Source: a virus
IMG/VR virus record: IMGVR_UViG_3300030099_008323
Span: 32,001 to 96,000 of that record
Length of the DNA: 64,000 nucleotides
Reading direction: 5' to 3' (one strand)
Each line of letters starts with the position of its first letter. Within the stretch, counting starts at the first letter, position 1. The translations under genes and the position numbers were made by a program. Below are positions 1 through 64,000 of this stretch, piece by piece. The notes under the pieces were generated by a model. The model was not told the origin of the DNA and made no database searches. It saw only the letters and a list, made by a program, of their open reading frames with translations.

Positions 1-2015
1 AGCGATGGGACAACCAAATCTTCAATTAGCTTCTTAACAAACACATATAAGCGCATTTTTGTTTCTTTTCTATTAACGATATTCTTCAAAAACCAAGCAC
101 GAAATAAATTGAATGCTATTGGAAATTGCGCGAGTCCCATTGTCTTAATTTGCCTTTGTGCGTTATAATACTCTAAGGGACCAAATAACATTCTCATATT
201 CATTAAAGAATATTCTAAGCTATCGTAATCAACAGCATTATATTTGCTTGGTTCATAGGGCCATGGTTTATTTTTGGTGTCTGCTGGGAGATCCAGTTGT
301 TGAAGCCCAGAATTTCTTGCTGCAAGCTCTACAATATCACCTAGAAAAAGGAAATAATATTGATGGCCATCGTCTGGAGTATCCAGAACTGTCCTTAGGC
401 TTTCGGGTGCAGATCTTTCTCTCTGTGTTTCTTTTACTAAGCTTTCTGCCTCTGCAGCTGCAGTCCCTGCAGATTCGGCGCTGACGTCCTCTATTGTTAT
501 TATACGATCACCTCTTGTTACTCTGGCTGCAGTAGAGGTTTCCGGACTTCCTTCTTCAGGTGGAGACGCAGCATCGTCTTCTTCTCCCTCAGGATAGAAT
601 AGGCCCAGAGCATCTTCAATTTCAGCTGGATTAGCATTAATTTTGAGCAATCTGCTGCCAGATCCAGTATTGTTTCCATCTTCAGAAAAGCCAACTATTA
701 AGTCTCTTGTAAAGGACGGATAAACTTGACTTTTGAATTCAATGGTTTTTTGTTTTATGACCTCCATCAATCTTTTAGATTTTCTCTTATTGCTTATTGT
801 TCTAATGATTTTGTCTTCTCCGCTACCGGTGATGCGTGCCCCAGAACGTCCACGCTTGACGCCAGCAGCACTTAAATTGCTACTAAATGCCTTAACATAA
901 CATTGAAAAAAGAATTGATCGGTCTGAATCAAATTGTATATTTTTTCCTGTATTTCCCTATTATTTTTAATGCTTTTTTGCGCTTCGACAAGGAGAATTC
1001 TCATATCTCTAACTTTTTGCATATTGCTGCTATTATCTCCAGCTTCCGACTGAGCAACGGGCTCTAGAGAGCCGTCGTCTCTGACATTAAAACTATCTAG
1101 AAATATGCTTGTACTAGAAGCATCAGCAAGGTTTGCATCTATAAAAGATTTGTATTTAATACTAACAGTTACAGAGCCATCTTTAGCAATTTTTATATCA
1201 TAATCTTGCAGCAACAAAGAAAGCATCATGTTCATATTCTCTATTTTTCTAATGTCTGATACTTCTGAAGGGCTCAGGCTTAAGCCATTTAGCTGCTCTA
1301 AAGATGGACTAGTCCAGCCAATCAGTATTTTGATCTGATAATGTTTTGGATTGTAAGTTTCCGTTGCGTCTGTGCCACCTATAATTGCACCAGGGAAAGC
1401 AAAAAGATCAAAATATCGCAGGCCACCTTTTTCAGGTGAGGGTTCGCCAGGAGGTTGAGCTTGTATGTCTTTTAGGGACTTAAAAGAAATTTCAAGCTTT
1501 GCGTTAATTTCTTTCTGAAAGGGACCATAATTAGCGCCTAAACTCTCCATCTGGAAAGACTTTAGCCCCACATTCCTAAAAGAAGGTCTGGTGCTTTCAT
1601 ATGCCAAATAATCTCTTGGGCTGGCAGCTGTTTCAATACCGAAGTTATCAGAAAATTTAAATTCCCTATAACAAGGGATTGGTAGCTTCACAGTCTTCAT
1701 AGTTGAGCTGCCTTCTGTGATAGGCTTCTCTTCAACATAGCTTACCTTATAAATTCTTATCTTGGGCTGCATTAAAGATAGCACCGATGTCTTTATTCTT
1801 TTAAAAACTGAAAGATCCGGCATGCCACGTAGTTTGGAAATTATCTCATGTGATTCCCCCTGCATTTGTCTAAATGTTCTATAGACAAAACGATCGCTAT
1901 TGCTATTATGCCAATTCATAATTTGATCTAAGTTTTTAGTTAAAATAAATTGTTCTAAGTTGTCTCCATTAAACTCAGAAATAGAATTAATTTTATTCTT
2001 TAAAGGTTCGGTCAT
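1..2015 (-). CDS. Large tail/baseplate protein, possibly hub (gp27/VgrG-like); 3' end truncated by window edge
   Basis: Not in ORF track. Hand translation from ATG at 2015 (MTEPLKNKINSISEF...) appears open to base 1 (...YYFLFLGDIVELAARN...FPIAFNLFRAWFLKNIV...), >670 aa; AAGG upstream. Function inferred only from position after the LysM/gp53-like and tube-initiator genes. Confidence 0.6.
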   Translation of the reverse strand, partial: MTEPLKNKINSISEFNGDNLEQFILTKNLDQIMNWHNSNSDRFVYRTFRQMQGESHEIISKLRGMPDLSVFKRIKTSVLSLMQPKIRIYKVSYVEEKPITEGSSTMKTVKLPIPCYREFKFSDNFGIETAASPRDYLAYESTRPSFRNVGLKSFQMESLGANYGPFQKEINAKLEISFKSLKDIQAQPPGEPSPEKGGLRYFDLFAFPGAIIGGTDATETYNPKHYQIKILIGWTSPSLEQLNGLSLSPSEVSDIRKIENMNMMLSLLLQDYDIKIAKDGSVTVSIKYKSFIDANLADASSTSIFLDSFNVRDDGSLEPVAQSEAGDNSSNMQKVRDMRILLVEAQKSIKNNREIQEKIYNLIQTDQFFFQCYVKAFSSNLSAAGVKRGRSGARITGSGEDKIIRTISNKRKSKRLMEVIKQKTIEFKSQVYPSFTRDLIVGFSEDGNNTGSGSRLLKINANPAEIEDALGLFYPEGEEDDAASPPEEGSPETSTAARVTRGDRIITIEDVSAESAGTAAAEAESLVKETQRERSAPESLRTVLDTPDDGHQYYFLFLGDIVELAARNSGLQQLDLPADTKNKPWPYEPSKYNAVDYDSLEYSLMNMRMLFGPLEYYNAQRQIKTMGLAQFPIAFNLFRAWFLKNIVNRKETKMRLYVFVKKLIEDLVVPS

Positions 2016-2025
2016 GTTTTATACC

Positions 2026-2358
2026 TTAATATCCTATGTAATACATTACAGTCTCCAGAGGCACAGGAATGTAAATAATATCTCCATATTTTGCATGAAA
2101 CTCTGTTGGTTTTTGATTGTATAGCGCGATGACCCACCACATTTTTGGGTCGTTGTAATACTGATCCGCTAGTTTAAAATATCTATCCCCAGTGGTCCAA
2201 ATATGGTTTTTAACTTGAAAGTTTACTGTATCTTCTGAAGTCGGGTGTCTAAAAGTTGGAGTGGCATATTGTGTAATATTATCCTTACCTCTGCTTTTTA
2301 GATATCTCCTATAAGCCTCGGCAACATTTGTAAATATATCTTGATTAAAATATCTCAT
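2026..2358 (-). CDS. LysM-like / gp53-like small baseplate protein
   Basis: Motif W-TTGDRYFKLADQYYNDPKMWWVIALYN...GDIIYIP typical of LysM/gpX/gp53 baseplate proteins; position after tube initiator. Confidence 0.7.
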   Translation of the reverse strand: MRYFNQDIFTNVAEAYRRYLKSRGKDNITQYATPTFRHPTSEDTVNFQVKNHIWTTGDRYFKLADQYYNDPKMWWVIALYNQKPTEFHAKYGDIIYIPVPLETVMYYIGY

Positions 2359-2372
2359 TAAATATTTCCTCC

Positions 2373-3236
2373 TTATCCTAGCGCGCCACTAAAACTCTCG
2401 CCAGCTCGGGCGTCTGGACTGCCAGGGGTATTTTGGCCAGAGGTGCTAGTTGGTACCGGATCAGTTTGTCTCTGCAGGCCAAAACCATATGGATATTTGC
2501 CAGCAGCTATACCACCTCGCCATTCCCCCGTTGCGTGATCCCAGCCTAGCTGATGATCATGAACAACATCAAGTTGCAAACTAAGAGTAATCAACTTTGA
2601 AATTTGTATAGACTCTCCCTCCGAAATAGAATTTTGAAAGCCTCCAGATTTAAGTATATTAGCATCTACATTAGAAGCAGAGGATCCTATATTGGCTGGA
2701 TCGATAAAAATATATCCTTTATCGTGTTTGTGTACGACATTTGCACTTTTTATCACACACAAGACACCCTGACCATCTTGTGTTCTAGAGGCTATTATGT
2801 TTGAGTATCTAACTCTGAACAAAGGTGTCGCAGATATTGAAGTGGCAGACTCGGCTTCTTTATAAGTCGGGTATAAAGAAGCGAGAAGCCAACTTAAATT
2901 ATTTAAATTATCTAAAGCCTTAGCTTTGTTAGATGATGGTATATCCAAATTAACTGAAATATTTCTCTTGGACGACTTCCAGATATAATAAGGATCTGTA
3001 CGGCCAAATGGCTGCTCTTCGGTATACTGCGAATTAAATGTATCGGAAATGTCTTTTAGGAAAGCCATAAACTGTATGACGGGAGGATTTCTAATATGCA
3101 CAGGGATAATCTCTAACAGTGTACCTTGCCCTGCACCTTCAGAATTTTCAAAATTATTTTTTTTGAAATTTACATTATTAAGGCCGTGCTTCTCACCAGC
3201 ATGTGCGGCTATTTCATATGGAAAAAATTTTGACAT
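2373..3236 (-). CDS. Tail tube initiator / baseplate-tube cap (gp48/gp54-like)
   Basis: FMAFLKDISDTF...FGRTDPYYIW...RNISVNL...LYPTY...PLFRVRYSNII pattern of contractile-system tube-initiator proteins; directly after tape measure. Confidence 0.6.
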   Translation of the reverse strand: MSKFFPYEIAAHAGEKHGLNNVNFKKNNFENSEGAGQGTLLEIIPVHIRNPPVIQFMAFLKDISDTFNSQYTEEQPFGRTDPYYIWKSSKRNISVNLDIPSSNKAKALDNLNNLSWLLASLYPTYKEAESATSISATPLFRVRYSNIIASRTQDGQGVLCVIKSANVVHKHDKGYIFIDPANIGSSASNVDANILKSGGFQNSISEGESIQISKLITLSLQLDVVHDHQLGWDHATGEWRGGIAAGKYPYGFGLQRQTDPVPTSTSGQNTPGSPDARAGESFSGALG

Positions 3237-3253
3237 CTAATACAATCCCCCCT

Positions 3254-5530
3254 TTACCTTAGTCTTTCAACTAGTCTTTTCTTAATATTTTCAAACGTGG
3301 CATCGCCAATAGTATCACCATCAAGCTCATTGATGATTTTTATTACGTCTCCTCTAGCCATGCCGGCGGCGACCATCTTTTCAACCATGCTATCTGAAAG
3401 CTGCTCAATATTCTCTAATCTTCTTGTCTCCTCTGCGCCGACAAGTCTGTCGATGGCGTCTTGGTTCGCTTTCCTTATGGCCTGGCTTATAGCTATTGAA
3501 TCTTTGATTCTTGCCAGTCCCTCTGCACCACCTTCTGGCGTGGCTCTATCAGTGGCAGCGCTTCTGCCAATATCTGCCTCTGTGAGGGTAGCGTCGTCCC
3601 GAACGACCCTTTTTGCGATTCTAAGCGCTTCCTCTTTATCGTTGTTCTCAAAAGCCTCACGCATCAGGCGCTTGTCGACTTCGCTAGCTTTATTGTATAC
3701 ATCGACACCAACAAAACCTATTACTCCAGTGCCAATTCCTATTGCGCCGGCTACAGTTTTTAATGAGTCAGCCACTGTCTTGAGTCTGGTTGCTAATATG
3801 CCAGCTGTGCCTTGCATGCCTTTAAAGGCTAAAAGCATGCCAATTGCAGCCTTTTCGCCATCTTGAGTTTCTTTTTTTGCTTGTATGAAACCTTTTGCAA
3901 TCGCTTTTGATCCTTTTTCTGCTAAATCTCTAGTTCTTGCAGTGAATTTTGCAAAGCCGGCGCCTTGTCTTGAAACTGAAGCAGTTACTAATTCCATTTG
4001 TGTCATCGTCTCACGGAGCTTTGTTCTTAGCTCACCAGTTGACATTGCGCTGGTTTTTATTGATTCATTTGCTTCTTCAAAATCATCTTTTGCGTTTAGA
4101 AGTCTCGCGGCCATCTCGACACTTTCGACACCCAAAGCAGCTGCTGTAGCCAATTTCTGAAATTTTCCAAATTCATTAAAGCTTTTGCCACTTTTAGCAA
4201 AGGCTGTCTGTATAGCAGTTATTTTATCTGGCAAATCCATCTTTGCTAGTTCAATGCCAGACACGTACATACCACCTAATTGTGCATTAAATCTTTGCGC
4301 AAATTCTGCTGCGCCCTTAAAAGTATCAAGTTTTTTTGCAAACCCATTTAATTTACCAACCTCAATTCCCGTTGCACGAGCTTGAGCTGCCATCCTAGCA
4401 AAAACTTCTACAGCATCATCACCATACGTAGCAAGGTCTGGCATGAGAGAGGTAAAATCTTTAACAGCTTGACCGGCAGACATGTTTAAAGATTCAGCTA
4501 AAGTTAGCAAAGATCTGGTTGACTTCATGGCCATTCTTGGTGTAGCGCCCAAGGCTTTGACAAACTGATCGATTGCTTTACCTGAATCAGCCTCTGCAAC
4601 GCCCATTTTTTTGAGGCCGGCGACCATGTTAAGCATTGCTTTTGTTGTGGTTTTGTCTGATGAACTTAATTGCTGTCTAAAGGTCGCAACGTTTTGTATT
4701 AACACACTCATTGCCGCAGAAACGTCTTTAGACTTTAAGCCTATATCTTGCAGGCCAGCCGCAGTATAGCCAATTGGCTCATCTGCTTTATTAAACGCTT
4801 CTGTTAAGCCTTCAACCGATGTGGGGTCAAACGCGCCAATGAACGCATCTTTCATATCCGAACCTAAGAAACCAGTTGTTTTTGCGACTGCTCTAAGACT
4901 GTCATCAAATGATTTAAATTCAGTCTCCATCGCCTCCAAAACCTTTAAAGGACCAAGCTCTGGCTTGAATATAGCCAACGTTGTTAAAGCTGGGCCGGCT
5001 TCATTAAGGATTGTCTTAAGGCCGCCCACCGCACCTTTAGCAGCAGATACTGCAAAATCTCTTACATCTGCTGCTGCAGCTTTGTTTTCTAAGGCTCTGC
5101 GTCGACGCTCACTGGCTAATGATTCCTCTGATTCATTGATCTTGCGATTAGATTCTTCAATCGCGCGGGAAAGGTCCTCTGCCTCTTCTCGGCCAGACAT
5201 CTGAAGTTCTGACAGTTTGTCTTGAGTTTCCTCATAGTCTTTTGCCCTTTGCTTATAATATTCAGCTAGACGTTCTTGATCCCTAGCTTCTGCGTCAGCG
5301 CTCTCGCGCCGGAGTTCAGCAGCTTTTCTCTCGGCTTCTGCCGCTAATGATTCAGATTCTTGTTTAAGTCGAACATATTCATCTAATTGATCTGAATTTT
5401 GTCTCAGTGCTGCTCTTAATTCTTTTGCCCGAGCAATTTGAGCGTCATTATATTTCTTGTCAACTTCATTTAGCTTTTTAAGCTCTTTGATTAAATTTTG
5501 TACTTCTTCTGGTGTTCTTGGAAGAGACAT
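3254..5530 (-). CDS. Tape measure protein
   Basis: 758 aa, Ala/Lys/Glu-rich helical, N-terminal coiled coil, Gly/Ala hydrophobic stretch; follows tube and chaperone genes. Confidence 0.8.
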   Translation of the reverse strand: MSLPRTPEEVQNLIKELKKLNEVDKKYNDAQIARAKELRAALRQNSDQLDEYVRLKQESESLAAEAERKAAELRRESADAEARDQERLAEYYKQRAKDYEETQDKLSELQMSGREEAEDLSRAIEESNRKINESEESLASERRRRALENKAAAADVRDFAVSAAKGAVGGLKTILNEAGPALTTLAIFKPELGPLKVLEAMETEFKSFDDSLRAVAKTTGFLGSDMKDAFIGAFDPTSVEGLTEAFNKADEPIGYTAAGLQDIGLKSKDVSAAMSVLIQNVATFRQQLSSSDKTTTKAMLNMVAGLKKMGVAEADSGKAIDQFVKALGATPRMAMKSTRSLLTLAESLNMSAGQAVKDFTSLMPDLATYGDDAVEVFARMAAQARATGIEVGKLNGFAKKLDTFKGAAEFAQRFNAQLGGMYVSGIELAKMDLPDKITAIQTAFAKSGKSFNEFGKFQKLATAAALGVESVEMAARLLNAKDDFEEANESIKTSAMSTGELRTKLRETMTQMELVTASVSRQGAGFAKFTARTRDLAEKGSKAIAKGFIQAKKETQDGEKAAIGMLLAFKGMQGTAGILATRLKTVADSLKTVAGAIGIGTGVIGFVGVDVYNKASEVDKRLMREAFENNDKEEALRIAKRVVRDDATLTEADIGRSAATDRATPEGGAEGLARIKDSIAISQAIRKANQDAIDRLVGAEETRRLENIEQLSDSMVEKMVAAGMARGDVIKIINELDGDTIGDATFENIKKRLVERLR

Positions 5531-5554
5531 GGCGCACCCTCGCGAGATATACTA

Positions 5555-5562
5555 TAAATAGT
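5555..5562 (-). promoter_or_regulatory. Putative late-promoter motif ACTATTTA upstream of tape measure
   Basis: Exact motif, 24 nt before ATG 5530; recurs upstream of many structural genes. Confidence 0.6.
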
Positions 5563-5594
5563 TACAGCCAGAAATTAATTTGGATGTGACTGAA

Positions 5595-5775
5595 TTAGCT
5601 TTTTGCTATTTCTTCGTTTCTTCTTTTAATTTCTTGAGTGAGACGCTCAAGAAACCACTTGCGCAGACCAATTGGCAAACTATACGCTTCTTGAAAGCTC
5701 CAGCCACCATAATACTTTAGAAGAAAAAACTGCTCATAAACAGTTTCCATATATGCTTCACTCAGGCCAAAAAAA
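5595..5775 (-). CDS. Tail assembly chaperone C-terminal part ('T' segment), probably expressed by frameshift from the upstream gene
   Basis: Frame FFGLSEAYMETVYEQFFLLKYYGGWSFQEAYSLPIGLRKWFLERL overlaps the end of 5758..6609 at a U7 run; lies between chaperone and tape measure as in lambda G/T, P2 E/E', Mu 41/42. Confidence 0.65.
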
Positions 5776-6609
5776 CCCCGCATCAAGCGGGACCTCCTTC
5801 ATGCTCACAAACCCACAATGTGCGCACTGAAATTCCTGCTTTAAGTCAATGCTCGGAATTATTTCAACATATAATTTTCTAAGAAATTTTGAGTCTGATG
5901 CCGGCATATGCTCGACAAAAGATCTAACTTGCTCTCGATCAAAACTGCCCTGCACTGATACAATTAACTTTGATAAAGTTTGAGTGACAGTGCTATTTGG
6001 ATGCACATCATCGAACGTGTCAAAATCTTGTCCAGTCATCATTCTAAACCCAACAGTTATCTGACTATTTGGTAATGTTAAGACAAAAATTCTGTTTTCT
6101 TCATCAAATGTTAGGTTGTGCTTGCTTAAGTACTTAGCGTCAGTAAATTTGGTGTTTATAACGCCTTTTTTTAGATTAAATTCAAACTCTTCTGTAACTT
6201 TTCCACACTCTGTACATGGAACAGATGCAGTGTAATTAGCTCCATAAGCTGATACCCTTGAAGCAATCATAATCGCGTTCCTATCACCAACCAGTAGTGT
6301 TCTAGGATTAATTCTTTTGTCTACGATTAAACTTTCTATGAGTCTCTCAACTAGCAATCCATTACGAAATAGCTCTTCTGAAGCTAATAGATCCTCTTCT
6401 TTAGCAGTCATATACTTAATTTCTATTTCTTGCTTTTCAAAAAGTGGATGATCTTGTGGATAGAACTTGCCTTTTGATGGAAGACGCACGAACTCCGTAG
6501 GCACGGAGTAAAGCGGTTGCGGTGCTGCGTCTTGACTAGCAAACTGAGCTGCAGGTTGAGCTGCAGGTGACCCAGGTACATGCCCGAGTCTAGTTTGGTT
6601 GTTGCGCAT
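5758..6609 (-). CDS. Baseplate hub assembly / tail assembly chaperone (T4 gp26-like)
   Basis: VRLPSKGKFYP...IKYMTAKEEDLL...GDRNAIMIASRVSAYG, two CxxC motifs (CTEC, CAHC), ends FFWPE; between tube and tape measure. Confidence 0.7.
   Translation of the reverse strand: MRNNQTRLGHVPGSPAAQPAAQFASQDAAPQPLYSVPTEFVRLPSKGKFYPQDHPLFEKQEIEIKYMTAKEEDLLASEELFRNGLLVERLIESLIVDKRINPRTLLVGDRNAIMIASRVSAYGANYTASVPCTECGKVTEEFEFNLKKGVINTKFTDAKYLSKHNLTFDEENRIFVLTLPNSQITVGFRMMTGQDFDTFDDVHPNSTVTQTLSKLIVSVQGSFDREQVRSFVEHMPASDSKFLRKLYVEIIPSIDLKQEFQCAHCGFVSMKEVPLDAGFFWPE
5769..5792 (-). other. Slippery GGGG-U7 site preceded by GC hairpin (frameshift site and/or intrinsic terminator)
   Basis: Coding strand TCCCGC-TTGAT-GCGGGG-TTTTTTT-GG; frame 0 reads FFWP, +1 frame reads FFGL. 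Confidence 0.55.
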
Positions 6610-6629
6610 TTAAGCCTCTCTTGTTAAAT

Positions 6630-7208
6630 TTATGCTATGATCTCACCGACATTGCTTCGATATTCAGCAAAGTCATACTTGAGCGTTAGATCTACAGTTA
6701 CCAAATCATTGCTACTGTAATCCAATCCCTCACCGAACTTACAACTAGTAATCCAAGCATTAATAAGCTCCCACTCATCAACAACATTTGGATTTAATTG
6801 AGTTGCTCCGGAGCCTGCCTCTTGCAAGCCAACGACGCCGCCGCCATCGAGCTGGCGAATTACAACACCGCCGATAGCACCGACCGAAGTTTGCTTGGTT
6901 ACAGCGCCTTTGTATTGGTCAATCGTACTAGGCAATAAATAGCCCATGTTTATCAAAGTATCATAGAACTTGCTACCTATATTTGGCTCGACAGCATCTA
7001 CAAAACTAATAGAAACATCTTGCCACTGGACAATGTTTGGAAACTTAAATTCATGATTTAAAAATCTGTGTGAGGTAGACTCAATATTATAACTGGGCTT
7101 TTGCGCAGTTTTTGCCATGAAAACGAGATCTTCACCTAGATCGCGAAAATGAACTGAAAATCTAAATTTCCTTTTAGGTTGAAAATTGTTAGCTGTGAAA
7201 AATGGCAT
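6630..7208 (-). CDS. gp19: Tail tube protein (gp19-like)
   Basis: FQPKRKFRFSV...WQDVSISFVDAVEP...VVDEWELINAWITSCKFGEGLDYSSNDLVTVDLTLKYDFA; directly after sheath; SD AGGAG. Confidence 0.9.
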   Translation of the reverse strand: MPFFTANNFQPKRKFRFSVHFRDLGEDLVFMAKTAQKPSYNIESTSHRFLNHEFKFPNIVQWQDVSISFVDAVEPNIGSKFYDTLINMGYLLPSTIDQYKGAVTKQTSVGAIGGVVIRQLDGGGVVGLQEAGSGATQLNPNVVDEWELINAWITSCKFGEGLDYSSNDLVTVDLTLKYDFAEYRSNVGEIIA

Positions 7209-7230
7209 TGATTTTGGTCTCCTGTTAAAT

Positions 7231-7238
7231 TAAATAGT
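7231..7238 (-). promoter_or_regulatory. Putative late-promoter motif ACTATTTA upstream of tube gene
   Basis: Exact motif, 22 nt before ATG 7208. Confidence 0.6.
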
Positions 7239-7250
7239 TTTTAAATCATT

Positions 7251-10200
7251 TTAATCATCAAAAGAAGCGCCGCTTCTGGTGATAATAAAGTCGAGTGCAA
7301 TAAATTCAATCGCACGTGCAGGCTTCAAGAAGATCTTCGCATATAGAATGTTGCGGTCAATTAAATCTTCTGTTGTCGTTGTCTCGTCAAGAACAACTCT
7401 GAAATCTGTTAAGCCTAATCCTGACTTAACACCATCAAGGAAAGGCTTGACCTGTCCCACAAAACGGTCCCAAGTAGATTGTACGTTCTGATCGAACAAG
7501 ACTCTAGATGCAATTCTAGAAACCTCTTTCTTGACATGAATCAGAAGTCTTCTAACGTTGATCCTATCAAGAGCAGATGGCGTAACCTGTAGCGTCTTCT
7601 GGCCGAAGATAACCACACCCTCTGCAGGGAAAGAAGCAATCGGATTAATATTTGCATCATATAGCTTGTCTCTGTCGTCAGAGGTAAGTCTTTGCCTTAC
7701 ATTAAGAACTGGGATGCCTGCAGAACCCTCGCTTAAGCCACCCCGTGTAAATCCAGCTGGTGCAAACCACACAGCTGATCTTCTCTGCGCGCTGGACATC
7801 GTGCCAAGTGCGACTACTGAAGGTGGAACAAACAATATAGAGTCATTAATTAAGTCTCGTATTTGAACGAAGGGGTAGAAGGCAGCGCCGTAGCTACTAT
7901 TCAAATTCAAGCCCTTTAAGTTTGACACTGCACTAGATACAGTACCAATCCTAGCACTCTCTGCAGTTTTATCCTCCTCGGCAGGCTGAAAATCACCTTT
8001 AAGGTCAATAATTGCTAGGGCATCACCTCTAGTCTCGCACGTATCAACTAGATGATTACAGAGGGCGCCATTTGTAAGACCAGGGATGGTTGCTAGATCA
8101 AACTCGATAAACTCATTATCTGATATCATATCGATAGCTTTTTTAATCGTATGATAAGCATAGTTAGTTGTCTCTGCACCATTCTCTAAGAAAGTATTAC
8201 GAAGCGGATTCTTCTCAGTAATATCAAATCCATCAAAACCTCCAACTAAAGGAGTTGTGAAGCGATTGTAATTTAAATCTAGAGGAGAGCTAGATCCATT
8301 CTGAGCTGAAAGCGAGGTGCCGCTAGCTCTAGAGCCTGAAGTGTGCACAGCGTGATTTGAATCTGCGGGGTCGACTCTTACATCGTCTAATGTAAAGACC
8401 CAGGAGTATTGATACTGTGAAAAATCGCTAATCTTTTCGCCTGCACCGGTGCCATTGAAACTAGCCGGAGCGCCTCGAAGAAGATCTAAGTTAGTGTGAT
8501 CAAATCTTTTCGTGCCCTCAATATTAGATTGATACCCAAAGAAAGCTTGCGTACCCTTAATTAGGCCTCCTTCTGAAGAAGAAACTCTCATTCTAGTGAC
8601 CGGGAACTCAATTGAGGCAGACGTAGCGAGACTTGGAAGTGCGGCGCCGTGATGCACTAACCCATCTGAAGCTACAACATGGCTAGCCGCCAGAGATGCT
8701 GACGGATAAGTGCTTCCTCCACCGATAACATAATCTTTAACTGCTGCACCGCTATCATCAGTCAAGCCTGCTGCAGCCGAACCGCTCAAAAGTCTAAATG
8801 TCTTAGCCACAGCTGGGCCATATACACCATATGGGTGCAGGCCTTCAGCCTCTCGAAGCTCTACTAGATCAGTAACCTCGACTCTCACATACTTTGACTG
8901 ATTTTCGTAGAGGCCCTCTTGCTTAAGGACGTTTGTTGCGGCATCAAAAGTAAACTTGACGTCACCGATAACTCTACGGATGTAATTAGCAGATTTAGGA
9001 TCTAAATTAACTCCACTAAACCTCTCTAGGATTTCCATATTATTGTCATTGTCGGTGGCTCTTCTCACTAAGACAGTAAAGCTTCCATAAGTATTGAAGT
9101 TGTCTGATGGAGCCTTAATATCCATTAACGAGATTTTAATGTCTCTACTTCCGGCTTCGCCACTATCTAATGCGTGGAACTTGAACAATCTCTCTGTGTG
9201 TGCGGTTGGGTCAAAGCTGGCTGTTGTGGTGCCTCTTGTATCCTGAGAGAAGAACCAGCCTGTTGTGGCAGCTTGATTATTCTGAAGGCGATTCCACCAA
9301 TCAAAATCTGCTTGGTTGCTAATTCCATCTAGGCCTAGGATAACGCCTAGGAAGTCTCCAGTTGATGAAACCTTAGAGCCTGTAACTGCAAGATTCTTTT
9401 GAACGTTTGTATCAAAAGTCTCGCCTAGCCAGTAATGCTCTACATCAGCAGCTGCGAACAAGTCACCATTTGTTTTTGTTGGGTTTGTGTTAAAAACCTT
9501 TCTAATGTATAGATCTGAATCTCTGTCAAAGTTAAATGTGGCTGACTTGACAACATTTGAAGTACTTGTGCCATCCTTAACTATCTTAGCAGTAAATCTT
9601 TGATTTGTCGACTTGATTGTCACTGCAGAGCCAGAAGTTGTTGTGCCGGCTCTATCGGTGCCTTCCAACAATACGGCGCCGTCGTTGACATACCAAATTG
9701 CTGCAAGAGTACCTGTAACCTCGTGATTTGCGCCTCCGGCTAAGAAACTTGTCTTTGTTGCTGTTGTCTTAAGAGTGCTCGTTGACAAGTGAGCTATGGA
9801 AGAACTAAGCTTAATGTTGTTACCTAGAGGTCCTGCGGTCTCTGCCTGAGTTGTCACTGTGAGGCCAGAAGCCAGTGAAGCAGTAACACCTGGCACACCA
9901 TTTGTTGCGCCGGCGCCGTATTTGATGCCTGCGCGGACTGCAGAAAGGCCTTCGATGAGGCCGCTGTCTTGGTCTGGATATCCATTGATTGCATGAACAA
10001 TTGCCTTGCGCAAATCAAGATTGCTTGCGCCGGAAACATGAATAGTATTTGCAGCCACAGTCGTCACACCACCAGAGCCTGTGAGCGAACCAGTAACAAG
10101 TAGTTTAATCCCAGATGCCGAAGCTGCAGAACCAATCGATTTTGGTACGGTAATCATAAGATATTCGCCATCGAGAGCTGAGCCTGAGAGGTTCACATAT

Positions 10201-10715
10201 GTACCGGTATCAGCAAAATTACCACTAACTTCAATTGTTGTAGAAGTAGCAGTAGCTTTCGTATAAGAGTCCGGGTTTGGCATAACAAAAAGACCATACG
10301 CGCCACCTGCTGAAGCAATGTCGTTTGCTGGTATGTTTGTTGTGCGCCAGCCAGCCTCGGATTTTGTATTTGAACTATAACCCACCTTATTTGTTGGGTG
10401 TTTTCCTAACAATCGGATAACTGTGCAAGGGGAGTTATTTCTCAACCAAGCTTGCGCAGCGTAAGCAGCATAAGTTGGGGCAGTCAGCCCATTAGTTCTC
10501 CAAATTTCACCAGCTGGAGTACCATCTGATGGGTTACCAAATACTTGAACTAATTCCTTGAAAGATTCAACTCTAACAGGCCTGTTCGAAGGTCCTTTAT
10601 TGAAACGCCCGACAATTACAGGCCCCATTCTCTCAGGTAAAACTGGCACCTGGGATTCATCAATCTCATCGATGAAAATACCAGGAGAAACAAATTTAAA
10701 TTTATCAACCGACAT
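7251..10715 (-). CDS. gp18: Tail sheath protein (gp18-like), enlarged
   Basis: N-terminal FVSPGIFIDEID...GRFNKGP; C-terminal WFAPAGFTRG...RDKLYDANINPIASFP..GVVIFGQKTLQ...ALDRINVRRLL...IFLKPARAIEFIALDF. Confidence 0.95.
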   Translation of the reverse strand: MSVDKFKFVSPGIFIDEIDESQVPVLPERMGPVIVGRFNKGPSNRPVRVESFKELVQVFGNPSDGTPAGEIWRTNGLTAPTYAAYAAQAWLRNNSPCTVIRLLGKHPTNKVGYSSNTKSEAGWRTTNIPANDIASAGGAYGLFVMPNPDSYTKATATSTTIEVSGNFADTGTYVNLSGSALDGEYLMITVPKSIGSAASASGIKLLVTGSLTGSGGVTTVAANTIHVSGASNLDLRKAIVHAINGYPDQDSGLIEGLSAVRAGIKYGAGATNGVPGVTASLASGLTVTTQAETAGPLGNNIKLSSSIAHLSTSTLKTTATKTSFLAGGANHEVTGTLAAIWYVNDGAVLLEGTDRAGTTTSGSAVTIKSTNQRFTAKIVKDGTSTSNVVKSATFNFDRDSDLYIRKVFNTNPTKTNGDLFAAADVEHYWLGETFDTNVQKNLAVTGSKVSSTGDFLGVILGLDGISNQADFDWWNRLQNNQAATTGWFFSQDTRGTTTASFDPTAHTERLFKFHALDSGEAGSRDIKISLMDIKAPSDNFNTYGSFTVLVRRATDNDNNMEILERFSGVNLDPKSANYIRRVIGDVKFTFDAATNVLKQEGLYENQSKYVRVEVTDLVELREAEGLHPYGVYGPAVAKTFRLLSGSAAAGLTDDSGAAVKDYVIGGGSTYPSASLAASHVVASDGLVHHGAALPSLATSASIEFPVTRMRVSSSEGGLIKGTQAFFGYQSNIEGTKRFDHTNLDLLRGAPASFNGTGAGEKISDFSQYQYSWVFTLDDVRVDPADSNHAVHTSGSRASGTSLSAQNGSSSPLDLNYNRFTTPLVGGFDGFDITEKNPLRNTFLENGAETTNYAYHTIKKAIDMISDNEFIEFDLATIPGLTNGALCNHLVDTCETRGDALAIIDLKGDFQPAEEDKTAESARIGTVSSAVSNLKGLNLNSSYGAAFYPFVQIRDLINDSILFVPPSVVALGTMSSAQRRSAVWFAPAGFTRGGLSEGSAGIPVLNVRQRLTSDDRDKLYDANINPIASFPAEGVVIFGQKTLQVTPSALDRINVRRLLIHVKKEVSRIASRVLFDQNVQSTWDRFVGQVKPFLDGVKSGLGLTDFRVVLDETTTTEDLIDRNILYAKIFLKPARAIEFIALDFIITRSGASFDD

Positions 10716-10769
10716 GTTATATGCTCCTTAAATACAAATAGTCCAAATTATACAGAACTTTTCCTTTAA

Positions 10770-10777
10770 TAAATAGT
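10770..10777 (-). promoter_or_regulatory. Putative late-promoter motif ACTATTTA upstream of sheath
   Basis: Exact motif, 54 nt before ATG 10715. Confidence 0.55.
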
Positions 10778-10797
10778 CTTGCATCGCTTGAAAGTAC

Positions 10798-11658
10798 TTA
10801 AAATCTAAAATCTCCATCGTTGTCTGGGTCCATGATAACTCTTTCTCTGGCAAATCTTATCTGTACAGCATTTTCACGGCGTACAACGCGCGGTTGAGTT
10901 TGATTTTTTCCATCGCCAATTAAATACCCAATAACCTCAATTGGAACTGTAGCTTCGTACTTTCTTTCATTTGACTCATAGTTCACGATCGTATTTTTGA
11001 CGCCAAAGTCGGCGCCGATAAAGCCCTCATACTGATTGTGATTGTGCGTCAATATTACTCTGTGGTGTGCATTAGAAACTCTTGCGAATGGTGTAAGCAT
11101 ATCATTCATTTGCTCTTGATACTCTGCTTTTAGATGTATTTTATAATTTATATCAACATATATTGGGAGAGGAATTGTTATTGTCTCATACACAATTTTT
11201 TTATTTTTATCTCCGTGCCTGTATAGAGGCGCATGAAGCTGCTTTTTGCGACGATAAGCATCAGCATTTGCAAAATTACTAGTTTTGTCTTGCTTTATTA
11301 CTTTATTTATTGTTATAGCGCCGCCTTTTATATCACCTCTTGGGTCTACCATTGCATAAGGCAGCGTGCGTTTATTAATTGTTTTTTTTACTGTTTCGCG
11401 CTCTACAACTATTATTGGATATTTTACCATACCCATGTTATCTCTTTCTATTGTTTCGTTTTTTGCGCTAAAAGCTCTCTCGGCGCCTGCCCAAACTACA
11501 GGCACCTTTTTAAAGCCCTCATTTGAACTGGAAAATATATCCAATCTGTCATTAACAAAATTATACACAGAAAAATCAATATCCTCAAGCTCAGATTTAT
11601 AAATAATTACATCTCTGGAGGTGTGCTCTTCATTTTTTGGATTATCACTATGTGCCAT
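10798..11658 (-). CDS. gp15: Tail terminator / sheath stabiliser (gp15-like)
   Basis: LEDIDFSVYNFV...KVPVVWAGAERAF...YPIIVVER...PIYVDINYKIHL pattern; position between neck and sheath. ATG 11658 chosen over TTG 11661. Confidence 0.65.
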   Translation of the reverse strand: MAHSDNPKNEEHTSRDVIIYKSELEDIDFSVYNFVNDRLDIFSSSNEGFKKVPVVWAGAERAFSAKNETIERDNMGMVKYPIIVVERETVKKTINKRTLPYAMVDPRGDIKGGAITINKVIKQDKTSNFANADAYRRKKQLHAPLYRHGDKNKKIVYETITIPLPIYVDINYKIHLKAEYQEQMNDMLTPFARVSNAHHRVILTHNHNQYEGFIGADFGVKNTIVNYESNERKYEATVPIEVIGYLIGDGKNQTQPRVVRRENAVQIRFARERVIMDPDNDGDFRF

Positions 11659-12142
11659 CAAATATACCTCTTCTAGCCTGCAAACACTCAGCTACAATTT
11701 CAATTCTGCGATCAGCTTGGCCAAAAAGCTCTTTTGGCTGTGTTAGTTTAACTATCTCATAAAAATTTTCGCCATAAGATATAAAATCCCCTTCTCTCAC
11801 AAACAAATCTTGATCTTCAGTTAGCCTTTTTTTGTGAAAATGAGCCTGCAGCTTAGTCACTTTATCGATGCCATAAGCATCTGTTCTTGTTTCCTCACCT
11901 TTAAAATCAATCAAGGCATATACTCTTATAGGAGGTAAAAAAGACTTAACAATCGCCTCATTATATAGAGGGTGAAAATTTGTTCTCTCCAGATCGATTG
12001 GATAGTATGCAATTACTTGACCAATAACCCTCTCAATCAATTCATCGTTGACCTGCTTTACTAAATCTCTCTCTTTCTCACCAAGAAACAGTGGTGGAGG
12101 AGGATTACTAGGTTGCGACCATTTATCTTTTTCATTAGCCAT
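11648..12142 (-). CDS. gp14: Neck / head-closure protein (gp14-like)
   Basis: LIERVIGQVIAYYPID...HPLYNEA...VREGDFISYGENFYEIVKL; between gp13-like and gp15-like genes. Confidence 0.65.
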   Translation of the reverse strand: MANEKDKWSQPSNPPPPLFLGEKERDLVKQVNDELIERVIGQVIAYYPIDLERTNFHPLYNEAIVKSFLPPIRVYALIDFKGEETRTDAYGIDKVTKLQAHFHKKRLTEDQDLFVREGDFISYGENFYEIVKLTQPKELFGQADRRIEIVAECLQARRGIFDGT

Positions 12143-12148
12143 TTAATA

Positions 12149-13438
12149 TTATCCTTGATAAATAAAGTAAGGGTATGTATTGGCCATTTCTTGAACTGTT
12201 TTGGCCATGCTGGTCTGCATTTCAGTAATTTTTTGATAAGTTAGCTCATCTAATACTTTCTGCAACTCCTCTCTAAGCATTTTTTGCTCTTCTCGCGCTT
12301 CTGTTATTAATTTGTCTCCATTTAAATTAACATTGTTCCCTGGGATTGGTATCGCACCAAATTTAGATCTAATCTGGCCTAGCATTTCTTTTGATATTGA
12401 CAATGCAAACCTTCGAATCCACTGTTTTCCAACCGAATTGATATTCTTAAAGGGAATATTTGCTAAAGGCAGTGTGTTCATGTTATTGACACCAGATACT
12501 CCAGAGTCTCTGTCAGTTTGATCTTCCCAAGGATCTTCATCGATTGTAAACTCAAACCAGTATTTATCAGGAGATACGCTGGTCGGCATAGGAAAAATCT
12601 TAAGATTGTTATTCTTAATTTCATAAGAATAATGAGAATTTCTAGTATATATGGCATCCTCATATGCCATGGCTTGAAGCTTGTTGTGCCATGGTGGAAT
12701 TAGCTCGTATGTGGAATCATCTGCATACATGCCGTAAGTTGATAAATTACCAACGGTGTTCATGCCGCCATAATATCCATAAAAACGCCACATTGCATGT
12801 GGTGTTTTATAGTATACTCTTCGAATTAGAATTCTCTTATTACCAACTTTGTTGTAAAAGCTTACATCACTGTCATTTGCAGATTGTGAAACAATTGCCT
12901 GCAAATCATAAGTTTGCTTTGAAGAAGACACAGTAAAAGAAGCAGAATATATGGGAGTTGTTCCGCCTAGGCCTATTTCAGTGACTGTGTTGTCCATTAT
13001 CCTTTTGGCATAACCAAATTTAAATTTTGGATACTTTGTCTCTACACTGCTTCCACTCAACAAATCAGTTCTCTGGCCATCAGAATCAAATGTACCTGTT
13101 GTAGATCCTAGAGAACTATGTAAGACATTCTTAGATTGGTGGACATTAATTATATACGAATATTCTAATACTGCCTCTTCGTAAGAAGCGTATATATTGC
13201 CAACTGTCAGCTCAATATCTAGAACGTCACCTCCAAGCTTCTTAAAGGTATAAGAAACTTGATCTGCGGCTCCAGTTACAAAGTTATTATCATAGAGGGT
13301 GTCACCGGTTGTTACATAAAGCCCAAAAGGGTAAAGTCCAGTGTTGCCGGCTCCGTCAGTTCCAGTGCCTAGCGTGCCTGTTGAAGGCAGTCTAACCGAT
13401 GATATCTGTGAGCCGGGTGTTAAAGTGGGTGTCGCCAT
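12149..13438 (-). CDS. gp13: Neck / head-tail adaptor (gp13-like)
   Basis: YTFKKLGGDVLDIELT...WIRRFALSISKEMLGQIRSKFGAIPIPGNNVNLNGDKLITEAREE, typical of the T4 gp13 family. Confidence 0.75.
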   Translation of the reverse strand: MATPTLTPGSQISSVRLPSTGTLGTGTDGAGNTGLYPFGLYVTTGDTLYDNNFVTGAADQVSYTFKKLGGDVLDIELTVGNIYASYEEAVLEYSYIINVHQSKNVLHSSLGSTTGTFDSDGQRTDLLSGSSVETKYPKFKFGYAKRIMDNTVTEIGLGGTTPIYSASFTVSSSKQTYDLQAIVSQSANDSDVSFYNKVGNKRILIRRVYYKTPHAMWRFYGYYGGMNTVGNLSTYGMYADDSTYELIPPWHNKLQAMAYEDAIYTRNSHYSYEIKNNNLKIFPMPTSVSPDKYWFEFTIDEDPWEDQTDRDSGVSGVNNMNTLPLANIPFKNINSVGKQWIRRFALSISKEMLGQIRSKFGAIPIPGNNVNLNGDKLITEAREEQKMLREELQKVLDELTYQKITEMQTSMAKTVQEMANTYPYFIYQG

Positions 13439-13461
13439 TCATATGATCTCCTATCACAGTA

Positions 13462-13469
13462 TAATTAGT
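13462..13469 (-). promoter_or_regulatory. Putative late-promoter variant ACTAATTA
   Basis: One mismatch to consensus, 23 nt before ATG 13438. Confidence 0.5.
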
Positions 13470-13487
13470 TGTGAAACAATGAATTAG

Positions 13488-13808
13488 CTACTTCTTATTG
13501 GCATTGGCTTCACGCGCTTCTCTTTTGGTCTTAACCAGCTCTCTTACACGAATTGAAACTTCTCTAGCATTTCTGATTTTGTCTAGAGGTGTTTGAAAGT
13601 CAATATTCTTTTTGGTTACAGTATCTTCAACCTCATGGTTGGCAATTGCTATGGTAGCATCTAAAATAGAGTTTTTTGCCTCTTCAAGTTGTTGCTTATC
13701 TTGCTCAGAGAACTTTTCTTTTTTTTTGGCTGAGCCTATGAAAGATTGTAACTTTTGAAATTGCTGTGCCAACATATGATATTTTCCGTTTTTTATATCT
13801 TCTGACAT
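13488..13808 (-). CDS. Hypothetical helical protein
   Basis: 106-aa ORF, start overlaps the stop of the upstream gene (TAATG); no recognised family. Confidence 0.6.
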   Translation of the reverse strand: MSEDIKNGKYHMLAQQFQKLQSFIGSAKKKEKFSEQDKQQLEEAKNSILDATIAIANHEVEDTVTKKNIDFQTPLDKIRNAREVSIRVRELVKTKREAREANANKK

Positions 13809-14206
13809 TATTTCACTTTTTTAGAAGTTGATTTTTTAGTTCTACTAGATGCAGGCGCTTTTCTAGCCGGAGCCTTCTTTACTGCTTTAGGCTTCTTAAG
13901 AGTTGCCTTGGGGCTGGCTGCTTTAGGCGCTTCGACCACCACAGGATCCGGAACGCTCTCTACTTCTACTTTTTCCTCTTCAACGACAGGAGTAGTGCTT
14001 ACAGTTTTTTCTTGTAAAGCCTCAACTGCAATTGCTTCAACAACTTCTTTCTTTGCTACTTCTATTTCTTGCTGCTCTTGTTCTGTCACAACACCATCTG
14101 CTACTGCATCCTCAACAACACCTCTTAGGCGATTGTAGGTTTCTCTAACAGAAGCATATTTTTTAGCGTATTTTGGACTGTGTAGTCTTCTCTTCCTTTT
14201 ACCCAT
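13808..14206 (-). CDS. Basic protein with Lys/Ala/Pro-rich (histone H1-like) tail
   Basis: N-terminal MGKRKRRLHSPKYAKKY, acidic middle, C-terminal PKAASPKATLKKPKAVKKAPARKAPASSRTKKSTSKKVK; own promoter motif. Confidence 0.65.
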   Translation of the reverse strand: MGKRKRRLHSPKYAKKYASVRETYNRLRGVVEDAVADGVVTEQEQQEIEVAKKEVVEAIAVEALQEKTVSTTPVVEEEKVEVESVPDPVVVEAPKAASPKATLKKPKAVKKAPARKAPASSRTKKSTSKKVK

Positions 14207-14230
14207 AGTATAACTCCCAAGTTACTAATA

Positions 14231-14238
14231 TAAATAGT
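14231..14238 (-). promoter_or_regulatory. Putative late-promoter motif ACTATTTA
   Basis: Exact motif, 24 nt before ATG 14206. Confidence 0.6.
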
Positions 14239-14242
14239 ATAT

Positions 14243-14277
14243 AAAATAAAAAGCCCTTTGTTAAGAACAAAGGGCTT
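14243..14277 (-). terminator. Intrinsic terminator
   Basis: Perfect 12-bp inverted repeat AAGCCCTTTGTT/AACAAAGGGCTT (14251-14277), 3-nt loop, followed on the minus strand by a U-rich tract. Confidence 0.8.
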
Positions 14278-14304
14278 AGTATTGATAAGGCTGTTTATCT
14301 TCTA

Positions 14305-14736
14305 TTAAGAAATGGCCATGCAGCCGTCAAGCTTGGTTTGTCCGTGAAAATAAAACTTTGATCCGTCACAAATAAACTCAACGAAGTCTCCAACCGTATC
14401 TGCAGCGTTTGCTATAGTTATTTGAGTTGCGCCTGTTGTACTTGGGCCGTCGTCGTCGGTGTCTACTTCAAGCTCATTAATTCCACCAACAAGCACATCA
14501 GTGTCTACGGATGTCTTTTCTGTAATAACAAGTGTGTTAGAGGCAACGTTGGTGCCGATGACAAATCTCACCCACCAACCGTTGCCAGCCTCTGCAACTG
14601 ATGGTAAGGTAACCGTGCACCCAGCAGCGGCGTTGAGCATCATCAAAGTACCACAATCGTGCACCTCTAGTTGTTTCGAAGCAGTAATCGATTCAACTTT
14701 TTTTCTATCTGCGCTATATCTTCCTAATTTAGCCAT
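14305..14736 (-). CDS. Probable capsid decoration / head-associated beta-rich protein
   Basis: DCGTLMMLNAAAGCTVTLP..A.AGNGWWVRFVIG pattern seen in phage head cement/fibre proteins; immediately after major capsid, own promoter motif, SD AAGGAG. Confidence 0.55.
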   Translation of the reverse strand: MAKLGRYSADRKKVESITASKQLEVHDCGTLMMLNAAAGCTVTLPSVAEAGNGWWVRFVIGTNVASNTLVITEKTSVDTDVLVGGINELEVDTDDDGPSTTGATQITIANAADTVGDFVEFICDGSKFYFHGQTKLDGCMAIS

Positions 14737-14783
14737 GTTCGTTTTCTCCTTTTATAGAAGGCAATGCGCCTTATCAATCATAG

Positions 14784-14791
14784 TAAATAGT
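14784..14791 (-). promoter_or_regulatory. Putative late-promoter motif ACTATTTA
   Basis: Exact motif, 47 nt before ATG 14736, just downstream of the capsid terminator. Confidence 0.55.
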
Positions 14792-14811
14792 TGTATAATA
14801 CTTTAAGTTCC

Positions 14812-14851
14812 AAATAAAAAACCCCGCCAAGAGAAAACTCAAGGCGGGGTT
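14812..14851 (-). terminator. Intrinsic terminator after major capsid gene
   Basis: Minus strand AACCCCGCC-TT-GAG-TTTT-CTC-TT-GGCGGGGTT then TTTTATTT. Confidence 0.85.
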
Positions 14852-14870
14852 AGTTTAGCTAGCTTTTATC

Positions 14871-16727
14871 TTAGCTTGCGCCAGCTTCGCCAAGGAGGCC
14901 GCGACATACGACAAGACCGTACATATCAGGACGGACCATCTTCTTAGCGTAACGGGTCATGACACCCTTACGTGGCACGAAGTCTTCCGTACCAAAGATG
15001 GTAGGAGTGACCTGTAGCGGGACGTAAGGAGCGTAAACAAATCCGCTCTCCAAGAAGCTTCCACCTTTACGACCAACGAGAATAAGATTTCTCATGAAAT
15101 AAGGATCAACATAAACATCGAACTTCTTCGAAATCGATCCAACATTCACAGCACCAACAGTGCCACGATCTGCATCGGCGGTGACGCTAGCACGGAAACC
15201 AGCAGTAAACTCAAGGATATTAGCAACTTCAGGTGATGTCACCAAGAAGTTAGCTCCACCACGAAGAGTCTTTCTGTGGATCTGGGCTGAAACGTCATTA
15301 ATGGTCTCAATAAGAGTCTCGTACCACTCGCTAACCGTACCAGTGAAGTCAGGAGCAGCTGCCGTAGCACCAAGCTCTGCACCGGTTAGGCGGTTAACAA
15401 ATAGACCAGGTGAGCGTGACCAGTAGTAAGTACCAGCGGTTGCACCCTGAACGAGATCATTGAGAATCTCACGATCGATCTCTAAAGCAATCTGCTCAGA
15501 GAGGATCTGGGTAAGCTCAACCTCAGCGTCGAGATTGTGGTAAGCATTGAGGTCCTGACCAAGTTCAGGAGTCCACTTTGCCTTGAGCTTTTTGGTGACA
15601 GCGGTAACAGCGATGCTGTCAACCTTGATGTCAATCTCAGGGATATCATCGTTAACATTCACGCCATTGAACAATGAACTATTGCCTTCTCCGGCACCTT
15701 CAAGTCCCCAGTGAGCCGTACCAACAACGGCGCCGAGTGCGTCGCCTTTTGCAAACGCATCAGCTAGTGGGTAAGACAAGTGACAGTCAACTGCAGCAAC
15801 GTCTGCGCTAGAATCAAACGCGTTATCACCATGAAGGGTAAAGAGAATTCTCTTTGTACCATCAGAGGAAATGTGAGTTCTAGTAAGACGACGAACAATG
15901 CGAGCGTCCTCATTGCCCTGCTGACCAAATGCTGTACCATCAGAACCTGAAGGAGTCAAATTAAGAGCGATTGGGTTGTTGTGGTTGATTGAATTCCAGA
16001 CAGCGTCTGTAACTGTAACCATAACCTGAGCAACTTTGTCAGTGCCCTCAGCGGCGAGAAGATCAGGATCGTAACGAAGCTGCTTCTTCTGTGCCTCAGA
16101 GAGCGCATTAATGTTGGTCTCAGTTTGGAGATCAGCAGTAATATCGCCATATCCCGCTGCGGCTGTTGTAGCATCTGCAACAAGAACAGCTGAATTAGCA
16201 ATGATAATAGAACCAGTCGGTGATGCATAGCCGTTATTTAAGTTGTAGAAACTCTTATCAGCATTGTCACCATCATAAAGGAGGTTGCCGTCTCTCGCCT
16301 CTTGGCTAAGATCGACACCACCAGTAAGCTGGCTACCAACAACTCCACCACCGTACAAGGACTGATCTGCACGTGCATTAGTTCTAGTATCAGTGAAAGT
16401 GAAGTCCATGAAGAAAATGAGGCCGGAGGGCAAGCTCATTGGCTGCACGGAAACAAGCTCGTTGGCCAAAAGACCACCGAACACACGACGAACGATTGGG
16501 AATGCAACAGATGCAAAACCTTCAACGTCGCCACCAGCCATCGAGGAAGCCTCTTTAAGAAGCTGCGCGGCTTGGTTTTCTAATAGACGGGCCATGCCCT
16601 GTCTCTTGCTATCGTTTTCGATACCCTCAAGAAGTCCAGTGCGCTCCCACTTTTCTAGCAAAGCAGCACCCTCTTTCTGTAGGCTTCTCTCAACGATGCC
16701 TTCAGTTAATTTTTTTAAAACAGACAT
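14871..16727 (-). CDS. gp23: Major capsid protein (T4 gp23 family)
   Basis: FPIVRRVFGGLLANELVSVQPMSLPSGLIFF...KKLKAKWTPELGQDLNAYHNLDAEVELT..LSEQIALEIDREIL...GFVYAPYVPLQ...PRKGVMTRYA; SD AAGGAG. Confidence 0.97.
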   Translation of the reverse strand: MSVLKKLTEGIVERSLQKEGAALLEKWERTGLLEGIENDSKRQGMARLLENQAAQLLKEASSMAGGDVEGFASVAFPIVRRVFGGLLANELVSVQPMSLPSGLIFFMDFTFTDTRTNARADQSLYGGGVVGSQLTGGVDLSQEARDGNLLYDGDNADKSFYNLNNGYASPTGSIIIANSAVLVADATTAAAGYGDITADLQTETNINALSEAQKKQLRYDPDLLAAEGTDKVAQVMVTVTDAVWNSINHNNPIALNLTPSGSDGTAFGQQGNEDARIVRRLTRTHISSDGTKRILFTLHGDNAFDSSADVAAVDCHLSYPLADAFAKGDALGAVVGTAHWGLEGAGEGNSSLFNGVNVNDDIPEIDIKVDSIAVTAVTKKLKAKWTPELGQDLNAYHNLDAEVELTQILSEQIALEIDREILNDLVQGATAGTYYWSRSPGLFVNRLTGAELGATAAAPDFTGTVSEWYETLIETINDVSAQIHRKTLRGGANFLVTSPEVANILEFTAGFRASVTADADRGTVGAVNVGSISKKFDVYVDPYFMRNLILVGRKGGSFLESGFVYAPYVPLQVTPTIFGTEDFVPRKGVMTRYAKKMVRPDMYGLVVCRGLLGEAGAS

Positions 16728-16746
16728 TTTGAAATCTCCTATAATA

Positions 16747-17823
16747 TTAGTTTTTGTCTATTCCAGCAAGGAATTTCCAACGATTATACGTTGGGTTATC
16801 TTTTTGTCTACTGGCTCTCTCTCTGCCAGCCGACAATATCATTGAAGATTGCTTTTGTACTGCTTCGCCTAGTGATTTTGGCCGCGATTTGCGAGAGGTG
16901 CTGCCCACAGTGCCTTGAAGTGTATCAAAAATTACTTTTGCTTCTTCAACAGTTTCAGCGTTTGTAACAGCTTCGACAAGTTTTTGTTTTTGCCGCTCAT
17001 TTAAGGAGTCGCTGTTAAGCGCTTTGTTTTGATATAATAACTTTGCTTTTGATAAGTTTGTTGTCTCTAGTTTTTCTTTTAACAACATTGTCACTTCTTT
17101 AAGCTTTTCAATTTGCAAAGTTTTTTGCTCTAGCAAGTTTGTTAAATCATTATTTTTCTTACTTAAGCTTTCGTTAGTTATTTTCATTTTTGCAGCTGCA
17201 TCTCTCATGGCAGCGCGCTCTTCGCGAACTTTCGAATCTTGTTCTAGTGCCAGCAATTCTTCCTCAGCTAACTCTAAAACAGAAGCCGGTGTGCGCATCC
17301 AGCCAGTTTTTTGTGGCTTCATGTCAACAATAAGCTCCTCAACAATTTCTTGCAGGTCGCCCTCTTCTAATTCGATGCCCTCTTCTTCTAAGTCTTCGTC
17401 TAGACTCTCTTCTTCTAATTCGATACCCTCTTGCTCTAAATCTTCGTCTAGGTTCTCTTCTTCTAAAGCATCTTCTTCGTTTAGCAAGCTTCTTTTTAAA
17501 GCATCTATTTCCTCTGTTAACTTGTCTAAAGGAATTTCTACCACATCATCAGATTCTAAAGTGGCGGCTACTGGAATATGGGCTAAAACTGAAGATTCTT
17601 CAAAATTTGAGCCGCCGGCTTGCTCTTCCTGGTTAAACGGATCTTCCATGTCTCCCAAACCAGGTATTTCGAGAGATGGAGTTTCTTCTTGCTCTAAAAG
17701 ACTTTCTACGGCTTCTTTAATTTGACCTGAAAATTTTTCCAATACTAAGGTCTCTGCATTTTTCACTGCAGCTGTTCTTAAGGCCTGAGCGTCAATTATC
17801 GCTTTTTCTAACATTTCAGACAT
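16747..17823 (-). CDS. Prohead core / scaffolding protein (gp22-like)
   Basis: Very acidic N-half, coiled-coil C-half (NLSKAKLLYQNKAL...KQKLVEAVTNAETVEEAKVIF...RWKFLAGI); directly upstream of capsid. Confidence 0.8.
   Translation of the reverse strand: MSEMLEKAIIDAQALRTAAVKNAETLVLEKFSGQIKEAVESLLEQEETPSLEIPGLGDMEDPFNQEEQAGGSNFEESSVLAHIPVAATLESDDVVEIPLDKLTEEIDALKRSLLNEEDALEEENLDEDLEQEGIELEEESLDEDLEEEGIELEEGDLQEIVEELIVDMKPQKTGWMRTPASVLELAEEELLALEQDSKVREERAAMRDAAAKMKITNESLSKKNNDLTNLLEQKTLQIEKLKEVTMLLKEKLETTNLSKAKLLYQNKALNSDSLNERQKQKLVEAVTNAETVEEAKVIFDTLQGTVGSTSRKSRPKSLGEAVQKQSSMILSAGRERASRQKDNPTYNRWKFLAGIDKN
17363..17466. repeat. 48-bp tandem repeat (2 copies plus partial) inside scaffold gene
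   Basis: TCTTCTAA anchors at 17363, 17411, 17459; encodes EDLEQEGIELEEESLD / EDLEEEGIELEEGDL. Confidence 0.8.
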
Positions 17824-17852
17824 AGAGATGCTCCTGAGGGTTTATATCATAA

Positions 17853-17860
17853 TAAGTAGT
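17853..17860 (-). promoter_or_regulatory. Putative late-promoter variant ACTACTTA upstream of scaffold-capsid operon
   Basis: One mismatch, 29 nt before ATG 17823. Confidence 0.55.
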
Positions 17861-17900
17861 CGTAAAATATAGAAAATTCCTTTCAAATATTATCAGAGCT

Positions 17901-20627
17901 TTAGAGAGCGACCCAATTAACAGTTACCTTGCTGTCATTTCCAACAGTACCGCCAGTTTGGTTGGCTATTGTAACAACGCATGCGCCGTTTTGCACATTG
18001 GTGACAAAAGGCAAGAGTCCAGTATTAACACCAAGCGATGCACTAGCAATCGATGCCACAACTGTGTCTACTTGTCTGATTTGGTTGCTTATAAGCGTGA
18101 AGAATATTGCGGAGCCGGCTGATAAAGAACCATTGGTTGTTAATGTGACCTGGCCTTTTCTGGTATGTTGGGTGATCGAGGCTCCAGATCCTAAATCTAA
18201 GCTTCCAGTTGAAAATCCGTTGACAAATATGCCACCTGAAACATGCAAAGATCCTGTCATGACAAAACCGCCGGCACTTGAGACTGTTAGGACATCTGCT
18301 GAGCTAACCTCTAAGACAACTACGTCGTCGCCGACTGCCCTAAGAGAAGTATCCCCATCTTCATCTAAAAATATTCTTCCTTGCCCATTTAAATCAATAT
18401 CATCAACATATAATTTTTTCCAGGCCACCCCATCGCCGCCTAGGTCATCTGTGCTGTCAGAGCCTGGAAGCACATTATTGCCAGCTGGGTCAAGAATAAT
18501 ATCTCCACCAGAAGCAATCGTAAAATCTCCAGCAGCTGCATGGGTAAATGTGGTCGTATCCGCCGCGTCGTCGCCTTGGTCGGCACTGAGCGTTAGTACT
18601 GCATTACCGGCTTCAGCACCTGCTATGGTTAATCCTGAGCCAGTTATTGTTAAAGTGCCGCCGGCTGCTATTGTTGTGTCGCCACCATCAACAACAGTTA
18701 TGGTTGTTGAGTCTGCTGCATCATCACCTTGATCTCCCTTTAACGTCAAGACTGCAGCACCAGCCTCCATGGCTGTTAAAGTAATGCCAGATCCACTAAC
18801 ATGCACACTACCAGTAACACTGAGGCCTCCAGCCAGTACAAGATTATTGCCGTCGAAAGTTAAATCAGCTTCTGCGTTCATCCCATCAGTACCAGTAGCT
18901 GTTACAACTCTATTATTAACACCATTGGTCATAAAATCGCTGACATCAACCGCAATTGCATTTGTAGAAACATCGATACCTGTGCCGGCGCCAACTGTTA
19001 GTGTTACAGCACCCGAATCACCACCACCTGTAAGGCCGTTGCCGGCTGTAACACCAGTAATGTCTCCATCACCACCAGAAGAAGCGGTTAAAACAACTTG
19101 CCCAGCTGATGTAACACCCAGATAGCTTCCTGGGCCGGCAAGTGAGCCACTCTCTACAGTGTCTGTATCAAATATAAGTTTTGAGCCGCTGAGTACAAGG
19201 CCTGCAGCAGATCCTGAAATGATCATCATATCGTCAACAGAGTCTCTAAACACTATATGGCAATCTGTTGCTGTATTTGTGCCAAAGCCCAATTTTTGAT
19301 CTTCGACAACTCTAATTTCACCAGTATTTTTAACACGGAACACATAATTTCCGGCGCCATTTAAAACAAAGAAGGAGTGATCTGAGCCAGTGTTATCTTT
19401 ATCTAGCTCAACATTAAAACTTCTATCAGAGGCTAATCTAAAATTAGCTGATTCTGGACCGACAATATCGCCGCCCTGTACAGTCAAATCTCCAGAGATT
19501 GTTGCAGGAGAATCAATAAACATTGATGTGCCAGACAAGAAAATGCCTTGTGATGCAGAGATAGTTAGATTGCCACTATCAGCAACAGTAAATGTTGTGC
19601 TATCTAATACATCATCACCTTGATCAGCCTTTAAGGTCAGAACAGCAGATTGAGCTTCCCCAGCTGTTATAGTAACACCAGTGCCGCTGACATGCAAGCT
19701 TCCCGTTAGCATCAGTGCATTGCCATCAAAAAGTAAATTAGCTTCAGCGTTTTGAGCGTCGGTTCCAGTCGCTGTTACAACTCTATTATTAGCCCCATTT
19801 GCCATAAAATCGCTTACATCGACAGATATATCATCTGATCCAACGTCAATACCAGTTCCAGCTCCAACGTTCAAGGTCACTGTGCCAGTGGCTCCGCCGC
19901 CCGTAAGACCATTACCAGCTGTAACACCCTCGATATCTCCTGAGCCGCCGCCAGAGGATGCTGTTAAAACTATTTGACCTGTGGCTGTAACGCCTAAATA
20001 GCTGCCCGGACCTGCAATAGATCCGCTAGCCACGCTGCCAGGATCAACTACAATTTTTGAACCACTTAATACCAAGCCGGCTGAGGATCCGGATATAGTC
20101 AAGAAATCATCGATAGACTCTCTGTAATGAATAAAAGAATCATCTGCGTTTCCAAAATAAATTTTCTTGTCATCGCCAACATGCATATTGCCAGTCAGGA
20201 GAACACTACTATTGTTGTAATTAAAGGTAAAATTATTTGAGCCGCTATGCTGGGAGCCAGTTGCAAAAATAATATGTTTATCGTTAGCAACACCCATGTG
20301 AAAAACTGATTCACTAAGATCGCCTATGACAACTGATGCCATAGTGTCTAAAAATGACAATCTTATCCATGCTGACCCACTGTACACACACCAATCATTT
20401 GCAGTCCAGCTGCTGGTACCATTAATATTAGTGTTACCTGCAGTTGATACTTGCCAATAATCTCCTGCAGCTGCTGTTAAGTTAGTACTAGAGTGGTAGC
20501 CATTACTGGTTAGAAGAGTGCCATATTTTGTAGTGCCATTGCTAGCAGTACCGTCATTGCGCGCTGCGTCCCAATTACCTTGGTACCTTGCTGCGCCTAT
20601 AAATGCTAAACTTCCCGTTGCCGGCAT
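17901..20627 (-). CDS. Fibre-like virion protein with internal duplication
   Basis: 908 aa, Gly/Thr/Ser-rich; N-terminal YQGNWDA...GDYWQVSTAG...W..NDW...GSAW module; duplicated GDI.GVTAGNGLTGGG and NNRVVTATGTD..NAEA.L.FDGN segments typical of phage fibres. Confidence 0.75.
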   Translation of the reverse strand: MPATGSLAFIGAARYQGNWDAARNDGTASNGTTKYGTLLTSNGYHSSTNLTAAAGDYWQVSTAGNTNINGTSSWTANDWCVYSGSAWIRLSFLDTMASVVIGDLSESVFHMGVANDKHIIFATGSQHSGSNNFTFNYNNSSVLLTGNMHVGDDKKIYFGNADDSFIHYRESIDDFLTISGSSAGLVLSGSKIVVDPGSVASGSIAGPGSYLGVTATGQIVLTASSGGGSGDIEGVTAGNGLTGGGATGTVTLNVGAGTGIDVGSDDISVDVSDFMANGANNRVVTATGTDAQNAEANLLFDGNALMLTGSLHVSGTGVTITAGEAQSAVLTLKADQGDDVLDSTTFTVADSGNLTISASQGIFLSGTSMFIDSPATISGDLTVQGGDIVGPESANFRLASDRSFNVELDKDNTGSDHSFFVLNGAGNYVFRVKNTGEIRVVEDQKLGFGTNTATDCHIVFRDSVDDMMIISGSAAGLVLSGSKLIFDTDTVESGSLAGPGSYLGVTSAGQVVLTASSGGDGDITGVTAGNGLTGGGDSGAVTLTVGAGTGIDVSTNAIAVDVSDFMTNGVNNRVVTATGTDGMNAEADLTFDGNNLVLAGGLSVTGSVHVSGSGITLTAMEAGAAVLTLKGDQGDDAADSTTITVVDGGDTTIAAGGTLTITGSGLTIAGAEAGNAVLTLSADQGDDAADTTTFTHAAAGDFTIASGGDIILDPAGNNVLPGSDSTDDLGGDGVAWKKLYVDDIDLNGQGRIFLDEDGDTSLRAVGDDVVVLEVSSADVLTVSSAGGFVMTGSLHVSGGIFVNGFSTGSLDLGSGASITQHTRKGQVTLTTNGSLSAGSAIFFTLISNQIRQVDTVVASIASASLGVNTGLLPFVTNVQNGACVVTIANQTGGTVGNDSKVTVNWVAL

Positions 20628-20640
20628 ACTTCATCCTCTT

Positions 20641-21114
20641 TTATTCAGTTATTCCGGATCCAGTTAAATGTGGCATTCTTCTTTTTGGAATATTTGTTAA
20701 CTCTGCTAGCACCTGATATCTTAAATTATTTGTACCACTAGTATTAGAAATATATAGTTTTGTAAATTTTGCAGTCAACTCTAAGCTAGTGTTTTGCGGT
20801 ACAGACATAAAATGAAGGCCTTCAAGCACATCACAGCCTGCAGTAATCGTCTGAGCGCCTGCCTCGCCAGGAACGGTCACAGCTGTTGCAGAGCCACTTT
20901 GAAAGTGCACTTGTATGTTTTTATTATCAGTACTGACATTGACAACTCTAACTTTTTTTGCCACATACGGCACTTCGACCATGTGAACTTTTCCGTTATC
21001 TAAGTTCAGCGAGCCAGTTATAAATGGATATCCCGCTGCTTGGTAAGAGCCAACATTACTTAACCCAACACTAGGCGCTCCGGGGTATATAACATTATTA
21101 TTTGGGTCTTTCAT
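20641..21114 (-). CDS. Hypothetical virion-associated beta-rich protein
   Basis: 157-aa ORF with SD AGGAG in the head operon (VGLSNVGSYQAAGYPFITGS); no family recognised. Confidence 0.65.
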   Translation of the reverse strand: MKDPNNNVIYPGAPSVGLSNVGSYQAAGYPFITGSLNLDNGKVHMVEVPYVAKKVRVVNVSTDNKNIQVHFQSGSATAVTVPGEAGAQTITAGCDVLEGLHFMSVPQNTSLELTAKFTKLYISNTSGTNNLRYQVLAELTNIPKRRMPHLTGSGITE

Positions 21115-21123
21115 AATTTTCTC

Positions 21124-21360
21124 CTACTTTATATCTAGTTTTTGATTTCTTTCTTGTTCGGCCTTTCTTGCATTGCGTATTTTTTTAGCCTTTTCCCTGC
21201 GTTTTTTTGAAGATGGCTTTTCATAAAATCTTCTATCTAAATAGTCTTCTAATATTCTTTCTTTTTTGACCTTCTTCATAAATTTGCGTATCAATCTAGT
21301 GATATCGCCCTTCGTTTCTCTTATATGTACTGATACATTTACTGCTTTTTTATTTGACAT
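21124..21360 (-). CDS. rpsU: Phage-encoded 30S ribosomal protein bS21
   Basis: VSVHIRETKGDITRLIRKFMKKVKKERILEDYLDRRFYEKPSSKKRREK matches the bS21 signature (V.V....I...LRRFK.K.....IL.E.R.R.FYEKPS.KR). Confidence 0.85.
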   Translation of the reverse strand: MSNKKAVNVSVHIRETKGDITRLIRKFMKKVKKERILEDYLDRRFYEKPSSKKRREKAKKIRNARKAEQERNQKLDIK

Positions 21361-21369
21361 GTGAATTCT

Positions 21370-21768
21370 CTATATTAAATGCTTCCATCTACCTTTTGAC
21401 AACTTCTCAATATTTGATATATCAACTCCTGCGTCGACCGGAGATACTCCTGCCAGTGCTGAAGATGGTGAACCATCTGCTATTTGCTTTGTACCTTCAA
21501 AAACGTCGGCGCCAAGTTTAGATTTTGCAGATTCGTTTAGTCTTCTTATTCTTTCCTGTCTGTTCCTCTCATATTCTTCAGCTTTTGCTTGTTGGTCCGC
21601 GGTTGAGAGATTGCTTGCTTTGGCCTCAACAACTAAATTACCCTGCAGTCCGCGGGCGACCTCCTGAACTATACCGGATAATATACCCTCTTCTAATATA
21701 ACCTCTTTAACTGTTTGCTTAATTAGCGGCTTAAGTATTTTTTTAAAATCAGAAGTTTTCATTCTCAC
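21370..21768 (-). CDS. Hypothetical head-associated protein
   Basis: 132 aa between protease and bS21; N-terminal FKKILKPLIKQTVKEVILEEG helix. Confidence 0.65.
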   Translation of the reverse strand: MRMKTSDFKKILKPLIKQTVKEVILEEGILSGIVQEVARGLQGNLVVEAKASNLSTADQQAKAEEYERNRQERIRRLNESAKSKLGADVFEGTKQIADGSPSSALAGVSPVDAGVDISNIEKLSKGRWKHLI

Positions 21769-22396
21769 CTCGTGTTAATATTTTCTCAAATAAGTTATCT
21801 AAATCACTATTTTTTGATTCATTTATATATAAATTAATTTTATTATCCATTTGTGTGTTAGCACTTAATGTTTTGTCTAAGTAAGCGCCAGGTGTTGATG
21901 GCTCCGACACAATGTCAAAGCAAATTAATTGAAAGTCGTCCTCAACAATCGTTTTACCTTTTTCTTGTTTTACAGAACCTAGGCCTCTAGAGGATATTCC
22001 TAATTTAACATTTGCTTTTACAAGATCTTTTAAGATCTGTCCAGATGGCGTATCTAAAACCTCAATTTTTCCCATCACATCATTGCCCTGCCACCATGTC
22101 TTAGTAACAAGGTGCGAAGCATTTTTGAGATTGATAACAGAATCATCAGGATGGTCTAGTTCACCTAAAGATCTACGCTCACTAATTGATTTTTGATAAT
22201 TAGCGACTTCTCTCTCTAGAGTTTCTTTTCGATAAACACGACCATTGCCGTTTTTTGTACCGGCTTTTTGAATGATGCCAACAAGATAGACTGCTCCGTC
22301 CATAACATTTCTCTTTTCTGATTCGTTAAGAGCATGCACGGGACATCTACCTTCAGGGCATAGTTCAAAATATTCCTGAAGAAGCTGTTTACTCAT
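21749..22396 (-). CDS. gp21: Prohead core protease (gp21-like)
   Basis: GIIQKAGTKNGNGRVY...SLGELDHP...LGISSRGLGSV...FDIVSEPSTPGAY with the catalytic His/Ser motifs. Confidence 0.93.
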   Translation of the reverse strand: MSKQLLQEYFELCPEGRCPVHALNESEKRNVMDGAVYLVGIIQKAGTKNGNGRVYRKETLEREVANYQKSISERRSLGELDHPDDSVINLKNASHLVTKTWWQGNDVMGKIEVLDTPSGQILKDLVKANVKLGISSRGLGSVKQEKGKTIVEDDFQLICFDIVSEPSTPGAYLDKTLSANTQMDNKINLYINESKNSDLDNLFEKILTRGENENF

Positions 22397-22401
22397 ATTA
22401 T

Positions 22402-22536
22402 TTACTTACCCTTTTTACCAGATTTAGCTTTTGCAGGCTTTCCAAAATTGCCTGGTGTTTTTGGGCATTGATTTTCTACCTTACCTTTAACACCAAAAGT
22501 GCCTGTGCCTGGTCCGTGTCCTTTTGTACCTTTCAT
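22402..22536 (-). CDS. Small basic Gly/Lys-rich peptide (44 aa)
   Basis: Not in track; MKGTKGHGPGTGTFGVKGKVENQCPKTPGNFGKPAKAKSGKKGK*; AAGGA SD about 10 nt upstream; fills the gap before the protease. Confidence 0.6.
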   Translation of the reverse strand: MKGTKGHGPGTGTFGVKGKVENQCPKTPGNFGKPAKAKSGKKGK

Positions 22537-22552
22537 AGTTTTTTTTCCTTAT

Positions 22553-22580
22553 AAAAATTAATGCAGGGCTCACCCCTGCA
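22553..22580 (-). terminator. Putative intrinsic terminator / hairpin
   Basis: TGCAGGG-GTGAG-CCCTGCA (7-bp stem) followed by TTAATTTTT on the minus strand. Confidence 0.55.
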
Positions 22581-22635
22581 CGTAATAGCTACCATTACAA
22601 CAACGTCTAACTTCTGGCTTGTTTTGCCGTTTCAT
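22570..22635 (-). CDS. Possible 21-aa micropeptide coupled to the DUF1360-like gene
   Basis: ATGA overlap with upstream stop, preceded by GGAGG; MKRQNKPEVRRCCNGSYYVQG*. Confidence 0.4.
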   Translation of the reverse strand: MKRQNKPEVRRCCNGSYYVQG

Positions 22636-22946
22636 TGTTCATCACCTCCTTTTGTATTTCTAAATTTTAAACCAAAATCGTCCAATATTGAGCTTAAGAA
22701 ATAACTTGTCCCAGCGGATAAGCACCCTAGAAGCAAGCCGTTTATCAAGTTGTAATCATAAGTAAATAGTTCTGTAAAACAATTGATACTCCACAAAAAA
22801 ACGCCTGCCCAAAACCCTGTACAAAGAGGACAGTGAAAAAGCTCTCCTAGTTTGCCATTTATTGGCCTTATGGGGTTAAATATCGAGCCGTAAACTAGGA
22901 TATACGTCAAGCCATAGGCACACAAAACAAAATATAAAAGTTCCAC
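22632..22946 (-). CDS. DUF1360-like membrane protein
   Basis: Hydrophobic helices with LGELFHCPLCTGFW (CxxC...W) motif; GTG start with AGGTG SD. Confidence 0.65.
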   Translation of the reverse strand: MELLYFVLCAYGLTYILVYGSIFNPIRPINGKLGELFHCPLCTGFWAGVFLWSINCFTELFTYDYNLINGLLLGCLSAGTSYFLSSILDDFGLKFRNTKGGDEQ

Positions 22947-22953
22947 ATATCAC

Positions 22954-23481
22954 CTATAATCTGTATATAGCCCCGATTCCGTAATTTAACTTAGCTGGAC
23001 GCAGAGATCCTTTTTCTGGGGCATGCCGGTCTGCGTCAAACTCACTATACTCATCAGGCTCTGGCTCAAGAAGATTTTTTTCAACTTCCTGCTCATATTC
23101 TTGTTGATCTTTATAAAAAGGCAATTCTTCTTCAATAAATTGAGCAATTGCATATAATAGCAATTGAATTTTGTCACCGTCCTGAGCATCTGGAATAGCA
23201 GCTTCCGAAGACATGAACAAATCTCCACCCTGAAAAGTTCCAAAATCAACAACGCCTCTACCACATAAATTTTTGTAAAGCCTCTTTTGTGTATCATATA
23301 TTTCATCATCCATCTCGGATTTAGGTATCATGACTAATTTACTTTTTTTAGATAAAACCATGATATCTATTTCAGGATGATCTGAAATAATTATGTTACC
23401 ATCTATTGTCTTTTTAGCCTTCAATAATATTTTTTCTATTATTTTACCAGGCGTTAATTGAATTTTAATTTTATATGACAT
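22954..23481 (-). CDS. Hypothetical protein (head morphogenesis region)
   Basis: About 175 aa with acidic C-terminus; ATG 23481 preferred to the track start 23502. Confidence 0.65.
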   Translation of the reverse strand: MSYKIKIQLTPGKIIEKILLKAKKTIDGNIIISDHPEIDIMVLSKKSKLVMIPKSEMDDEIYDTQKRLYKNLCGRGVVDFGTFQGGDLFMSSEAAIPDAQDGDKIQLLLYAIAQFIEEELPFYKDQQEYEQEVEKNLLEPEPDEYSEFDADRHAPEKGSLRPAKLNYGIGAIYRL

Positions 23482-24283
23482 TTCTTTGTAACTCTTTAAC
23501 AACTGATTGAATTCTAAATATATCGAATATTAGACTTTCATCCAGCTTTCTCTCTCTGTAAGTTTCTATTTTTTCTAATACTTTTTGAATTTTGCTTGAT
23601 GTGTTGTCATCATAAGAATTTTTGTTTTCTGACAAAAAAGATTTTATATTGTCCATCTGCTCATATAGATAAGCCTTAAACTCTAAGTTGTTTTCATCTG
23701 TAGAGTTAACATAGTTAAAAACTAATCTTTTTTGGTCTTCACTCAGCACAGAAGAATATTTTTCATTAAATTTTTCAACAAAATTTTTCATCGCCAGGTT
23801 GTTAACTTTTGGAAACTTATTGTTTTCTTTTTTAATATCCACATACGATGACAGAATTTTCTGTTCTAACAATACTTGCTTCTTAGGAGGATTTTTTTGC
23901 ACCAATATTTGGTTAATCGTCGCAAGGTTCTTGTAGTTTGGCACAAAGTTGTTCCACATTTTATCATCTAAATTATTAATTTCCTGTATTATACTATTTT
24001 GTATTTTAAAGATCTTCTCCCTGTTTAGAGATAAAAATTGTTTTTTTGCTTCTAAAAGAATTTTTTCTTGTAAGGGACGTTCAATATCATCCAAAGTTGC
24101 TATGGACTTATAGATCTCTAGATCTTCTTTTAATAACTTTCCTCTGGAGAAATATTTTGTAATAATCTCTACAATGCCTTGTTTTTTCTTTATATTTTCG
24201 CTCAACGAGGCTTTTGTCAGCTCTCTTATCAGGACTTCAAAAACAAAAGCTGTATTTCTTTTTTTATTATGGCTATACTTCAT
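23471..24283 (-). CDS. Hypothetical helical protein directly downstream of portal
   Basis: 270 aa, MKYSHNKKRNTAFVFEVLIREL; overlaps portal stop; possibly a prohead core component (inference). Confidence 0.7.
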   Translation of the reverse strand: MKYSHNKKRNTAFVFEVLIRELTKASLSENIKKKQGIVEIITKYFSRGKLLKEDLEIYKSIATLDDIERPLQEKILLEAKKQFLSLNREKIFKIQNSIIQEINNLDDKMWNNFVPNYKNLATINQILVQKNPPKKQVLLEQKILSSYVDIKKENNKFPKVNNLAMKNFVEKFNEKYSSVLSEDQKRLVFNYVNSTDENNLEFKAYLYEQMDNIKSFLSENKNSYDDNTSSKIQKVLEKIETYRERKLDESLIFDIFRIQSVVKELQRNVI

Positions 24284-26270
24284 CTGTGGATCTCTCCAGT
24301 GATTCTATTAATCTTTTTACTTCAGTGCTCTCAGAGAAGATATTTTTCTCTTCTTGATCATAATAATTAGAAGCTAAATCTTCTGAAAGACCTTTATAAG
24401 AAAAGCGAGTTAATTCTGCTCCAGGTAAATAAGATCTTGGGCTAGTGCCTGTGTACTGCTGTCCTCCAGAGGCTTGCGCACTTCTTTTGTAAGCACCCAA
24501 AGATCTTTTATCAGACGGCTCGCGAACATACCTTTTGCCTTTTGACCTCTCAGTTACGTATCCATCATCTCTTTTACCAGGGGGCGGAGTTGGTGCGGCA
24601 GCATCTCCACCTGGACTAGCTAAAAGAGGGCCGGCGTCGTCTGCTCCACCTGCAGCAGGCGTATCGGCTCCTGGCTCAGGAGTTTCTGGTGCTGGAGCAT
24701 CAGGAGGAGTATCTGGAGCGTCACCCGGTGCGTCTAAATCTAATCCGGCGCCGAGATTTCCACCGAGATCAGCAGCACCGCCACCGCCTCCGGCCGCAGC
24801 TGCTGCTTCAGCAACTTGCTCTAGGGCAAAATCATGCTTCCTATCGTAGAACATCTCATGTTGCATACGCTCAAACTCTTCCTCATTAACATTAAGGATG
24901 TTTTTGGCAACCCATCTTCTGCTAAAGTATCCTTCAGTAGCCTCAGCTGCGGCAGCAAATCTAGATTTCCAATGCTCTAGCTCTTGAAGCTCAGCTAATT
25001 TTGAAGGATTGTTTAGATTTAGCTTAAATGATAGCAAGTCATTGCCACGATAGCCTAAAGTAAATAAATGAATAATACAGATTTTTTCTAATTCAGAAAT
25101 AATCGATCTTTGTAGCCTCTGTACAGTTCTAGCAAAACGTATATCTTTTTGTGCTAAAGTAGATTTATCTTCGCTAGCGCCTTCACCGTTAGAGAGGTAT
25201 GCCATAGGTATCTTCAAAGCGCTAAAAAGCTTATCTCTTAAATATTTAATATCCTCAATATCACCGGTGTAGCTTCCGCCGCCCAAGCTTTCTATTTTTG
25301 TGCTGGAAGCGCCGCCTCTAACAGGTATGTAATAATCTTCCTCCACACTTAAAGGGTTATATCTTAAATCAACTCTTCCAGAGTTAACATCAACAATTTG
25401 ATTTCTTTTCATCTGTGTCATGACACGCTGCATATATTGCTCTATGTCTTCAGGTGGAATATTGCCAACATCAATATAAAATACTCTTCTTTCAGGCGAT
25501 CGAACAATTCTATAAGCCATCACTGCATCTTCTAATAATGTTAATTGGCGCCATATTCTTCGGGCAGGCTCAAGTATTGAAGTACCATATGGTGCAAACT
25601 TGTCATTACCCAAAACTCTAAAATGGCCGACTTGCCAGTTCTCTAATGTTAGGCCGGCAGTATTCCATTGGTATTGAATATAGTTTGGATTATTTTTATC
25701 TTCGCCCTCGATTCTTTCTACTTCATTTGTTGGTAACCCTATGACATTCTTGATTCCCTCATCCTCTTCAATATCAAGATATAAGAAAAAATCACCATAT
25801 TTGCACATTGAGCGGCTCCAACCATATAAATTAAACTCTATGTTAAGAACATTATGAAGAAGGGTATCTATGACAGTTTTTATTTCTTGATTGGTACACA
25901 AAATGTTAATAATTGGCCTGTAGACTGAAGAAGTGGTCATTTCATCAGCATATATATCCAATGCAGAAGCTATTTCAGGGGTATATTCCATTTGATCAAA
26001 ATCAATATATCTGTCAACCCTGCTTTGATTAGCATACATATCTGCTTGCAGTGAATCGTAAACGTCGTAAGAAGATAGTTTAAATTCTTGACCGCTGGCA
26101 GATCTAAAGCGAGTTTTATATTTATCTAGCTGTCTTCTTTTTAATCTTTTTGTATCTTGCCTTCTATACTTAACTAAAGGTCCTGAAAGGAGCTTTGTTA
26201 ACTGACGGAATAGAGGACTAGTCTCATTCCTAGGATTATGTTTTTTGCCTTTTCTATATGGTTGAACCAT
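24273..26270 (-). CDS. gp20: Portal vertex protein (T4 gp20 family) with low-complexity C-terminal extension
   Basis: PEIASALDIYADE...LEDAVMAYRIVRSPERRVFYIDVGNIP...EDYYIPVRGG..TKIESLGGG...EDIKYLRDKLFSALKIPMAYL. Confidence 0.95.
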   Translation of the reverse strand: MVQPYRKGKKHNPRNETSPLFRQLTKLLSGPLVKYRRQDTKRLKRRQLDKYKTRFRSASGQEFKLSSYDVYDSLQADMYANQSRVDRYIDFDQMEYTPEIASALDIYADEMTTSSVYRPIINILCTNQEIKTVIDTLLHNVLNIEFNLYGWSRSMCKYGDFFLYLDIEEDEGIKNVIGLPTNEVERIEGEDKNNPNYIQYQWNTAGLTLENWQVGHFRVLGNDKFAPYGTSILEPARRIWRQLTLLEDAVMAYRIVRSPERRVFYIDVGNIPPEDIEQYMQRVMTQMKRNQIVDVNSGRVDLRYNPLSVEEDYYIPVRGGASSTKIESLGGGSYTGDIEDIKYLRDKLFSALKIPMAYLSNGEGASEDKSTLAQKDIRFARTVQRLQRSIISELEKICIIHLFTLGYRGNDLLSFKLNLNNPSKLAELQELEHWKSRFAAAAEATEGYFSRRWVAKNILNVNEEEFERMQHEMFYDRKHDFALEQVAEAAAAAGGGGGAADLGGNLGAGLDLDAPGDAPDTPPDAPAPETPEPGADTPAAGGADDAGPLLASPGGDAAAPTPPPGKRDDGYVTERSKGKRYVREPSDKRSLGAYKRSAQASGGQQYTGTSPRSYLPGAELTRFSYKGLSEDLASNYYDQEEKNIFSESTEVKRLIESLERSTDEV

Positions 26271-26273
26271 TTT

Positions 26274-27860
26274 TTACCCCTTTAGCAACCAAGAGAAGTT
26301 TTCATACTGTTCTCTTTGTTTGTCAATTTTTTTATCTCGTCGCAACTTATCATATCCTATCATACCTGGTATGCTCGTGTTCAACTTTCTATCCGTAGAA
26401 GACAAAGAAGAAAGAAAAGCTTTTTGATATTGAATATCCCTTTGGTTAACATCATATGCTACTTCCCTAACCCAACACCCAATCGCACAAGCCATGATCA
26501 AATCATCATTATATTTTTTCATAGCCTGTGGTTTGCCGTTGTGCCAAACAAATGTCCTCATTTCATCATGTAATCTTTTTGATTTTATATTAATTAGTTT
26601 ATTTCTAACAAACTCTTCTAATTTAGCGACGATCAAAGGTCTTGTCTTCATTGTAGTTGAAAAGCCAGGTACAACAGAATTCATTCCTTCAGCCTGTAAT
26701 GGATCAACATATTCGTGTGTGGATTTTTTAGAATAATACACATTAGGATATCCTACCTCAATCAGTTTATTTACAACTGTCCAGCCAACAGTGTTGTTCT
26801 CAACTACAATCATACAATTTCCAAATTCTCTACCAATTGATAGAAGCATGTCAGAAAAAACATCTGGAGTGGGCTTTCCTTGATATTCTGCAATTATTTC
26901 ATTTGTTTCAATTTTAAATATCATGAAAGTTGAATAATCTTTTCCGTCTCCTCTAGCTACATCTGCAGCTAGCATATAGTTGCTCTCATTTTCATATTCT
27001 TCCCATATCCACAAATTTCTATCAAAGCCTGTTTTATACTTTGGCTCGCATATATCTTTAGAGATTATTTCTAAATCCTCTGGGTGAAAGACAGTCTCAC
27101 CAGACATGTTGAAATTACATTCAAGCTCTTGTGCGATTTGACGTCGAGACATGTTTCTAGTTTCTTTCTCAAACCAAGATTTGTCTCTTTCAGGATGCAC
27201 ATCCCAAGGTAAAGTTGTGATGTAGAAGTTATTTTTTTCAGACTGCGCATCAACACAAGTTTGGTGAAACCAGTTTCCTACACCATTCGGCGTTGACAAA
27301 GCAATACAGCGCCCACCAGTTGAGAGAGTTGGATAGAGGCCTGTCCATAATTCATCCAAACCTTCAACATGTGCTGCCTCATCAATGACAAGCAAAGATA
27401 AAGCCTCAGAGCGACCAGCATCTGAGCTTGTAGAACTAGCTTTTATTTGTGATCCATTTGATAACTCAAAAGAAGTTCTATTATCAATTGAAATGTTTGA
27501 TATGCGCATCCAGTTTGGTAAATTTTTGTGTATTGATTTTACTTTCTTTACCAAGTTTGCAGCAGTGCCAAATTTTGTGGCTATGACTAGAACATTTTTG
27601 TCGCGGTGAAACAGCATCAGCCAAGCAATATAAGCAGCAGATATAGTAGATATACCTAACTGGCGCGCCTTCAAAACAACGTTAAAGCGATGATCATTAA
27701 AATCATGTAGAAGTGTGGTCTGAAAATCGTAAGTCTTAAAAGGAATTAATCCATGCATCGGATGAGATATTTTAGCATAGTTGTTTATAAAATAAACAGG
27801 ATCCTTGCCAGATTTTAAGATTTCCTTTACTATATCATCTTTTGTTAGCTGAAAAGACAT
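26274..27860 (-). CDS. gp17: Terminase large subunit (gp17-like)
   Basis: Walker A-like LKARQLGIST, Walker B LLVIDEAAH, LSTPNG motif; nuclease AADVARGDGKDYS and NDDLIMA. Confidence 0.95.
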   Translation of the reverse strand: MSFQLTKDDIVKEILKSGKDPVYFINNYAKISHPMHGLIPFKTYDFQTTLLHDFNDHRFNVVLKARQLGISTISAAYIAWLMLFHRDKNVLVIATKFGTAANLVKKVKSIHKNLPNWMRISNISIDNRTSFELSNGSQIKASSTSSDAGRSEALSLLVIDEAAHVEGLDELWTGLYPTLSTGGRCIALSTPNGVGNWFHQTCVDAQSEKNNFYITTLPWDVHPERDKSWFEKETRNMSRRQIAQELECNFNMSGETVFHPEDLEIISKDICEPKYKTGFDRNLWIWEEYENESNYMLAADVARGDGKDYSTFMIFKIETNEIIAEYQGKPTPDVFSDMLLSIGREFGNCMIVVENNTVGWTVVNKLIEVGYPNVYYSKKSTHEYVDPLQAEGMNSVVPGFSTTMKTRPLIVAKLEEFVRNKLINIKSKRLHDEMRTFVWHNGKPQAMKKYNDDLIMACAIGCWVREVAYDVNQRDIQYQKAFLSSLSSTDRKLNTSIPGMIGYDKLRRDKKIDKQREQYENFSWLLKG

Positions 27861-28406
27861 CTAGGACTTAGGGCTTTTTTGATTTTTATTGACTGGGCCA
27901 CTTCCCCAAGCGCCTTGGTCTAAAAAATCTTTAAAGTTTTTCTCAAGCTCTTCGCGGCTAGGATCTAAAACGTCTAACACATCACCCATATTACCAATGC
28001 TGTATAGACATCTGGCAGTTGCCCAACAACGCACTCGACTTGAAGACTCAACTCTAATTTTAACATCACCTTGTTTAGTCAAAGTTAGGTTACTGTTTGT
28101 GTTGGCCTTAAATCTTTTTTTAAGTTCAGACACTATCTTATTCATCATTTTTTGAGTTTCCGCTTCAAAATCCTGGCTATAGATTTCTTTTAGTTTAATA
28201 TCAGAATGATATGATAATATTAAAGTCTTACCGGATACTCCAATGTTAAATCCATCCATAACCCGGGAATCATATATAGGGTGGCCAGTATGTCTTTTCA
28301 TGCCAAAATCAAGAGGCTCACCGTCAGCAGTGAGGGCGCCATCATAGCCAATATCCGCTGCGGCTTGAGCGATCCCTTCTAGAATTTCAAGTACTTTTTT
28401 CGACAT
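27861..28406 (-). CDS. Hypothetical protein upstream of terminase
   Basis: 181-aa ORF abutting the terminase start; no recognised family. Confidence 0.7.
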   Translation of the reverse strand: MSKKVLEILEGIAQAAADIGYDGALTADGEPLDFGMKRHTGHPIYDSRVMDGFNIGVSGKTLILSYHSDIKLKEIYSQDFEAETQKMMNKIVSELKKRFKANTNSNLTLTKQGDVKIRVESSSRVRCWATARCLYSIGNMGDVLDVLDPSREELEKNFKDFLDQGAWGSGPVNKNQKSPKS

Positions 28407-28421
28407 TTTTTAATCTCCAAT

Positions 28422-28787
28422 TTATTTATTATTTTTGCAAGGGACATGTCTTTCATATTTTTCTATATAACATCTCTCACAGCACAAGTACTTAATCATG
28501 TAAATATCGTCATTAATTGATTTAATTCTTGTATTACACAGAGTACAATTTAATTTTCTCTCTTTATTAAGTAGTTTGCGGGTTATTAAAACACCGTCAA
28601 CATTTTCTAGTTCAGACGTGTGCTCAAAAGACTTCTCTTTATCAATACGCTCTTGTAATTGTTGTATATATTCTTCTTCTTTATCTCTGTTCCAATAACT
28701 AGCTGGATTCTGTATAGCCTCTTCACCATATTTTTTTTTAATTGCCTTTTCAAGACCAGCTATATAATTTAGATCTTTTTTGCTCAT
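28422..28787 (-). CDS. Small zinc-finger protein
   Basis: Start moved to ATG 28787 (ATGA overlap); MSKKDLNYIAGLEKAIKKKYG...CTLC...CCERC. Confidence 0.65.
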   Translation of the reverse strand: MSKKDLNYIAGLEKAIKKKYGEEAIQNPASYWNRDKEEEYIQQLQERIDKEKSFEHTSELENVDGVLITRKLLNKERKLNCTLCNTRIKSINDDIYMIKYLCCERCYIEKYERHVPCKNNK

Positions 28788-29242
28788 CTTGCAATTTCCA
28801 CGCTGGCGTAAAATACCGCCACAGATAATAATATTCCAATTGTTACTCCTCCTAATACCCACCACTCTGTGTGGCTGGGCTTCATTTCTTCTTTCAACAT
28901 TAAATTTAAATCGTTTATCTGCTGCTCTTTTATTTTAATTGTTTCTTCATGTATCTTCTTTAACGAATCATGGTCAATCCTTAGAAGATCGTAAGCCATT
29001 CTTTTATCAGCTAAATCTTTTTGAAACTCTTTCCTTAGCTCCAGCTCAATTTCCATGCGAAGATACTTCTGATCTACAATCATCTTTGATGCCGCAACAG
29101 AATCAAGTAAAACACCAGCAAATGGCGCTTCCTCATCGATAGCAAGAGAAGTTACTCTACCATCTAGCCCTTCAGCATTAGCTTGAAGGGGGAATACAAA
29201 AATAGCCAACGCCACAAATAAAGATATTATTTTTCTTAGCAT
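28784..29242 (-). CDS. Signal peptide + coiled coil + C-terminal TM protein
   Basis: N-terminal signal ending ANA-E, periplasmic coiled coil, C-terminal hydrophobic WWVLGGVTIGILLSVAVFYA. Confidence 0.7.
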   Translation of the reverse strand: MLRKIISLFVALAIFVFPLQANAEGLDGRVTSLAIDEEAPFAGVLLDSVAASKMIVDQKYLRMEIELELRKEFQKDLADKRMAYDLLRIDHDSLKKIHEETIKIKEQQINDLNLMLKEEMKPSHTEWWVLGGVTIGILLSVAVFYASVEIAR

Positions 29243-29245
29243 ATA

Positions 29246-29647
29246 TCACCCTTTTTTTAAGAACTCTGAACTTAAAATTTTTGCAATGTCCTCTGCTAAC
29301 TTTTCAGGTCTATCTTTGTTTTTTTCAATTGTTTCTGCAAGCTCTTTTTGCTTTTCAATTTCAAGCTCTTCAACTTTGATATCATGTTCTTCTTCAATTT
29401 TTCTGATTTCTTCAACGTGTTCTTCAACAGCTTGCTCTTTTTTAACGTCTTTTTGTTCATTGACTTCCTTTATAACTTTTATTTCTTTTTCGTAATTCTC
29501 TTTAGACTTCATCAAAAGACCAAAAAGCTTCTCTTTCAAGCCTTTACTGGACACCATTGAAAATATCAACAATATTATTATAGCAGGCCAATACCAATAA
29601 TGTTTAACCCAAGTCCAAACTTTTTTCCAAAAAAGTGCGGAAAGCAT
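29246..29647 (-). CDS. N-terminal TM + charged coiled-coil protein (i-spanin-like topology)
   Basis: True start probably ATG 29647 (TAATG overlap with the Cys-rich peptide): MLSALFWKKVWTWVKHYWYWPAIIILLIFSMV then an E/K-rich coil. Confidence 0.7.
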   Translation of the reverse strand: MLSALFWKKVWTWVKHYWYWPAIIILLIFSMVSSKGLKEKLFGLLMKSKENYEKEIKVIKEVNEQKDVKKEQAVEEHVEEIRKIEEEHDIKVEELEIEKQKELAETIEKNKDRPEKLAEDIAKILSSEFLKKG

Positions 29648-29763
29648 TAGCAACCACCGCAACTCACACACTTGCAGCAAGCGCAGCAAGCTTTGCAGCA
29701 TTCTTCTATGCAGCAGCATGCTCTCTTAAATAAGTTTAAAAATTTCTGTAATAATGATTTCAT
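29647..29763 (-). CDS. 38-aa cysteine-rich micropeptide (metallothionein-like)
   Basis: Not in track; MKSLLQKFLNLFKRACCCIEECCKACCACCKCVSCGGC*; AGGAG SD 7 nt upstream; stop overlaps the next ATG. Confidence 0.75.
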   Translation of the reverse strand: MKSLLQKFLNLFKRACCCIEECCKACCACCKCVSCGGC

Positions 29764-29779
29764 TTGTTTTCTCCTGTAA

Positions 29780-30049
29780 TTATTGATTAAAGCGCCCTAG
29801 TCGATGGATAATTCTATCCAAATGTACTTCAGTTTTCATATCTCTAAGAGAACTCAAGGCTAAATCCATGCTATCATATTTCAAGCCTCTTGCTCCTTTT
29901 CTAAGACCCTCAAGTACTTGCTTTAGCCTTGCAGCTGCCATTTGTATTTGTTTGGCGGCTTCGATTCCCTCCTCGGGACTAAAAGCAGACTCAGCATTCT
30001 CCAGCTCTTCTTTAATAATTTGTTTTAATTTTGATCTTGTAATCTTCAC
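29780..30049 (-). CDS. Hypothetical protein with MKITRSKLKQIIKEELE N-terminus
   Basis: GTG 30049 overlaps the upstream TGA and has GGAGG 9 nt upstream. Confidence 0.65.
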   Translation of the reverse strand: MKITRSKLKQIIKEELENAESAFSPEEGIEAAKQIQMAAARLKQVLEGLRKGARGLKYDSMDLALSSLRDMKTEVHLDRIIHRLGRFNQ

Positions 30050-30240
30050 TTTCCGTGCCTCCATTGTGTTGCGAGGTCGACAAGTGCTTGTGACCCAATA
30101 TAAGCTAATGTGACTGCAACCCAGTCCTCGCTAGTCAAAGCGTTCATATAAACGAGATACGTAGCTGTACCCCACGCTAAAAACTTTCTTGAAATAAATC
30201 GCTCGACGTGTTTGTCAAGCCATGCTCTTACTTGTGACAT
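30046..30240 (-). CDS. Small two-TM membrane protein, holin-like
   Basis: 64 aa; SRKFLAWGTATYLVYM and WVAVTLAYIGSQALVD hydrophobic segments with a basic C-terminus, resembling small phage holins (SRKF motif). Confidence 0.55.
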   Translation of the reverse strand: MSQVRAWLDKHVERFISRKFLAWGTATYLVYMNALTSEDWVAVTLAYIGSQALVDLATQWRHGK

Positions 30241-30261
30241 AATATAGACCCCCTAACATAC

Positions 30262-30269
30262 TAAATAGT
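30262..30269 (-). promoter_or_regulatory. Putative late-promoter motif ACTATTTA
   Basis: Exact motif, 21 nt before ATG 30240. Confidence 0.6.
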
Positions 30270-30296
30270 TTAAATTTTACTAATAAGCCACATCTC

Positions 30297-30695
30297 TTAA
30301 AGACCTGTGAATGTAATTCTTTCACGATCGATACCCATATTATTTTTCCTAAGAAGATCTTGTATACTATCTCGCACAGCTTCTTTTTGTGAGTCCGTAA
30401 TTTTCTTATATGTATCGCGCAGTTCATCATCTGTCATGCTAGTTTTAGTTAGAGATCTCATAAGATCAATGAAAATTTCAGGTGTGACCTGTATGTTATT
30501 AACAACTTTTACAACCGGCCTTATCTTTATCTGCTCTTCTTCTGACTCCGGCGGGAGCTGTGGCGTCGACACATCTAAACTTTGGCCTCCAATCGTTGAT
30601 CCATGGTCTTGGTCAGAATATGGAAGAGATCTACCTCCGCGAGTAGCTTCAGACTCACTAACATATCTTCTCCAATTTTCAAACAATTGTTTCAT
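30297..30695 (-). CDS. Hypothetical protein with MKQLFENWRRYVSE N-terminus
   Basis: 132-aa ORF; promoter motif 5 nt upstream and no SD. Confidence 0.65.
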   Translation of the reverse strand: MKQLFENWRRYVSESEATRGGRSLPYSDQDHGSTIGGQSLDVSTPQLPPESEEEQIKIRPVVKVVNNIQVTPEIFIDLMRSLTKTSMTDDELRDTYKKITDSQKEAVRDSIQDLLRKNNMGIDRERITFTGL

Positions 30696-30700
30696 AGTTA

Positions 30701-30708
30701 TAAATAGT
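30701..30708 (-). promoter_or_regulatory. Putative late-promoter motif ACTATTTA (leaderless arrangement)
   Basis: Exact motif only 5 nt before ATG 30695. Confidence 0.55.
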
Positions 30709-30730
30709 CATACTTTTGCTCTTTTACCAG

Positions 30731-31774
30731 TTATGTTGTGGTATCATATTCCCATACGCATGTTACAAAAGTATCGTTCATGCCAGCATTAGGGTTAATA
30801 CTAACTGCCAAAGTATCACCAGCAGAAAAACTATGTGACTGAGATGTAAAATCAAATGTTTGAGTTGTATCAACTGCCAAAGATGCAGTCACAGCTGCGA
30901 CTGCGGCAGAGTTTTCATTGACCTCTAATCCAACTGCAGTCGCACCAGATGCTCCACCTCCAGACGCTCCAGCACACTTTATTAAAACTTTTACTAGCTT
31001 TCCATCATAGGGCGCAATCCAGTGGGTCCATTCACTAGCAGCGTGGCTTGATGCATTAACATCTGATGTAGTGTTAATAGGTAAATAGCGAAGAACAGAA
31101 GAGTTCCCATCGTTAAAAGAGTGATGAGTAAAATAATAATATTTAGCTTTTATAGTACTGGAAAAGCGAAATTCAGCTTCATCTTCCATCCAAGTTATTG
31201 TGCCATCATTACTATTTGCATTGAAGGTTAAAACAACATCCGTATCTCCGCCCTCGCCAATGCTAACGGCATCAGACTGCAAATCAATTAAAGTACCAGC
31301 GTCTAAGACAATATCTGTAGCTACAATCTCTAAATCATTTGCAGTTGGCGAGTTAATAAAAGAGTTAGTATCTCTAAAATTAATTTTGCCTGCGGCTCCA
31401 AGCGTCAAGTCTGTGCCATCAAAAGTAAGACTAGATTCAACAGCAAAAGTATTATCACTAGTGACCCAAGAGATAATTCCATTATCGGTATCACCCGAAA
31501 CAGACCTTGCGGACCCGCCGGCGCCTGAGGCCGTTGTCTTAATAACTCTATTATCTGAGTTTAAGGCTAAAAAACTAGCAGTATTCGCGATGGATCCAGC
31601 AGCGATATTTTGAAAATTAACGCCACCTTCAACTTTTAGATCCCCGCCCACGTGAAGAGTCGACTGTGGTTTTGTTTTGCCAACACCAATTCTAGTGTTT
31701 TTTTCATCTAAAAATAAAGTTTTGCCATCATTTAATAGCTTCTGAAGTTCTCTTTTTTTAGATGGAGTAGGCAT
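30731..31774 (-). CDS. Fibre/spike-like virion protein
   Basis: RIGVGKTKPQSTLHVGG fibre motif; ESSLTFDGTDLTL segment resembles repeats in 17901..20627; beta-sandwich-like C-terminus. Confidence 0.65.
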   Translation of the reverse strand: MPTPSKKRELQKLLNDGKTLFLDEKNTRIGVGKTKPQSTLHVGGDLKVEGGVNFQNIAAGSIANTASFLALNSDNRVIKTTASGAGGSARSVSGDTDNGIISWVTSDNTFAVESSLTFDGTDLTLGAAGKINFRDTNSFINSPTANDLEIVATDIVLDAGTLIDLQSDAVSIGEGGDTDVVLTFNANSNDGTITWMEDEAEFRFSSTIKAKYYYFTHHSFNDGNSSVLRYLPINTTSDVNASSHAASEWTHWIAPYDGKLVKVLIKCAGASGGGASGATAVGLEVNENSAAVAAVTASLAVDTTQTFDFTSQSHSFSAGDTLAVSINPNAGMNDTFVTCVWEYDTTT

Positions 31775-31778
31775 GTAA

Positions 31779-31786
31779 TAAATAGT
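31779..31786 (-). promoter_or_regulatory. Putative late-promoter motif ACTATTTA (leaderless arrangement)
   Basis: Exact motif filling the 12-nt gap, 4 nt before ATG 31774. Confidence 0.55.
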
Positions 31787-34700
31787 CTACTCATTAACAT
31801 ATGCCTTGCCTTCTATTTTCTCAATCATAATTTGCCTGTCGACAATATCCTTCAGAGAATCTAAGTGTGATATTAAAAGCACAGTTTTAAACTGAGTTTT
31901 GATCATATCTAAAATTCTAATAAATCCTTCCATATTTTCAGCATCCAAAGCAGTGCCTGGCTCATCCAAGATGAATATGTCACCTTTTGGAAGTGTTGAT
32001 ACATTTAATAAAGCAAGGCGAATGGCCATAGCTGCAATAGTTTTCTCTGCTCCGGAGCCCATCTCAATTGGGCGTGCGTCATAACTCGGATGCTTTATCA
32101 GTATATCAAGTTTCTTGTCATCATTTTCAAAGAAAACTTCAAAGTCAACAATGTTTGTCAATATTTTAGAAATCTCATCGTTTATGAGAGGAAGTCTTTT
32201 TTTAATTATATCATATGAAATTCCGTTTGCATGCATGCAGCGCATAAAAAGATCAGCGGTTGTATAGGCCTGCTGCATATCTTCATAGCTATTTCGCTGT
32301 GCAATTAACTCCGTATTTTTCTGCTCAAAACGACCAACTGAGGTGTATAAATCGATTAATTCTAATTTTTGTGTTTCTACTATCTTCTCCAAAGATAATA
32401 TTTCTTGTGATAGGTGTACTTCTTGTTTCTGTAGATCTTCAAGATTTTCTATAACTTCTCTATTTTCTTCATAAAGCTTCTCTTTTTCTTCTAAGGTTTC
32501 TAAAAGAGAGCTAGCTTTTAAAAGTTTAATCTTATCTTTCTCAATATCAATTTTTAGAGTTGACACCTCATTTCTTATAGCTACACCTCTCTCTTGAAGA
32601 AGAATATATTTACTAGAATATTCATCTAGCTTGTCGACATTCATTTCGTCTAACTTATTCTGTAAAGTTTTTTTATTTAGAGTTAGTTGATTTAAGCCAA
32701 TTTTAACTCTGTTTGTGTCATCGATTGCATATCTAGCATCAGAAACAAAATAACATTTTTCTTGCAGCTTGTGATTACACGGAGCAGATTTAAGCAATTC
32801 AATTTTTTTCTCAATTATCTGCTTTCTTGCCTTGTGCTTTGAAATTTTGTCTTCAATTTCCTGCAGCCTTTGTATAAATTCACTTGCAATTTGTTTTTTA
32901 TTATTAACATCTTCAATGTCGAAGCTATCAATAAAATTTTCAATTTTCTGTAGGAGTGCCTCTTCATCAACTACCCTTTCTCTTTTTTTCTTGAGATTGA
33001 CTTCTATCTTTGAAGCTTCAGTTTTAACAGTCTTCAATTTATCTAGAACTTGTTTAATATCAATTACTTCATTAGGAATTGATTTAATTTGATTTTGTAT
33101 GCCGCTTAAAGAATTTTTACAAGTCTGCAAAGCCAATATTTTTTCTTCGCTTAATCTTTGACGATTTAAGAGCTTTGTCTCCACTCTAGCTAGTTCAGTA
33201 TTAGATTGTTTTATTTCTTCATTTAAATTACGATCGGACATCTTACGAATAGCGCCTTTGAGATCGCTTGATTCGTCTTTTGCTAGTTTAAACTTCCGCT
33301 CAAAAATCTCTAAATCTAAAAATTTTGCTAATATTTCTTTTCTTCTTGTAGAACCTTCATTGATATAAGATAGTGATTCCAGCTGACTGGCCATTGAGGT
33401 AGTAAGAAAATCCTCAATTGTTCCAAATATTTTACGAATATTTTTGTCAGTTTGCATCCTGGTGATGCCGTTTAGGCTGGTGCTTACATCAGTTGCGTTA
33501 TCATAAACATTAAACTCTACATCAGTTTTCGCCTCATCAGTTTCTTTTCCTTTTAACTTTTTAGTGTATTTAGTGCTTTTTCTTTCAATACTATAGGTTT
33601 TAGTGCCTATATCAATCTCAACATAGCCGCGGCACCAGTCTTCGTCCTGGTTGATAAGATTAAAATTCTTCCTATTGTTTTTTGAAGTTGTATTGTATAT
33701 GGTATACAGGATACTATCAATAATACTTGATTTACCGGAAAAATTTTTTCCTAAGATGCCAACAATCCCCTCCATTTTTGAAAAATCAATACAATTTGAT
33801 TCTCCATAATTAAAAAGATTATCCCACGCGACTTTACTAAACTTCCAATTAATGTTTCTTCTTACATCCTCCTCATCTTCAACAACAGCGTTAAATTTTC
33901 TGTTCATATCAAAAACTTGTTTGAGCGCGGTAGAGCTTGGTTGGTAGTCCTTTAAGTATTCGTCAATAAACTCCTCTTGTACTGCGATATCGCGGAGATC
34001 TTCTTGAATTAAGCCATTTGTTAGTTCTTCAACAGAGCCTCTGTCGCCGGCAGATTTGTTCAAATAAGTAATGGCCTCGGGCTTAAAACGCACCTTAGCA
34101 ACATCTACCGCGCGCCTAACAACATCTAACGGCAAATTATTCTCAGAAATTAGCCGTAATCTTGCATTTTTTTGCACTTCAAGCTTATTAGGCAGTCTAC
34201 CTTTAGGAGTCAGTCTAATAGTTATAAAAGGCTTGGGATTGCGTAAAATTATATGCTTGCAAGTAAATGTATCTTTACCTTTGATATCCCAAATCAAAAA
34301 ACCTTTATCGTTGGTTTCCCCGTGGTTTTGTTGTACCGTCGAACCCGGATAACGTATTTTTCCCGCTTTGTCAAGGGCTTGATTGGTTTTGTGTATATCT
34401 CCAAGAAAACCATAATCAAAATTATTAAAAATATTAATATCATCTTCACCGTGCTCCATTGTCCAACCGGTATCAGTTTTTACGCCGCTAATCGAGCCAT
34501 GATACAGAGCAATATTAATTCGCTCGTTGCAGGTGGGATTTTGCCAATTATCTCTATCGAAAACCGAAAGGACATTAATAGTAAATTTCTCATCTAATTT
34601 TGTCTCTCCTGAGTTCTTAAGTAAATATAAGTTTGTGTGATTTAAAGCATCAATAATTGGAGATAAGGCATCTTGACGACTTGAGTTTTTCAAATTACCA

Positions 34701-34942
34701 TCATGATTGCCTAAAATCACATATGTTGGTGCAATATCTGCTAAGCTCGATAAAAAATTTGAGCACATTTCAACAAACTCTGGACTAATTTGAGTTTTTG
34801 TATGGGCAATATCTCCGCAATGTACAATGTAATCGGGCTTTTCTTGTCTCAGCTTCTCATATAAATTTTTAAAAACAGTTCTATATTCTTTGTGATATTT
34901 TAAATTACGAATGTGAGTATCTGCTATGTGTGCAAACTTCAT
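31787..34942 (-). CDS. sbcCD: Mre11-Rad50 (SbcD-SbcC; gp47-gp46) fusion nuclease/ATPase
   Basis: Metallophosphoesterase motifs ADTH, HCGD, GNHD, LGDIH; then Walker A GKNFSGKSS, Q-loop SMASQ, long coiled coil, signature GSGAE, Walker B FILDEP, H-loop ISH. Start ATG 34942 with GGAG SD. Confidence 0.92.
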   Translation of the reverse strand: MKFAHIADTHIRNLKYHKEYRTVFKNLYEKLRQEKPDYIVHCGDIAHTKTQISPEFVEMCSNFLSSLADIAPTYVILGNHDGNLKNSSRQDALSPIIDALNHTNLYLLKNSGETKLDEKFTINVLSVFDRDNWQNPTCNERINIALYHGSISGVKTDTGWTMEHGEDDINIFNNFDYGFLGDIHKTNQALDKAGKIRYPGSTVQQNHGETNDKGFLIWDIKGKDTFTCKHIILRNPKPFITIRLTPKGRLPNKLEVQKNARLRLISENNLPLDVVRRAVDVAKVRFKPEAITYLNKSAGDRGSVEELTNGLIQEDLRDIAVQEEFIDEYLKDYQPSSTALKQVFDMNRKFNAVVEDEEDVRRNINWKFSKVAWDNLFNYGESNCIDFSKMEGIVGILGKNFSGKSSIIDSILYTIYNTTSKNNRKNFNLINQDEDWCRGYVEIDIGTKTYSIERKSTKYTKKLKGKETDEAKTDVEFNVYDNATDVSTSLNGITRMQTDKNIRKIFGTIEDFLTTSMASQLESLSYINEGSTRRKEILAKFLDLEIFERKFKLAKDESSDLKGAIRKMSDRNLNEEIKQSNTELARVETKLLNRQRLSEEKILALQTCKNSLSGIQNQIKSIPNEVIDIKQVLDKLKTVKTEASKIEVNLKKKRERVVDEEALLQKIENFIDSFDIEDVNNKKQIASEFIQRLQEIEDKISKHKARKQIIEKKIELLKSAPCNHKLQEKCYFVSDARYAIDDTNRVKIGLNQLTLNKKTLQNKLDEMNVDKLDEYSSKYILLQERGVAIRNEVSTLKIDIEKDKIKLLKASSLLETLEEKEKLYEENREVIENLEDLQKQEVHLSQEILSLEKIVETQKLELIDLYTSVGRFEQKNTELIAQRNSYEDMQQAYTTADLFMRCMHANGISYDIIKKRLPLINDEISKILTNIVDFEVFFENDDKKLDILIKHPSYDARPIEMGSGAEKTIAAMAIRLALLNVSTLPKGDIFILDEPGTALDAENMEGFIRILDMIKTQFKTVLLISHLDSLKDIVDRQIMIEKIEGKAYVNE

Positions 34943-34989
34943 GTATTCTCCGGTCATAACAATATAAAAACAAAATATTTATTGTATTG

Positions 34990-35931
34990 CTAAATATTGA
35001 TAATTCTATTCAAAAGGTAAGTATCAGAATCAATAGCCACAGACTGGCTTTTTCTTTGCTCAAATGTTTTTATAGGCATCTCTGCTACATCATCATAAAG
35101 TGAAGTATCAATTAGATTAGTTTTAATATTGTGTTTCAATAAAAGATTAATAATAATATTAGTTTTTCTGTCAGCATCATTGTCTAGTGCTAAAAATACT
35201 TTAGTATCATGATTGACAATTTTCTGCAGTAAATATGAATTTTTGTTTAGAGTTGACCCTAGAATCGGTATTGAGTTTTCTCCGGCTCTCACAGCATCAA
35301 ACACTCCCTCTACCAGCACAATATCTTTATCAAAATCAATGTAAAGCTCATTAAAAATTATATCTTTAGAGAAACTAGGGTTTAGATACTTCTTCCAGCT
35401 ACCATCATAGGATCTAGCTATAAAATAATTTAATCTACCACTTTCGTTGAAAGATGGAATAATAATGCGGCCTCCAAACTTACCAGATGCACAGTAACCC
35501 ATCTTCCACCTGATTATATCTTGTTGTGTAAGCCCACGACTATACAAATAATTTAATGGTCTAGTTGCTGTAGAGGGTAGGTTTTTGTTAACCAATGAAA
35601 CAAATTTTTTTGGAAGTTCAATTTTCTGTTCTTCAACCTCGTCAGCCTCACCAAAAAGTTTTTCAACAAAATTGTTAATCTCAATCTGCTGGTCAAATGA
35701 AAGCCATTCTTTTCTGGTTGATAGACTAGCTTCATTTTTGATAATTGTATACAGGTTTCTACCAGACCAATCACAGACCCAACATTTAAAAACATTTTTC
35801 TCAATATTAACTGCTAATTTTTTTTTGTGATGGTTACATTTAGGACAGCTAAAGAGCAATTGAGAGTGGTTTTCTTGAAAATATGCTCCGAGGACCTCTT
35901 TTAATATTTTAATTTTTTTTATTTTTGACAT
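34990..35931 (-). CDS. dnaG: DNA primase (DnaG/gp61-like)
   Basis: Zn finger CPKC...CWVC; GRIIIP...YFIAR; TOPRIM LVEGVFDA...LALDNDA. Start ATG 35931. Confidence 0.88.
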   Translation of the reverse strand: MSKIKKIKILKEVLGAYFQENHSQLLFSCPKCNHHKKKLAVNIEKNVFKCWVCDWSGRNLYTIIKNEASLSTRKEWLSFDQQIEINNFVEKLFGEADEVEEQKIELPKKFVSLVNKNLPSTATRPLNYLYSRGLTQQDIIRWKMGYCASGKFGGRIIIPSFNESGRLNYFIARSYDGSWKKYLNPSFSKDIIFNELYIDFDKDIVLVEGVFDAVRAGENSIPILGSTLNKNSYLLQKIVNHDTKVFLALDNDADRKTNIIINLLLKHNIKTNLIDTSLYDDVAEMPIKTFEQRKSQSVAIDSDTYLLNRIINI

Positions 35932-36434
35932 TGAAGATAACCAGCTTGAGCAATAACCCAACTATCTGCCTTGTCAAAACAGTATGGCTTGGGGTTGCCA
36001 TGCTTAGTATATTCTATAAGAACATCCGAAACATTGTCAATCACATGCTGTATAACAACTTGTTTCGCTTTCACTCCTTTCGGCACTTTAATCCCACATT
36101 TTTTTCTTGCTGATGTAGCGGCGATATATTCAGGCTTTAATTTTAATATGCTGTAGCACAGCCAAGATACAATACCATTAAAGCGTGATAGTGTAGATAG
36201 AGTTTTGGCTGATGAAAAACCACTTCGAAAACTCTGCAGAGATTGTTCAATATAGACTCTTTTAATAAAAAAAGAAGATTTCAGATCGCCAATCTTGTCT
36301 TCGACGACCTTGGCCTTTTCAAAAAAATCTTTGTACTTTCTTAAATCCCAACCTTCATTATAGATGACGTTACCTGCCTCATCAATAATTGTGGCACCTG
36401 TTATGCTAGTGCTAATATCTAATCCTAAAATCAT
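35919..36434 (-). CDS. ruvC: RuvC-like Holliday junction resolvase
   Basis: ILGLDISTSITG, VYIEQ, LSRFNGIV, DKADSWVIA: RNase H-fold acidic catalytic pattern. Confidence 0.8.
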   Translation of the reverse strand: MILGLDISTSITGATIIDEAGNVIYNEGWDLRKYKDFFEKAKVVEDKIGDLKSSFFIKRVYIEQSLQSFRSGFSSAKTLSTLSRFNGIVSWLCYSILKLKPEYIAATSARKKCGIKVPKGVKAKQVVIQHVIDNVSDVLIEYTKHGNPKPYCFDKADSWVIAQAGYLQCQK

Positions 36435-36446
36435 TTATAGATTATA

Positions 36447-37625
36447 TCATATATCAAGCTTGAGTTTAAATGTATAACTTCGTTCTTCTAGCTTTTTAAC
36501 TGGATTTGCTAATGATGCGATTGCAATTAAATTTCTATTTTCGTCGTAAACTCCAACTTTAGAAATATATGTTATTGGTTTAAAACTAGCCGAGTATCCT
36601 TTGTAGCTGCTAGAAACTATATTTTTTATGCCAGCGGTATTATTTTGCACATAAAAACTGCTGCCTGATAATGCATATAAATTGCCAGTAACATAAGTTG
36701 GATTGTTGGAAAAATTCAATTGATTTTCTTTAGCGTGTGCAAACATTGTTATAGTGTTAACATGATTAACACCATTAAACTCTATACTAAAGCTAGAACT
36801 TGGCGCGTGGGAGTGAGCATTTGTGGTTGCAAAATATTGCCAAGAGGGAGACACAAAGCTTGCGCCGGAGCCAGGGCCATACTTGTCTCTATTAGCCGAT
36901 CCGCTTGGACCTTTTAAATCAGCACTTGAGGTTAACACCAAAAAGCCTTCGTTGTACATCGCTACGCCGACAACTTGATTCGTCAATGTACCTGTTGTTT
37001 GTATTATTTCGCCATTTCTGTTTATATCAGAAGCTTCTGCAATTAACGTACCAGTAATATAATATTTTAATTTAATCGAGCCTTTCTTGATCGATGAGCC
37101 ATAAAAAATTGAAGGTATCTGAATCAATTTTATAATATTAGACTCTAAAGAGTTTATTGTTCTATCTTCATAATTATATTGATAGTGCGGGCTTAATCCT
37201 GTATAATAATTTAAACTATTTTGCATGGCTTGCAGAATAGTCTTTTTGCGGCCTGTGAAAGAAGCTGCAAATAAATCAGAATGAATTGAGGAAGTGACAA
37301 CATAACTTCCTTGGATTGTATCCCCCATATCATTATTAAGAGTATAATCACTCAATGAGATAGTGTTAAAGGAAGTAAAATTACCTCTCTTAGTAATAAA
37401 AGGAAATATTAATTGGTTACTCGGCCTATTGACGTTTAAATCGTAAAGATTGACGCAGCCATTAGGTGTGTTACTGTTTTCAAACTCTTGATCAGTGTTG
37501 TTATAATAGATTGAACTTGTATATATAAAAAACTTTGTTTTTGGATAAGTTTTTATAGTATTTATTAATACATCATTTTTATCAAATTTAAAAAAATTAC
37601 CATATTCTGGTACGTGAGATGGCAT
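36447..37625 (-). CDS. Virion protein with tail-collar-fibre-like C-terminal domain (paralogue A)
   Basis: C-terminal NFSNNPTY...YISKVGVYDENRNLIAIASLANPVKK...FKLKLDI; SD GGAGG. Confidence 0.65.
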   Translation of the reverse strand: MPSHVPEYGNFFKFDKNDVLINTIKTYPKTKFFIYTSSIYYNNTDQEFENSNTPNGCVNLYDLNVNRPSNQLIFPFITKRGNFTSFNTISLSDYTLNNDMGDTIQGSYVVTSSIHSDLFAASFTGRKKTILQAMQNSLNYYTGLSPHYQYNYEDRTINSLESNIIKLIQIPSIFYGSSIKKGSIKLKYYITGTLIAEASDINRNGEIIQTTGTLTNQVVGVAMYNEGFLVLTSSADLKGPSGSANRDKYGPGSGASFVSPSWQYFATTNAHSHAPSSSFSIEFNGVNHVNTITMFAHAKENQLNFSNNPTYVTGNLYALSGSSFYVQNNTAGIKNIVSSSYKGYSASFKPITYISKVGVYDENRNLIAIASLANPVKKLEERSYTFKLKLDI

Positions 37626-37639
37626 AAACTACCTCCCCA

Positions 37640-38740
37640 CTAGTAATCTAACCTAACACGTAAAGTAAGCTCAGTGTTTGGGTCTTTTCTAATTGGCTCA
37701 GATAGTTTTGCTACGGCTAACATCTCGTTGTCTGCAGAATAAAGACCTACAGTTGTTATATATGACAAAGGTAAGTCATTAACATTGTTTTTAACAACTA
37801 TTTTGCTGCTGTTAACATATGTCGGATTAGAACTATAATTAAATTCATTGTGGTTGGCCCTACAGAAATAAATTGTAGAATTTAATTCAATTGTATTATT
37901 AAAACTAATGTTATGAATCCTGTGTCTAAAGCCTCCTGCTAGTGTGTCGATAGTGGAGCCAGTTGAAGCAAGCTTTATGCCAGTGCCAGTAGCACTAGCA
38001 AGCGCATGCGCAGGGTTGTGCTTGCCTTCGCCGGCAGCAAAAGAAGCTGGAGTGCCAAACTGGTCTAAGAAAATCGCTGACGTTAAAACGACTACGCCGG
38101 CTTGATAAAATACCAATCCAACGGATTGTGACTCTTCGCCGGCTTGGGCTGATGAGCCTGTGAAGAGCAAGCCATAATCGCCAGCGGGGCTAGTTCTAAA
38201 TTGATTTGCAGATAAGTAATCGCCTATTGTTGTTTTATTTTTTCTAGTTGAACCGTTGCCATCAACTGCTCCAGAAAGATGAAGCCCAATTCTAAATGAA
38301 TTTTTCTTAATTTCATCTTTTGTTAATAATCTAGAAAAATTAACAAAGAAACATTGATTCATAATACCGGTATTATCATCAAGTGTGCCGTCAGAGTCAA
38401 ATTTTCTTATGCTGCCACTTTCGTTGTAGCCCATTAAAACTTGAGCCATTTGATTATAAATATTGAGTTTTTTAGAGTTTTGTATATTTGCGCTTGCGCT
38501 AGCGGCTGAACTATAGCCATATGAAACATCAAAAATGTGGTTAGCTGAGGAACTTAAGAAAGGGTAATCGTAAACTGACTGAAACATTCCATGAGAGAAT
38601 GTTTTTATATTTAGTTCAGTGCCTGGCGTATTCTGATACGTGCCGGAAGCTATCGTACCAGTGACAGGAATTGATTCATGTAGAAGTGTCCTTGTGTTAA
38701 CAACATCATTATTTAATAAAGTTTTAAAAGTGCTGGCCAT
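37640..38740 (-). CDS. Virion protein with tail-collar-fibre-like C-terminal domain (paralogue B)
   Basis: C-terminal EFNYSSNPTY...YITTVGLYSADNEMLAVAKLSEPIRKD...RVRLDY. Confidence 0.65.
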   Translation of the reverse strand: MASTFKTLLNNDVVNTRTLLHESIPVTGTIASGTYQNTPGTELNIKTFSHGMFQSVYDYPFLSSSANHIFDVSYGYSSAASASANIQNSKKLNIYNQMAQVLMGYNESGSIRKFDSDGTLDDNTGIMNQCFFVNFSRLLTKDEIKKNSFRIGLHLSGAVDGNGSTRKNKTTIGDYLSANQFRTSPAGDYGLLFTGSSAQAGEESQSVGLVFYQAGVVVLTSAIFLDQFGTPASFAAGEGKHNPAHALASATGTGIKLASTGSTIDTLAGGFRHRIHNISFNNTIELNSTIYFCRANHNEFNYSSNPTYVNSSKIVVKNNVNDLPLSYITTVGLYSADNEMLAVAKLSEPIRKDPNTELTLRVRLDY

Positions 38741-38750
38741 AATTTTTCAC

Positions 38751-39848
38751 CTATGCTATTTTTACATATCTAATTGGAATATCTAATCTAAATCCAGTGT
38801 TTGCTCCAACAATTCGTACCGTTGAATCAATAAAGTAAGCAGTTTTGTTTGCTAAGAAGCCATCAACGCTTTGATTCGCCAAACCAAGAGTTGTGCTGGC
38901 AGATGCAGCCTCTGATCGACCGATTTGAGTGAACAGATAAGTCGATGAATTAAGCTCTTGCGAAGCATGAATTCTAAGGCCTAAAGTATTTCCTCTAGGA
39001 CCAGCGAAAACTTGTGGGTCGCCAATAGCCTCTAAGGCTGATTGTGTTCTCTTGTTATCTGTTGTCCTAGCATTTGCTGGAGTTGACATGTCGCTTCTGT
39101 TAATGTACGTATTATTGCTTAAATAATAGGAAGCAATATTATCATCGTCAATAAAATTAACTGCTGCAGGAGAATTAACTGTAACAGGCTTAACTCTGCC
39201 TAAACGATAATCTAATTCTACTATAAAAGCTGTCTCAAGTAAATCTGTGTCTAAGCCTATCTCAGGCGCTAGCTCATTTGTATCTAATCCTTGATCAATA
39301 CGAATAAAGTCCTGTGCCTCTGTTTCATTACCTCCGCCGAAGCCTCTAATAACTCCTGTAAACGTAGGTACGGGGTCGCCATCACCGACAGCGCCGCCGA
39401 CGCGAAAAGTTGACAAAGCTTTGTAGGTATCTTGGTCAACAGCAACATAAAACCTAGTGTCAGTCTTGTCAGTAGCAGAAGTTGCGCCAGTTCGATTGTA
39501 CATTTCAGATGAAGCCGGCTGGTTGACGGGGCTACTCGTATTATTTTTATTAACCTTAAGAGTGGGCATAAATAGAATATTAGTTCTTGAAATTGTCAAA
39601 AGCTTAGTTTTTAAATTTGATGTATTGTTAGTAAAAGCCTCTAAAACTGGTGTTTGCAAAATCTGCAAATCGTAAAAAGCACTGCCGCTTGAATGATTTT
39701 TATCATACAAACCATAGTTTATTTCATCATCACCAAAAGCAAATTTGCTTATTTTAAAACTACCGTCACCTTGCGCTAACCTCAATCGACCAGTATCAGT
39801 CAATACCGCATCAAGAATTATATCACCTGAGTTATCTAAAAATGCCAT
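38751..39848 (-). CDS. Virion/baseplate protein with LT..GR...G...F..DD..Y N-terminal motif
   Basis: MAFLDNSGDIILDAVLTDTGRLRLAQGDGSFKISKFAFGDDEINY; SD AGGAG; own promoter motif. Confidence 0.65.
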   Translation of the reverse strand: MAFLDNSGDIILDAVLTDTGRLRLAQGDGSFKISKFAFGDDEINYGLYDKNHSSGSAFYDLQILQTPVLEAFTNNTSNLKTKLLTISRTNILFMPTLKVNKNNTSSPVNQPASSEMYNRTGATSATDKTDTRFYVAVDQDTYKALSTFRVGGAVGDGDPVPTFTGVIRGFGGGNETEAQDFIRIDQGLDTNELAPEIGLDTDLLETAFIVELDYRLGRVKPVTVNSPAAVNFIDDDNIASYYLSNNTYINRSDMSTPANARTTDNKRTQSALEAIGDPQVFAGPRGNTLGLRIHASQELNSSTYLFTQIGRSEAASASTTLGLANQSVDGFLANKTAYFIDSTVRIVGANTGFRLDIPIRYVKIA

Positions 39849-39867
39849 CTGTATACTCCTCTTTAAC

Positions 39868-39875
39868 TAAATAGT
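39868..39875 (-). promoter_or_regulatory. Putative late-promoter motif ACTATTTA
   Basis: Exact motif, 19 nt before ATG 39848. Confidence 0.6.
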
Positions 39876-39922
39876 TAATAATCTTAATTATGTATTATTT
39901 TAATGTTTCTCTTGAATGCAGA

Positions 39923-42900
39923 CTAATATCCGCCTGAGCCGCCGCCGCCTGAGGCGCCGCCTGAGGGGCTGACATTGCCCATACCACCTGGTGTTGGCCC
40001 TGAGGGCATGCCAGTATTTCCAACAATGCCACCAGAGCTTGGAGTGTAACCACCATCTGACTGACTAGAACCTCCTTGATTACCTCCAGGTGTTAAACTA
40101 AGTTGATTTGCCTGATCAACAGTTTGAATGGTGTTGGTGGCTGCTGTACCTTGAACTGGAATTTTCTCAGCTGATACGAGCACTTTTTCCTCTTTCTTTT
40201 CAAATGCAAGGTTAACATCAATCTTCTTGCCGGATGTTTTTGAAGTTAATCTAATTTTATATTTCTTCTTAACATCTTTTGAAGAAAAAATACTATCGAC
40301 ATCAGAATTATCTGAGTTAAATAATTGAATTGTTGAGGGTGATATATACAAATATTTATTAAGCTCTATCCTAGGGTTTTCTAGCTCTGGTACAAGCAGC
40401 GGTACAGTCCTAATTATAGGCCTAACTGCGCCTTGCATATCAACTAACTCGACTAAATATATTTCAGACGGGTTAGATATGTGACCATGAGAGTCAATAG
40501 ATCTAAATGTGTAATAGTATTTTTTATTCGGCAATATAGTCTCTTCATAAACACTACCATTGACAGTCGCATAAAATTCAAAATCTCCATATGATTCTGG
40601 ATGAACTTCACTCCGGAAGATCTGAAAAGAACTAATTGGGTCATCAGAGCCAAATTCAATTTTACCATCAGGTGTAAGCTGCGCATCTTTAATTGTCTGA
40701 AATTGAATTTGATCAGACTCAAGTAACGATATTGGCTCTTGCCTGTACCTATCTACTGAACCATCAAGTAAAATTTTAATCTTGCTATTTACTGCTCTAT
40801 ATGGCACAATATTAACTTGTGGAGGTATTGGTGGTTTGTCAAGAATTGTCATGACAGGAGTCTCAAAAACTTTATCTGCAATTAGTTTAATTGATGGCTC
40901 AACCTTTACTCTTAGAGTCGCAGAAAAGTGTGTAAAATAATTATCATTCTGTGTCCCAATGGCATTATCAGCCATCAAACCTAAACCACCTAGTGTCATT
41001 GCTAGTCCTTGTGGGCCCAGGCCCGGGCCTTCAGCATTTCCAAAACTAATTTTAACTCCCTCAGCTAAACTTTGAAGATCTTCAGTTAATTCAACCGGCG
41101 AGTATGGGCCCTGGAGATCTTCTGGCAGGGCAAAGCCGGCTTGAAGAGCACCAATAGAGGGGAGGAAAATACTTAAATCAGTATAGTCGTCTGAATTAAT
41201 ATCCGGAGTGATTCCAGCAAGAACATCCGGATGAGGGGCGGTCCATTGATATCGGTACTTTGATCCAAAAACTATCCTATGGGCGTGGACAATATATTTG
41301 TATTTAGCCACATTACCATATTTAACTTGAGTATCAATATATTTCATTATATTGGTATCGTCTATATTGGGGAAAAACACATTTTGTATTGGTGTCTCAG
41401 ATCCGTCATTTCTAATGATATATTTTGTTACACTATAAAAAAGATCCTCTGTGTGGGCTGGCTTGCCATCTAGAATATCCTTGTAACTTCTTTTTGTGCC
41501 TTCATATATTTTCAAAATATTTTCTTTTAATGCCGGAACATTAATGTTTTTATTATAAACATTGTCCATATCTCCAGTTAACATAGTTGATATAATTTCG
41601 AAAAAACCTTTATCGCTCTCACTTTGAAGTTGGCATAAGAAATTTCTAATATCATAAGTATCAGTGTTATAATCATCAAAATAGTCTTCTATTTCAATAA
41701 ATTTATCAAGCATCTCAATAACATCAATAATTTGTTTAATATCTTGTACAGGTTGCTGTGCAGGAATATTAACAGGAGAACCATCATCAATATTTTGTTT
41801 TACCGGAGTGGAATTTAAATCAAAGAATCTATATGGTACTGCATAATCAAATTTTTGTGTTGCTGGATCCTGTACTTTTGTATCAATTGAATCAAATATT
41901 GTATCTTCTTCTACGATTGTTTGCTCGCCAGTAACAGGATTAATTATTATTTTTGTTGTTGGTGAAGTAGAGGCTCCAGATTCATCAAATTTATTAGTAA
42001 TATTTTTGTAGGGCAAAGATGAGTCCTCTCTTTGTTTTGAAAGTGACGAGGCAAGATGATACATAAATAAATTATGTAGATTATACTCTTTAATTAATTT
42101 TGATATTGATACATCTCCACCCTTTGCAGTTGAGCTTGTATTTTTTTCAGTAGAAAATTCTATTTCATTATAAAAAGGAAAATAATTTTTGTATTTATCA
42201 ACCTTGTTCATTATTGGTATGATATTAGGGTCAAATAAAACATTCATCATACACTTTTCTAGAAATTGAAATTTCTTGTTGAAAGCAAAATCATTGTTAA
42301 ACTTATTGTCTGTGGTTAGTCTGAAAGTGTATTCATTAATATAACTCTCAAATAGGCCATCAATGTCAACACCAGTTGGTTTTGGTCTTTTTTTGTATGG
42401 ATTAAACGCCGTGGTAGAATCGTATGGCGCACTTAAAATTTTATTAATAATATTGGAAGTTTTTTCTATTTTTGTGGTTTTAGCAATATCATAATCAACC
42501 GAACCTATAGAGCCATATAAAGTTACCAAAGTCTCAAATGGGTAATGAAAAAGAATATTATTAATGGCATCAGCGCCAGGCTTGTTAATTTCACTATAGT
42601 CTGCAAGCAAATCACCTTTATCATAAAATTTCTTTATCGCGCCGATTGTTTGGTTGTATTTTGCTTGCTGGCCGGCTAAATAATTTGTATCACCCTCTAA
42701 AATCTCTTGGCCGGCGATGATTCTTAGAAAACCGTATACACTAGGTAAGGAATTATTTAATTCGTTACGATTGGCGATCGCTGTTTCGTAATCAGCACTG
42801 TTTATTCTTTCGTTGTAGTATGTTTTATAGTTAGCTATAGAAATATTTGGGCCTGTCATGTTAAACTGCAGCTGCTCTTTTGGTGTAAAAGGACGGCTTG

Positions 42901-43450
42901 TAACGTAATAATGATCAAAAAAATCTTGAGATGTGTCAATAAGCGGAGGTACAAAGTCTCCGTTTGATTTAATAACACCCGTCTTAACTGCTGCCAGCCA
43001 AGAAAAATAACCTCCACTATGTCTTTCGGCTTGTGCTTCAGGTAATCCCAATGAAGACTCGCCAATCTCATTTAAATCACAATAAAAAGATATTTTCTCA
43101 ACTGTCGATTTTTTATTACTATCAAGCTCAAATGAAACGTCAGCACAGTGTTCTAATTGTATTTTGTGATTGTAGAAATACCTGAGAGGCCTCCAATTAT
43201 TTCCAAAAGACTCTTTCTCTGTATTTTCATTTTGCCTAGCTAGATCCCAATATTTGCCTAAAGCTATTCTAGCAAAATCTTTTTTAAAGTCGCCAAGCCT
43301 TAAATTTGATAAATTAGTAATTCCTATTACTTGATCAATATACTGAGGGTCATACCTGCTAAGATCAGTAGAACTTCTAGGCACTTGGGCATATGAAGTA
43401 GCGTCGACCACTATTTTCTCTTTTCCTACTATATTATCTTGTTGAGCCAT
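39923..43450 (-). CDS. Large hypothetical virion protein with FN3-like C-terminal region and Gly/Ser tail
   Basis: About 1175 aa; PPIPPQVNIVP...FQIFRS...KYYYTFRSIDSHGHISNPS resembles fibronectin type III. Start ATG 43450 preferred. Confidence 0.65.
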   Translation of the reverse strand: MAQQDNIVGKEKIVVDATSYAQVPRSSTDLSRYDPQYIDQVIGITNLSNLRLGDFKKDFARIALGKYWDLARQNENTEKESFGNNWRPLRYFYNHKIQLEHCADVSFELDSNKKSTVEKISFYCDLNEIGESSLGLPEAQAERHSGGYFSWLAAVKTGVIKSNGDFVPPLIDTSQDFFDHYYVTSRPFTPKEQLQFNMTGPNISIANYKTYYNERINSADYETAIANRNELNNSLPSVYGFLRIIAGQEILEGDTNYLAGQQAKYNQTIGAIKKFYDKGDLLADYSEINKPGADAINNILFHYPFETLVTLYGSIGSVDYDIAKTTKIEKTSNIINKILSAPYDSTTAFNPYKKRPKPTGVDIDGLFESYINEYTFRLTTDNKFNNDFAFNKKFQFLEKCMMNVLFDPNIIPIMNKVDKYKNYFPFYNEIEFSTEKNTSSTAKGGDVSISKLIKEYNLHNLFMYHLASSLSKQREDSSLPYKNITNKFDESGASTSPTTKIIINPVTGEQTIVEEDTIFDSIDTKVQDPATQKFDYAVPYRFFDLNSTPVKQNIDDGSPVNIPAQQPVQDIKQIIDVIEMLDKFIEIEDYFDDYNTDTYDIRNFLCQLQSESDKGFFEIISTMLTGDMDNVYNKNINVPALKENILKIYEGTKRSYKDILDGKPAHTEDLFYSVTKYIIRNDGSETPIQNVFFPNIDDTNIMKYIDTQVKYGNVAKYKYIVHAHRIVFGSKYRYQWTAPHPDVLAGITPDINSDDYTDLSIFLPSIGALQAGFALPEDLQGPYSPVELTEDLQSLAEGVKISFGNAEGPGLGPQGLAMTLGGLGLMADNAIGTQNDNYFTHFSATLRVKVEPSIKLIADKVFETPVMTILDKPPIPPQVNIVPYRAVNSKIKILLDGSVDRYRQEPISLLESDQIQFQTIKDAQLTPDGKIEFGSDDPISSFQIFRSEVHPESYGDFEFYATVNGSVYEETILPNKKYYYTFRSIDSHGHISNPSEIYLVELVDMQGAVRPIIRTVPLLVPELENPRIELNKYLYISPSTIQLFNSDNSDVDSIFSSKDVKKKYKIRLTSKTSGKKIDVNLAFEKKEEKVLVSAEKIPVQGTAATNTIQTVDQANQLSLTPGGNQGGSSQSDGGYTPSSGGIVGNTGMPSGPTPGGMGNVSPSGGASGGGGSGGY

Positions 43451-43471
43451 AAAAATTCTCTTTTTCAATAT

Positions 43472-43479
43472 TAATTAGG
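43472..43479 (-). promoter_or_regulatory. Putative late-promoter variant CCTAATTA
   Basis: Degenerate motif 21 nt before ATG 43450. Confidence 0.4.
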
Positions 43480-43493
43480 TTACTAATAATTTA

Positions 43494-46400
43494 TTAGCCA
43501 TTGTATGGGCCGGCGCCTGAGCCGCCTACAATTATGCTCTGGGAGCCTCCAGACATAGATGAACCTTGGCCTTGTTGATTCAACTGCTGACCAGGCGCGA
43601 GCTGAATTTGAGGCGCGCCGGATGCCGGCGAAGCTTGTGTTGCATTTTCTTGCACTTGCTGACTTTGTGCAGTCAAATTGCCTATTGAATGCTGTTGATT
43701 TTGTTTTCGCCACAGTGCTGTACTTGCCGGAGAGACCACACTCGATTTAAAGCCAAGCTCTAAAGGAATTATAACTTGCTGGTGATTAGGCGTAGAATAA
43801 TCTGAGATAGTGAAGTATTCATTTATAATAGGTATATCAATTCCGTCAATATTCTTTTCTTTATAAAATTTTAATCGACAAAATAATCTAATTCTAGGAT
43901 CTGAACTAACTCTGATTAGATCATCATTTGTTAAGAGTCTCCAATGTGTATTATCTTCTTTTGGAATTGCATCATATGAAAACCCAGTAAATACCTCTAC
44001 AGCTACTGTCATATTGTAGTGAAAAAATATAAAAGATTTATTTTCTTGAGGGTTCTCCAACTTGCTGCGCAATATATCATTTACTTCAGGACCAACTCCA
44101 TAATTTATCCTGTTATTCATATATTTAACCATCTTAAAATTATTTGGTCTTTTCTTGATCTCTACATACCCGCTTTTTACTCCTGCAAAATCTGGAGTTG
44201 GTATCTTTACAATTGATGAATTTTTATTCAGTTCACCAAAATAATTAGTAAGTTGCTCTTCGACTTCGCCATAGCCAGCGGCATCAGAGTATTGATCAGC
44301 CCCAAGAGGATATATATCGCTGAAAGGTCTTTTTACAGTACCATCAATTCTCCCATTAACTGCTCCGGGCTCTTTGTCAAAAAACTTATTAAATATAAGC
44401 TTTTCATGAAATGTAATTCCTAGTCTAGCTAATAAACCTTTGTAAGTGCCAATACTAGGCTTTGACATGATTGGATTATTGAGGTTTCTCACATCAGAAT
44501 GTTTGTTTTCTTTTTTAGTAATAGTGTAGCTAACTAACTCGGCAAATAATCCGTCATAATCCGTGAAAAAATATTCTGGAGCTAATACATCAAAATTATT
44601 TGATAATACCCTAGATACAGAATTATTAGCAAAGCTGCTAAAGAATAAAGCGCTCCTCTTCGAAGAATCTCGGTAATAAAGCGAGGAAGGTGTTAAATAG
44701 CTGTAAGCTGTTGAAGATAAATTATCAGAAAAATCTATAATAACACGTATATCTGGTCCTGAAAAATTTGATTGTTGTGCTTCTTTTATTCTTTCAACTG
44801 AATTGTAGTAGCTAGTATCTGGTACCAGCAAACCAATGTTTGTATTTGCAAAGGAATTATTATCTTTTGCTAGGCCAGTAAACTTGCAAGCATCAAGCTG
44901 GCAGCGGGCTCGGAAGTATTCCACTGATAAGTTTTTTAAGCCAAAAAAGTTTACATTTGTTATAGTGCTTAACCCATCGCCAAGATAATCAACAAAAACA
45001 GTATTTGTTGAGTCCACTCTATTAAGAGATCTAGGATTATCAAAAGTATGATGCTCAATGATTGTTGTTAGTGCTGGTGATGATAGCAGTTCATCTAAAT
45101 TATTAGTTTGTCCAGAGGAATTATTTTCCGTTAAGTCAGAGCCTCCGGGCTTTTGTTTGTTCGCACCTGTTTTAGTTTGTATTTTTTTTATAGCTGTGTC
45201 AAAGAATTTTATAAATAGCTCTATACCCTCAGGAGAACCAAATTCAGGATTAATCATTGATGCTAATGTATTATTTACTTGCGTATCAATGAACTCATCG
45301 GATAGAAGAAGCTTACATTGATTTAAATTGTCAATAGCAGTCTCCCATATGTACAAGCCATCTGAATTTTTTTTGCACACATTTTGAGCCTCACTAATAA
45401 ACTCAGGTTCGAAAGTCCTATAAATCATATTGTAATACGGTTTAAAAAATGATTTTCTATGTTCTTTAGAAATTAAATCCGCCCTATAGTTTTTAACTAA
45501 TTTATTGCTTCTAACACCAGAAAGTGATAAATTGTAATATTTATCTAATTTCCTTCTAGCTTGTTTAAGCTCATGTAAAAATTTGTTTAAAAAATGATAT
45601 GTACCGTCTTTGAAATGTAGTTCAACTCTATATTGATAAACACCTGCAGAGATATCTTTAGTTTCTAAATCTGAAAAACTAAAAAACCTCTTGCTGGTTG
45701 TGCCAGGACTAAGAGACAACTCATGTATCTGTGGGCTTGGTGTCGTAGTTCCATAATCATTTTGATCACCAATTACAGCAATTAATTTTGATGGCTCTTC
45801 ATAAGACGTATCATCTTTAAACTTTTTATAATTACGCCCAATTGTGTGCTCGTTTATGCGATCTCTATACACCTTTAATTCTATCAACCTTGAATTAGAA
45901 AGCACCTCGGGCGCCCAGAGCGGCTGCTGAGCTTTAGTAGCGACTGTATCAGACATGAGTCCCTGTACAGAGCGACGAAGGTCACTATACAACGTAGAAT
46001 TATTTTTTAGCAAATTGTCAAAATCAATAAAAAATAAGCCGCGGGTGCCACCAGATGCGTCGCGCGTTAAATAAAGCTTTGAATATTCATCATCATTGTC
46101 TCTGGTAAAATATTTTTTAGTTTTCTTTTCATAACTACCCAATTCTTTGCCAATTTGTTTTAATTGTAGCTCTGGCCTTGGGCCTAGAGTTGATCGATCA
46201 CCTCGGCCGACTACCCCCAAGACATTTGGTGCCGTAGGTGGAATTAAACTACCTCTAAAATCATCTATTTTATAGTTTGGATATTCAACTAATTCTAATT
46301 TTGGCTGTGATGCACCAGGAATATGCAGCTGGCCTACCATCCACCCTCTATTATAACCAAAAGATCCATCTCCAAAGTATCCTGATGGATCTGGATTATC

Positions 46401-47273
46401 AGGGCCATGTAAATGCACAGAGCCCTCCCAAATCTCTCCTCCAGGCATAAAAAAAGATTCTCTATTCTGCAACACATCCCCGGCATCAAAAACTATTTCA
46501 GAATTAACCGGGCCTTCAATGATATAATCTTCAAACTTACTAACACTATCATCGTTTATGTTGTTAAAATTTGCCTGAAGAAAATGAGGAACATGTAGTA
46601 AGCTGTAAAACATGAACCCTAATGATGAGCCTGCAATCTCAGGTGATACTATTGTATATCTGTATTCTATTGGTACTATATAATATGGCTTGCCCTTTCT
46701 AACCTCTTGCCTCACTTTCCCTTGAGAAATTGCACTTTGTAAATCTAAAGGTTGTTGGCCGCCGAAAGCAGTTGATGTAGCTATTTGAACTGGGGGAGGC
46801 AAAGCAAGATTTGAGGTGGCGCTAGCTAACAAACTATGCTTGCCTACATAGCCAACTTCAGGCGAAGAATCAATTCCAATTATTTTTGACATAGGCCCTC
46901 GTGGGAGCCAATTTTTACCTAATATAGCCCCTGCAACATATATGTTACCACCATCATCAGATCTTTTAATTGATAGTGGATCATTACTAGGCTTAAGTAC
47001 GTCGACGTTAACAACAGGCACAATTTGGACAAACAATGAATTGAACAAGCTACTTTTCTTGCCATCTGGGCCCGGAGGCGCGTATTGTCCAAGCCAAGAA
47101 GAGTGAACATTTGTAGCATTGGCTAACATTTCTAGATTTAAGGTAACAGTTATATTAGCTGTTTTTTGCTCAGTATTGTTGCCTACTATTACTTTTTCTC
47201 TGTCTAAAATAATCTTTCTGCAGTACACGTGCGGCAATAAACCTGCGCCCTCTATCATATCCAAGTACTTCAT
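43494..47273 (-). CDS. Large hypothetical virion protein
   Basis: About 1259 aa uninterrupted ORF in the baseplate cluster; Gln/Gly/Ser-rich C-terminal tail; no family recognised. Confidence 0.7.
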   Translation of the reverse strand: MKYLDMIEGAGLLPHVYCRKIILDREKVIVGNNTEQKTANITVTLNLEMLANATNVHSSWLGQYAPPGPDGKKSSLFNSLFVQIVPVVNVDVLKPSNDPLSIKRSDDGGNIYVAGAILGKNWLPRGPMSKIIGIDSSPEVGYVGKHSLLASATSNLALPPPVQIATSTAFGGQQPLDLQSAISQGKVRQEVRKGKPYYIVPIEYRYTIVSPEIAGSSLGFMFYSLLHVPHFLQANFNNINDDSVSKFEDYIIEGPVNSEIVFDAGDVLQNRESFFMPGGEIWEGSVHLHGPDNPDPSGYFGDGSFGYNRGWMVGQLHIPGASQPKLELVEYPNYKIDDFRGSLIPPTAPNVLGVVGRGDRSTLGPRPELQLKQIGKELGSYEKKTKKYFTRDNDDEYSKLYLTRDASGGTRGLFFIDFDNLLKNNSTLYSDLRRSVQGLMSDTVATKAQQPLWAPEVLSNSRLIELKVYRDRINEHTIGRNYKKFKDDTSYEEPSKLIAVIGDQNDYGTTTPSPQIHELSLSPGTTSKRFFSFSDLETKDISAGVYQYRVELHFKDGTYHFLNKFLHELKQARRKLDKYYNLSLSGVRSNKLVKNYRADLISKEHRKSFFKPYYNMIYRTFEPEFISEAQNVCKKNSDGLYIWETAIDNLNQCKLLLSDEFIDTQVNNTLASMINPEFGSPEGIELFIKFFDTAIKKIQTKTGANKQKPGGSDLTENNSSGQTNNLDELLSSPALTTIIEHHTFDNPRSLNRVDSTNTVFVDYLGDGLSTITNVNFFGLKNLSVEYFRARCQLDACKFTGLAKDNNSFANTNIGLLVPDTSYYNSVERIKEAQQSNFSGPDIRVIIDFSDNLSSTAYSYLTPSSLYYRDSSKRSALFFSSFANNSVSRVLSNNFDVLAPEYFFTDYDGLFAELVSYTITKKENKHSDVRNLNNPIMSKPSIGTYKGLLARLGITFHEKLIFNKFFDKEPGAVNGRIDGTVKRPFSDIYPLGADQYSDAAGYGEVEEQLTNYFGELNKNSSIVKIPTPDFAGVKSGYVEIKKRPNNFKMVKYMNNRINYGVGPEVNDILRSKLENPQENKSFIFFHYNMTVAVEVFTGFSYDAIPKEDNTHWRLLTNDDLIRVSSDPRIRLFCRLKFYKEKNIDGIDIPIINEYFTISDYSTPNHQQVIIPLELGFKSSVVSPASTALWRKQNQQHSIGNLTAQSQQVQENATQASPASGAPQIQLAPGQQLNQQGQGSSMSGGSQSIIVGGSGAGPYNG

Positions 47274-47275
47274 TG

Positions 47276-48265
47276 CTAACAAATCTCCCCAGGATAATCT
47301 GATTCATCTTCATAAATATCAAAAGTTCTATCTCTATCTCTTTGGGAGATTTCTTCACAAGTGGCAACGTCTTTTTCAGCAAACAATCCAGATCTAGTTT
47401 TGTTGTCTTTTACTACGTCATACTTACAGATAACTTCGTCTTCAATTTGATTATCGACTCTAATATCAAAATAATAGTCAGCATATTTAGGTCCTATCTC
47501 TGGACCTATATTCTCTAATATTTGAGAATTTGTAAAATTATCAGGAACAAACGAGAGAGTTCTAAGTGTCTCTGTTGTAACACCACTTTCTGTTGTCTCT
47601 TCTATTTCAAATATCTCTAGGTCAAAATTAAGTTTTTGATCCCGAGAATTAGCTTCTACAAATTTAATTAGTATAAAATTTTCATCTTCAGCTGCAGAAA
47701 TTATTGTTGACCCGCCTGAGAGGCCGGCTTCGTTAATATCTGTGACAGCCTGAGAATTACCAAATGTTTTTATTTCCATAACAGAATCAAGCTGAGGAAT
47801 ATCTAACACTATATTTGAACCTGTTATGTTTGCTGGTCCGGAGCCAACTATGGTCAATGTGTTTGATGAGCCAGTTATAGAACCTTGCAGAAAATTTACT
47901 CCCCATGCTGGAGCGTGTTTGGAGTTTAAATCCATTGTGCCGATCGGCTTTGGAAGTCTATAATTTTTTTCTGCACTTTTCTGCAAATTATCATATCTAT
48001 TTTCATCATAGTGATCAAATAGAAGTTCAAATTCTTTTTCTAGTGATGTAAAGCCAGTTTGTGTCTTCATAGTTTGTGTCTGTTTTATTCGCTCAATCGA
48101 TTCATTTTGCTCTTCAACTATGCCCGCCTTTCCTGAATCGTACATCACATTGTCATCGAAAAAAGAATAATATTTAGGTTTAAATTTACCCCTAGAAAGT
48201 AAATTTCTTCCAAATTGAGTTAATTTAAGTTCGATGACGTCTTGTTTTTTATTAAAATATTCCAT
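47276..48265 (-). CDS. Virion/baseplate protein sharing its N-terminal motif with 38751..39848
   Basis: MEYFNKKQDVIELKLTQFGRNLLSRGKFKPKYYSFFDDNVMYD. Confidence 0.65.
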   Translation of the reverse strand: MEYFNKKQDVIELKLTQFGRNLLSRGKFKPKYYSFFDDNVMYDSGKAGIVEEQNESIERIKQTQTMKTQTGFTSLEKEFELLFDHYDENRYDNLQKSAEKNYRLPKPIGTMDLNSKHAPAWGVNFLQGSITGSSNTLTIVGSGPANITGSNIVLDIPQLDSVMEIKTFGNSQAVTDINEAGLSGGSTIISAAEDENFILIKFVEANSRDQKLNFDLEIFEIEETTESGVTTETLRTLSFVPDNFTNSQILENIGPEIGPKYADYYFDIRVDNQIEDEVICKYDVVKDNKTRSGLFAEKDVATCEEISQRDRDRTFDIYEDESDYPGEIC

Positions 48266-48268
48266 TTT

Positions 48269-51200
48269 TTACATAGTAATTTCTATATCTAGCTTAATTG
48301 CCTCTATAAGAGAGAAGTAATCATATGGCCAGTTTGTTCCGTATACCTCGTGAGTAGATCTATTCTTGAGAGAATTATCAAATCTTGTCGGTAATTTTAA
48401 TTTTTTTCTGTCAGGGTCTTGGTCAATAAATCTTGATTTAATTGCCCGGGCGATTTGTCTATTTTTATAAGTATCGTAATTTTTTTCTGCTTTTTGTTTA
48501 AGTTTGAAAACCATAAATTTTAAATTCCTATAAAAATCTTTTACTGTCCAATCTGGTACCAAACCATTTTGTCTAGCATCACTAATTTCGTCTACCCAAT
48601 TTTGAGTAAATATCATTGGGCTCAAAAAATCTGCCAGATTTAGATTAGATAAGCTGCTTACAATCTCATCTCCATCACTATTTTTAAAAATTTGTGGTGA
48701 ATAGATGTTAGAATCTACAATCTCTAAAATTCGTCTAGGATTTGTCGCGGCTAAAGAGAGTTGTTTTTCCATACGCATACTTATATCTGGCATAACACCT
48801 TGATAGATATTTATTAAATCTTGCTTATGAAGTTTATGAGCAAAAGGAATTACAATCATCTGGAATGGGTCAATTGCTGCATTGTTTAAGAAATCAAATT
48901 CTGGTGGTAACTGAAAACCGCCAAGATTATTTTCAATACCCATCATCTTCTTTATCATGTGTCCACAATCTGTCATTGATGCATTATTATAACTTTTAGT
49001 TGATGACCCCCAAAGCTCTTTATAATCTAGTTGTGCTGGGTCATATAACTCGCGAGATAATAAGATGCTGTATATATTTTCAAATATTTGTTTATTAATT
49101 GGCAAAAAGTGTTTTCCAGGGATAATATGCCGTGTAGAATATATTTCTGACTCACTGTCAATTGGTTGAAAATTAATTGGCTGTTCAAAGTAAGGAATAA
49201 CAACAACTGCCTCAGATACAAGCTTTGAATGGGCTATTCTGCCTATCTCTACAGACTGCTCATCAAAAAGATTTATATCGCTCAACAAAGAACCTGTTGT
49301 TTGTATCTCGGCGCGGTGGGCTGTTCTTTCAGTAAAGAAATCTTTTCCATTGGCTGCGGAGAGTCTGGAGTCAACATTGTTGTCTTGACTAACTAAACGG
49401 CGATTTTCTAAAAAGACATCTTCAACTTTTAGAACAATTCCTTTTTCCATTGTTGTTGGATCTATGTTCAAGTTTTCATAAATGCTGTTCATTGCTGCAG
49501 CATCATACGGATCGGTGCCATATCCTGCCCATATTGATTTACCAGTCGATGCACTATGATACGGGTTTTCAAGCAACTTAAATTGTCGTCTTAAAGATAA
49601 ATTTGCCTGCTTCGAAGAAAATCCAGATATTCCAGAAGATCCGGCTTTTTCATTGTGAGTAAATTCTTCATAAGCTGATATAGAGGATGAAAAATCTAAA
49701 ACAGGGCACACCCACTTAGGATTAATATACCATACACTTTTTTCCGCGTCATTCTGGCCTAAAGTCTTAATTTGTACCGGATTGTTAAACACATCAACAC
49801 TAGCATCAATCTTCATCCTACCAGTTGTTATTTTCTGAGCCGATCCAGAAGTTGGAATGGTAATTGCTAGCTTGTTATCTAAGTCATATTCTTCTTTATA
49901 AAAAGATCCACTTCTTTCGTTACATTTAGAGAATATTGAAAACAAATCGTTTGTTGTTGTATCGGGCGTAAAGCTAAACACCATGCTGCTTTTTCCGTAG
50001 AAATATGGAGGTGTATATGTTTGATAAGCAGGATCTTGTAGATTATACATGTAGTATTTTTCTGAGTCTTGATAGTGTAATGAAAAAGTATCAATAGTGC
50101 CGTCATTCTTAAGAGAAGTAATTCTTTGGTTAGAGGTATCACCCACTGCGCCGACATCCACTATTTCAATTGGTGGGCCGTATAAATAACCCCTAAGAGA
50201 AGACGTAACATTGTGTGTTGTATTGGATGATGCCGGAATATGTAGTCCTGATTCTCTAGGACCCTCACACATAATTTGATCTTTGCCCATCTCTAATGAA
50301 ATTGCTGCATAATATGTTGAATCTAAGTCTGCTGCCAGTTCCGTGTCAATTGCATTTGAAAACAATATTGGCATCTTTACACCGGGCGTTTGATCGCTTA
50401 AGAAAAATTCCATTGTTTCTGCTAGGAAATTATGCATTGAGTCCTGGTATAAATTCTGTGTATTACCCTTCGTAGTTTTAGATATCTTTCTATTGTCCAT
50501 GTAAAAATGCACGTTGGGGGCATTATAACCATTTGTTACTATATTTGAATCTGGATTATCAGATTCCCTGTGTCTGTTTTGATCAAAATAGTCTGGCATC
50601 AGGAATGTTCTTATTGGATTTTCTTTCTTACCGGCGCTGAAATATGTCTTTAATTTGCCGACATCTCTTAGAAGCTCAAAATTAAATCTAGTAGTAAATC
50701 CACCACCAGAATTTTGAAGAAATGACTGCACAATACCAGGCAGAATCATTCTTGCGCCTTGGGCTTGAAAGCCGCCATATGGAATTGATCCTGTTACTTG
50801 TATATCTAAAGGCTGAAGTGCCACAGATGCAGTTAAAGTTGGTACGTAAAAGTTCATTGGGGAAAATGTTGTAGTGTTAACAGTGCCATCAGTCCTATTA
50901 ACATGATAATCAACAGCTATGCCAGACTTAATAGAGTTGTATAATACTCCTGGCGCCATTGTAGGCTCTAAAAGAGCTTGCAGCTTTGAATTAAGATCTA
51001 AATTAAGATCTGATTGCAACAAAGCCTCTTGCCCAAAACCATTTTTAAAGTAAGCGCCGATTTGCACAGTGCGCGTAACTGGGTAAAAACCATTATAAGG
51101 AAGTAGTTTTTTTAACCCTTTGCACCTAAAGGATATCTTTTGTGGTATTAAATCATCTCCAATAATTTTTGTGTCTAATAGTTTAGTAAAATCTGTTAAA

Positions 51201-53635
51201 TCATCAGTGTGTGCATATCTCTTTAAAAACTCAATTCCTTGTGGATCTCTCTTATAACTGTGTATGCCTTCTGTATTAGGAACTGCAAATCTTTGTCTTA
51301 CCGGATTTGATGTTAAAACCTGAGATAGAAAGCGGGCAGCTGCAGGGTTTAATTCTAGCTCTGGCGACCACTCATATAGTTCACTAGATGGCGCTAAGGA
51401 TTTATGCGATTCTGCGCCTCGGTATGGCCCAGAGCCAGTAACTCCACGGGCGCCTTCGAGCTTTAAGAAATCTAGCTTATGATATCTGAATGTTTCATTG
51501 TTAGAAAAATAGTCAGAAATATCTGCGCTAGCTGCTCTTAATATTCTAAACTTTTTAGATTTTTTGTCTTGTTTTTTATAATAAACAAGCGGTGAGGAAT
51601 TTTCATAATTGCTTATTAAGGGAGAGTAGTAGGAATAATGATCAGAGTCAGATATTCTAAATTCAGAAATTATTGAGTAGTCTTTTCCAACATATCTAAG
51701 ATCTTCGCCTATAAATGATTCATAAGAGTCATACATGGGGTTTCTACCGACAATCTTATGCGTCGCCCAAAATGGTGAATTATAGGGGTAGACATGCCTG
51801 TGGAGCTGTAAAGAAGCTGTTGTGTTTAAATAACCGTGTATCCCAAAAGATGAAGTGGTTGCTGATCTGCCGCGTCCGTCAACGTCATTTGCAGCAAAGT
51901 CTGGTTTTGTGTGTAGAGTATTTGAATCTGACGCCTGATGTCTTCTATAGAATATTGTAGGCTTCGTGCTATACACTAGCTCGCCAGCAGATCTTGTAAT
52001 AAGATTCATTGTGCCTGTTATAGCACTTAAAAAACTTTGACTTAAATGAAACAAGTGCTGCAAGCCGGCGAAGCCTTGATTGGCTGCGGATGAAGTCGCA
52101 GAATGAGGCGTTAAACCTATCATAACTCCATTACCACCACGAGAAGAAGTTAAATAATTTGGTCTGGTATAGACATCATCCCTAACGTCTAGAGGCCAAG
52201 TGCTCAATAATGTTATGGGATATGGCTGATAAGCATCAAGCTGCACCATACCGCTTCCTGTTGAAGCATTTCTAAACTGATCAAGGCCACCACTAAGGCA
52301 ATTAATTTGATTTGTTACAATTCCATTTACAATATATCTTATTACATGATCATCAGCACCAATATCAGTATGATTATCCATATAAGGCAAATTAACAATT
52401 GTGCCTGTCACTGCCATTGATGCGGTGCCGGCGGCAACAGCAATGCCGGAATAAAGTCCTGGAATTGAAAAACTTTGTGTCACTATTTGTGAATTAACTG
52501 CTATCTCTGGATCTCTTAGCCTAGATGATAAAGTAACTCCGCGCGATGATTGAGGATTTTCTTCATCTTGATTTGCCTTTCCTGGTACAGACGCACTTAT
52601 TGCGGCGGGTGGCTGAGAGTTTTTCCAAAAAGTTCTATACTGCTGTACATTATAGCTGGTCATGCCAAACTTCTCTGGGCTTGCACTACCATTGCTTAAT
52701 TGAGAGTTATTCTGCTCATATCTTGGTTTTTCAGTTGTAAATTTTCTGTAAGTATTAATAGCTCTTGGAAATATTGTTTGTGAATATTTAAAGTTTTGAG
52801 CCCCAAGCTCTCTAGCCAATTTAATAGTTTTTAAATGCTCATCTTTGTTTTGTATTGAGCCTGTAGTGGACGGATCTCCATCTGATAAATGCAGGCGATT
52901 GTTCAATTCATTATTAGAGAAATATAAGATCTCGTTGAAAAGTGTATGTTTGGCTTTAACACTGCCGATTTCATAAGTCAGCGGTTTATAATGTGAAATA
53001 ACAGATGGTTCATAAAAATGCCTAAGGTCTGGCTTTGTGGGTATGTCACCAAAAGATGTAGATTTTATAAGCTTGTGTCTTAAATCTGGATGTGGCTGTG
53101 GAAAATACTTATCGTGGTCATAATTTTTAATTGTTTTTTTTGGTTGACTGGCATCAATTGACATTGTATTATTAAGACGTAGATGTCTTGCAACAGGATG
53201 ATCGCCACCTCTAATTTGCTTCCACGATGGGTGTTGATATGGGCCATTCCTTCGATGAAGAAGCGTATTTAACAAAGATGCGGCGCCGATGGGATCTGTT
53301 GTTAATAATTCGTCGACAAGACCGCCTCGATAATTAAATTTTTTGTTGTTGACAACGACTTGTGATGGAAAACCTAAAACATTAGTTGCAACCAAAAAGT
53401 TGCTGGGATGATCTTGCCCTTGGCTTCTTAGCCCTGGATAGCCTTTATCTACATTACCGTGCGTACCAGATATTGGTTCATATACATTTGTATTGAGTCC
53501 GACAAAATCATTAGGTATGAATCCAGCGTTAGCTGATCCAGTTACACTCCGAACATTAAGCCTTACATTATTAGCTGCAACCCAGCTGCCTACTTCACTG
53601 GCTGTTAGAAAATTTAATGATCCGCTTATAGCCAT
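48269..53635 (-). CDS. Very large hypothetical virion protein (1788 aa)
   Basis: Uninterrupted ORF in the baseplate cluster, many [ST]GS motifs, ends LIEAIKLDIEITM; no family recognised. Confidence 0.7.
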   Translation of the reverse strand: MAISGSLNFLTASEVGSWVAANNVRLNVRSVTGSANAGFIPNDFVGLNTNVYEPISGTHGNVDKGYPGLRSQGQDHPSNFLVATNVLGFPSQVVVNNKKFNYRGGLVDELLTTDPIGAASLLNTLLHRRNGPYQHPSWKQIRGGDHPVARHLRLNNTMSIDASQPKKTIKNYDHDKYFPQPHPDLRHKLIKSTSFGDIPTKPDLRHFYEPSVISHYKPLTYEIGSVKAKHTLFNEILYFSNNELNNRLHLSDGDPSTTGSIQNKDEHLKTIKLARELGAQNFKYSQTIFPRAINTYRKFTTEKPRYEQNNSQLSNGSASPEKFGMTSYNVQQYRTFWKNSQPPAAISASVPGKANQDEENPQSSRGVTLSSRLRDPEIAVNSQIVTQSFSIPGLYSGIAVAAGTASMAVTGTIVNLPYMDNHTDIGADDHVIRYIVNGIVTNQINCLSGGLDQFRNASTGSGMVQLDAYQPYPITLLSTWPLDVRDDVYTRPNYLTSSRGGNGVMIGLTPHSATSSAANQGFAGLQHLFHLSQSFLSAITGTMNLITRSAGELVYSTKPTIFYRRHQASDSNTLHTKPDFAANDVDGRGRSATTSSFGIHGYLNTTASLQLHRHVYPYNSPFWATHKIVGRNPMYDSYESFIGEDLRYVGKDYSIISEFRISDSDHYSYYSPLISNYENSSPLVYYKKQDKKSKKFRILRAASADISDYFSNNETFRYHKLDFLKLEGARGVTGSGPYRGAESHKSLAPSSELYEWSPELELNPAAARFLSQVLTSNPVRQRFAVPNTEGIHSYKRDPQGIEFLKRYAHTDDLTDFTKLLDTKIIGDDLIPQKISFRCKGLKKLLPYNGFYPVTRTVQIGAYFKNGFGQEALLQSDLNLDLNSKLQALLEPTMAPGVLYNSIKSGIAVDYHVNRTDGTVNTTTFSPMNFYVPTLTASVALQPLDIQVTGSIPYGGFQAQGARMILPGIVQSFLQNSGGGFTTRFNFELLRDVGKLKTYFSAGKKENPIRTFLMPDYFDQNRHRESDNPDSNIVTNGYNAPNVHFYMDNRKISKTTKGNTQNLYQDSMHNFLAETMEFFLSDQTPGVKMPILFSNAIDTELAADLDSTYYAAISLEMGKDQIMCEGPRESGLHIPASSNTTHNVTSSLRGYLYGPPIEIVDVGAVGDTSNQRITSLKNDGTIDTFSLHYQDSEKYYMYNLQDPAYQTYTPPYFYGKSSMVFSFTPDTTTNDLFSIFSKCNERSGSFYKEEYDLDNKLAITIPTSGSAQKITTGRMKIDASVDVFNNPVQIKTLGQNDAEKSVWYINPKWVCPVLDFSSSISAYEEFTHNEKAGSSGISGFSSKQANLSLRRQFKLLENPYHSASTGKSIWAGYGTDPYDAAAMNSIYENLNIDPTTMEKGIVLKVEDVFLENRRLVSQDNNVDSRLSAANGKDFFTERTAHRAEIQTTGSLLSDINLFDEQSVEIGRIAHSKLVSEAVVVIPYFEQPINFQPIDSESEIYSTRHIIPGKHFLPINKQIFENIYSILLSRELYDPAQLDYKELWGSSTKSYNNASMTDCGHMIKKMMGIENNLGGFQLPPEFDFLNNAAIDPFQMIVIPFAHKLHKQDLINIYQGVMPDISMRMEKQLSLAATNPRRILEIVDSNIYSPQIFKNSDGDEIVSSLSNLNLADFLSPMIFTQNWVDEISDARQNGLVPDWTVKDFYRNLKFMVFKLKQKAEKNYDTYKNRQIARAIKSRFIDQDPDRKKLKLPTRFDNSLKNRSTHEVYGTNWPYDYFSLIEAIKLDIEITM

Positions 53636-53657
53636 TTTTTACCTCTTTCCTATCTTA

Positions 53658-53665
53658 TAAATAGA
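53658..53665 (-). promoter_or_regulatory. Putative late-promoter variant TCTATTTA
   Basis: One mismatch, 22 nt before ATG 53635. Confidence 0.5.
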
Positions 53666-53672
53666 TTATAAT

Positions 53673-56600
53673 CTAATTTAATGATGCTGTTATCCATCTT
53701 GTTTGATTCTCTGTTCGCGGTATCATATGAGAAACAAAAGCATTGTCAAATGAAGAAGCTGTTATAACTGTCATACCTGCAAAATCTGCAGAGGATCCTG
53801 AAAGTTCAAGCCTCTCTATATTATTTCTGTGATATTTATGCCTCGATGCATCACCAGATATAGCATAATCATCAGATCTAATTGTTCCGACGGCCTCACT
53901 ACCATATACCCTGGCAGTATTGGTACCATGAGAACTAACGCCATATCTTCCACTATGAGCTTGCAATTGTGAATTGAAAACTTTTCTAACCCAGTTATTT
54001 CTAAATGTCATTGCATTGTAAACAGAAAAAGTTTCATGTGCAACATCTAAAAAGCCACGAGACATAACTTCAAACCCACCTGGTGAGCTAAATTTTGTTT
54101 TAATTCTAGTTCTATTCCTTATACTGCCAGTTAGAAATGTCCTATCTAAAAGTGTGTAGTTAACACCAATGTCACCATCATCTAATCTTATACCAGAATT
54201 ATTGCGTCGTGGTGTGCTTCCATCGATTAGTGAAGCAACATTCAGCCTGTGTTCAATACTTGAAACATCTAAATTCAGACTTTCGGCAGTCGACCTTTTG
54301 ATTTTATCGGCGTTCTTAACGAACCATGGATCATTTGCCTCAGGACTAACTGTGCTAACATATTGATATCTATCTAAGAAATTACCAGCTTTTGTTGGTG
54401 AGGAAGACGTCATGTGTATATTTCTAATATTTACAGGTCTTTTCGCAAACTCTGGCCTCATATAGAACGCGCGCGGTCGATTATGATTATCGTGTGTGGC
54501 ATCAAATAACTTAAATGAGTTCCTCTCGATACCACCGTCGTCAGGACCTATATACAAATTTATATCTGCAATTGCACAGTCACCTAAGTGAAGAATTCCA
54601 GAAGTATATAAAAACCTTAAGTAAAATCTTTTACCTATAAATTTGTCTAAACCATTGCCAAATGCAGCATTCGCTGTTGTTGTCGCAACGCGCCAAGGGT
54701 CATCAGAAGCAGTTTGTTGTTGGCCACTAATTGATCCAATTGCGTTAAGTGTGGTGGCTGTCGTATTTCCAGCATACCAATAAATTGGCAAGTCAGTTAC
54801 GTTGTTATTAAAATCTACACTAGTACAAGCTTGCACTTTTAGAGTGCCTTGGCTTACGCCAAACATATGATATCTAAAAAACAAAAAGACATCATCATCC
54901 TCAGCCACATCAAGTAAATCAATTAGTGGAGTAACCAATCCAAACGTCTCACCTACTCTGTCGGGCAAAACCTCACAATATGCATAGCCAGCATTTGGTA
55001 CGTATCCTATTGATGGGCCGGTATGAATACTATCAGTTGAGCCGCTGAAGAAAGACCAACTGTTATCAGTGCCTAATCCATTTCTCCAATACTCTTCTTC
55101 CCCAGGGTCGCCGGCTGCGGATCCAGAGGGCAAGTTCAATACTGTCACATCTGTTGTTGCAGTATCAGTGGTATTTGCAAAAGGCTCGTAAACTAGACTA
55201 GAAGTCAATGATTCATTTAGAAAAGATTGTAAATGCCATCCTTCAGGTCTTGTTAGTTGTCCATCTAATTTATTTAAATTATTAGAGTTCTTAACAGAAT
55301 CGTGGATGTTTAAGCCAACATGGCGATGTTGCATACCACCAACATGCATCTCAGTAAAAGGGCCCTGAAGTGGTATCTCTGCATGGGGACCATATTTGTC
55401 ATCATGCATATTGGTAAAGTCTAGGTTTATCGCACTTGGGCTAAACTGAGCTATATATCCAGTGTTGAACGAAGATGAATAAATGCTAAAAGGTAACAAT
55501 AATGTACTTTTATAATCGTCTTCCTCTGCTACAAAGTCTGCACGTGGATTCTTTGCAAACATTGTGTAGGCTTTCATAATAAAGAGTTGTTTATTAATCT
55601 CAGGTGGAACGTTTTGATCTCGTATATCGATTTTCTTATTTTCATTATCTAAGTCTATGTAAATAAAGTCATCATCACTACCCCATTTAATCGCGTTCTT
55701 ATAAAAATCATGCACTTTATTATTGGTCGGATTAGAACCTGCCTTAAGGTTGTGAGATTTTCTGACAAAATAATTAGCCAAAGTACTCACAGACCTAACA
55801 CCGAAGAATGAAGATCCATATCTTGTGCCAGCAGCAGTCTTAAGAGTAGGCTCAGAGCTTGAGACTAGTGTTTGTGCTGTTTTCAAGAATATATTTCTAG
55901 CCTCATCAACGCCGGTAACTCCAGATGATAACTCTAGAACATCCCTTTCGGCTCTGTTTTTCCACCATGCTGCTCTAATATTTTGAGGCGCGGGAGATTG
56001 ACGCAGCGGTGGCTGCAGCACTTTATAACCTCTTGCTGCATGCTCCATCGCATCAGCATTACCTCTTATGTTGGCCCTTTCTGATCCATCCGGCTCTACA
56101 GTATGTGGTAAGTTTCCTATACCTTGAAGTGATGCTCCTAGATCTGGCGGCTTAAGAGAGAGAGTTGGAAACTTTGTCCAATACTTATTTCTTTCAAGCA
56201 CATGGCTTTCAACCATATTCCTAAGCATTTCAGATGTGTTAGAAGATGCGGGTATCAACTGAATAATCATTGCAGTTATAGCATCATCGATCCATTTATA
56301 GTATTCTATAAACTTGTCTAGATCTGGCTCATTCTGAACCTTGTCAAAGAAGATATCTCTAATTTTACCTAGTTTTTTGTATTCTTGCCTGTAGCGATTG
56401 ACTGGATCGCCAATCAAATTGTTAAAATCAACAATTGTCGAAAACATTCTGAGCATCTCATCAGATATTGTCTGATACATGCTCTTCTCAACGGATAGTA
56501 TATGCTGTACATACGTGGTATCTCTAGTGAAAACAACGTCATCTTGCTTGTTTAAGATCTGTACCATGTCATCACTATTGATAACCTCCGGTAAGTTCTG

Positions 56601-59600
56601 ACGAGCTGTTTGCACAAATTCAATATCAACTGCTTGATCACGTTGAGCTGAGGATGATACAAAGAAATCACCTCGACCTGTATAATTATACTCCGTGAAA
56701 GCTGACATTGGGCCATATGTCTTAGCTTGTCTTCTGCTGGCAGAGCCAGATGTAAAGTCTTCGATTATAAATCTTCCGCTAGCATCTGAGCCGGTTACAT
56801 TATCCATTGTCCAATTCAGAGCTAGAGTTTTGATTTGCGGCATGAAAGACTTAGCATCTCTATCATTTCTGTTATCTGGGCGTCCAGAAGTTAATTGTAC
56901 GTGATTATTCTCATAAGGGTTTAAAGCTCCGTAATTAGATGCATCTCTAGCATGTCCCTTAATCGCTTCGTCAGAAAGATAATCAAACCAAACACGTGTC
57001 GAAGAAACCTTAACGTCAGAGTGCTTTAGAATACTACCGGTATAATTTTGTCTTTTAGCTCCAACATATATTCTTTTTGGCTCTGCAAAAAAACGCATTG
57101 CTCTTTTAATTGTCATCGTATTTGATATTTTAAATTCATTTTTTACAATGTTAGAGACTGTATTTACTCCGTAAAGTTCATATGTATAAGAATTTTTTTC
57201 TGTATGTAAACTTCCTGTCAGGGAGCCACTTACCATTGGTGCTGCTGGATACCTCGTAGGCCTAAGTCGAAATGCTAAATTCCATTTTTCATTATCATAA
57301 GCAGCTGCATAAGTCTCGGGTGTTTCAATAGAAGAGAATGCAACTGGGTTGTCAGATGAAATTTTAAACTTAACGTTTCTTCTATCATGATCTGGCTTGG
57401 TTGCAACAACATCAAAAGTTGTTTCAGTGCCCGGTGCATAAGCATAATCTGTATCAGAGGCGCCGACTGCACTAAGACCAAAAATGGCTGTTTCGTCAGA
57501 AGGGAACAAAGAATAGTTATCGTCATTCGCTATTGTTCTCTTGGGGAAAAATACTTCTGTCTCAATGGTAAATGAAGACCCTGACGCCAATACATGACTC
57601 ATGCTTGGTATATATGAAATTGAATTTGAATCGTTAGGGTCTTTAAACTGATATGCAGTGGCAGTATAGGCGCCACCATAACTATTATTCTCAGCTAATC
57701 TAGATTCAGGGTCATCAAAGTCTAAATATTTTTTTCTATATGCAGTGCTTGTAAAGTTGTCTTTTAGCTCATACTCATCGTTGCTAGCATATATATTAAA
57801 TTTAATTAGCTCTTCGTCAACACCAAAACATCTTAAAAAGTTTCGCATTGACTTGTTTGTGCCTTTTGATTTTTGTATAAAAGTTAAGTTGTTGTAGATA
57901 TTTTGATAAATTGTATTTTTAACATCATGAAGTTTTTTCTCAAATAATCTTCTTTCATCTCGTTGCAAAAATTTAGCCAGCATATCAGCATCAGAAAATA
58001 ATTCAGGTGGGCTGTAGCCTCTGGCAGATAATAACCTGTCAGCAAAAGGAAGCGGCTTTTCATACTTTGAATCATAGGGATAATTTATATCTTTTAAAGT
58101 TGGTAGCTTCTCCATCTTCAAATAAATTTCGTCAAAGAAACTTGACATAATCTGTGTTAAGAATTTTAAATGATCAGACCTTTTCTCATCGTCTTCCAAA
58201 ATCCAACCTGGCATTGATCTGTACAAAGAAGAATTATTTTCATGGTCATGTATTGATCCTGATGCTTTCTTAGATGCTAGCAGATTAGCGACAGCTGGAT
58301 GGTGTGCATATAAAATAGGATCTTTAAATTCAGAAGCGGCAGCGGACGATGACACAATTGCAGAACCAATAGATCTATTCGCTGCTTTATAATTAATAAA
58401 TTCACCATTTGATATTCTTCCAGAATAATCTAAAATAGTTTTATCTGTCGCTGCGACACCAGTTATACCTTCGTTAAATTTAAAGTACACCCCTAAATCA
58501 ATCTTGTTATTTTGATCATCATACTTTACATTATCAGTATTTGTACCGCCATTTATTGGTGTCCTAAAGTTTCTTCCAATTTGTTGTGCGTTTCTTTCAG
58601 TTTTCCAATATCTGAATTCGTCAAAAGAAGTAGCTATAATATTGCCCCAGCCTTTTTCTGCGTTATCTAAATCAGAGTTTGATGGGCCCGCGAGGGCGCC
58701 AATGGATGCGACTAAGGTACCAGTAATTGGATTAATTTGTGCTGCAGCTGTTTTGTCAGATTTTAGCTGACCATCGACATACAATCTTGTTTGCGTTGAT
58801 GACCCAACTTTTTTTGCAGTTAGTGCATAGTGGTGCCAACCACTACCAGAAATATTTGATAATCCTGTTATGTGATCGTGTGAGAATGCTGTAGTGCCTG
58901 AAGCAATTGATAGGAGAATTCTAGATTGCAAAGCAGCTGTCGTGCCTCCTCTCATCATAACCTTCACATTACCAAAAGTACTTCCGGCAGCACCAGATGA
59001 AATAAGATTAAATATAGTTTCATATTTTGTTGCAGAAGTTGATAACCAAGCATCTTTCTTCATCCAAAATTCAACTGTTGCTCCTTTAGATAAATCAAAT
59101 TCTAAATTATTTGTTCTTTGGCTAGCGGTGTGATATACATTGGCCTTTGATATTCCATCTCTAGAGGCGCCAGCTGAAAGATCACTCTTAAAATCACCTT
59201 TTGAATCTGGATTCGGACCACCTTTAAAATATATATACTCCGGAACACTACTACTAAAGAAATTACCTTGGCCAGTGTTAGTGTACGTGTTTTGTGTTGA
59301 GTTAAATTTTACATGCCCGTTTGTTCTTGGATATTCATTCTCGAATATAAAAAGATCTAAACCAGTGCTTTCATTTTCCCACTCTGTTTTTTCTGCTAAT
59401 GAACCATCGTAAGGGTATGTTTGATATACACGCTTTATAGAATTTTCATAGTATAGCTCTGCTTGGCCAAATCTTGCAAAATTAGAAGCTGTTGTGTAAT
59501 CAACATCTGGAAGAAACCGATCTCTTTTTTCTATGTAAGCATCAATGAATCTAGGGGACTCCACATCTTCACGCAAGTTATCTAAACTTTTATCTTTTAG

Positions 59601-59645
59601 TAACTTAGCAGAATATCCCTTATCAAATAATTCTTTAATGCTCAT
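53673..59645 (-). CDS. Giant baseplate wedge protein (gp7/P2 gpI-like position) with LamG and MAM-like domains
   Basis: LamG: ATVEFWMK...WHHYALT...LYVDGQ...FDEFRYWKTER; wedge-like IQKSKGTNKSMRNFLRCFG; MAM-like: TGPS...GYAYCE...LVTP...FRYHMFG...GTLKV...GQQ...PW...FYLRF...GDCAIADINL. Confidence 0.7.
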   Translation of the reverse strand: MSIKELFDKGYSAKLLKDKSLDNLREDVESPRFIDAYIEKRDRFLPDVDYTTASNFARFGQAELYYENSIKRVYQTYPYDGSLAEKTEWENESTGLDLFIFENEYPRTNGHVKFNSTQNTYTNTGQGNFFSSSVPEYIYFKGGPNPDSKGDFKSDLSAGASRDGISKANVYHTASQRTNNLEFDLSKGATVEFWMKKDAWLSTSATKYETIFNLISSGAAGSTFGNVKVMMRGGTTAALQSRILLSIASGTTAFSHDHITGLSNISGSGWHHYALTAKKVGSSTQTRLYVDGQLKSDKTAAAQINPITGTLVASIGALAGPSNSDLDNAEKGWGNIIATSFDEFRYWKTERNAQQIGRNFRTPINGGTNTDNVKYDDQNNKIDLGVYFKFNEGITGVAATDKTILDYSGRISNGEFINYKAANRSIGSAIVSSSAAASEFKDPILYAHHPAVANLLASKKASGSIHDHENNSSLYRSMPGWILEDDEKRSDHLKFLTQIMSSFFDEIYLKMEKLPTLKDINYPYDSKYEKPLPFADRLLSARGYSPPELFSDADMLAKFLQRDERRLFEKKLHDVKNTIYQNIYNNLTFIQKSKGTNKSMRNFLRCFGVDEELIKFNIYASNDEYELKDNFTSTAYRKKYLDFDDPESRLAENNSYGGAYTATAYQFKDPNDSNSISYIPSMSHVLASGSSFTIETEVFFPKRTIANDDNYSLFPSDETAIFGLSAVGASDTDYAYAPGTETTFDVVATKPDHDRRNVKFKISSDNPVAFSSIETPETYAAAYDNEKWNLAFRLRPTRYPAAPMVSGSLTGSLHTEKNSYTYELYGVNTVSNIVKNEFKISNTMTIKRAMRFFAEPKRIYVGAKRQNYTGSILKHSDVKVSSTRVWFDYLSDEAIKGHARDASNYGALNPYENNHVQLTSGRPDNRNDRDAKSFMPQIKTLALNWTMDNVTGSDASGRFIIEDFTSGSASRRQAKTYGPMSAFTEYNYTGRGDFFVSSSAQRDQAVDIEFVQTARQNLPEVINSDDMVQILNKQDDVVFTRDTTYVQHILSVEKSMYQTISDEMLRMFSTIVDFNNLIGDPVNRYRQEYKKLGKIRDIFFDKVQNEPDLDKFIEYYKWIDDAITAMIIQLIPASSNTSEMLRNMVESHVLERNKYWTKFPTLSLKPPDLGASLQGIGNLPHTVEPDGSERANIRGNADAMEHAARGYKVLQPPLRQSPAPQNIRAAWWKNRAERDVLELSSGVTGVDEARNIFLKTAQTLVSSSEPTLKTAAGTRYGSSFFGVRSVSTLANYFVRKSHNLKAGSNPTNNKVHDFYKNAIKWGSDDDFIYIDLDNENKKIDIRDQNVPPEINKQLFIMKAYTMFAKNPRADFVAEEDDYKSTLLLPFSIYSSSFNTGYIAQFSPSAINLDFTNMHDDKYGPHAEIPLQGPFTEMHVGGMQHRHVGLNIHDSVKNSNNLNKLDGQLTRPEGWHLQSFLNESLTSSLVYEPFANTTDTATTDVTVLNLPSGSAAGDPGEEEYWRNGLGTDNSWSFFSGSTDSIHTGPSIGYVPNAGYAYCEVLPDRVGETFGLVTPLIDLLDVAEDDDVFLFFRYHMFGVSQGTLKVQACTSVDFNNNVTDLPIYWYAGNTTATTLNAIGSISGQQQTASDDPWRVATTTANAAFGNGLDKFIGKRFYLRFLYTSGILHLGDCAIADINLYIGPDDGGIERNSFKLFDATHDNHNRPRAFYMRPEFAKRPVNIRNIHMTSSSPTKAGNFLDRYQYVSTVSPEANDPWFVKNADKIKRSTAESLNLDVSSIEHRLNVASLIDGSTPRRNNSGIRLDDGDIGVNYTLLDRTFLTGSIRNRTRIKTKFSSPGGFEVMSRGFLDVAHETFSVYNAMTFRNNWVRKVFNSQLQAHSGRYGVSSHGTNTARVYGSEAVGTIRSDDYAISGDASRHKYHRNNIERLELSGSSADFAGMTVITASSFDNAFVSHMIPRTENQTRWITASLN

Positions 59646-59668
59646 ATTTTAAACCCAACTCTATAGTC

Positions 59669-61228
59669 TTAATTATCTTCAACTCTAAATTTAAACACCT
59701 CTTCTTGTTCACGCCAACCAACAGAGGTATAATAAGCTAATTTTATACCGTACAAATAGCCAGGCTCTAGCAAAGACATATCTAAATCAAAGTAGCTTCC
59801 AGAGTTGTCATATGATAAATAAGTATGATAAGTGCTGCTGCCAGTTGAATTATTTATTACGGTTGCATTGTCAACCATTCTTATTATTTCGTACGAAGCG
59901 CTTTGGATAATTGTATTTTCCGGATCCAAGCTTGCAATACTATAAATTGTTTGGGATGATTTTCTAGCTCTTGTAAAAACTCTAAACCTAGCCTGTTCAT
60001 TACTGACATATAAAGGTTTAAGATTGGTAATTTTTGTTGCGTAACGTGGATAGTTATTCCAACCAGGTGATGTTAAAGTCTCTGGCTTAATAGCACCAGT
60101 AAAGAACTCAGTTGAGCCAGTATGCCAAACATCGTACAAAGTCTTAAGAGACGTTGACCCTGTAAAAGCAAATGAACAAGAGTATATGCCAGTAGCCACA
60201 AAACCACCGGTTATATTAAGATTGTTTGTATCTCCAGTAAAGCCCACGCCGCTAGCCTTATCATTTCTACTAGGCTGCAATTTTGGTCCAAATGGAGCAG
60301 TATCATCTGTAGACCCAGAATATATACTGACCAATATGGTACCAGTGCCTACAGACGGTATATTTGTTAATCTACCTCTAACATAGTTGTAAAGATAAAT
60401 TGTATTAAGATTATCTTCTGCTGGTGCTAATGAGCTGCTATAGAAAAAACTTCCTCTATTATCCAGTCTTCTAGAGTCCCATCGAGCTTCAATGTTAGGT
60501 TTTTTAAAAAAGAACTCACTAGTTCTTGAAAAAAACCTCTTAGTGTAAAAACTTGTCTTTTGACCTGCCGTATTAGCCAACACAAAGCTATCTGATGCAG
60601 TTACAAGCGCAGAAAAACTAGATGTCAGGAATATTCCAAAACCATAATTTGCTTGGTTTCCAGCAATCCACTCTTCAACAGCAGCAGTAACATCTAGAAA
60701 AATATCCTCATCTCCATCTTCAAACGTAAATGTGTAATTTGGCATTGTTGTTCCGGGAGCATATGTTGAGGAATGATAAGTGCCACCAATTTGAGCCCAT
60801 GAGTCTGTTTTAGATCTTCTTATCCAGTTTGAGCCTACAATTGCATCTTCTGTTACATCCGTATAGCCCTCCATATCCAAGCCATGGCCTTCTTGCCAAG
60901 ACTGAGATACAGCTAAAACATTGACTGTAAAATCTCTAGGTAGTTGCTCTGAGTGCCTAGCATTACATACCCTCAAATAAAAACTCACACTCCCAGAAGC
61001 AGGAATATCTCCGTTGGTTCTATCTGCAGCAATTTTTGTTATAGGAAATTCGAGCAATACGCGAGATAGTTCTGCCGATGATGTTGTATTCCCCTGGCCA
61101 TATAACGAAAAAACCTCTAAAATGTCTGACGCGCCCATATTTGAGCCTGTGCCTCTAGTAGTTAAATTAGATTGAAAAGCATTAGTGATAGTGTTGTCTT
61201 TATTAGCTGTGTATCTCTTGACGCCCAT
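59669..61228 (-). CDS. Baseplate protein with DNRLRE/CBM96-like N-terminal domain
   Basis: KDNTI...NMGASDILEV...SRVLLEFP...FYLRV...VLAVSQSWQEG.G...GSNW pattern; directly after the gp6-like gene. Confidence 0.55.
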   Translation of the reverse strand: MGVKRYTANKDNTITNAFQSNLTTRGTGSNMGASDILEVFSLYGQGNTTSSAELSRVLLEFPITKIAADRTNGDIPASGSVSFYLRVCNARHSEQLPRDFTVNVLAVSQSWQEGHGLDMEGYTDVTEDAIVGSNWIRRSKTDSWAQIGGTYHSSTYAPGTTMPNYTFTFEDGDEDIFLDVTAAVEEWIAGNQANYGFGIFLTSSFSALVTASDSFVLANTAGQKTSFYTKRFFSRTSEFFFKKPNIEARWDSRRLDNRGSFFYSSSLAPAEDNLNTIYLYNYVRGRLTNIPSVGTGTILVSIYSGSTDDTAPFGPKLQPSRNDKASGVGFTGDTNNLNITGGFVATGIYSCSFAFTGSTSLKTLYDVWHTGSTEFFTGAIKPETLTSPGWNNYPRYATKITNLKPLYVSNEQARFRVFTRARKSSQTIYSIASLDPENTIIQSASYEIIRMVDNATVINNSTGSSTYHTYLSYDNSGSYFDLDMSLLEPGYLYGIKLAYYTSVGWREQEEVFKFRVEDN

Positions 61229-63018
61229 TATTTAATAGTTCCTTTGATATCTGTGTTTGCAAATTTTAATTCATAAATTGCATTTTCAGGAGCATACAAT
61301 ATTCTTCCATCAGCGGAAGTGTAATGCTTAAGATTGACACTTTCGTCAGAATATCTTTCACCAACTTTTTCAACTATCTCAACATTTACTACATCAACTA
61401 TTTCTTCTAAGTTATTAAGTTTATTAAATATATCAATAATATAAATTGGTTGTCCTATATCTAGTTTCTCTTCAAACATCCCTTCAATTGATTCAATGCC
61501 TGCATTCAAAGCCTCGTATTTATCTTGATCAAAATTAACAACAGCAGTAAAATTAATTCCAATATTTATTATCATCGGATCTAAAATGTCGACAGTATCA
61601 TTTATCATTTTGTAATGGTTTATCCACGTTTTGACATTATTCTTTAAAACGGGATTAGCTACAGCTAATTTACCATCTAAATCTTCGCCTAATACATATA
61701 GATTTAAATTTCTTTTAAATGAATCTTGATCTCGAATTATTTTTGCTCGTTTAATTTTTCCAAATTTCGATGGCATCCTGTATATTAGAGCTTGATAGTC
61801 TTCAGCAGTCACTGCTCTATTTTGTGAAGAGAAAACATCATTAATTCTTTGTTTCAATTCAGAAACTGTTGGAAGACTTACATCTCCATTTATTGAAGTT
61901 TCGTTGGTGCATTCTAAGCTGTTCTTAACATAGTTTATTTTAGCGGTATCTGTTGCACTGCTGGGAAATACAAATAATGGATCTGAGATAGATGACAATT
62001 CACGTGCAGCTAAATTAGAATTTTCAGTTGTATTCGCTCTGTACACAACATTTAATATTGTATTTGCTGGTGATATGCCAAATTTGTCAGTTTCAATTAA
62101 TTTTGCTGGATCAAAAGATGTATCTTTTTCGTAATCTCTGCCATGCATTTGCAAAACAATTTTTGATGGGTGCGTTGTATTGTCATTCTTGAGAGAAGAT
62201 TCTGAGCCATATCCAAACTTTAATAATGTTTGGCCGGCTCTGCTGAATACGGTAAATCTCCTTGGTATGCTAGTCGCAACCATAACATTTGGTGTTAGAT
62301 CTTTTGATTTATTATCTTTATTAATTACAGACCTGAATACAGTATCTTGTGATAAGTAATCAACTTCAAAATATTGGTGTCCCTCAGTATCAATTACTGA
62401 TATGATCTCACTAACATTGGCATCATCAATCGAAACAGTCAAGAATCTTCTAAAATCACCAACTGAAATAGAAGTTGTTTTTAGTTCACCAGAAACTACT
62501 TTTCCAAAAGATTTAACAGCAAAAGATGTTGGATTACCTGAGTTATCTGACGTAGCTGTAATTATTTCATTGTTTGTGTCTGCAAAGTTTACATCATCAA
62601 CCAAAGAAAAAACTTGTCCTGAATTTGAAGTAATTTTTGTTCCCTTAGCCAAAACTGGAAGATAATTTAAATCAGGCGCCGTTGCATTAGGTTGTGTTGT
62701 GACTAAAATATAAAATGTTGCAATTCCAAAAGAATTTGCCTTTAAAGGTTGTTTATAGCCAACTTGCTCACCCATTCTTAATATATTATTATACTCAACT
62801 GCGGTATCGAGAAATGATTCATTAGCTTGATAATCTAGATAAAAAGAAAGAATGTCTCCAACATAAGACACAGTATCTAACATTAATGATCCAAAAGATG
62901 CTTCTGAAAAATCTTTATGGATAGAAGGGTAATAACGCTTTGCATAATCTACTAAGCCTTCTTTTATAGAAGTAAAATCTCTATTTGTATATTTTATTAT
63001 TTTTTTATCTTTGCTCAT
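61228..63018 (-). CDS. gp6: Baseplate wedge subunit (gp6 / baseplate J-like)
   Basis: YTNRDFTSIK...DFSEASFGSLMLD..SYVGDILSFYLDYQANESFLDTA...QNRAVTAEDY. Confidence 0.9.
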   Translation of the reverse strand: MSKDKKIIKYTNRDFTSIKEGLVDYAKRYYPSIHKDFSEASFGSLMLDTVSYVGDILSFYLDYQANESFLDTAVEYNNILRMGEQVGYKQPLKANSFGIATFYILVTTQPNATAPDLNYLPVLAKGTKITSNSGQVFSLVDDVNFADTNNEIITATSDNSGNPTSFAVKSFGKVVSGELKTTSISVGDFRRFLTVSIDDANVSEIISVIDTEGHQYFEVDYLSQDTVFRSVINKDNKSKDLTPNVMVATSIPRRFTVFSRAGQTLLKFGYGSESSLKNDNTTHPSKIVLQMHGRDYEKDTSFDPAKLIETDKFGISPANTILNVVYRANTTENSNLAARELSSISDPLFVFPSSATDTAKINYVKNSLECTNETSINGDVSLPTVSELKQRINDVFSSQNRAVTAEDYQALIYRMPSKFGKIKRAKIIRDQDSFKRNLNLYVLGEDLDGKLAVANPVLKNNVKTWINHYKMINDTVDILDPMIINIGINFTAVVNFDQDKYEALNAGIESIEGMFEEKLDIGQPIYIIDIFNKLNNLEEIVDVVNVEIVEKVGERYSDESVNLKHYTSADGRILYAPENAIYELKFANTDIKGTIK

Positions 63019-63416
63019 ATCTTATTTGTTCCGTCAGTAGATAAAACTAAACTAGTATTTAAATTTAAACCAGGAATTGAATAATCAATAGACAAATTTA
63101 GTATTTGAGAATCTTTTGCAAAATCTTCACTCAAATCCTGATCAAAAGAAATTTTATTCACTTCAATAAAAGGAAGATATTTTTTTGTTTGATTTATTAT
63201 TCTCTGTCTAATTTTAGGTATTGCATCACTCTTTTTTTCAAAAAGAAAATTACGCAGCCCAATACCAAAATCTGGGTTCATAACTCTCTCTCCCGGAGAA
63301 GTTAGTAAAAGATTTTTAAAATTTTGATTAATTTGTTCTGGAAAAGTAGTGGTGAGACCATAGAAACCATGCTCACTATCTCTTCTCAATGGTAACTTTG
63401 GTCCTATTCCTATCAT
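63015..63416 (-). CDS. gp25: Baseplate wedge subunit gp25-like (gpW/gp25 family)
   Basis: INQNFKNLLLTSPGERVMNPDFGIGLRNFLFE...KYLPFIEV. Confidence 0.9.
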   Translation of the reverse strand: MIGIGPKLPLRRDSEHGFYGLTTTFPEQINQNFKNLLLTSPGERVMNPDFGIGLRNFLFEKKSDAIPKIRQRIINQTKKYLPFIEVNKISFDQDLSEDFAKDSQILNLSIDYSIPGLNLNTSLVLSTDGTNKI

Positions 63417-63426
63417 ATCTTAATCC

Positions 63427-64000
63427 TTATAATTCATCTTCGCAATTAACACCATCTTGGTTTTCAATGCTTTGAGATAATTCATGCTGCTTCTCTTCAT
63501 ATCCATCTATAAATAGTAGTGCAAGATAAATCATACCAGGAATGGTGCTCGGTGGACCAACAAAGAAAGGTATTGGTACTAATCCTCCGAGAAAAGGCAG
63601 CTGAGAAGGCACTAATGCAGCCCACAAACTAGGCAACAACCACGGTGATGAAAATATATCTTTAAGCACTTGTTTTGCTTTGGTGACTTTTTCATCTATT
63701 TCTTTTGTAATCTCCAACATTTGCTCTTCTAATTCGCTAACGCTGTCTTTTGCTTCTTTGTATGCTTCTATCAAATCCGCTGCTGAGTCCATCTGTTCTT
63801 TAAAATCTAAGAACGATTCATCATCCTTTAAAGTTTGCGGTACTTTGGACATATTCACTTCAAATTTCCACTCTGTTATTTCATCTGCCGATGCGTCAAG
63901 TGTAATTGCATCTTCAATGTCTTCGTCAGACCATCCCTCAGGCGCGACCGCTGATTTCCAAGCAGGGGTCAAACCTGTTTTGGTTGCACTTAAGGCAGCA
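63427..64000 (-). CDS. Hypothetical protein, 5'-truncated by window edge
   Basis: Frame stays open from the track start (TTG 63972) to the window end; C-terminal Pro-rich hydrophobic stretch (PWLLPSLWAALVPSQLPFLGGLVPIPFFVGPP). Confidence 0.65.
   Translation of the reverse strand, partial: AALSATKTGLTPAWKSAVAPEGWSDEDIEDAITLDASADEITEWKFEVNMSKVPQTLKDDESFLDFKEQMDSAADLIEAYKEAKDSVSELEEQMLEITKEIDEKVTKAKQVLKDIFSSPWLLPSLWAALVPSQLPFLGGLVPIPFFVGPPSTIPGMIYLALLFIDGYEEKQHELSQSIENQDGVNCEDEL

Follow-up and report, generated by a model that had tools for sequence, protein, structure and literature searches.

The described proteins closest to the locus examined here are the metallothioneins, represented by the vertebrate alpha-domain (CCxCC), the 25-aa fungal Cu-thioneins, bacterial SmtA/BmtA and MymT; SmtA also uses His. 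Precursors of streptolysin-S-type TOMMs (SagA and its relatives) are short as well; stretches of adjacent Cys and small residues come after a recognition-like N-terminal segment. DnaJC5, the eukaryotic cysteine-string protein, owes its membrane affinity to a densely packed Cys string next to a basic stretch, and this string acts via DHHC palmitoylation; we know of no DHHC palmitoylation enzyme in bacteria or in the phage described below. The mycobacterial polycysteine attenuators are unannotated, leaderless small ORFs with consecutive Cys codons, located at the head of an operon and often coupled to the gene that follows (Canestrari et al., bioRxiv 10.1101/834739). The phage peptide gp28 of phiKT, named disruptin, is small, cationic and amphipathic, comprises 56 aa and is encoded among membrane-protein genes (bioRxiv 10.1101/515445).

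The gene described here, cys38, was found in a phage and shares traits with these systems. Like the metallothioneins, its product is tiny and Cys-dense, with CC, CxC and CxxC motifs, Lys and small residues and about 12 potential ligands, and its canonical relatives carry two invariant His, which recalls SmtA. It departs from the metallothioneins in its conserved N-terminal amphipathic helix, in the five adjacent Cys of the canonical members, and in being phage-encoded, present in a single copy per genome and devoid of sequence homology to them, with a metal-binding capacity that is presumptive. The comparisons presented below indicate that cys38 is a divergent member of a large undescribed family of Cys-string micro-proteins in marine T4-like phages.

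The stretch of DNA analyzed (64,000 nucleotides, hereafter the window) is part of a single phage contig of 186,103 bp with a GC content of 37.6%, and every gene of the window lies on the minus strand. The terminase large subunit (TerL) displays 43% identity to that of Flavobacterium phage immuto, the nearest cultured TerL, and ~30% to gp17 of T4-like cyanophages; judged by its sequence, the phage is a distant T4-like marine myovirus. It has more than 200 relatives in IMG/VR, in which the gene order g64, g134, g152, g121, g181, TerL is kept, and a blastn search of the region against 50,697 cultured-phage records gave no match. The features around cys38 are collected in Table 1.

Table 1. Features of the cys38 region, in window coordinates.
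Feature	Position	Strand	Description
TerL	26274-27860	(-)	
g134	29246..29647	(-)	133 aa; N-terminal membrane helix and charged coiled coil; downstream core gene
TAATG	29645..29649	(-)	cys38 stop and start of the next gene, one base in common
cys38	29647..29763	(-)	38 aa, 12 Cys; ATG 29763-29761, TAA 29649-29647; coordinates include the TAA stop
cys38 codons 16-38	29650..29718	(-)	Cys-string tail: 12 Cys in 23 residues, no His, no aromatics
cys38 codons 1-15	29719..29763	(-)	MKSLLQKFLNLFKRA; conserved cationic amphipathic helix, family-signature N-terminus
Shine-Dalgarno AGGAG	29771..29775	(-)	7 nt 5' of the cys38 ATG
g94	29780..30049	(-)	accessory gene; likely GTG start, GTGA overlaps the g64 stop
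g64	30046..30240	(-)	conserved, 64 aa, two predicted membrane helices
CTATTTA promoter-like motif	30262..30268	(-)	21 nt 5' of the g64 start; heads the g64-g94-cys38-g134 string

The g64 profile retrieves 827 relatives, all of them unnamed and without a Pfam match; g94 belongs to a paralogous family that shares the N-terminus (M/V)KIT(K/R)S(K/Q)LKQIIKEEL. Further downstream, g152 is predicted to contain a signal peptide, a coiled coil and a C-terminal membrane helix. In 29 of 35 related loci g64 directly adjoins g134; inserts are found between the two genes in the other six, which indicates that the junction is a slot for accessory genes. The arrangement of the window, with g94 upstream of cys38, differs from that of most relatives, in which the Cys gene begins on the stop codon of g64 (ATGA). 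Of 40 distinct family loci, 14 have a CTA[TA]TTA motif no more than 80 nt upstream of their Cys micro-gene; among background windows the figure is 2.3%.

The cys38 peptide, MKSLLQKFLNLFKRACCCIEECCKACCACCKCVSCGGC, has a mass of 4.1 kDa and consists of Cys to 31.6% overall and to 52% in the tail. All 12 Cys fall within the last 23 residues, as one CCC, three CC pairs and three single Cys, and the core reads CCC-IEE-CC-KA-CC-A-CC. This count, as given in the first-pass annotation, holds, and it makes cys38 the unique Cys outlier of the genome: the six frames of the 186,103-bp sequence contain 2,397 ORFs no shorter than 20 aa, and the best 23-residue segment in any of the others has 6 Cys. The amphipathic, cationic N-terminal helix of 15 residues proposed earlier is equally borne out: residues 2-15 have a hydrophobic moment (muH) of 0.70, a value that 0.9% of shuffles attain, and the net charge is +4. 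An AF2 model of low confidence (pLDDT 58, alignment of 7 sequences), usable for the helix only, predicts residues 3-18 to be helical. Two Phe are located in this helix, and aromatics are confined to it. The peptide contains neither a signal peptide nor a lipobox ([LVI][ASTVI][GAS]C), the first Cys being preceded by F-K-R-A, and its N-terminal region is amphipathic and charged rather than hydrophobic as in lipoproteins and o-spanins. Since no acyltransferase was found either, the suggestion that the protein is lipidated is not sustained and a lipoprotein is disfavored; without an export signal or lipobox, cys38 should stay in the reducing cytoplasm.

The gene had been missed by automated ORF calling, which reads an overlapping frame. 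In that reading, g134 is a 157-aa ORF (29246..29719), but relatives start at ML..FWKK, so that the true g134 start is MLSALFW at 29647 and the first 24 codons of the longer ORF are a spurious extension, not conserved in relatives. The earlier proposal of a hidden gene is thus upheld, and the Shine-Dalgarno sequence and stop/start overlap on which it drew are both present (Table 1). The same 38-codon frame, with identical length, start and stop, recurs in 13 related contigs, and it alone remains open in all copies. Among these homologs, pS amounts to 0.55-0.98 and pN to 0.12-0.18 over codons outside the search pattern; synonymous changes are near saturation by this estimate, and the Cys codons swap freely between TGC and TGT. 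The codon comparison shows purifying selection on both the helix and the Cys positions. Conservation of the frame and the Cys pattern in related phages, which the first-pass annotation had proposed as a check, was looked for and found in these 13 contigs.

The homologs do not depend on a single route of detection. All seven metagenome contigs matched by a degenerate DNA pattern for CCACCKCVxC carry true homologs, and L002, which was found via TerL alone, contains a 38-codon homolog whose similarity spans exactly the segment from ATG to TAATG. Retrieval of contigs with genes for near-identical g64 proteins, a route that involves no Cys pattern, gave four further homologs (L228, L229, L233, L234). 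A TAATG or TAGTG junction is also found in L207, L205, L208, L229, L233, L234 and L285. The frame is kept in three gene arrangements, namely g64-cys-g134, g64-cys-g94-g134 and, in the window, g64-g94-cys-g134, and in L209 the homolog resides within an array of g94-like genes. In every such contig the homolog was left uncalled by the source annotators. On these comparative grounds, cys38 is almost certainly a real gene under purifying selection.

A larger family with an H-CCCCC-G-CC core was overlooked in the earlier reading. A strict pattern combining the N-terminal helix with H-CCCC retrieved 47 contigs from IMG/VR; they encode 41 distinct peptides, 31-34 aa long, a count that leaves aside one truncated and one 49-aa form. 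The canonical consensus is MKxΦLH(K/R)LxNLFNxxHCCCCCGCCxCxxCxGxC, with 10 Cys and two invariant His (His6 and His16). Over canonical codons 21-26, outside the search pattern, pS is ~1.0 and pN 0.09; N13 and G22 are kept while all their synonymous codons are used, and only the last five residues vary. A GGAG-type Shine-Dalgarno sequence lies 5' of nearly all 47 members, and in many the stop overlaps the next start. When five large related genomes were fetched whole and considered beside that of the window, exactly one family member was detected in each of the six (G000-G005), at differing loci; most members of the family sit elsewhere in the genome than the g64-g134 slot. The identifiable downstream neighbors (n=37) comprise 21 g94-like, 10 g132-like and 3 g134-like genes. 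Members of the g94 and g132 families share near-identical N-terminal segments of 15-17 residues, followed by unrelated bodies.

Variants extend the range of the family. L231, found by way of g64, reads MRLLLHKLANLFKSNH followed by CCCCCGCCTCASCSGAC and has 11 Cys and 2 His; L235, found by the N-terminal pattern, combines MKKILHKLANLFKNH with a 12-Cys tail and has 12 Cys and 2 His. In L235, a 4HBT thioesterase gene overlaps the micro-gene; it was rejected as a partner, as it is absent from the window's genome. The residues L5, K7, N10, L11, F12 and K13 are conserved across subtypes, the family motif allowing K/R at position 7 and K/N at position 13. This motif, M-(K/R)-x-Phi-L-(H/Q/D)-(K/R)-Phi-x-(N/K)-L-F, is common to the 41 canonical peptides and could be aligned in 8 further members, and the N-terminus of the window's peptide, MKSLLQKFLNLF, fits it. 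In size and tail composition cys38 likewise falls within the family (31-38 aa, at least 10 Cys within at most 23 residues).

cys38 does not contain the canonical core H-CCCCC-G-CC-x-C with His6 and His16, and it was accordingly classified as a separate subtype. In this subtype Q6 and A15 replace the two His, the Cys number is 12 rather than 10, Lys and Glu occur inside the string, and the run of five Cys is split by a six-codon insertion, which gives 38 aa compared with 31-34 aa for the canonical form. The relationship between the two forms is revealed by L285, a near-identical phage whose g64, g134 and g152 proteins are 97%, 94% and 93% identical to those of the window. L285 carries a canonical member, MKSLLHKLANLFNSKHCCCCCGCCVCANCSGTC, directly 5' of g134 and between the same g64 and g134 genes. 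At the DNA level the two phages share the GAGGAGGAAACAA-ATG leader with its Shine-Dalgarno sequence, the start ATG AAA TCA TTA and the terminal TAATG; within the Cys run an in-frame indel of 18 nt sets them apart, and Q6 in the window corresponds to H6 in L285 through a single-base change. Because slot, Shine-Dalgarno sequence, start and end are shared and both His are lost, cys38 and its 13 close homologs are, by this alignment, a divergent allele of the canonical family, positionally orthologous to the L285 member. The His-less 12-Cys subtype and its positional orthology are, as far as the sequences tell, what is new here.

The family is missing from protein collections. All 10 members tested, that of the window included, were absent from a collection of 15 billion proteins; phmmer found no match for the cys38 peptide among 1.84 billion representatives, a word-indexed search of 5.8 billion clusters with the 43-aa stop-to-stop reading returned none, and cys38 has no match in the ESM Atlas. 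A profile search of the PDB with cys38 retrieved only a designed coiled coil (E 2.1). Pfam gave no match at E values up to 0.1 for cys38 or up to 10 for canonical members, and NCBIfam and PHROGs left cys38 unmatched, in agreement with the earlier statement that no characterized phage gene resembles it. A tblastn search with a canonical member against 50,697 cultured-phage records found no match, a scan of bacterial and archaeal genomes yielded two matches of which neither is a family member, and a literature search for phage metallothioneins or Cys-rich phage micro-proteins turned up nothing relevant. The protein-level searches are blank because the family's genes have never been called: gene callers pass over ORFs of this size or favor a longer frame that overlaps them.

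The most plausible chemistry for such a tail is metal-thiolate binding. We estimate at roughly 45% the probability that cys38 binds metal as a metallothionein-like micro-protein built on a conserved amphipathic helix. The composition claimed earlier as metallothionein-like does fit: the mass is low, the Cys content is above the minimum of ~15-30% set for such proteins, the Cys lie in CC, CxC, CxxC and CxxxC motifs among Lys and small residues, and the Cys domain has no aromatics. The resemblance ends at composition, for neither cys38 nor the canonical members match metallothionein families (e.g. PF00131, PF01439, PF02069) in sequence. The replacement of two invariant His by two extra Cys, read from the alignment, fits metal ligation better than acylation or a purely hydrophobic role, and the number of potential ligands is 12 in both main types (10 Cys plus 2 His, or 12 Cys), though not in L231 or L235, a variation in ligand number within the family that counts against metal binding. 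The five adjacent Cys of the canonical form are unusual even for metallothioneins and are more typical of cysteine-string, streptolysin-S-type and attenuator sequences.

If the metal-binding reading is correct, the following sequence of events may be envisaged. cys38, a genuine and presumably well-expressed gene with one family copy per examined clade genome, would yield a peptide that attaches through its 15-residue cationic helix either to a partner or to the membrane on its inner side. Retained in the reducing cytoplasm, its 12 thiolates would wrap a small metal-thiolate cluster of Zn(II), Cu(I), Cd(II) or possibly Fe-S, and during infection the peptide could buffer or donate metal stoichiometrically, or form a module that depends on metal or redox state. 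The conservation of L5, K7, N10, L11 and F12 appears too sharp for a generic membrane anchor, and the helix is probably involved in partner recognition. The sharply conserved NLF(K/N) helix resembles a specific recognition element, an observation that counts against the metal reading.

The location of the gene suggests a different role, in which the helix and the fairly hydrophobic Cys string act at the inner membrane and modulate g64, g134 and g152, either as a redox-triggered switch responding to membrane breach or as a disruptin-like membrane-active peptide; to this we assign a low probability. The helix is amphipathic and cationic, and the genes on either side encode a 2-TM protein and a coiled-coil protein with an N-terminal anchor in the window, the 13 type-1 contigs, L285, L295, L325 and L327, at junctions where stop/start overlaps are frequent. 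A phage cationic amphipathic lysis peptide is also known in phiKT gp28 (bioRxiv 10.1101/515445), which, unlike cys38, has no Cys cluster. However, the Cys gene is absent from the junction in the 29 of 35 loci where g64 adjoins g134, and the family member is then located elsewhere in the genome. Neither g64 and g134 nor the other small neighbors match a holin, a spanin or any named family in Pfam, PHROGs and NCBIfam, and no endolysin is encoded near cys38; the neighbors are membrane proteins, and a disruptin-type peptide would be expected in a cassette with holin and endolysin, in place of a spanin. Moreover, the helix spans merely ~15 residues, and the strongly conserved part of the family is the Cys core, which is absent from known lytic peptides. 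The lysis timer next to a holin-like gene that was proposed in the first-pass annotation was overstated, as most members of the family sit elsewhere and the holin assignment was a guess from topology.

Alternatively, the frame might be a Cys-sensing leader ORF, in which ribosomes pausing on Cys codons when Cys-tRNA is scarce alter expression of the coupled gene and the peptide is a by-product. Attenuation of this kind has been documented in mycobacteria (Canestrari et al., bioRxiv 10.1101/834739), family members have three to five Cys codons in a row, the promoter-like motif often has the Cys gene as the first gene behind it (14/40 loci), overlap with the next start is common, and a phage cysK adjoins or is near the micro-gene in L316 and G003. 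cysK itself was discarded as a partner gene, as it occurs in three of the six genomes and is adjacent in two loci only. Unlike the mycobacterial attenuators, cys38 possesses a Shine-Dalgarno sequence and is not leaderless, and in the family selection acts at the amino-acid level outside the Cys run, namely on the spaced Cys, on the helix at the N-terminus and on N13, H16 and G22. The downstream genes vary (g94-, g132- and g134-like) and none serves cysteine metabolism. A hairpin is predicted over the stop/start region of cys38, but no conserved structure sequestering the RBS was found: the fold is no better than that of shuffled sequences (z-score +0.70), the covariation term is -1.05, 1 of 37 pairs is compensatory, and the region has no Rfam match. 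An RNA element is disfavored by these results, and a leader ORF has only a small likelihood.

A role in the virion, with the peptide packaged or bound together with the g94 and g132 families, for instance inside the head or, in oxic seawater, as disulfide 'glue', has an equally slight chance of being correct. It is suggested by the downstream neighbors, 31 of the 37 identifiable ones belonging to these two families, and by the L307 variant with its basic RRGRPRKKK tail. The near-identical N-termini of the two families recall the capsid-targeting sequences of T4, although such a role for the flanking families is itself putative. The similarity between the N-terminus of the window's cys38 and the g94 motif is not significant (p ~0.6), and the idea that the former is a degenerate copy of the latter was dropped.

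A RiPP precursor, in which the N-terminus would be a leader and the Cys tail a core that is heterocyclized or cross-linked (streptolysin-S-type TOMM, ranthipeptide or sactipeptide), is unlikely, and distinctly so. The conserved N-terminus does precede a more variable tail end, the C5-x-CC pattern is like the cores of streptolysin S, and a radical SAM/SPASM protein is encoded in the window's own genome (G000). The gene for this enzyme, however, is part of a sugar/phosphonate-like cluster at a distance of 60 kb and was missing in five relatives. YcaO is found in none of the six genomes, which also contain no cyclodehydratase or dehydrogenase genes of the SagA type; no MNIO (DUF692) enzyme is encoded in the window's genome, the complete genomes G004 and G005 carry the peptide and no radical SAM, and no gene for an enzyme of these kinds is adjacent in ~60 loci. 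The peptide differs from SagA further in that it has no Gly-Gly-type cleavage site and a tail nearly without Ser or Thr, and the core is strongly conserved, not hypervariable. The leader-plus-core substrate put forward earlier thus finds no maturase beside it. Weakest of all, and already refuted by the comparative data, is a chance open frame or off-frame shadow of a coding or RNA element: off-frame Cys-rich frames are indeed common over GCA/CAG-rich genes, and a loose Cys DNA pattern in IMG/VR matches mostly such artefacts, but the conserved start, stop and length, the uniquely open frame, the synonymous/nonsynonymous contrast, the Shine-Dalgarno sequence, the survival in three genomic contexts, the unconserved 157-aa extension and the missing RNA signal leave this account a negligible probability.

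Should the metal-binding reading hold, cys38 and its relatives would represent the first metallothionein-like protein class known from phages and would link phage infection to the trace-metal or thiol economy of the sea. It is conceivable, though less likely than not, that large ocean phages carry a near-universal, single-copy, helix-tethered metal-cluster micro-protein overlooked by every annotation pipeline, a new virus-specific metallothionein-like class controlling metal or redox state at a defined stage of infection; in that case the window's allele, with 12 Cys and no His, would represent a naturally re-tuned metal site. Whatever its function, a strongly selected protein family has escaped the protein databases, although each genome of an abundant marine T4-like clade has a copy; in this clade the g64 marker alone accounts for 827 protein clusters in ocean metagenomes. 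The window and L285 provide a natural allelic pair in a near-identical context, with 12 Cys and no His in the former and 10 Cys and 2 His in the latter.

The gene found most often 3' of the Cys micro-gene belongs to a family with the N-terminus (M/V)KIT(K/R)S(K/Q)LKQIIKEEL, which accounts for 21 of the 37 identifiable downstream neighbours and includes the accessory gene g94 of the window. The first 16 residues are near-identical in at least six genes of the phage genome that contains the window (G000) and in 24 distinct genes of its relatives, and are followed by mutually unrelated bodies of 64 to 317 amino acids. This arrangement of a common N-terminus on unrelated bodies is reminiscent of the capsid-targeting sequences on T4 internal proteins; alternatively, it resembles a recombination handle for gene shuffling. 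A second paralogous family (g132-type), with the N-terminus MK(x)L(F/L)ENWR(K/R)Y(I/V)NE and equally placed in the same hyperplastic slots, has variable bodies and provides 10 of the 37 neighbours.

Upstream, the motif CTA(T/A)TTA lies 27–43 nt 5' of the micro-gene start in many relatives, and 21 nt 5' of g64, the gene of a protein with two predicted membrane helices, in the window. It is enriched approximately 15-fold over background at the family loci, and is a candidate promoter element specific to the clade. In several relatives (L217, L218), g64 is immediately preceded on its 5' side by the same fusion gene as that of the window, in which a calcineurin-like phosphoesterase of the Mre11/SbcD type is joined to an SMC_N/AAA_23 region of the Rad50/SbcC type.

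Locations of the features (loci or contigs are denoted L and genomes G; G000 is the genome of the window)
Feature	In the window (strand)	Elsewhere
g94-type N-terminus genes	29780-30049 (-)	G000 143252-144781 and 169043-169339; L209:4346-6583
g132-type N-terminus genes	30297-30695 (-)	L004:7524-8201; L012:7298-7777; L235:5569-6027
CTA(T/A)TTA motif	30262-30268 (-)	40 family loci
1,056-aa fusion ORF	31787-34957 (-)	
g121, C-terminal CxxC...CCxxC...C	28422-28787 (-)	
Cysteine synthase (CysK-like, PALP family)		G003:126944-127792; G002:72409-73227; G004:150206-151030; L316, gene 3' of micro-gene
4HBT acyl-CoA thioesterase and glutaredoxin-like genes		L235:5055-5465 and L235:6264-6698
Accessory cluster (L214 + L215)		G000 about 120.9-129.2 kb
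Family member with C-terminal extension		L307:12876-13022

A phage-encoded CysK-like gene, absent from the genome of the window, is carried by three of the four complete relatives; in G003 and L316 it adjoins or sits near the micro-gene, possibly a sign that much cysteine is needed. In L235, the 3' end of the thioesterase gene, which the genome of the window lacks, overlaps the micro-gene start by 20 nt, and a glutaredoxin-like gene encoding an N-terminal hydrophobic segment follows about 700 nt 3' of the micro-gene; a similar gene is found about 1.6 kb 3' in G004.

The accessory cluster of G000 encodes a radical SAM/SPASM protein (absent from five relatives), a B12-binding radical SAM protein, a TPP-enzyme fragment, a GT47-like glycosyltransferase, an NAD epimerase and a ketopantoate hydroxymethyltransferase, a gene content suggestive of a pathway that modifies sugars or phosphonates.

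The core gene g121, flanked by membrane-protein genes on one side and a putative small terminase on the other, has no family match, and the cysteine pattern at its C-terminus is likely a zinc-binding motif. One family member, in L307, carries a 16-residue basic C-terminal extension that is AT-hook-like and terminates in RRGRPRKKK; it may point to contact with nucleic acid or else represent a read-through artefact.
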